DNA of 29,063 nt from Patescibacteria group bacterium (GTDB lineage: Bacteria; Patescibacteriota; Minisyncoccia; Phycocordibacterales; UBA5272): the NCBI GenBank assembly GCA_030837425.1, contig JAUPLJ010000001.1, forward strand, positions 1 through 29,063. Reading direction: 5' to 3'. The notes beneath the pieces are model-generated. The model was given only the letters and a program-made list of their open reading frames with translations, searched no databases and had not been told where the DNA came from. A program made the translations under genes and the position numbers. Every line of letters starts with the position of its first letter. Position 1 is the stretch's first letter. Positions 1-29,063 of this stretch are shown one piece after another.

Positions 1-31
1 CTTGTGAAAATAGAGATCAAATAAATTATTT

Positions 32-643
32 TTATAAATCATCATCGTCTGGTTTTTCTACTTCGTAAAAATTTCTTATGTTTGGAGGAACAATATAATT
101 TTTCTTATTTTTTTCATAATAAAAATATTTAAATTTATCTTTTATTTCTTCAAGTTTTTTGTTATCAATAAAGACTCCTAAATTTTTTAAATAAGCCACA
201 GCTAAGTTCCTACAAGCAATAGCTACAAAATAAGGATCTTCTTTTGGCTCTTTATTATATGAATAGTATTCTTCTTTACATTTTTCTATATAGTCTTCTG
301 TGAGTGCGTTTTTTAATTCATCAAATTCTTTTTGTTCTAGTTTTTTTCTAATCTCTAAAATTTCTTCATGCTCTTCTTTTGAAGAAATATTTTTTTTATA
401 GTTTTCTATATCTTTTTCAGCTTTTTTGCTAATAAAATCTAGCAAATCTTCTTTAAGAGATCCTTTTTCTTCATCAGACCCATTTGGTAATTCAGCCTCC
501 ACTATTTCCTCAATAGAAAATCCATTTGGATGTTTATCTAAAATAGCTTCTAAATTAGCATCTTTATTTTCTAAACTTTTATTAAGTTCTTTATTACTAA
601 TTTTTCTAGGACCTGATATGTTAGCAAATTTAAATGAGATCAT
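32..643 (-). CDS. Hypothetical protein, 203 aa, Lys/Glu-rich, probably helical
   Basis: ATG-started ORF 19 nt downstream of the co-oriented yqeY-like gene; no recognised motif. Confidence 0.7.
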   Translation of the reverse strand: MISFKFANISGPRKISNKELNKSLENKDANLEAILDKHPNGFSIEEIVEAELPNGSDEEKGSLKEDLLDFISKKAEKDIENYKKNISSKEEHEEILEIRKKLEQKEFDELKNALTEDYIEKCKEEYYSYNKEPKEDPYFVAIACRNLAVAYLKNLGVFIDNKKLEEIKDKFKYFYYEKNKKNYIVPPNIRNFYEVEKPDDDDL

Positions 644-661
644 GCAGGATTTTTTAATTTA

Positions 662-1123
662 TTATTTTAGAAGTTCATCTATAATTTCTTTCACAATTGC
701 TCCGTCTGCATTACTTCCTAATTCTTTCATCATACTTCCGATAAATTGGCCTTTTTTTGTTGGATCAACAGATTCAGCAGCCAATTTTTCAGAAACTCTT
801 TTCATTATTTCCTCGCGAGTCATTTGAGCTGGTAAAAATTCTTCAATAATTTTCATTTCATTCATTTCGTCTTCAGCAAGCTCTGGTCTACCGGCATTTG
901 TATATTGCTCGACAGAATCTTTTCTTTTTTTCGCTTCTCTTTTTAAAACTTTCAAGACCTCTTCATCTGTTAGAGGTTCATCAGATGCTTTTCCTGAAGA
1001 TATTCTTGCTTCAGAGACCATTTCATTTGTAAAAGCAGCAGAGAGCATACGAAGTACACTAAGTCTATCTGCATTTTTTTCCATCATTGCTTTTTTTAAT
1101 TCTGCTTTAATTTGTTCTTGCAT
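662..1123 (-). CDS. yqeY: GatB/YqeY domain protein
   Basis: Pattern IKAELKKAM..LRML..KREAKKRKDSVEQYTNAGRPELAEDE..IIEEFLPAQM..ADG and 153-aa length match YqeY. Confidence 0.9.
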   Translation of the reverse strand: MQEQIKAELKKAMMEKNADRLSVLRMLSAAFTNEMVSEARISSGKASDEPLTDEEVLKVLKREAKKRKDSVEQYTNAGRPELAEDEMNEMKIIEEFLPAQMTREEIMKRVSEKLAAESVDPTKKGQFIGSMMKELGSNADGAIVKEIIDELLK

Positions 1124-1212
1124 AGATTTGTTATTTATGTTTTATAGGGGGAATTATATCATAAATAGCAGCATTTTTATAGATATTTCTTCCTGTGATA
1201 TAATCCATAAAT

Positions 1213-2316
1213 ATGGATATATCTATTATTATTTTAATCATTATTTTGGCAATATTTATTTTAAGTCTGCTTATTTTAATATATATACTAAATAAAAAGC
1301 TTGGAGGAGGCAAAAAAGATGAACTATTTTTAATTGCTGATACTTTAAAAATCTTAAGAGAAGATGTGCGAGAAAGTAGAAGAGACATTGATCAAAAGAT
1401 CGCTTTTGGACAAAAAGAAATGAATGACTCTGTTCGTCATCAATCTTCTGAATCACAAAAAATTATTTCTCAGATTTTTGAGCATTTAGGAAAAGTGAAT
1501 GAAAGCGTGATAGAGGTGAAAGAGGGAAGTAAACAAGTCCTCAGTATGACAGAGCAGCTTTCTAATCTTGAAAAAGTTTTGACCAATCAAAAGCAAAGAG
1601 GCAATTGGGGTGAATCTTCACTAGAACTTTTGCTTTCAAATTATCTTTCTGGCCAATACGAAATGCAATATAGATTTAAAAATGGAGAAATAGTCGATGC
1701 TGTAATACACATGAGAGACAAAATTCTTCCTATTGATTCAAAATTTTCTATTGATAATTATCGAAGATGTATTGATGCTGACAATGAAGATGATAAAAAA
1801 TATTTTGCAGATGAGTTTAAAAAAGATATAAAAAAGAGAATAGAAGAGACATCTAAATATGTAAATGAAACAGAAGAAAATACGACACCTTTCGCTTTTA
1901 TGTTTATACCGAGTGAATCTATTTTTTATGACATCAACGCAGGAAGCAATGGGGCTTTAAAAGTAGAGACTGAAAAACTTTTAGATTTTGCTCAACAAAA
2001 AAGAATTTATTTAGTTTCTCCTTCATCCATTTTTGCTTTTATTCATCTTATTTGGAGTGGTATCAAAGATCAAAAAATAGAAGAGAGTGCAAAAGAGATA
2101 AAGAAAAAAGTGGAAGATCTTGGAAAGCATATATTAAAATATGAAGATTATATGCAGAAGCTTGGAAACTCTTTAAACACTACTGTGAACCACTACAATG
2201 CGAGCTATAAAGAATTAAAGAAGATAGATAAAGATGTCTATAAAATTACAGACGGAGTCCACGAGATGAATATAGAGCCAATGTTGCTTGATAAAGTAAA
2301 TGTAGAGGAAGAATAA
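1213..2316 (+). CDS. rmuC: DNA recombination protein RmuC
   Basis: N-terminal TM helix, coiled coil, KQRGNWGE, VDAVI..PIDSKF and FAFMFIPSESIF motifs. TG-n-TATAAT promoter at about 1195-1203. Confidence 0.92.
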   Translation: MDISIIILIIILAIFILSLLILIYILNKKLGGGKKDELFLIADTLKILREDVRESRRDIDQKIAFGQKEMNDSVRHQSSESQKIISQIFEHLGKVNESVIEVKEGSKQVLSMTEQLSNLEKVLTNQKQRGNWGESSLELLLSNYLSGQYEMQYRFKNGEIVDAVIHMRDKILPIDSKFSIDNYRRCIDADNEDDKKYFADEFKKDIKKRIEETSKYVNETEENTTPFAFMFIPSESIFYDINAGSNGALKVETEKLLDFAQQKRIYLVSPSSIFAFIHLIWSGIKDQKIEESAKEIKKKVEDLGKHILKYEDYMQKLGNSLNTTVNHYNASYKELKKIDKDVYKITDGVHEMNIEPMLLDKVNVEEE

Positions 2317-2323
2317 AGAAAAT

Positions 2324-3784
2324 ATGAAAAATCTTTTTGAAAAGATTGATTATAAAAAATATTTTGAAAATAAAAAAATAACCAAGCAAGGATTTGGGAT
2401 TTTGGGTCGCGGTTTAGGAGTTGTTAAATTTTTACTTAAAAATAATGCTAATGTTTTAGTCACAGATTCAAAATCAAAATCTTTATTTACAGATCAGATT
2501 TTAGAATTAGAAAATTGGATGATTGAAAATAATATTTCTAAAAATAATTTAAATTTTGTTTTTGGTGAGCATAGAGTTGAAGATTTTATTAATTGTGATT
2601 ATGTCATCTCTGCTAGTGGTGTACCAAAAGATAATATTTATTTATTAGAAGCTAAAAATAAAAATATTCCCGTGTATCAAGAAAGCTCTTTATTTTTAAA
2701 GATAATAATGGATTTTAATAATAATGTAATAGAAGAAAAAATAAAAATAATAACCATAACAGGCACCAGAGGAAAGACTACCACAACACAATTAATTTAT
2801 AAGATTTTGAAAGATAATATAAAGGATAGAGAAATTTATTTAGGAGGAAATATACAAGGTATTTCTACAATAGAGATTTTAGAAAAAATAAAAGAAAAAG
2901 ATATAGTAGTAATGGAAACTGATTCATGGCTAGCTCAAGGATTTGAAGATATAAAATTTGGACCAGATGTCGCTATATTTACAAATCTGATGCGCGACCA
3001 TATGAATTATTATAAAGGAGATATGAGTGATTATTTTTCTGATAAAGCAAAAACTTTTTTGTATCAGAATCAAGATTCTACATTAATCGCAAATGAAGAT
3101 CTAAAAAAATACATAGAAGAATTTTTAAAGCCAGAATATAAAGAAAGATTTGAAAATTCTAAAAATAAAAAAATATTTATTACAAAAGAAGATATTGATA
3201 AAGACAGAGAAGCTTTTGAAAGTCCTTTGGAAGGAGAGCATAATAGATTAAATATATCTCTTGCTGTGAGAGCCGGAATAGAGCTTGGAATAAACATTGA
3301 TTCAATAAAAGATTCAGTGAAGAGATTTAATGGTGTCTCAGGCAGATTAGAATTTGTAAAAGAGATAAATGGAGTTAAATATTATAATGACACTACCGCG
3401 ACGACTGGAGAAGCAGTGGTAGCAGCTTTAGACGCTTTTAAAGACAAAGATAATAAGTTAATCTTAATAACCGGGGGAACAGATAAAGAGCTTGATATTG
3501 AAAATTATACAAATAAATTAATAGAATATAAAAGATTCGGCAAAATAAAAAAGCTAATCTTTTTGTCCAATGAGACAACCACAGGCACTAAAAAAGTTTT
3601 AGATAAAATGTCCTCACTCGATTTTAATGATTATGTATTAGTAAAAGATTTATCTGAAGGTGTAGATCTTGCCAGAAAAAGCTCTGAGCCCACAGATATT
3701 ATTTTGTTTTCTCCTGGTTTTGCAAGCTTTGGCATGTTTTTAAATGAATATGATAGAGGAGAGAAGTTTTTGGAGTTAATCTAA
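2324..3784 (+). CDS. murD: UDP-N-acetylmuramoyl-L-alanine--D-glutamate ligase
   Basis: ITGTRGKTTT P-loop, NLMRDHMNYY, GEHNRLN, YYNDTTATT, LITGG and FSPGFASFGMFLNEYDRGEKF C-terminus typical of MurD. Confidence 0.88.
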   Translation: MKNLFEKIDYKKYFENKKITKQGFGILGRGLGVVKFLLKNNANVLVTDSKSKSLFTDQILELENWMIENNISKNNLNFVFGEHRVEDFINCDYVISASGVPKDNIYLLEAKNKNIPVYQESSLFLKIIMDFNNNVIEEKIKIITITGTRGKTTTTQLIYKILKDNIKDREIYLGGNIQGISTIEILEKIKEKDIVVMETDSWLAQGFEDIKFGPDVAIFTNLMRDHMNYYKGDMSDYFSDKAKTFLYQNQDSTLIANEDLKKYIEEFLKPEYKERFENSKNKKIFITKEDIDKDREAFESPLEGEHNRLNISLAVRAGIELGINIDSIKDSVKRFNGVSGRLEFVKEINGVKYYNDTTATTGEAVVAALDAFKDKDNKLILITGGTDKELDIENYTNKLIEYKRFGKIKKLIFLSNETTTGTKKVLDKMSSLDFNDYVLVKDLSEGVDLARKSSEPTDIILFSPGFASFGMFLNEYDRGEKFLELI

Positions 3785-3875
3785 ATATATTTGCAAAAAA
3801 ACTGATTTTGTGATAATATTCTAGTATTAAAAAAACTTTACAAAAGAATTAACAGGTTAAAAACTATTGAAATAT

Positions 3876-4193
3876 ATGACTAATTTCGCAGTAATCCAAA
3901 CAGGAGGAAAAGAATACAAAGTAGAAGCAGGAAGTAAAATCAAAATCGAAAAGATTATTGGTGAGTATAAGGTTGGAGACAAACTTTCTTTTGAGAATGT
4001 CCTTCTTGTTGTAAATGGATCTGATGTAAAAGTAGGTACACCACATGTAGCAGGATCTAAAGTGGAAGCAGAAATTGTAGACATTGCAAAACACAAGACT
4101 GTAGAAGTTGTTAAATATATGCCAAAATCTAGATACTTCAAGAAAAATGGCCACAGACAACCATATTTTGAAATTAAAGTTTTAGCTATCTAA
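3876..4193 (+). CDS. rplU: 50S ribosomal protein L21 (start placed at ATG 3876 rather than TTG 3867)
   Basis: FAVIQTGGKEYKV...VGTPHV...KNGHRQPY. Confidence 0.97.
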   Translation: MTNFAVIQTGGKEYKVEAGSKIKIEKIIGEYKVGDKLSFENVLLVVNGSDVKVGTPHVAGSKVEAEIVDIAKHKTVEVVKYMPKSRYFKKNGHRQPYFEIKVLAI

Positions 4194-4200
4194 ATCCTAT

Positions 4201-4238
4201 AAAATAAAACCTCTGAGAAATCAGAGGTTTTATTTTTA
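4201..4238. terminator. Intrinsic terminator after rplU
   Basis: AAAATAAAACCTCTGA-GAAA-TCAGAGGTTTTATTTT perfect inverted repeat. Confidence 0.85.
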
Positions 4239-4305
4239 TTATCAATATGTTAGTATTTTAATAGTTTTAAACAACATTCATTCACCAACAATAAAATCCT
4301 TAATT

Positions 4306-4596
4306 ATGTGGTTTTTATCAACTTTTTTAAATTCTTTTCCAGAAGGTAAAAAACTTTGGGAAAAGTATCAAACATACACGTGTTGGTATTATAAAGGATG
4401 GCTTTTTAAAATCTTTTTTTATATACCAATTTATAGTGTTTTATGCGACATTTTTAAACTTCTTAAAAAGCAAAATAATCCACTTTATGCTTTAGATGAT
4501 TTGTACACAGATGTTGAATCATTTGGTTTTAATGATTTAGCTAAAAAAATTTACAATCACAAAAGTTTTGCTGCATTGGATGCTGGAGATGATTAA
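4306..4596 (+). CDS. Small hypothetical protein, 96 aa, aromatic-rich
   Basis: ORF fills the space between two terminator hairpins; no recognised motif; start uncertain. Confidence 0.5.
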   Translation: MWFLSTFLNSFPEGKKLWEKYQTYTCWYYKGWLFKIFFYIPIYSVLCDIFKLLKKQNNPLYALDDLYTDVESFGFNDLAKKIYNHKSFAALDAGDD

Positions 4597-4614
4597 AATA
4601 AAATTTATTCTTTA

Positions 4615-4642
4615 AAAAAGATACTCGACTGAGTATCTTTTT
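4615..4642. terminator. Bidirectional terminator between the 96-aa ORF and recR
   Basis: AAAAAGATACTC-GACT-GAGTATCTTTTT between convergent stops. Confidence 0.85.
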
Positions 4643-4653
4643 AATTTTATAAA

Positions 4654-5283
4654 TTACTCTCTATGATTAAATGCTTCTTTGAAAGTATTTTTATCGACAT
4701 ATTCAATATCTAGGCCAGTTGATAGACCTCTTGCTAAGGTCGACATTTTTAGATTTTCAATTCCTACAACTTGAGAAAGAGTTTTCTTTAAATAATTAAT
4801 TGTATTTTCTCCTTCATCTGTAGCAGGTAGAGCAAAGACAACTTCAGAAATGCTTTTTTCTCCATTTTGTAAATTTGTATGTATCAAATTTACAAGCTCT
4901 CGAATATTTAAAATCTCAGTTGGCTTCTCTGTTAGAAATGGAAGCACTGATCCGAGTACAAAATATTTTCCATTATAAAATCCAGTTTTTTCTATTGCGT
5001 CTATATCAAGCTCTTTTACTACTATCATTAGAGATTTTTCATCTCTACTTTCGTCTTCACAAATAGAGCAAAGCTTCTTCTCTTTATTTTTTGATTTACT
5101 AAATATTCTCAGACAAGATTCACACACATGAGATGAGTCTTTTAGCATTTCTATATTTTTTGCGAGATCTATTTTATAGCCCTCATTTTGTCTTAAAAGA
5201 AAATAAACAAATCTAGCCGCTTGCTTTGGGCCAATACCAGGGAATTTTAAAAATAGCTCTTGTAATTTTTCTGTAGGATTCAT
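4654..5283 (-). CDS. recR: Recombination mediator RecR
   Basis: HhH FPGIGPKQAARF, C4 Zn finger CESC..CSIC, TOPRIM region and LARGL..G.DIEYVD. Confidence 0.95.
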   Translation of the reverse strand: MNPTEKLQELFLKFPGIGPKQAARFVYFLLRQNEGYKIDLAKNIEMLKDSSHVCESCLRIFSKSKNKEKKLCSICEDESRDEKSLMIVVKELDIDAIEKTGFYNGKYFVLGSVLPFLTEKPTEILNIRELVNLIHTNLQNGEKSISEVVFALPATDEGENTINYLKKTLSQVVGIENLKMSTLARGLSTGLDIEYVDKNTFKEAFNHRE

Positions 5284-5306
5284 GAATAAGATTATATCAA
5301 ATGATT

Positions 5307-6791
5307 TTAAAAATCATCAAAGGTGTCGACTTTTGGCATTTCAAAATCTCCAAATTCATTTTTATCAATAGATAAGAAAGTAGTCTTTTTACTATCAAAG
5401 AATAATTCAACAATTCCTGTTGGGCCATTTCTATGTTTTTCTATGAGTATTTCTACTATATTTTTCTTTTCAGTATTTTCGCTGTGTTTATCTTCTCTGT
5501 GAATAAACATCACGATGTCTGCATCTTGCTCTATAGATCCTGAATCACGAAGGTCTGAAAGGCGAGGGCGGCCTCCACGGCTTTCTACAGCACGAGAAAG
5601 CTGAGAAAGCGCTATCACAGGCACATTAAACTCTTTAGCGAGCCCTTTTAATGATCTTGAGATCTCTGTCACTTGATTCACCATATTTTCATATGTGCGA
5701 GATGTCCCCATGAGCTGCAAGTAGTCGACAATCACAAGCCCGACAGGTTTGTCATGATTAAGCTTTCTTAGGACACTTCTCATATTCATCACAGTATTTG
5801 CTGGTTTATCATCAATAAAAATAGGAGCCTGCATGAGTTTGTGCATTCCTTCTTGAAGTCTTTCAAGCTCTTCTTCTACATTCAATTTACCTGTGCGGAG
5901 CCTCCATCCATCGACTTGTGCTTCAGCAGCGAGCATTCTATCAACAAGCTGCTGCTTACTCATTTCCAGAGAGAATATCACAGTCGGTACATTTGCATTG
6001 ACAGCAGCATTACGAGCAAGGTCAAGTGCAAGGGATGTCTTTCCGACAGATGGTCGAGCAGCAAGAATTATTAAATCAGATTTTTGAAATCCAGACAATT
6101 TATTATCAAGATCTTTAAACCCTGTCGGCACACCACGCACCTCATTTTGATTTTCTGCTAGATGAATAAATCTTGAGATAGTCTCTTCTCCAAGATCTCG
6201 CATAGAAACAAGCTCGCTATCGCCAGAATTTTTAGAAGTTATTTCATAAATTTTTCTTTCTGCTTCTTCCAAGACATGCTCCAATTCTTTTTCTTCATTA
6301 AAAGCAATTTCTCCGATATGTCCTCCAGCAACAATTAATTTTCGGAGTACAGATTTTTTCTTAATTATGTTTGCATAATAAATAATGTTTGAAGCAGATC
6401 CCACAAGCCCGAGTAGATTTGAAAGATAATCTGTCCCACCGATTTGCTCCAATTCTTTTTTCTCTCTTAATTTCGCAGACACAGTTAAAAGATCAATCGG
6501 CTCTTTTTTATTTATTAAGTCATGAATAGTTTCAAAAATGATTTTATGTTTTTCAGAATAGAAATCATTTTTATCTAAAATATTTGCAATATCATAAAAA
6601 GCGTCTTGGACAAGGAGTAGAGATCCAAGTAAAGCTTTTTCAGTCTCAAGATCTTGAGGGGGGATTCTTATCCCAGAGAGTTCATCAAAAGGAGAAAGAA
6701 TATTTTTATTCTTAAAATAATTTGAAGATTTTTCATTTCTTTTTTCTTTTGTATTTTCATCTGACCTAGATAAATCTTGAGCTGATAACAT
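5307..6791 (-). CDS. dnaB: Replicative DNA helicase DnaB
   Basis: IPPQDLETEKALLG, AARPSVGKT, FSLEMS, VDYLQLM, LSQLSRAVESR, DLRDSGSIEQDAD, KHRNGPTG; no intein. Confidence 0.98.
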   Translation of the reverse strand: MLSAQDLSRSDENTKEKRNEKSSNYFKNKNILSPFDELSGIRIPPQDLETEKALLGSLLLVQDAFYDIANILDKNDFYSEKHKIIFETIHDLINKKEPIDLLTVSAKLREKKELEQIGGTDYLSNLLGLVGSASNIIYYANIIKKKSVLRKLIVAGGHIGEIAFNEEKELEHVLEEAERKIYEITSKNSGDSELVSMRDLGEETISRFIHLAENQNEVRGVPTGFKDLDNKLSGFQKSDLIILAARPSVGKTSLALDLARNAAVNANVPTVIFSLEMSKQQLVDRMLAAEAQVDGWRLRTGKLNVEEELERLQEGMHKLMQAPIFIDDKPANTVMNMRSVLRKLNHDKPVGLVIVDYLQLMGTSRTYENMVNQVTEISRSLKGLAKEFNVPVIALSQLSRAVESRGGRPRLSDLRDSGSIEQDADIVMFIHREDKHSENTEKKNIVEILIEKHRNGPTGIVELFFDSKKTTFLSIDKNEFGDFEMPKVDTFDDF

Positions 6792-6930
6792 AAATTTATT
6801 TTTATTAATTAATCTCTCCTTATTAATAGATTAATAATAACAAAATTAGCACTATTGCTACTAATTAAAATTTATGTTGAAAAGGGGGGATAAAGTGGAA
6901 AAGATAAATACAGCCTTTTAAAAAAGCTTT

Positions 6931-8187
6931 TTATATTAGATTCAATCCGAAATATTTATCCACTTCTTTTATTGCTAAAAATTTTTCACTGTCAGATACA
7001 TCTTTATCGTTTATAAGAGACCAAAGAGTGGCCAGAGCGATAGAAGTATTTAGATCGTCATTCATTGCATTCACAAATTTTTCGTAATAATTTTTTATTT
7101 CTTCTGAAGGTGCAACTTTTTCTGTTTCAGAAATGTTTGGTGCGGCACTCAATTTTATTTTTTCAACTTGCTTTAATAATTTTTGATAAGCGGTGTTTGC
7201 TGCATCAAGTGAATCCCAGGAGAATTTCATTTCTTTTCTATAATGAGTCATGAGAAGTAAATATTTATAAGCTAGGGGAGAAATATTTTTTTCTTTTATG
7301 CTTTCAAGCCTTATAAATCCTTCGCCACTTTTAGCCATTTTAATTTTGTCTAAAATAACGTGATTTAAATGCATCCAAATATTTACAAATCTTTTTCCAT
7401 CATCACAACTTGATTCACTTTGAGCTATTTCGTTTGTATGGTGTATTGGTATATGCTCTATACCGCCTGTATGTATATCTAAATGATTTCCTAAAACTGC
7501 GCGACTCATAGCACTACACTCAATATGCCATCCAGGAAACCCTACTCCCCAAGGAGATTCCCATTCCATTTGTCTTTTTTCTTTTGAAAATTTCCATAAA
7601 GCAAAGTCTGTTATATTTTTCTTTTCATTTTTTTCATCATCAACTCTTTTTCCTTTTTGTAGTCCTTCTATATCTATTCTTCCTAATTCTGCATAATTTA
7701 TAAATTTACTTGTATCAAAATAAATTCCATCACTTGTTTTATAGGCATATCCTTTTTCTTCTAGAATTTTTACCATTTCTATCTGCTCTTTTATATAGTC
7801 AGTAGCTTTACTCCAAATAAATTTTTCTTTATTGATATTCAAATCTTTTAGATCAGAATAAAATGCTTGTGTATAAAATTCTGCCACGTCCCACACTGAT
7901 TTTCCTTCTCTTTCAGAGCCTTTTTCCATCTTATCTTCTCCTTCATCTCCATCTGAGACTAAATGCCCAACATCTGTGATATTTATTTGATGCTTAAGAT
8001 TATATCCAGCCTCACTTAAAGTATTATTTAAAATATCCGCAAAGATATAAGCTCTCAAATTCCCAATATGAGCATAATGATATACAGTTGGCCCACAAGA
8101 ATAGATTTTTATTTCTCGTGAATCAATTGGTTTAAAAATTTCTTTCTCTTTTGAGAGAGTGTTGTATAGTTTTATCTCTTTTGCCAT
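6931..8187 (-). CDS. cysS: Cysteine--tRNA ligase, C-terminally short (418 aa)
   Basis: CGPTVY..HIGN, DFALWK, GFPGWHIECSAM, DIHTGG..HHTNE, KMAKS and AMNDDLNT helix bundle. Confidence 0.96.
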   Translation of the reverse strand: MAKEIKLYNTLSKEKEIFKPIDSREIKIYSCGPTVYHYAHIGNLRAYIFADILNNTLSEAGYNLKHQINITDVGHLVSDGDEGEDKMEKGSEREGKSVWDVAEFYTQAFYSDLKDLNINKEKFIWSKATDYIKEQIEMVKILEEKGYAYKTSDGIYFDTSKFINYAELGRIDIEGLQKGKRVDDEKNEKKNITDFALWKFSKEKRQMEWESPWGVGFPGWHIECSAMSRAVLGNHLDIHTGGIEHIPIHHTNEIAQSESSCDDGKRFVNIWMHLNHVILDKIKMAKSGEGFIRLESIKEKNISPLAYKYLLLMTHYRKEMKFSWDSLDAANTAYQKLLKQVEKIKLSAAPNISETEKVAPSEEIKNYYEKFVNAMNDDLNTSIALATLWSLINDKDVSDSEKFLAIKEVDKYFGLNLI

Positions 8188-8261
8188 AACTTTTTATTTG
8201 TTTTTATTTTAGCATATATTCTATTATATTTCCTGTGTTATAATTCGAAGATATAAAAATT

Positions 8262-9533
8262 ATGAAAAAACCAATCTTAAAAAATCCCTTTAAAAATGCC
8301 TTCAAAAATGGTAGCGAAAGAGTAAAATATGTATATGTAGCGATAATCGCGATATTCTTCTTTATTTTTGGATATATCTTTGCTAATATTTCCCCATCTC
8401 GCATTACTTTATTTTCTCCTGCTTCTGCTTCTTCTGGGACCATAGCTATACCACCAATTCTTTTAGAAGTTCAAAATATTTTGGATCAAAATTTTATTTC
8501 TTGGAAAGCTTCTTCTACTTTACCTACAGCTCAAGAGTTAAGCTATGGGATAATAAAAGGATATGTTGAAAGCTATAAAGATCCATATACAGAATTTTTT
8601 ACTCCACAAGAGTCAAAACAATTTGAAGGAAATATAAAAGGAAGCTTTGGAGGAATTGGAGCATATATTGGATACAAAGAGGGATACACTGTGATAATTT
8701 CTACAATTAAAAATAGTCCTGCAGAAAAAGCTGGGATAAAAGGTGGAGATATTATCGTCGCAGTAGATGCGACTTCAACCAGGGGCATGTCTTCTGACGA
8801 AGTTGTTAGTTATGTACGAGGAGATATAGGCACAAGTGTGACTCTAGAAGTTCTTCATAAAAATGAATCAAAGACTTCAAAAATAAAAATAACTAGAGCA
8901 AAAGTTGATATTCCAATTTTAGACACAGAAATAAGAGGCGATGTATTTGTAATTCATTTTTATTCATTTACAGAAGATTCAGCTTCAAGATTCCAAGATG
9001 CTTTAAAGAAATTTGCAGATTCAGGAAAGACAAAGCTACTTCTCGATCTGAGAGGAAATGGTGGTGGATATTTAGGCTCTGCAATAAATATAGCCTCATT
9101 CTTTTTATCAAAAGATAAATTGATAGTATCAGAGAAAAATAGTAAAAATGAAGAAGATAAAAAAGACTATTCATTAGGCTATGATTTCTTTGATCATAAA
9201 ATATTAAAATTAGGAGTGCTTATTGATGGAGGATCTGCTTCTGCTTCTGAGATTTTAGCTGGAGCTTTGAAAGATAATGGAGTCGCTACAGTGATAGGAG
9301 AAAAATCTTTTGGAAAAGGATCTGTCCAACAACTTATAAAATTAAGTGATGGATCCGATATAAAAGTGACAGTTGCAAAATGGTTTACCCCAAACGGAGT
9401 AAATATTTCAGAAAATGGAATTCTTCCAGATGTGATTGCCACAAGCTCTGAAGTAATTAAATTTGATAAAGCTGGAAAAGCGATTGATGTGCAACTAGAA
9501 AAAGCGATAGAAATAGTAAATAATTTAAAATAA
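8262..9533 (+). CDS. ctpA: S41 family carboxy-terminal processing protease (CtpA-like) with N-terminal membrane anchor and PDZ domain
   Basis: DPYT, FGGIG PDZ loop, DLRGNGGG, SASASEILAGAL (catalytic Ser), GKGSVQ (catalytic Lys). Confidence 0.93.
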   Translation: MKKPILKNPFKNAFKNGSERVKYVYVAIIAIFFFIFGYIFANISPSRITLFSPASASSGTIAIPPILLEVQNILDQNFISWKASSTLPTAQELSYGIIKGYVESYKDPYTEFFTPQESKQFEGNIKGSFGGIGAYIGYKEGYTVIISTIKNSPAEKAGIKGGDIIVAVDATSTRGMSSDEVVSYVRGDIGTSVTLEVLHKNESKTSKIKITRAKVDIPILDTEIRGDVFVIHFYSFTEDSASRFQDALKKFADSGKTKLLLDLRGNGGGYLGSAINIASFFLSKDKLIVSEKNSKNEEDKKDYSLGYDFFDHKILKLGVLIDGGSASASEILAGALKDNGVATVIGEKSFGKGSVQQLIKLSDGSDIKVTVAKWFTPNGVNISENGILPDVIATSSEVIKFDKAGKAIDVQLEKAIEIVNNLK

Positions 9534-9545
9534 AATACAAAAATA

Positions 9546-9591
9546 AAAAACCTTTAGTTATACGATGAATATCGTCTGACTAAAGGTTTTT
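9546..9591. terminator. Long bidirectional hairpin between ctpA and the 76-aa ORF
   Basis: AAAAACCTTTAGTTA..ACGAT-GAAT-ATCGT..TGACTAAAGGTTTTT. Confidence 0.8.
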
Positions 9592-9606
9592 CCTAGTTGA
9601 AAGTTT

Positions 9607-9837
9607 TCAACGTGTTGGAATCATGGTGTGCCCAGATTTCAACTCAATGATTCTGTTTTTAAGCCAAACAAAGCCTTTTTTAGTAATTTTTCTTTTAATT
9701 AAAATTTCTTTAATAATAAAGTCTTTTAAAAAGAAATCTTTATTATTAAAGATTTCCGCAAGAATGTTTACTTTTTCTTTTTGTTTGTTAAAAAGATCAT
9801 CAACCGGAGAAGTTCTGTGAGATTGATTTGGTTTCAT
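9607..9837 (-). CDS. Small basic hypothetical protein, 76 aa
   Basis: ATG ORF with a near-consensus minus-strand promoter (TTGACA-17-TAAGAT) upstream and a hairpin downstream. Confidence 0.6.
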   Translation of the reverse strand: MKPNQSHRTSPVDDLFNKQKEKVNILAEIFNNKDFFLKDFIIKEILIKRKITKKGFVWLKNRIIELKSGHTMIPTR

Positions 9838-9867
9838 CTTTAAAAATTTTTAAAAATAACTTTATAT

Positions 9868-9918
9868 ATCTTACCAGATAATATATTTTTTGTCAAAAAG
9901 AAAGTTATCTGTTAAAAT
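9868..9918. promoter_or_regulatory. Overlapping divergent sigma70-type promoters
   Basis: Minus: TTGACA (9896-9891), 17 nt, TAAGAT (9873-9868), with TG. Plus: TTGTCA (9890-9895), 17 nt, TAAAAT (9913-9918), with TG. Confidence 0.75.
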
Positions 9919-9939
9919 AGATTTATTAACTAGCACAAT

Positions 9940-10407
9940 ATGAAAGTAATATTTATTCAAAATGTAGCCAAGCACGGCAAGATAGGAGATATAAAAGAAG
10001 TCGCCGACGGATTTGCGATAAACGTCTTAATTCCAAAGAAGCAAGTCGTGATAGCTACTCCACAAGCAATAAAAAATCTCGAGACAGAGAAGAAGACAAA
10101 AATAAATAAATTAGAATTGACTAAGAATCTTTTTTTACAAATGACAAAGTCTTTGGAAGAAAAATTACAAAGCCAAAAAGAAAATAAAGGAATACTAGAG
10201 ATAGTGGGGCACAAGCATGACAAGGGGCATTTGTTTTCAGCTATTTCTGAGCAAGATATAGTAGATGCTATTTTTAGATTATTAAATGTTTCTTTAAATC
10301 CATCTCAAGTGATTTTACCAAAAGAAAAGATTAAAAAGCATGGCGAATATGAAGTAGAATTGAAAGATAAAGAAAATAAAAGAAAGATAAATATTTTAGT
10401 GAAGTAA
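9940..10407 (+). CDS. rplI: 50S ribosomal protein L9
   Basis: MKVIFIQNVAKHGKIGDIKEVADGFA.N.LIP N-domain; GHLFSAIS and IKKHGEY C-domain; 155 aa. Confidence 0.93.
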   Translation: MKVIFIQNVAKHGKIGDIKEVADGFAINVLIPKKQVVIATPQAIKNLETEKKTKINKLELTKNLFLQMTKSLEEKLQSQKENKGILEIVGHKHDKGHLFSAISEQDIVDAIFRLLNVSLNPSQVILPKEKIKKHGEYEVELKDKENKRKINILVK

Positions 10408-10424
10408 AAAATAATTTAAATTAT

Positions 10425-10463
10425 AAAATAAAAACCTCGTAAAATTTACGAGGTTTTTATTTT
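10425..10463. terminator. Bidirectional terminator between rplI and rpmA
   Basis: Perfect 19-bp inverted repeat AAAATAAAAACCTCGTAAA-A-TTTACGAGGTTTTTATTTT. Confidence 0.9.
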
Positions 10464-10478
10464 AATAGTTTAGAGAGC

Positions 10479-10751
10479 CTAGATGACATTGATAACTTTC
10501 TTCATTTTGATTGTGTTATCAAATTTTGTTTGTCTCTTTTGAGTCATTGTCACTTTTCCATCTTTTAAAGCAAAAAGAGTGTGATCTCTTCCAAGTCCAA
10601 CATTTTTTCCAGCTAAAAATTTTGTTCCTCTTTGGCGGAGAATAATATTTCCAGCTATTACAGTCTCTCCAGATCCTTTTTTAAGACCAAGATACTTTGG
10701 TTGACTGTCTCTCAGGTTTTTCGCGGTTCCCGCCGCCTTACGATGTGCCAT
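10479..10751 (-). CDS. rpmA: 50S ribosomal protein L27
   Basis: [46 protein letters not shown]. Confidence 0.98.
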
Positions 10752-10780
10752 AGTTTTAGTGTATAATTATTAATGTTTTT

Positions 10781-11122
10781 ATGGGTAAAAGTATAACAGA
10801 AACTCTAAAAAAAATCAATATCGAGCTATCGGGCGGAGTTTTTTATTCTCTCCTTATTTCTATTGTCGTTTTAGATCTTTTTATGGGTTTTAAAATATAC
10901 AATATCTATAAGTCTAAAAATAGTGACCATTTAATCTATCAAAAATCTTCCATATTAAATTCATCGACAGACTCAAATTCTAAAATCTATGCAAGTAGTA
11001 AAGGGAGTAAATATTATTTTCTAAATTGTAAATCAAGCATAAAAGAAGAGAATAAGATTTATTTTAATTCTGAAATAGATGCTGAAAACGCTGGATATTC
11101 TTTAGCAAAGACTTGTAAATAA
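10781..11122 (+). CDS. Membrane-anchored protein with C-terminal Ada metal-binding-like domain
   Basis: TM segment at about aa 17-38; ASSKGSKYY..C..IKEENKIYF.S..DAENAGY..AKTC resembles the Ada_Zn_binding fold but has only 2 Cys. Confidence 0.7.
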   Translation: MGKSITETLKKINIELSGGVFYSLLISIVVLDLFMGFKIYNIYKSKNSDHLIYQKSSILNSSTDSNSKIYASSKGSKYYFLNCKSSIKEENKIYFNSEIDAENAGYSLAKTCK

Positions 11123-11248
11123 TTACTAAATTTTCACTCTTGACTTTTTTATATTAAAATATTAGAATAGCGAATGAAAGTATTATTCATATACTTAAGC
11201 AGTTAGTTTTGTATGAGGACCTCATTTTTATGGGGTCCAATCTTTTTT
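11107..11248 (+). repeat. Mini transcription unit A (tandem repeat copy 1): promoter, 46-nt core, terminator
   Basis: 17-bp block AAAGACTTGTAAATAAT (11107-11123); TTGACT (11140-11145), 17 nt, TAGAAT (11163-11168); hairpin GGACCTCAT-TTTT-ATGGGGTCC (11217-11238) followed by a T-run. Confidence 0.85.
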
Positions 11249-11381
11249 AAAGACTTGTAAATAATCAATAAATCCCAGATTGACTTTTTTATATTAAAAG
11301 ATTAGAATATAAATATCATAATGTCTACGGGCTTTAGGATTTTGGAGGAGGACCCTATTTTTATAGGGTCCAAATTTTTTT
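11249..11381 (+). repeat. Mini transcription unit B (tandem repeat copy 2): promoter, 39-nt core, terminator
   Basis: Same 17-bp block (11249-11265); TTGACT (11280-11285), 17 nt, TAGAAT (11303-11308); hairpin GGACCCTAT-TTTT-ATAGGGTCC (11350-11371) followed by a T-run. Confidence 0.85.
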
Positions 11382-11422
11382 GTAGTATTTACTTTTCAAT
11401 AATATGGTGATATGATTATTAT

Positions 11423-11602
11423 CCCTAATGAGTGGAGTAAAAAGTTGTTCTTTTTTGAGTGATATGCTTACACAGAGAGTGAGCACATCATTAAAGAATT
11501 CGATATCTTCCATGTGTTGAAACATAACAAATATCTCTTTAAAAATTTGTTGAAAAGAATAACTTTACCCAAAAACAACATGTACGTTTTTGGGTTTTTT
11601 TT
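11423..11602 (+). ncRNA. Candidate structured ncRNA, about 180 nt
   Basis: Promoter TTTACT (11388-11393), 17 nt, TATGAT (11411-11416) with TG; 14-bp long-range stem 11441-11454/11553-11566; hairpin 11459-11491; terminator 11567-11602; no convincing ORF. Confidence 0.5.
11567..11602 (+). terminator. Intrinsic terminator
   Basis: ACCCAAAAAC-AACATGTAC-GTTTTTGGGT followed by a T-run. Confidence 0.85.
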
Positions 11603-11642
11603 ATGATATAATTTATACATAAATAATATAATTTTTAAATAT

Positions 11643-11711
11643 ATGGCAAAAGGAAATTTTTCACAAAGAAAAGAAAAGAAAAAACCAAAAAAAGAAAAAG
11701 AAGTAAAATAG
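11643..11711 (+). CDS. 22-aa Lys-rich microprotein MAKGNFSQRKEKKKPKKEKEVK (not in the ORF track)
   Basis: ATG 11643 to TAG 11711; TG-n-TATAAT at 11604-11612 upstream; terminator hairpin 7 nt downstream. Confidence 0.65.
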   Translation: MAKGNFSQRKEKKKPKKEKEVK

Positions 11712-11717
11712 TTTTTT

Positions 11718-11750
11718 AAAACATCTCGAGAGTTCGAGATGTTTTTGTTT
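11718..11750 (+). terminator. Palindromic terminator, family copy 1
   Basis: AAAACATCTCGA-GAGT-TCGAGATGTTTT followed by TGTTT. Confidence 0.85.
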
Positions 11751-11774
11751 GCTATAATAAACAAAAATAATTAT

Positions 11775-12236
11775 ATGTTAAAAATAGGCGATACAGCACC
11801 AAGTTTTAAATTAAAAGATCAAAATGGAATCGAGCACACCTTAGATCAGTATCTAGATCAAAAGAAAAAAGTTTTGATTTATTTTTATCCAAAGGACGAC
11901 ACCCCAGGATGCACCACAGAAGCTTGCAGCTTTCGTGATGGATTGAAAGATTTAGAGAGTCTCGGCCTCGCTGTACTCGGTATCAGTAAAGATAGCGTCG
12001 CAAGTCACAAAAAATTTGCAGAGAAATATAAATTAAATTTTCCAATTCTTTCAGATGAGGGCCTAGAGATGATCAATTCCTACGACGCCTATGGACCAAA
12101 AAAGTTTATGGGTCGCGAGTATGATGGAGTTTCTCGCAAAAGTGTCCTTGTAAACAGAGAAGGGCATATTGAAAAGATTTATGAAGAGGTGAAGCCAGAG
12201 GAGCATGTTGATGAAGTGAAGGAGGACGTGAAGTAA
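11775..12236 (+). CDS. bcp: Thioredoxin-dependent thiol peroxidase (Bcp/PrxQ); start moved to ATG 11775
   Basis: LKIGDTAPSFKLKDQ, YFYPKDDTPGCTTEACSFRD, GISKDSVASHKKFAEKY. The ORF-track start at 11739 lies inside the terminator. Confidence 0.95.
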   Translation: MLKIGDTAPSFKLKDQNGIEHTLDQYLDQKKKVLIYFYPKDDTPGCTTEACSFRDGLKDLESLGLAVLGISKDSVASHKKFAEKYKLNFPILSDEGLEMINSYDAYGPKKFMGREYDGVSRKSVLVNREGHIEKIYEEVKPEEHVDEVKEDVK

Positions 12237-12240
12237 AATT

Positions 12241-12801
12241 ATGCTAAGCATAGTTAAAGTCGGAGGTCGCGATTTAGAATACACCCTTAGAGTTAGCGAT
12301 AAAGCAAAGAGAGGCAGGATTACCATTAATCATGAAGGGAAAGTGATACTGACAAAGCCTAAAAGAGTCAGTCTAGAATCAGTTGAGAAATTTTTAATCT
12401 CAAAAGCTGATTGGGTTTTTAAAAGTCTCGAAAAATTTAAAAATCTACCAAACCGTCTCGATACCAAAAATACTAAGCGAGAATATTTGGAAAATAAAGA
12501 AAGTGCACTGGCTTTAGCTAAATCGCGGATACAGTATTTCAACAATATATACAATTTTAAATTTAATAAAATCATAATAAAAAATCAAAAGACAAGATGG
12601 GGAAGTTGCTCCAAGCGTGGCAATCTAAATTTTAATTATAAGATAGCATTATTGCCACAAAACATTTCTGATTATATTATCGTCCACGAGCTGTGTCATT
12701 TAAAAGAATTTAATCATTCACAAAGATTTTGGGATTTGGTAGCCATCGCAATACCGGATTATTTAGTCATAAGGAAAGAATTGAAAGGAGAATTGGTATA
12801 A
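12241..12801 (+). CDS. YgjP/DUF45-family M48 (SprT-like) zinc metallohydrolase
   Basis: KNQKTRWGSCS..GNLNFN..DYIIVHELCHLKEFNHSQRFW. Confidence 0.9.
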   Translation: MLSIVKVGGRDLEYTLRVSDKAKRGRITINHEGKVILTKPKRVSLESVEKFLISKADWVFKSLEKFKNLPNRLDTKNTKREYLENKESALALAKSRIQYFNNIYNFKFNKIIIKNQKTRWGSCSKRGNLNFNYKIALLPQNISDYIIVHELCHLKEFNHSQRFWDLVAIAIPDYLVIRKELKGELV

Positions 12802-12816
12802 ATTGAGAGAAATTGG

Positions 12817-12836
12817 GGTGTTTTTGTTTTAGAAAT
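12817..12836 (+). repeat. 20-bp direct repeat, identical to 13677-13696
   Basis: GGTGTTTTTGTTTTAGAAAT at both positions. Confidence 0.85.
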
Positions 12837-12866
12837 ATAGTGATAATTTAATGATAAAATATAATT

Positions 12867-13466
12867 ATGATTATAGAAGTTGATGAATATAAAAATAAAA
12901 TTAAAAATTATGATCCAAAAAGATCTGAAGATTTTCATGTAGAAAGTGCTAAGCTTGCGGACATTGATTTTAAAAAGCAACTCAAAACTCAAAAACATAA
13001 AAGAATAGTCTTTATGGCTGGAGGAACTGCAAGTGGAAAAACTGAATTCGCTCACACATACCTAACTAAAAATAATATATTAGTATATGATGGTACTTTA
13101 AAAAATTACGATGGTTTTAAAACTAAACTAGATAAAATAAAAAGATATTCAAAAAATAAACCAACGGTTAAAGTTATATTAATAATTCCAAAGAGTATAT
13201 ATTTATCTTTAGGTGCTTTTTTGAAAAGAGAAAGAAAAATGAAAATAAACACATTTTTTGAAACACAAATAAAAAGTAAATTGGTTGTAGCACAAATACT
13301 AACAGATACAAAATTTAGGGTTGATATTTATGTTAGTTCTATAGGAGAAGGAAAATTAAAATTTTCTAAACTTGCTAATGATGCGAAAAGAAAATATAGA
13401 GCTAATTTTCTACTTAGACTTGCTGATATTATCCACAGTATAGCCGTTAAGAATAACATTGAATAG
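12867..13466 (+). CDS. P-loop protein, zeta-toxin/AAA_33-like kinase
   Basis: Walker A in IVFMAGGTASGKT and a Walker-B-like ILVYDGTL; 199 aa; AT-rich. Confidence 0.7.
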   Translation: MIIEVDEYKNKIKNYDPKRSEDFHVESAKLADIDFKKQLKTQKHKRIVFMAGGTASGKTEFAHTYLTKNNILVYDGTLKNYDGFKTKLDKIKRYSKNKPTVKVILIIPKSIYLSLGAFLKRERKMKINTFFETQIKSKLVVAQILTDTKFRVDIYVSSIGEGKLKFSKLANDAKRKYRANFLLRLADIIHSIAVKNNIE

Positions 13467-13513
13467 TTATTCTTTTTGTGGTAAATTTAATATATATAAA
13501 TAATAAATAACTT

Positions 13514-13651
13514 ATGACAGAAAATGTATTAGGAATGAATTTGAGAATAAGTAGAATATTTAAAGCTCCCAAAAGTGAGATTGTTTCAGCATATATACGT
13601 GCTGCAAAAGAAGGAAAAAATGAAGCAGAAAAAATTTTAAAAAATAAATAA
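13514..13651 (+). CDS. 45-aa hypothetical protein MTENVLGMNLRISRIFKAPKSEIVSAYIRAAKEGKNEAEKILKNK (not in the ORF track)
   Basis: ATG 13514 to TAA 13651, filling the gap between the P-loop gene and a terminator 5 nt downstream. Confidence 0.7.
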   Translation: MTENVLGMNLRISRIFKAPKSEIVSAYIRAAKEGKNEAEKILKNK

Positions 13652-13655
13652 ATTT

Positions 13656-13696
13656 AAAAACACCTCGATTTCTCGAGGTGTTTTTGTTTTAGAAAT
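13656..13696 (+). terminator. Palindromic terminator, family copy 2
   Basis: AAAAACACCTCGA-TTTC-TCGAGGTGTTTTT followed by GTTTTAGAAAT. Confidence 0.85.
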
Positions 13697-13722
13697 TGAG
13701 TGGTATAATAATTAAATTATAT

Positions 13723-16700
13723 ATGGCTTCATTATTTAAAAATAAATTAATAAAAGAAGAATTAAATAATTTTACTATTTCAGATATAAAAAATAAGATT
13801 TATATCTTAAAAAAGTGGGATGAGGCTAGAAAAAGCGGAGAGATTTATAATATTTCAGAGTCAGGGGCAGAACAATCTTTTAATCAAGATATTTTTTGTG
13901 AGGTGCTTGATTATAAAAAATTTCCAAATTCTGATTATACTGTATCTGTAAAAGAAAATACTGAAATCAAAGGAGGGCAAACAGCCGACGCGGCTCTCGG
14001 GTTTCATTTTAATAATGAAAAAGAAATTTCTGTGCAAGTGGTTGTAGAAATAAAAGATGCAAATAAAAATCTTGATAAGCCTCAACAAAGAGCAAATAGT
14101 GAGACTCCAGTACAACAAGGCTTTCGATATAAGTCAGGATTTAGAAATGTAAAATTTGTAATAGTTACAAACTTTTTAGAAATCAGACTTTATCGTGATC
14201 ATCAACTTGATTATGAAAAGTTTGAACTTTCAGATCTTGTAGATTCAAAAGATAATTATTTTAATTTTAGAAAGTTTTATTTTTTGATGTCTGAAGAAAA
14301 TTTAATATCAAAAGTTGGTGAATCAAAAACAGAAAAACTTTTATCAAAAATCAAAATAAATCAAGAAGAAATTACAAAAAAGTTTTATAAAGAATATAAA
14401 GATTTACGATTAATATTGATAAACGACATTAAAGATAATAATGAAAATCTTTCTTTTGATTTTATTATAAAAAAAGCACAAAAATTAATAGACAGATTAG
14501 TTTTTATTTGTTTTTTTGAAGACAGTGGTTTATTGCCAGAAAATAAGTTAAGTGAAGTTATAGAATATGCAGGTAAGCAAGTAGGTCTTTCTAGTTGGAG
14601 TATATTGAAAGATTTTTTTATGGCAGTAGATAAGGGTAGTGAAAGATTGGAAATACCTAATGGTTATAATGGGGAATTATTTAAACAAGATATAGAGCTG
14701 GATAGTTTAAATATCAGTGATAATATTTGTGAAAAATTTGTAAAATTATCACGTTTCAATTTTAATGAAGATCTTTCTGTTAATATTTTAGGTCATATTT
14801 TTGAGCAGTCCATATCTGATCTCGAAAAATTAAAAGCATATAGTGAAAGTGGTGGTGAAATTAAAAAGGACAATATAGAAGAGAAAGTAAATAAAAAAGA
14901 TAGCAAAAGAAAAAAAGACGGCATTTTTTATACTCCAGAATATATTGTGGATTATATTGTGAAAAATAGCTTAGGAAAATATTTAGAAGAAAAAGAAGAA
15001 AGAATATTAGAAAAACATAATATAGAAAGTCAGAAAATAAAACTAGATAAAACCTATAATAAAAAATTACTTGAATGTTACAAAGAATATAAGGAAGTAT
15101 TACAAAATATAAAGGTTGTAGATCCTGCTTGTGGATCAGGAGCATTTCTCGTACGAGTCTATGATTATTTATTGGAAGAAAATCTTAGAGTCAGAAAAAT
15201 CATAAATGATGCAGAAAAACAAATTGATAAAAAGATCGGTGGCTCTCTTTTAGATAATAATGAAATCATAAAAACAGAAATAAAATCTGTTTTGAAAAAT
15301 AATATTTATGGAGTAGATCTCAATGAAGAGTCAGTAGAAATTACCAAGCTTTCTCTTTGGTTAAAGTCTGCCAAGAAAGGCGAGAAGCTCACAACTCTTA
15401 AAGACAATATTAAGTGTGGCAACTCTTTGATAGATGATCCGTTAGTGGCTGGTGACAAAGCTTTTAATTGGCAGTCATCCTTCCCTGAAGTTTTTGTGCA
15501 AGGCGGTTTTGATGTGGTGGTTGGCAATCCACCATATGTCAGGCCTCATAATTTAAACACCAAGGATAAAGAATATTTTTGGGGCAATTATAAGTCATTT
15601 AAAGCAAAGAGTGATCTTTATGCAATTTTTATGGAAAAAGGTATTGAAATCTTATCTAAGAATGGTTTTTTATCTTTTATAACACCACATACTTGGATGT
15701 ATTTAGAAAGTTTCGATGTTATAAGAAATATGTTATATGAAAATGGATTAAATAAGATTATTAAAGCTGATAAAAAAGTTTTTCAAGATGCGCAAGTAGA
15801 TTCTGCTATTTTTATTTTAAATAAAAGTGATGAAAATAAAAATATAGAAATATCTTTGATTGATAAAGATGGGGTAGAATGTTTTGAAAAAAGTATTTTT
15901 ATAAAAGATATTCTACCAAATAAGGTATTAAGTATAAATAATATAGCTGGGGGATTAGTTGAAAAGATAGAAAGTAATTCTGTTCATCTTAGTGAGATAG
16001 TAAAATTTAATTATGGATTAAAGACAGCCGATGATGAAAAGTTTTTGACTTTCAAACCAACAAATGATTTAAGGTATAAAAAGTTATTAAGAAGGGGTGA
16101 TTTTGATAGATATGTGACAGAATATAAAAATGAATATGTGTTGTATGATCCAGAGTTAATGAGAAAAAATAAAAATACAGCAAGACCTGGAGATAAAGAA
16201 AGATTTGAAAATATAAAAATGATAGTTATGGATATTGCCACAAAGTTGAAAGCCACAATAGATGAAGAGGGGTATTATGTAAAGGACGCATTGTTACTCT
16301 CTACTAAGGATAAAGATACTATGTATTTTTATTTATCTATATTAAATAGTAAATTATTAAATTTTTATTATTCAAACAAATATAAAGTTATAAGTGTTGC
16401 AAAAAATGCTATTTTAGATTTACCATTTCCAACAAACATTGATCAAAAGTCCCAACAACCTTTTGTTGAAAAAGCTGACGAAATACTAAAATTAAATAAA
16501 GAATATCACGAAGAATTAAAAAGTATCTTAGACTTTTTGAAAAGCGAATTTAGGTTAGAAAAAATAAATAATAAACTTGAAAAGTTTTATAATATCTCTT
16601 TTGAAGATTTTTATAAATCAGTAAAGACAAAAAATATTGAGTGGGGGATAGATAAAAAAGAAGAATGGTATAAATGGTTTTCTCAAAAACAAAAAAGTAT

Positions 16701-16809
16701 TTTAGATAAGAAAAATAAAATTGATGAGACGGATAGGGAGATAGATAGCATGGTTTATGTACTTTATGGATTAACAGAAGAAGAAATTAAGATCGTTGAA
16801 AATAAATAA
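13723..16809 (+). CDS. Type IIG (Eco57I-like) restriction-modification fusion: endonuclease, amino-MTase and target-recognition region; start moved to ATG 13723
   Basis: N-terminal ADAAL..VVVEIK nuclease motif, GIFYTPEYIVDYIV, motif I DPACGSGAFL, YGVDLN, motif IV VVVGNPPYV, FITP and a C-terminal TRD-like region. Confidence 0.9.
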   Translation: MASLFKNKLIKEELNNFTISDIKNKIYILKKWDEARKSGEIYNISESGAEQSFNQDIFCEVLDYKKFPNSDYTVSVKENTEIKGGQTADAALGFHFNNEKEISVQVVVEIKDANKNLDKPQQRANSETPVQQGFRYKSGFRNVKFVIVTNFLEIRLYRDHQLDYEKFELSDLVDSKDNYFNFRKFYFLMSEENLISKVGESKTEKLLSKIKINQEEITKKFYKEYKDLRLILINDIKDNNENLSFDFIIKKAQKLIDRLVFICFFEDSGLLPENKLSEVIEYAGKQVGLSSWSILKDFFMAVDKGSERLEIPNGYNGELFKQDIELDSLNISDNICEKFVKLSRFNFNEDLSVNILGHIFEQSISDLEKLKAYSESGGEIKKDNIEEKVNKKDSKRKKDGIFYTPEYIVDYIVKNSLGKYLEEKEERILEKHNIESQKIKLDKTYNKKLLECYKEYKEVLQNIKVVDPACGSGAFLVRVYDYLLEENLRVRKIINDAEKQIDKKIGGSLLDNNEIIKTEIKSVLKNNIYGVDLNEESVEITKLSLWLKSAKKGEKLTTLKDNIKCGNSLIDDPLVAGDKAFNWQSSFPEVFVQGGFDVVVGNPPYVRPHNLNTKDKEYFWGNYKSFKAKSDLYAIFMEKGIEILSKNGFLSFITPHTWMYLESFDVIRNMLYENGLNKIIKADKKVFQDAQVDSAIFILNKSDENKNIEISLIDKDGVECFEKSIFIKDILPNKVLSINNIAGGLVEKIESNSVHLSEIVKFNYGLKTADDEKFLTFKPTNDLRYKKLLRRGDFDRYVTEYKNEYVLYDPELMRKNKNTARPGDKERFENIKMIVMDIATKLKATIDEEGYYVKDALLLSTKDKDTMYFYLSILNSKLLNFYYSNKYKVISVAKNAILDLPFPTNIDQKSQQPFVEKADEILKLNKEYHEELKSILDFLKSEFRLEKINNKLEKFYNISFEDFYKSVKTKNIEWGIDKKEEWYKWFSQKQKSILDKKNKIDETDREIDSMVYVLYGLTEEEIKIVENK

Positions 16810-16812
16810 AAT

Positions 16813-17451
16813 ATGAACCACGATATTATTTCAAAGCAAATATCAAAAAAATTAAATAATATCTCTGATAATATATTAAAACCTTCTCTTAATTTTGGTG
16901 AATATAATAAAAATGAGGATCTTAAAAATTCTGTTGCGGCTTTAATTTTAAAAAAGATAAATTCTCTAATAATATCTATAAATAATTCACTTCAATTAAA
17001 AGATCATTTTTTAAGTACTTATTTGTATAGATATATTTATGAATTGCATTTAAAAATAGCTTTTATTTATATTGATAAAAAGAAAATAAATAACAGATTA
17101 AACCTATTTCTTTATAAAGATAGATTATCAATAAGAAATTGTTATGATCAGCTAAGATACAATTATAAATATAATTTTCTTATTTTAGATCATAATGCCC
17201 ATTATGAAAAGTTAAGTCACATGATTCATCCTAATATAGAAAGTATAAATATGCATAGATGGACCGAAGAAGAAGGGTTTGAATTTATTTTTACAAATAC
17301 ATTATTATCTATTATACTTATCAGACAATTATTATTTATTTTACACAATAATGATCTTTGGAAATTAAAAGAAAATTTAAATTTTAAGGAATTAGATTTA
17401 ATAATTAATCAAATTAATGTTTTATCTCAAAATATAGAAATAAAAAACTAA
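16813..17451 (+). CDS. Hypothetical protein, possibly DUF5677/HEPN-like
   Basis: Starts 3 nt after the RM stop; extremely AT-rich; LYRYIYE..F and YEKLSHMIHPN patterns resemble DUF5677-type proteins. Confidence 0.55.
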   Translation: MNHDIISKQISKKLNNISDNILKPSLNFGEYNKNEDLKNSVAALILKKINSLIISINNSLQLKDHFLSTYLYRYIYELHLKIAFIYIDKKKINNRLNLFLYKDRLSIRNCYDQLRYNYKYNFLILDHNAHYEKLSHMIHPNIESINMHRWTEEEGFEFIFTNTLLSIILIRQLLFILHNNDLWKLKENLNFKELDLIINQINVLSQNIEIKN

Positions 17452-17488
17452 CTTCTATATATTATGTAGAAGTTAGTAAAAAATAATT

Positions 17489-17581
17489 TTATTTTTTAGT
17501 TTTTATTGTGGTATTTGGGTGCTTTTTAGCATAAGATTCTGTTGTATATGTTCCGTCATCAGCCCTTCTGTATTTTGCCAT
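17489..17581 (-). CDS. 30-aa microprotein MAKYRRADDGTYTTESYAKKHPNTTIKTKK (not in the ORF track)
   Basis: ATG 17581 to TAA 17489; a GC-richer island in AT-rich DNA; matches a pattern I recall (R.A..G.Y.T..YA..HP.TT) from a small-protein family. Confidence 0.75.
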   Translation of the reverse strand: MAKYRRADDGTYTTESYAKKHPNTTIKTKK

Positions 17582-17747
17582 AATAAATTTAATTATTTTA
17601 TCTTTATTAAAACGACAAGATAATGAATTCGTCTAATATTTTGTATTAGATATAATAATTTTATCAAAGTTTTTATTAATTGTCATACTATAAATAGTAT
17701 TGTATTATAGATAGAAAAAGTGGATAACTTAATGCTATAATTCATCC

Positions 17748-20700
17748 ATGACCAAAGAACTTTTGGAGCAAAATCAAATTTTTGAAGAGAGATTGAATAA
17801 GCTAAATAAAGCCCAAAGAGAAGCTGTGGATGCTCTGGATGGGCCTGTGATAGTTGTCGCGGGGCCAGGAAGCGGAAAAACAGAATTATTAGCACTCCGC
17901 ATCGCAAACATAATCTACAAAGGCCTCGCAAAGCCAGATGAGATATTATGCCTGACATTCACCGAGAGCGCGACTAAAAACATGCTGGAGAGGCTCACAA
18001 AGATCATAGGCTCGACAGCTTATAAAGTACCCATTTTTACCTTTCATGCATTTTGTACAGAGATCATTTCAAAATATCCTGAGCACTTTTTTGATGCGCA
18101 TAGATTTGAGCCAATTGCAGAATTAAAGCAAAATGAAATACTCGAATCTATTTTTAAAAATTTGAGATATGGAAATCCTCTATATGGACATCATGAAGAG
18201 AGAGGCTATGCGTATTTTAATGATGTGAAGACGAGAATTCAAAATTTTAAAGAAGCAGGCCTATCACCTAGGGAAGTAAAAGAAAAATTAGAAAAGAATA
18301 GGCGTGAACTCACAATATTAAAGCCAATATTAGAAAAAGTCCCAGAAAATCTTCGCGCAAAAGGAGCAAAAGAAGAATTTCTGGCTTTACAAGATGATTT
18401 TGCAAAAAGTGGCACAGAAGTTGGTAAAGCCTATGCAATATATCTCTCCAAGGAAATCGAAGATGAAAATTTAAGCAAAGCAAAGCTAAAACTTTTTGAG
18501 AAAGATGAAGACGATAAATTTATCTTTAAAGAAGAAAAATATCTCGATAAACTTTTTGCCACTTGTGACATTTATGAAGAATATCAAGCATGTCTGCAGA
18601 GATTAGGATTTTTTGATTTTAATGACATGATCATCTATGTGAGAGATAGATTAATAAACAATCACACATTGCGTGCAGAGATTGAGGAGACATATCAATA
18701 TATTTTGATTGATGAATTTCAAGATACAAATTTGGCACAGATAAAATTAGTAGAGTCTATTACAAATAACCCTGTACTTGAGGGACGCGCAAATGTCTTT
18801 GCTGTGGGTGATGATGATCAATCTATTTTTAAATTTCAAGGGGCAGAATTAAATAACATTTTTAATTTTCAAAATATGTATCGCGAGGTGAAGTTTATCG
18901 TGCTCACTGAGAATTATAGATCTACTCAAAAGGTCCTCGATTTTGCAAAATCACTGATCGAAAAAGCAGATGAAAGATTGGTAAATAAAAATAAAAATCT
19001 ATTAAAAGAATTAGTCGCAAGGAATAGTGATATAAAAGATGGAGAAATATTTATAAATTCATTTGATGCACGCGAGAAAGAATATTTATTTGTAGCAAAA
19101 GAAATTAAAAATCTACTTGATAAAAATGTCGATCCAAAAGAGATAGCAATAATTTCTAGAAAGCATGCAAACTTGCAAGAGATTCTTCCTTATCTTGATA
19201 ATGAAAATATCCCTTACAATTATGAAAGAAAAGAGTCTGTCTTTGAGCAGAGGCATATCGAGCCACTTATAAAGATCTGTAAATTTTTAGAAACTGTCGC
19301 AGATCAAAAGGGTGAAGAGGGAGACGAGCTTCTTCCAGAGATTTTGTCTTATGAATTTTTTGATATTGATAGATTTTCTATATGGGAAATCTCTCGTGAT
19401 GCATATGAAGAAAAGAAGACTTGGCTCTCTGTGATGAAAGATTCCAAAAATGAGCGTGTAGCTGAGCTTGCGAAGTTTTTCATAGAGCTTGGAATTCTTT
19501 CAAAGACTATCTCACTTGAGATTATTTTAGATATATTAATCGGAAGTAAAGATTTAGAATTATCAACTGATGAAAATGAAGACGAATATTTTAATAATTC
19601 TATACCAAAATTAAAAAGTAAATTTGTCTCAAATTATAAAAACTTTTATTTTGGAGAAAGTGCAATAAGGGGAGACCTCGCATCATATATCCATTTCCTT
19701 TCAAGTCTGCGTGTGTTTATTTATTCATTGCGTGAGTTTAAAAAAGGTGAAAAGCTACTAGTCGGAGATCTTTCAACATTCATTGAGCTTCATAAAAATT
19801 ATAATGTAGCATTACTAAACAAGACAAGCTTCGTGGGTGATAGAGCCGCAATAAATCTGATGACTAGCCACAAAGCAAAAGGTTTAGAATTTGAATATGT
19901 ATTTTTAATTTCTGCTGATGAAAGCATTTGGAAGAGCAAAGGTTTTGCAAACAAAGTGCCGCTTCCGATGAATATGCCTTATTCGAGGATGTCTGACAAT
20001 GAGGATGATTTTCTCCGACTATTTTTCGTAGGAGCCACTCGCGCAAAGCACACTATTTATATTACAAATAGCGACGAGATACTTTCTTTCTTAGCAGACT
20101 TTAAAGAAATAAATTCTAAAAATGTAGAGATAGAAAATCTGGATCTTAAAAATGGATTAAAGATTTACAATATTCCACCATTTGCAAAAAGTGAAAAAGC
20201 TTTGCTCGAGAAAATTTTAGAAGATTATAAACTCTCTCCAACTCATTTAAATAATTTTTTGGATATCACAAAAGGTGGACCAAAATTATTTTTAGAGCAA
20301 AATCTTCTCCTGTTTCCCCAAGCAAAATCACCAAGCGCTGTATATGGATCAGCACTTCACAAATCTATTGAAGAAATGTATGTACTTTCAAAAAGAGATG
20401 GTAAAGCACCAAATGTAAAAACAATAAAAGATATTTTTAAGCGTGAAATCGAAAAAGCTAGACTCTTAAAAGAAGATGAGACGGATCTAGTATCAAAAGG
20501 CGAAGAGCATCTTGAAAATTTTTATAAATTAAAGCAGAGTGAAGTACTCAAAGAAGCGAAAAATTCTAAAACAGAAGTTGATTTTAAAAATGAAGGAATT
20601 ATTTTAGATGGCGCAGAATTTAAAGGAAAGATAGACAGAGTTTTGTTGAATGGGGAGGAAATAAAAGTGATTGATCTTAAATCTGGAAAAGCTTTTAAAG

Positions 20701-21077
20701 ATTTTGAAATAAAGAAAGCAAAAAAAGAAGATGCCAAAAATGGTGACTGGGAAAATATCAAAAAACATAATTATCGCCATCAATTAATGTTTTATAAAAT
20801 CCTTCTTGAAAACAGTAGAAGTTTCAAAAATAAAAAAGTGAATATTGGTAAACTATGCTTTATCGATGATGAGAATATTTTAGAATTAAATTTAAATTTT
20901 GAGAGCGATATTACAAAAGAGGAGTGGATGGATTTTGAAAAACTAATAATAAGAGTCTATAAAATAATTAAAAATATCGACGAGCTTCAAAAAATAGATA
21001 TTTCAAAATATGAAAAAAATATAAATGGAATATTAGAATTTGAAAGAGACTTGATAGATGGTAAAATATATGAGTAA
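17748..21077 (+). CDS. UvrD/PcrA-family SF1A helicase fused to a C-terminal RecB-type PD-(D/E)xK nuclease (AddA/AdnB-like)
   Basis: AGPGSGKT, IDEFQD, VGDDDQSIFKFQGA, NYRS, HKAKGLEF, VGATRAK; nuclease GKIDRV..IDLKSG..QLMFY. Confidence 0.92.
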   Translation: MTKELLEQNQIFEERLNKLNKAQREAVDALDGPVIVVAGPGSGKTELLALRIANIIYKGLAKPDEILCLTFTESATKNMLERLTKIIGSTAYKVPIFTFHAFCTEIISKYPEHFFDAHRFEPIAELKQNEILESIFKNLRYGNPLYGHHEERGYAYFNDVKTRIQNFKEAGLSPREVKEKLEKNRRELTILKPILEKVPENLRAKGAKEEFLALQDDFAKSGTEVGKAYAIYLSKEIEDENLSKAKLKLFEKDEDDKFIFKEEKYLDKLFATCDIYEEYQACLQRLGFFDFNDMIIYVRDRLINNHTLRAEIEETYQYILIDEFQDTNLAQIKLVESITNNPVLEGRANVFAVGDDDQSIFKFQGAELNNIFNFQNMYREVKFIVLTENYRSTQKVLDFAKSLIEKADERLVNKNKNLLKELVARNSDIKDGEIFINSFDAREKEYLFVAKEIKNLLDKNVDPKEIAIISRKHANLQEILPYLDNENIPYNYERKESVFEQRHIEPLIKICKFLETVADQKGEEGDELLPEILSYEFFDIDRFSIWEISRDAYEEKKTWLSVMKDSKNERVAELAKFFIELGILSKTISLEIILDILIGSKDLELSTDENEDEYFNNSIPKLKSKFVSNYKNFYFGESAIRGDLASYIHFLSSLRVFIYSLREFKKGEKLLVGDLSTFIELHKNYNVALLNKTSFVGDRAAINLMTSHKAKGLEFEYVFLISADESIWKSKGFANKVPLPMNMPYSRMSDNEDDFLRLFFVGATRAKHTIYITNSDEILSFLADFKEINSKNVEIENLDLKNGLKIYNIPPFAKSEKALLEKILEDYKLSPTHLNNFLDITKGGPKLFLEQNLLLFPQAKSPSAVYGSALHKSIEEMYVLSKRDGKAPNVKTIKDIFKREIEKARLLKEDETDLVSKGEEHLENFYKLKQSEVLKEAKNSKTEVDFKNEGIILDGAEFKGKIDRVLLNGEEIKVIDLKSGKAFKDFEIKKAKKEDAKNGDWENIKKHNYRHQLMFYKILLENSRSFKNKKVNIGKLCFIDDENILELNLNFESDITKEEWMDFEKLIIRVYKIIKNIDELQKIDISKYEKNINGILEFERDLIDGKIYE

Positions 21078-21176
21078 TAATAAAAATAAAAAATATTTTC
21101 TTTCGCAAACCCCGCAAGCGAAAGTTCAAGAAAATACATTTTATTTTTAAACAATTAAATCATTAAACGCAAAATT

Positions 21177-22166
21177 ATGCCAGATAAATACAAATCAGTT
21201 TGGATATCACATTCTTCTATTCGAGATTTTTTGTCATGCGGTAGGCTTTATTATTTGAAGAATATGTTTAAGGATCCCATTTCAAAAAGAAAAATAAATA
21301 TCGCTTCGCCACATCTAACACTTGGCATCGCAATACACAAAGTGATTGAAGATTTAAAGAAAATAAAGAGCGATGAAAGAGAAAAAGATATCAAAGAAAA
21401 TCTTTTAAACAATTTTGAAAAAGAATGGAGTAAATATAATGGGAAAAAAGGTGGATTTGAAACTGAAGAAGAAGAAAAAAGTTTTTATCTGCGTGGTGAA
21501 GAAATGCTTCAGAAGATAATAGACAATCCTAAGATTTTATTAAATAAAATTATCCCACAAGATTATTTTTATAAAGGAGATATGGTGCCAAATTATTATT
21601 TATCAGAAGATGAAAATATAGTCCTTTGTGGAAGTGTAGATTGGATAGAATATTTAGAAAATGGCTCAATAAGAATTGTTGATTTTAAGACTGGGAGAAA
21701 TGATGAAGATGATGATTCATTTCAGCTTCCTATTTATTATTTACTCATTTCAAATCTAATGAAGCAAAATAGTAAGAAGATTTATGAGATATCGGAAGCG
21801 GCTTATTGGTATTTGGATCAGGATAACAAAAAAGAGAATAGTGAGCATGAAGAATTTCATCTCATTCAAATAGATCAAAAGAAATTGGAAAATATACATG
21901 AGACTGAAAAGAAAATCTTAGAGCTTGGTGTACAAATTAAAAATTTTCGTGAGAAGGGAGATTATGTTTGCAAAAATGAGGGTGGGGCAGGTGAAGGATG
22001 TAGAAGCTGTAAAGATTTTGAAAGAGTCTTTAAATTTATTCAAAATAGAAAAAATAATTTTGGAGAAACAAAAGTGATAGATCTCGATCTAGAAGGGGAT
22101 GATTTAGGAAATATAGAATATCTTGGTGTCTCAGATTATAATCATGACATGTATTTTGTAAAATAA
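21177..22166 (+). CDS. Stand-alone RecB-family PD-(D/E)xK nuclease with a 1+3 Cys putative 4Fe-4S motif
   Basis: SHSSIRDFLSC, GSVDWI..IVDFKTG..QLPIY, C-terminal CKNEGGAGEGCRSC. Confidence 0.88.
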   Translation: MPDKYKSVWISHSSIRDFLSCGRLYYLKNMFKDPISKRKINIASPHLTLGIAIHKVIEDLKKIKSDEREKDIKENLLNNFEKEWSKYNGKKGGFETEEEEKSFYLRGEEMLQKIIDNPKILLNKIIPQDYFYKGDMVPNYYLSEDENIVLCGSVDWIEYLENGSIRIVDFKTGRNDEDDDSFQLPIYYLLISNLMKQNSKKIYEISEAAYWYLDQDNKKENSEHEEFHLIQIDQKKLENIHETEKKILELGVQIKNFREKGDYVCKNEGGAGEGCRSCKDFERVFKFIQNRKNNFGETKVIDLDLEGDDLGNIEYLGVSDYNHDMYFVK

Positions 22167-22215
22167 AAAGCTTAATATTTTCATACTAAGCTTTAAAGTT
22201 TTTCAAATTTTGGAT

Positions 22216-22488
22216 TTATTTTTTGTCTAATTTTTTGAATTGAGCTAATATTCGAGCGTACAAGATTATAGATAGAATAAGAGTTAAAAATATTATTATA
22301 ACTGTAAGTATTCTGAATGATGGATTTGAAAAGTTTAAATAATATATTCTTTGTTTATTTTTACTTTCAATTACAGCTATAATAAAAAACATGATTATTG
22401 CCATGAAGAATATACTTCCAAATAAACAAAATATGTATATTTTAACTAGATTTAAAAAACTAAAAAATTTTCCAATTATTTTTTTCAT
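22216..22488 (-). CDS. Small membrane protein, 2 predicted TM helices
   Basis: Two long hydrophobic stretches; minus-strand TTGACA (22561-22556), 16 nt, TACTAT promoter upstream. Confidence 0.65.
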   Translation of the reverse strand: MKKIIGKFFSFLNLVKIYIFCLFGSIFFMAIIMFFIIAVIESKNKQRIYYLNFSNPSFRILTVIIIFLTLILSIILYARILAQFKKLDKK

Positions 22489-22564
22489 ATTAAAGAGCTT
22501 TTAATTTGATTAGATAATTTTGATACTAGATACATAGTAGCAAAAGGATATATTTTGTCAAATC

Positions 22565-24304
22565 TTAAATTTTTAAACGTAGCAATTTTAAAGTACTAAA
22601 ATCAATTTCAATTTTGTGTTTTTTATTTAATTCATCATGTTTTGCTTTTAGCCCTCTGTCACTCATTAAAATCTTTTTAATAATTTTCATATCACCGCCA
22701 GAATAATGCTTTTCTATGTCTTTAAAAATATATTCTATATCAGACTCTTTTATTTCTCTTGCTTCAAACAATTCTTCAATATGTCCAACAATCGTGCCAA
22801 GTGTGAGATTTCTTTTTTCAGCAATATATTTTGGAAGTATTTCTTGTTTTACTAATTCTAAAGTGACTAGTGTTGTCTTTATTTTTGGTTTTGCTTCTTC
22901 AAAAAAGTTTTCTTCTTGGATTTCTACTTCAGCTAAGCTTCCACCACAATAGGTGATAAAATCTTCTTGTTTCTTTTTGAGTTTCGCTTTCATTTCTCTA
23001 TCATCAAAATATTTTTTAATGGCCAGGCTCGCTCTTTCTGATTTTTCTTGAAAAATTTTATCTTGTTTTAATACTCCACTATTTATTCGAAGTGCGTGCT
23101 TTCCAATTGAAACAAGATTTATATTTTTAAACTCTTTTACACGAGATAGTGCCACATACCCCATTCCTGATCCAAAAGCTCTCCCAAGGTCTATTTCTGC
23201 AGCGTCGAGAGTCATTCCTTGAGACTTATGTATTGTGATTGCCCAGGCATAGCGAAGGGGGATTTGAGAAATTTCCCCAAGGACTTTGCCATCATCATTT
23301 GTCTGTTGCCAAGATTCTTCTTTTACTAAGATTTTCTTTTTATCAAAAGTCTCGACTATTGGCATATCATTATTAGCAAAATCAATCACTTCTCCCAGGG
23401 TCCCATTTTGATAAGCTTTATTTTGATCATTTTTAACAAAGATTACTTTTGTACCAATTTTTAAATTAATTATATCTCCCGCAAGGCAATTGTTTTTCAA
23501 ATTTTCGACAATATGCTTTTTACCACTGGACGTCATCTCATATGTATATTCTTTGACCTCTCCCAACTCTTTATATTGATCTTCATTTATCGCATCAACA
23601 TCTATGTTGTGAGTATAAAGCTTTAAAATATCTTTTTCTTGTTTGTAGCTTTTTGTTTTCACTTCTAATTCTTTTAATATTTCTGACTCATTTCTTTCAA
23701 ATCTTATGTCTCCTAATATTTTCAAAAGTTTTTCATCTTCTTGTCTATAATTTCTTGAGAGATAGCAGATGACTGGATTTAATTCTTTCCACGCATTTGA
23801 ATTGTAAGCAAATTCTTTATCACTATCATTTTCTATATTTTCTGTGTTTTTATTTGAATAATTTTTCACTACTGGCGGAAGCTGGAAAAAATCTCCACAG
23901 AAAATTATTTGAATCCCCGCAAATGGTTTATCACTTTTTTTAAACTTTTTGAATAATGTATTGATCATATCAAGCCTTGATGCATGAAGCATTGATATTT
24001 CATCTATGATTAAGACTTTTACATTCTCATATTTTTTATAAAGCTTTTCATTTTGCTCTAATTTGTCGAGTGTGTATTTATCCAATTTTTCTAAAATTCC
24101 AATCCCACTCCAAGAGTGGATAGTTTGCCCTCCGATATGTGTAGAGGCGATACCAGTCGAGGCTGTGATGATAGGTGATATGGAATGAGTCTTTAAATAT
24201 TGAATATATTTATTTAAGACGAAAGTCTTACCAGTGCCGGCAGCACCAGTCAAAAATACAGAGTGACCCATTTTAAGAATATCAAGAGCTTCTTCTTGTG
24301 ACAT
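22565..24304 (-). CDS. PIF1/RecD-like SF1B helicase with a C-terminal helix-turn-helix domain
   Basis: TGAAGTGKT, TIHSW, IIDEISM, GDFFQLPPV, PLRYAWAITIHKSQGMTLD, YVALSRV; C-terminal IAEKRNLTLGTIVGHIE. Confidence 0.9.
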   Translation of the reverse strand: MSQEEALDILKMGHSVFLTGAAGTGKTFVLNKYIQYLKTHSISPIITASTGIASTHIGGQTIHSWSGIGILEKLDKYTLDKLEQNEKLYKKYENVKVLIIDEISMLHASRLDMINTLFKKFKKSDKPFAGIQIIFCGDFFQLPPVVKNYSNKNTENIENDSDKEFAYNSNAWKELNPVICYLSRNYRQEDEKLLKILGDIRFERNESEILKELEVKTKSYKQEKDILKLYTHNIDVDAINEDQYKELGEVKEYTYEMTSSGKKHIVENLKNNCLAGDIINLKIGTKVIFVKNDQNKAYQNGTLGEVIDFANNDMPIVETFDKKKILVKEESWQQTNDDGKVLGEISQIPLRYAWAITIHKSQGMTLDAAEIDLGRAFGSGMGYVALSRVKEFKNINLVSIGKHALRINSGVLKQDKIFQEKSERASLAIKKYFDDREMKAKLKKKQEDFITYCGGSLAEVEIQEENFFEEAKPKIKTTLVTLELVKQEILPKYIAEKRNLTLGTIVGHIEELFEAREIKESDIEYIFKDIEKHYSGGDMKIIKKILMSDRGLKAKHDELNKKHKIEIDFSTLKLLRLKI

Positions 24305-24368
24305 AATCTAATTGTAATATAAAAAGAAAGCATTTCAAAATTTATGATATTATTTATATATAAATAAT

Positions 24369-25496
24369 ATGAAAATAGTTTTTACAGGTGCTGGAGGAGG
24401 GCATTTTTATCCTCTGATCGCAGTCGCAGAAAAAATAAAAGAAGAGGTTCAGATTCAACAAATTTTTGAAGCAGAGATGTTTTTCTTTTCTGATAAACCA
24501 TACAATCAACCACTTCTTGATAAATACAATATAAAATTTGAAAAGATTCCAGCTGGGAAATTAAGATTATATTTTTCAATAGAAAACTTTTTTGATCCAC
24601 TAAAAGCTGTGGTTGGATTTTTTGTTGCTTTATATAAATTGTTTTCTATTTATCCAGATGTTATTTTTACAAAAGGGGGATATGCGAGCTTGCCTGTGGT
24701 CTTTGCAGCAAAAATATTGTTCATACCTATATTTTTACACGAAAGCGATTCAGCCCCAGGAAGGACAAATCTAATCTCTGCAAAATCCGCAAAGAGAATA
24801 GCAATAAGTTATCCTTCAGTTGCAAAATATTTTGATCAAAAAAAGACAGCCTACACAGGCCAGCCCATTTTGGAAGAATATCTACCAACAAGAGAAATCG
24901 TAGAAAAGAAGTATATTAATTTTATAAATGATAAAGCCAGAAAAGAAAAGCCCATATTGCTTGTGCTTGGAGGATCTCAAGGAAGTGAAAATATTAATAA
25001 TATGATTTTAGAATCTTTAAAAGATCTTTTGGTAAAATACAAAGTCGTGCATCAAGTCGGAGAAAATAATTTTGAAAAAATAAAAATCGCTAGTGAAATA
25101 ATTTTAAAAGATGATCCAAACAAAGAAAGCTATATTTATTTTGGATCTAGTGATTTGAGAAGGTATTTTGAAGAATCTGACATATGTATCACAAGAGCAG
25201 GGTCAACTCTTTTTGAAATTTCAAGCTGGGGAATCCCTTCAATAATTATCCCTATCGCAATTAGTAATAATGATCATCAACGTTTAAATGCATATACATT
25301 TGAAAAAGCTGGATGTGGAGTAGTTTTGGAAGAAATAAATTTGAAAAAAAACATATTAATCAATATGGTTGATTCTATTTTGACTGATAAAGATAGATAT
25401 CAATCTATGCGGACAAATAATCTAAACTCTTTCAAATCTGGCGCAGCTGAAATTATTGCAAAAGAAATAGTGAAAATAGGTTTGTCACATAACTAA
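24369..25496 (+). CDS. murG: Undecaprenyl-PP-MurNAc-pentapeptide GlcNAc transferase
   Basis: TGAGGGHFYP, KGGYASLP, HESD..PGRTN, LGGSQGS, RAG, HQRLNA. Confidence 0.95.
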   Translation: MKIVFTGAGGGHFYPLIAVAEKIKEEVQIQQIFEAEMFFFSDKPYNQPLLDKYNIKFEKIPAGKLRLYFSIENFFDPLKAVVGFFVALYKLFSIYPDVIFTKGGYASLPVVFAAKILFIPIFLHESDSAPGRTNLISAKSAKRIAISYPSVAKYFDQKKTAYTGQPILEEYLPTREIVEKKYINFINDKARKEKPILLVLGGSQGSENINNMILESLKDLLVKYKVVHQVGENNFEKIKIASEIILKDDPNKESYIYFGSSDLRRYFEESDICITRAGSTLFEISSWGIPSIIIPIAISNNDHQRLNAYTFEKAGCGVVLEEINLKKNILINMVDSILTDKDRYQSMRTNNLNSFKSGAAEIIAKEIVKIGLSHN

Positions 25497-25585
25497 TAAG
25501 GCTTTTTGTCAATTCTAAAAAACCTATATTTTGTGATATTATTTATAAATAAAAAGCTTATTTATTACTAATTTTATACAATTTT

Positions 25586-26869
25586 ATGTTAGATATTAAA
25601 TTTATTAGAGAAAATGGAGAATTAATCAAGATGGCTGCAGATAAGAAGCATATTTCTTTTAATGTGGATGAATTGATTGATACAGATAAAAAGAGAGTTG
25701 ATCTACTTCAGAAAATAGAAGACCTTCGCGCAAAACAAAATGCTGTGTCAGCAGAAATACCAACTGCGTCACCTGAGACAAAAGCTGCAAAGATCGAAGA
25801 AATGTCTATCGTAAAAGAAGAATTAAAAAAGTTTGAAACCGAAATGGAAACTATAATGGAAAATTGGAGAAACTTAATGCTCCGAGTTCCAAATATTCCT
25901 GATATGTCTGTGCCAGAAGGAAATACAGATGAAGATAATCAAGAAATAAAAAGATGGGGAGACAATAAGACGGAAAAAGAATTTGGATTTGCTCCAAAAG
26001 ATCATATAGAAATAATGGAAGCACAAGATTGGGTTGATTTTGAGAGAGGAATCAAGACTTCTGGATTCAGAGGATATTTTTTAAAAGGTGATGCAGCACT
26101 ACTCGACCTTGCTCTTTGGCAATATGGAATGCAAAGATGGGCAAATAAAGATTTTATACCAATGATAGTGCCTTCACTTGTAAAAAAAGAAACTCTTCTT
26201 GGATCTGGATATCTTCCACAAGGTCAAGACGATCTTTATAATGATATAGATGGAGATTATTTTGCAGGTACTGCTGAAGTCGCCACAATGTATTATTATT
26301 CTGGAGAAATTTTAGAAAAAAAAGATTTACCTAAAAAATTTATTTCTTTTTCACCATGTTTTCGTAAAGAAGCAGGAGCTCATGGAAAAGATACAAAAGG
26401 ATTGTATCGTGTACATGAATTTATGAAGCTAGAGCAAGTCATACTTTGTGAAGCAAATCATGAAGAATCAGTAAAATATCATGAGGATCTCACAAATTAT
26501 GCAGAAGAAGTCTTAGAAGAATTAAATGTTCCTTATCATAGAGTTGTAAATTGTGGTGGAGATCTCGGCTTGGGTCAGGTAAAAAAGTATGATCTTGAAG
26601 CTTGGATGCCAAGTAAAAATAAATATGGAGAGACTGGGTCATCATCATATTTTCATGACTTTCAAACAAGGAGATTAAATATCAGATATAGAGACGATGA
26701 CGGAAAATTAAAATTTGTCCACTCACTTAACAACACAGCTATCGCTACACCAAGGCTTTTACTTATGATTATTGAAAACTATCAAAATAGAGATGGCACA
26801 GTATCTGTGCCAGAAGCTCTTGTGCCATTTATGGGTGGAAGAAAAATTCTTGGTAAGCCAGTATTTTAA
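25586..26869 (+). CDS. serS: Serine--tRNA ligase
   Basis: MLDIKFIREN, coiled arm, GTAEV, CFRKEAG..RVHEFMKLEQ, KKYDLEAW, HSLNNTAIATPR. Confidence 0.98.
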   Translation: MLDIKFIRENGELIKMAADKKHISFNVDELIDTDKKRVDLLQKIEDLRAKQNAVSAEIPTASPETKAAKIEEMSIVKEELKKFETEMETIMENWRNLMLRVPNIPDMSVPEGNTDEDNQEIKRWGDNKTEKEFGFAPKDHIEIMEAQDWVDFERGIKTSGFRGYFLKGDAALLDLALWQYGMQRWANKDFIPMIVPSLVKKETLLGSGYLPQGQDDLYNDIDGDYFAGTAEVATMYYYSGEILEKKDLPKKFISFSPCFRKEAGAHGKDTKGLYRVHEFMKLEQVILCEANHEESVKYHEDLTNYAEEVLEELNVPYHRVVNCGGDLGLGQVKKYDLEAWMPSKNKYGETGSSSYFHDFQTRRLNIRYRDDDGKLKFVHSLNNTAIATPRLLLMIIENYQNRDGTVSVPEALVPFMGGRKILGKPVF

Positions 26870-26880
26870 ATTAATTAAAA

Positions 26881-27492
26881 ATGGAAACTAATCATAAAGA
26901 AATAATAAAGAAAAAAAGAAAATTAAAGCCTTTTGTTAAAGTCATTCTTTTTATTTTATTTTTAGGAATTATTCTTTTTATTCTTTATAAGCAAAATTTT
27001 TTCTCATCAGCTAAAAGTTTTTTTCAAAATAGCTTTGTAAATATTAAGGCTGGTATCAATAATATAATTCCACATAAAGATAAAGATTCTGCTTCTCAAA
27101 CAAATGAAGCTTCCACTGATACCAATAATAGCTTTCTGTCAGTATTTAAAAAGAGATTACCAAGCCAAGATATCATTTTTGCTAGTAGCACATTAATGCC
27201 AAATGGCGATATGAAAATTTTCCTAAAAAATACAAAAGATGAAATTGGATATTTATTTGTGAATACAAAAGATAATGTAGAAGAAGTCTGGACAACTTTT
27301 GCTTCTGTTTTGATAGCTGATCCACTTAAAAATATGTTAAAGAATAATTTAAATGATTTAAATTATGTAGATTTAAGATTTAAAAATAAAGTTTTTTATA
27401 AATTTAATGGATCAGATAATCCAGCTTCTATTCCTATTTCGACATCAGCTTCAACTACAGCTACAACTTCTTCAAGCACTAATACCAATTAA
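26881..27492 (+). CDS. Bitopic membrane protein with an FtsQ/DivIB-like C-terminal motif and a Ser/Thr tail
   Basis: Basic N-terminus, one TM helix, LNYVDLRFKNKVFYK motif. Confidence 0.55.
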   Translation: METNHKEIIKKKRKLKPFVKVILFILFLGIILFILYKQNFFSSAKSFFQNSFVNIKAGINNIIPHKDKDSASQTNEASTDTNNSFLSVFKKRLPSQDIIFASSTLMPNGDMKIFLKNTKDEIGYLFVNTKDNVEEVWTTFASVLIADPLKNMLKNNLNDLNYVDLRFKNKVFYKFNGSDNPASIPISTSASTTATTSSSTNTN

Positions 27493-27501
27493 AAATTTCC
27501 C

Positions 27502-28566
27502 ATGTCTTTAAATTTTATAGAAAAACTGAAAAAGAAAAAAGATGTCGTAGTACTTGCTCCAATGGCAGATGTGACAGATTGCGTATTTAGAGAAATGATA
27601 GCAAAATATTCTAATAAATCTGGCCCAGATATATTTTGGACAGAGTTTGTCTCAGCTGATGGATTAAATAGTGTCGGGAGAGAGCATCTAAAAATAGATT
27701 TAAAATTTAATAAAAAATTAGAAAGACCAATAATCGCACAGATATTTAGCTCAAAAAAAGAAAATATAATAAATGCTATAAAATTAGTTTATAAATTAGG
27801 GTTTGACGGTGTAGATTTAAATATGGGATGCCCAGATAAAACTATTGAAAAACAATTATCAGGATCAGCTCTTATAAAGCATCCTGCTATAGCAAGAGAA
27901 ATAATCGAAGCCTCAAAAAAAGTCGTAGATGATTTTAATAATAAAAATAAAAAAAGATTCTTCTCTTTTTCTGTAAAAACTAGAATCGGATACAATAAAA
28001 TAGAATACGAGACATGGTTTCCAAATATTTTGGATTACGAGCCAGATATATTCACAGTTCATTTAAGAACAAGAAAAGAAATGAGCTTAGTGGAGGCCCA
28101 TTGGGATCTTTCAAAAGAAATTGTAGATTTTATAAAAAAATATTGTAAAGAAAATAATTTAAAAACTCCACTTATAATTTTAAATGGAGATGTGAAAAAT
28201 GTAGAAGAGGCGAGAGAGAAGATTAAAATTTCAGGATGTGATGGGATAATGATCGGCCGTGGAATCTTTGGTACTCCGTGGCTATTCGACGATAAAGAAT
28301 ACAATAAAAGATTGGAGCAAAATCTAGATACAAAAAAAGGTAAAGACAATATCACATTTCGCTTAAAAGTTTTGATGGAGCACACAGAGAAATATGAGAA
28401 AGTCTTAGGGAAACACAAAAGCTTTAATATTATGAAGAAGCATTACAAAGCCTATGTGAATGGATTTGATAATGCAAAAGATCTTAGAATAGAATTAATG
28501 CTCAGAAAAGACGCGAAAGAAGTAAAAAGTATTTGCAATAAATTTATCAAAGAAAAATTAAATTAG
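27502..28566 (+). CDS. dus: tRNA-dihydrouridine synthase
   Basis: LAPMADVTD, TEFVS, DLNMGCP, GSALI, SVKTRIG, VHLRT, NGDV, DGIMIGRG. Confidence 0.95.
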   Translation: MSLNFIEKLKKKKDVVVLAPMADVTDCVFREMIAKYSNKSGPDIFWTEFVSADGLNSVGREHLKIDLKFNKKLERPIIAQIFSSKKENIINAIKLVYKLGFDGVDLNMGCPDKTIEKQLSGSALIKHPAIAREIIEASKKVVDDFNNKNKKRFFSFSVKTRIGYNKIEYETWFPNILDYEPDIFTVHLRTRKEMSLVEAHWDLSKEIVDFIKKYCKENNLKTPLIILNGDVKNVEEAREKIKISGCDGIMIGRGIFGTPWLFDDKEYNKRLEQNLDTKKGKDNITFRLKVLMEHTEKYEKVLGKHKSFNIMKKHYKAYVNGFDNAKDLRIELMLRKDAKEVKSICNKFIKEKLN

Positions 28567-28615
28567 GCTTTTGTCAAGTCTTAAAAATAGGCGAGTTTTG
28601 TAATATAATTTCAAT

Positions 28616-29063
28616 ATGAAAAACACTAATGAGGAAAGGCACTTAGCTTTATATAGAAAGTATAGACCTGAGCAATTTAAAGACGTCCTTGGACAAGAAA
28701 ATGCCTTAAAGACGCTTGAGAATTCTATAAAGCAGAACAAGATCTACCACGCTTATATTTTCTCTGGAGATCGTGGTACAGGAAAAACAACAGTTGCTAG
28801 AATCTTTGCAAAAGAAATCGGCTCAACAAAGGATGATATCTTTGAATTGGATGCCGCAAGCAATAATAGTGTTGAAGATATACGTCTATTAACAGAGGCT
28901 GCGCAAGCTTCTACTTTTGGCTCTAGATACAAAGTATACATACTAGATGAAGCCCACATGCTCTCTAAATCAGCTTTTAATGCACTTCTCAAGACTCTAG
29001 AAGAGCCTCCAGCACATGTGGTATTCATTTTAGTGACGACAGACAAACATAAATTACCACCAA
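28616..29063 (+). CDS. dnaX: DNA polymerase III gamma/tau subunit, 5' part only (runs off the window; not in the ORF track)
   Basis: Manual translation: MKNTNEERHLALYRKYRPEQFKDVLGQ..FSGDRGTGKTTVARIFAK..ELDAASN..YILDEAHMLSKSAFNALLKTLEEPP. Confidence 0.96.
   Translation, partial: MKNTNEERHLALYRKYRPEQFKDVLGQENALKTLENSIKQNKIYHAYIFSGDRGTGKTTVARIFAKEIGSTKDDIFELDAASNNSVEDIRLLTEAAQASTFGSRYKVYILDEAHMLSKSAFNALLKTLEEPPAHVVFILVTTDKHKLPP

Follow-up and report, generated by a model that had tools for sequence, protein, structure and literature searches.

The spacer examined here probably contains two sibling genes for trans-acting small RNAs (sRNAs), units A and B, each furnished with its own promoter and terminator. 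These adjacent, independently transcribed genes would give rise to base-pairing RNAs of ~65–75 nt that belong to a multicopy FopS-like family, and in each of them a sigma-70-type promoter would be followed by a 5′ seed that is largely unpaired and by a hairpin acting as Rho-independent terminator. Patescibacteria account for a large share of bacterial diversity and are mostly uncultivable, and to our knowledge regulatory sRNAs are almost unknown among them. The two units suggest that one CPR genus carries a start-codon-type sRNA family otherwise belonging to Bacteroidota and their phages, and they provide a 0.5-Mb genome with a concrete set of candidate riboregulators, for which an RRM protein is a candidate partner. 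They would also be a clear example of a non-coding regulator that moved between phyla and whose genes were re-fitted with the promoter type of the recipient and locally duplicated. They further give a testable hint that these epibionts received the family from Chitinophagaceae, which might also be their hosts.

Anatomy and setting of the two units

The window, i.e. the whole stretch of DNA that was analysed, is a complete 29-kb contig (C43) of a 515-kb genome (G000; 63 contigs, completeness 87.5%, G+C ~29%). Its ribosomal protein L9 has 92% identity with the L9 protein of a 'Candidatus Parcubacteria' MAG, and the other relatives of this genome are Paceibacteria-type Patescibacteria. Units A and B are located in a 616-bp spacer between an ORF encoding 113 amino acids (10781–11122, + strand), which matched no family in the Pfam scan, and bcp/AhpC (11739–12236). 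The upstream genes are rplI and rpmA, and the downstream genes encode YgjP, a zeta-like P-loop protein and an MmeI-type restriction-modification protein, the last identified by Pfam scan 2.3 kb downstream of the units. A tRNA scan of the window found none. A preliminary description of this DNA had placed the units at the edge of a defence-type island. This setting was not borne out, as a Pfam scan of the nine flanking ORFs (6931–16809) placed no nuclease gene directly beside the units and the family is found in other genomes beside tRNA-Trp, nusA and unrelated genes, not defence genes.

In genomes of the same genus, the end of the 113-aa ORF and a Lys-rich sORF of 22 amino acids (11645–11713 in the window) are syntenic, and the slot between them varies. 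Its commonest content in relatives is a CxxC Zn-ribbon-like gene (94–150 aa; two copies in one genome), with the exception of one relative that carries a different gene and another with only 50 bp; a tblastn search found no remnant of the Zn-ribbon gene in G000. By synteny, the A and B units are a lineage-specific filling of this variable slot. When the sequence was scanned for promoters and terminators, the entire 616-bp spacer resolved into a chain of four promoter-terminator units.

Unit A (142 bp, 11099–11240, + strand) and unit B (141 bp, 11241–11381, + strand) were delimited with a repeat finder and pairwise alignment. Unit A comprises the 3′ end of the upstream ORF, a promoter, the sRNA A gene and a terminator, and unit B starts with a non-coding copy of the ORF 3′ end. 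The exact 17-mer AAAGACTTGTAAATAAT occurs at 11107–11123 and 11249–11265. Its first copy corresponds to the last four codons and the stop of the ORF (..KTCK-stop), and the final 24 nt of the ORF, stop included, make up the left edge of unit A. Because the 17-mer includes the coding end of the ORF, the repeat is a true tandem duplication that took in coding sequence, and, judged from this arrangement, unit B came from a tandem duplication of ~141 bp carrying the last codons of the ORF. The repeat was not reported by Tandem Repeats Finder (TRF), as the copies are too diverged.

Promoter A (11140–11168, + strand) was assigned by motif only to the sigma-70 type, with the −35 box TTGACT (11140–11145), a 17-nt spacer and the −10 box TAGAAT (11163–11168). 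Promoter B (11280–11308, + strand) was identified with the repeat finder and promoter scan; the 30-nt blocks TTGACT-17-TAGAAT at 11140–11169 and 11280–11309 are identical in 29/30 positions. With up to three mismatches allowed, there are just two occurrences of this block in the 515-kb genome, and a search of 185,579 species genomes found no match, so the block is not a product of chance. The sRNA A gene (11172–11249, + strand) has a predicted transcript of ~75 nt that would start at ~11173–11176. Its putative seed, CATATACTTAAGCAGTTAGTTTTG (11188–11211, + strand), was defined by exact-pattern scans and contains CAU, the anti-start codon. Terminator A (11217–11248, + strand), identified by terminator scan, fold and covariation, consists of a 9-bp stem (11217–11225/11230–11238) with a U-rich loop and a T-run. 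The sRNA B gene (11310–11382, + strand; predicted transcript ~66 nt) is a sibling that has diverged and carries a seed of its own (..UCAUAAUGUCUACGGGCUUUAGGAUUUUGGAGGA), and the terminator scan placed terminator B, a 9-bp hairpin at 11350–11371 with a T-run to 11381, on the same strand. Between the hairpins at 11217–11238 and 11350–11371, each of which is followed by a T-run, one U·G pair has changed to C-G and one C-G pair has changed to U-A in a compensatory manner. Promoters and terminators of both units are at the expected spacing according to the promoter/terminator scan. In the predicted folds (z −3.0 to −3.7), the seed region is followed on its 3′ side by the terminator hairpin, and part of the seed region also pairs in a weak upstream hairpin, which is absent from the homologues.

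Pairwise alignment of A and B revealed a mosaic of identity. The ORF 3′ end and following bases are identical in 27/33 positions, the 8-nt linker before the −35 box in ~0/8, the promoter block in 29/30, the core in ~14/37, and the last seed bases, hairpin and T-run in 36/42. Compared against shuffles, the similarity of the two cores had a p-value of 0.12 over their full length, 0.06 over the last 24 nt and 0.69 for the 5′ parts, and the only stretch that they have in common is TTAG..TTTTG.A.GA beside the hairpin. This mosaic is compatible with expression signals that selection (or gene conversion) kept in common and a seed that diverged or was exchanged. After duplication, the seed of unit B would have diverged or been exchanged and the promoter and terminator would have been kept, which is the pattern expected of sibling sRNAs with common expression signals and different targets. 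The seed of unit B was absent from ~1.5 Mb of fetched Bacteroidota and viral loci, which yielded no donor for it, and as this seed is matched nowhere else it may be subject to drift. The analysis reproduced what the preliminary description had reported of the layout, namely two ~140-bp units with a 17/17 block, a 29/30 promoter block and 9-bp terminator stems that differ by structure-preserving changes, and its statement that the cores are dissimilar was essentially right.

Copies in the genus, in Bacteroidota and in viruses

A weak BLAST match led to the genome of a sister species (G011). Upstream of nusA, this genome repeats the 3′ half of core A with a linker and a compensated hairpin, and a second unit of promoter, core and terminator comes next. 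The covariance model built from A, B and this G011 copy (R1) matched copies in G011, G006 and G010 with E-values of 6e-12 to 5e-4. The 16-mer TAAGCAGTTAGTTTTG is exact in three species (G000, G006 and G011) at three different loci; near-matches to it in other parts of the genus fall within coding sequences or a tRNA gene and are due to chance. The copies in sister species are located between a glycosyltransferase gene and tRNA-Trp, where self-contained units are lined up in arrays and each unit has an extended −10 promoter, a 35–60-nt core, a GC hairpin with the apex ..GU-UUCY-AC.. and a U-run. The number of units before tRNA-Trp is none in G012, two in G010 and G003, four in G004 and G006, and nine or more in G011. 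Several species carry one unit at this position, including a probable one in G000 (C1, ~470–560), which brings this genome to two clear copies and one probable copy. The preliminary description had proposed a search for further units in relatives and for variation in their number, and both were found: covariance modelling retrieved the copies in G006, G010 and G011, and the sister-species arrays range from 0 to 9 or more units. Among the sampled genomes of the family (41), order (141) and phylum (151), strong matches were confined to one genus, with one borderline match in a sister genus within the same family. Rfam searches of the window and related loci, at gathering and permissive thresholds, identified no family at cut-off, so the match to a known family that had been considered at the outset did not materialise.

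Outside the CPR genus, exact-pattern scans identified the type-1 seed (at least 20 nt exact) with linker and terminator hairpin in Danxiaibacter flavus, Filimonas zeae and Chitinophagaceae MAGs, and likewise in soil and other metagenome contigs. The linker GGTTGCG or the apex GTTTCYAC of the CPR copies recurs in several of the Chitinophagaceae and metagenome copies. The 16-mer at 11196–11211 of sRNA A recurs unchanged in G006, G011, Chitinophagaceae and viral contigs, and the invariant type-1 seed AAGCAGUUAGUUUUG is exact in unit A (11197–11211); the seed of unit B differs. A second seed type of the CPR arrays, GGUUUUUCAnAGGAUAUUGGAUU, occurs in >120 genomes of Chitinophagaceae, Chitinophagales and Sphingobacteriales, where it is located behind a Bacteroidota-type promoter box and in some cases in tandem pairs with a period of 135–215 nt. 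A covariance model trained partly on CPR copies (R2) resulted in 7–13 matches per genome in five Chitinophagaceae genomes. The neighbours in Chitinophagaceae are inconsistent and include two TonB-dependent receptors, a carbonic anhydrase, an HPPD-like protein and proteins of unknown function.

A further covariance model (R3) was built from 22 Chitinophagaceae copies without any CPR sequence. This model matched unit A with 58.6 bits (E = 1e-11) and unit B with 33 bits (E = 3.8e-5), the orthologues in G011, G006 and G010 with E-values of 1e-12 to 6e-11, and other array units (G004, G006 and G011) with E-values of 1e-5 to 1e-2. In the hairpin, 9/9 pairs change on both sides, and paired cells make up 98–99%, against ~62% in shuffles and 26–47% in slid controls, in alignments that were fitted to the model and thereby favour pairing; the effect is nonetheless large. 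On the basis of these alignments, terminator A is homologous to the family hairpin. The folds of A, B and the G011 copy, the terminator scan and the 9/9 covarying pairs conform to a FopS-type architecture, and the homologues support the original proposal of self-contained sRNA genes with a variable 5′ segment and a conserved 3′ hairpin, for which transcription is predicted from sequence.

A search of IMG/VR, as suggested in the preliminary description, found the type-1 seed of unit A in 37 viral contigs, with a full-length match in all but two, of which one is cut by the contig end and the other has an 18-mer only. These matches are complete sRNA genes in the same orientation and not protospacers. 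Taken with the copies in cellular genomes, they indicate that the family is typical of Chitinophagaceae (Bacteroidota) and their phages, in which it is abundant, and that it most likely arrived in this CPR genus via horizontal transfer. The simplest reading is a transfer from Bacteroidota to the CPR genus, possibly through phages, and the CPR copies were most likely re-equipped with sigma-70 promoters in place of the donor promoter box. Unit A carries the canonical type-1 seed of this family. A chimeric assembly with Chitinophagaceae as the source of the seed match is unlikely, because the units are inside AT-rich contigs with CPR ribosomal genes and in several independent MAGs. New here are the test with a Bacteroidota-only model, the seeds of two types that are exact across phyla, the confinement of the family to one CPR genus, and the origin of unit B via a duplication that includes the ORF 3′ end.

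Expression, targets and alternative explanations

The search of sequencing runs found no RNA run that contains the locus. Contigs from four DNA runs represent an identical strain and a 94% relative ending at 11169, joints supported by 30-nt sides were considered unreliable, and the runs place the organism in freshwater and wastewater samples. The promoter/terminator scan detected no terminator for the ORF at 10781–11122 before unit A. Because the ORF is without a terminator of its own, read-through is conceivable, and sRNA A might also be produced from the 3′-UTR of this ORF. By analogy with FopS and GibS, the CAU-containing seed would pair with the start-codon region of a target and repress its translation. 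Pairing of unit A was evaluated against 444 start regions of its own genome. The best pairing (−22.6 kcal/mol) covers the AUG of an Elp3-like gene on contig C48 and is not better than the shuffles, for which the minima were −19.8 ± 1.6 kcal/mol and the lowest value was −23.1 kcal/mol. The same analogy makes the single-RRM protein of the genome the likely RNA-binding partner. This 94-aa RRM_1 protein, encoded once per genome in 15/15 genomes of the genus (G000: C42, 9220–9504), is a plausible candidate for that role. As RRM_1 proteins are encoded in 66/101 genomes of the order, their presence is not specific to sRNA carriers, and co-transfer of the protein with the sRNAs was rejected for the same reason.

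Several features of the locus would suit transferred and locally duplicated DNA that is unexpressed or target-less and in which the motifs survive through recency only. The slot between ORF and sORF is a variable hot spot, which is empty in some genomes and occupied by a Zn-ribbon gene or a different gene in others, unit B has a unique seed, the pairing signal does not exceed that of shuffles, and the locus is in no RNA run. We nevertheless regard such inert leftovers as unlikely. A 0.5-Mb genome rarely retains junk, and the linker between 17-mer and promoter and the cores are at most ~40% identical, yet the promoter is kept at 29/30 and the hairpin is compensated, a combination that argues for selection on the expression signals. 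In addition, the 16-mer seed is identical across species in which L9 is just ~55–68% identical, and the CPR copies have sigma-70 promoters, in contrast to the Bacteroidota-type box of the donors.

If A and B are indeed sRNA genes, their RNAs could act on another cell. An ultra-small Paceibacteria epibiont would have captured the FopS-like sRNAs of its host, would express them from its own sigma-70 promoters, and would direct them at transcripts of a Chitinophagaceae host or use them to titrate a host RNA-binding protein. The 16–21-nt seeds are letter-identical to Chitinophagaceae copies in a CPR cell without SusC-type targets, the family is confined to one CPR genus, no convincing target was found in its own genome, and the freshwater and wastewater occurrence of the organism is in line with this idea. 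Were it true, the sRNA family common to both partners would reveal the lineage of the host and serve to manipulate it. We consider it improbable, since RNA export and Chitinophagaceae as host are both purely conjectural, recent or repeated transfer or phage carriage explains the exact seeds equally well, and no Chitinophagaceae-Patescibacteria pairing was found to be reported in the literature.

Two sibling sRNA genes also account for the locus better than punctuation in cis, in which the hairpins would end the upstream ORF, the promoters would drive downstream genes and the short RNAs would be by-products. The upstream ORF has no other terminator and the 616-bp spacer is made up of four promoter-terminator units, but each promoter is followed after ~50–60 nt by a strong terminator of its own, so no downstream gene can be driven, and the segment from promoter to terminator of unit A is its most conserved part across species and phyla. 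We judge this reading very unlikely.

The preliminary description had favoured a guide-like or antisense RNA system. The base-pairing sRNA part of that proposal was retained, and the CRISPR-spacer-like guide part was abandoned, as the seed is conserved across species and phyla. What had suggested an array of guides for a defence or other RNA-guided system (CRISPR-, TIGR- or OMEGA-like) was the combination of variable 34–41-nt 5′ segments with a constant 3′ hairpin, to which may be added the varying unit number in relatives and the MmeI-type restriction-modification gene. Against this, the cores are conserved rather than matched by protospacers in the organism's own genome, phages or plasmids: the best match of a core in its own genome is 13 nt exact, which is at chance level, and phage and plasmid collections returned only AT-rich promoter fragments (E 0.006–1). 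The viral matches are whole sRNA genes, and every unit has its own promoter. A TIGR-Tas system was rejected, as no Nop-domain or Tas protein is encoded in the genome, and a CRISPR/TIGR-type guide array in general was rejected because TRF found no array, no effector is encoded in the neighbourhood or linked in the other contexts examined, and the cores match nothing spacer-like. A guide array is therefore scarcely credible, and the A/B units are not a new guide-RNA defence system. Equally far-fetched are leaderless micro-ORFs, which the preliminary description had offered as an alternative with MKVLFIYLSS in unit A, where an ATG lies at ~+1. This 10-aa ORF is missing from the copies in G006, G010, G011 and Chitinophagaceae, so a small-peptide gene or type I toxin was rejected. 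Changes in the hairpin keep base pairs and not amino acids, and the 29-aa frame of unit B crosses hairpin, terminator and T-run.

Comparison with known systems

Tandem sibling sRNAs with a promoter and terminator each include LhrC1–4 of Listeria, PrrF1/PrrF2 of Pseudomonas and the csRNAs of Streptococcus, which depend on LisR, Fur and CiaR, respectively. They have the same head-to-tail duplicated layout as A and B, in which the expression signals are common to the copies and the pairing regions have diverged in part, and are without sequence relationship to them. CRISPR and TIGR-Tas arrays (PMC12045711) likewise combine tandem constant and variable parts, and their unit number varies between relatives. 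They have one leader, whereas A and B have one promoter and terminator per unit, and the latter are without identical direct repeats (TRF) and without a Cas or Tas/Nop effector, with cores that are conserved rather than acquired.

Related in sequence is the undescribed multicopy sRNA family of Chitinophagaceae and Chitinophagales, with which unit A shares AAGCAGUUAGUUUUG, the U-rich hairpin loop and the overall length. The CPR copies of sister species also share its linker and the GUUUCYAC hairpin apex, and tandem pairs occur in both lineages. Unit A differs in a 5′ extension of ~15 nt and its sigma-70 promoter, unit B in having its own seed, and the CPR copies in their location in a 0.5-Mb genome.

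The preliminary description knew of no named system with this layout, which is however that of multicopy or 'sibling' sRNAs such as FopS (PMC11697453). FopS has 14 paralogs, the paralogs number 12–15 per Bacteroides genome, and a copy is found on a phage. Its targets are susC-like mRNAs, which FopS represses through pairing close to their start codon, and its binding protein is RbpB, which has a single RRM (PMC11697453). In supplement file 4 of the same paper, the FopS consensus starts GUGUUUUUCAUAG..UUAGAUUUAAGGUU, i.e. GUGUUUUUCAUAGUAUUAGAUUUAAGGUU, and the R1/R1′ seed consensus is GUGUUUUUCAUAGUAUUAGAUUUAAGG (PMC11697453 supplement). Unit A, UAUUCAUAUACUUAAGCAGUUAGUUUUG, has UUCAUA and UUAG.UUU in common with FopS and retains UUCAUAUA and UUAGUUUUG; the remainder differs. 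The 'type-3' units of CPR and Chitinophagales start GGUUUUUCAUAGGAUAUUGGAUUU, and those of the sister species (GGUUUUUCAUAGGAUAUUGGAUUUAA) are much closer to the consensus than unit A. The Rfam model RF04319 (BTncRNA_FopS) gave no match in 10700–11900 of the window even at E ≤ 10. Its cut-off of 56 bits was not reached in the genus, where the best relevant scores were 20.8 and 19.5 bits, nor in Chitinophagaceae, where scores were at most 33.6 bits and control genomes also matched at E ≤ 1. As RF04319 stays below cut-off, the link to FopS is drawn from architecture and partial seed similarity. The A/B units differ from FopS/GibS in that the seed diverges downstream of CAUA, the promoters are of the sigma-70 type instead of the sigma-ABfr type of Bacteroides, and the organism is a member of the Patescibacteria without SusC/PUL targets and with two (perhaps three) copies. 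We have filed the A/B family as an undescribed sister family, formally outside RF04319, that would work like FopS. With FopS/GibS of Bacteroides thetaiotaomicron it shares the length of ~60–75 nt, a free 5′ seed with CAU and a Rho-independent terminator, copies on phages and a single-RRM protein that is available as a candidate partner. Paralogs, some of them in tandem and some potentially 3′-UTR-derived, are as numerous as in Bacteroides only in Chitinophagaceae and the richest sister-species arrays, against two or perhaps three in G000.

Variable content between the 113-aa gene and a lysine-rich small ORF

The region between the 113-aa gene and a small ORF further downstream in the spacer is a variable hot spot in the genus, as seen by comparison of the same-genus loci L004-L013, which are syntenic with window positions 11123-11640. 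In most of these relatives the slot holds a Zn-ribbon-like gene of 94-150 aa with CxxC and GFTPH motifs, accompanied by a conserved leader (TTTTTGTACCTTT). One same-genus genome carries this gene in two copies, G003 has a different gene in its place, and in G008 the slot is reduced to 50 bp. The slot of G001 additionally contains, between the Zn-ribbon gene and the small ORF, a GC-richer promoter-to-terminator unit of ~170 nt (L010:540-740) that looks like a structured RNA and was without a match in Rfam at the gathering threshold; the matching position in G013 (L012) has masked bases (Ns).

Within the window, a third predicted promoter-to-terminator unit follows the two FopS-like units on the plus strand (11388-11602; ~180 nt), with a TG-extended -10 element and a strong terminator (CCCAAAAAC..GTTTTTGGG followed by T8). 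It matched neither the FopS-like models nor any Rfam family. The small ORF itself (11645-11713, plus strand) would encode a 22-aa lysine-rich peptide, MAKGNFSQRKEKKKPKKEKEVK, from its own predicted promoter (11603-11632) and terminator (11718-11745). No other part of the spacer is as well conserved as the DNA of this ORF, whether in the genus, in the family, or in parts of the order. In some relatives the ORF is prolonged by a CGCxGKCK tail.

A single-RRM protein

RRM proteins are not common in bacteria except in a few phyla. The source genome encodes a 94-aa single-RRM protein on the minus strand (C42:9220-9504; L405:121-405; RRM_1, 78.9 bits). All 15 genomes of the genus have one copy of such a protein, and an RRM_1 protein is present in 66 of the 101 genomes of the order.

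A further probable FopS-like unit, and tandem pairs in Chitinophagales

Another promoter-core-hairpin unit lies at ~470-560 of contig C1 of the source genome (L049), upstream of tRNA-Trp (597-667), at the site where arrays of FopS-like units stand in sister species. It contains UUAGACAGGUAGGCUAGCGGC followed by a hairpin and U-run, and the unit is similar to the 'GAUAAGGUU' seed type of those arrays; the search with R3, the model built only from Chitinophagaceae copies, did not report it. Among Chitinophagales, type-3 FopS-like sRNAs (the second seed type) occur in tandem pairs with periods of 135-215 nt (L249, L267, L270, L278, and L305), some near-identical over their full length, so tandem duplication of these predicted genes is common in the presumed donor lineage as well.
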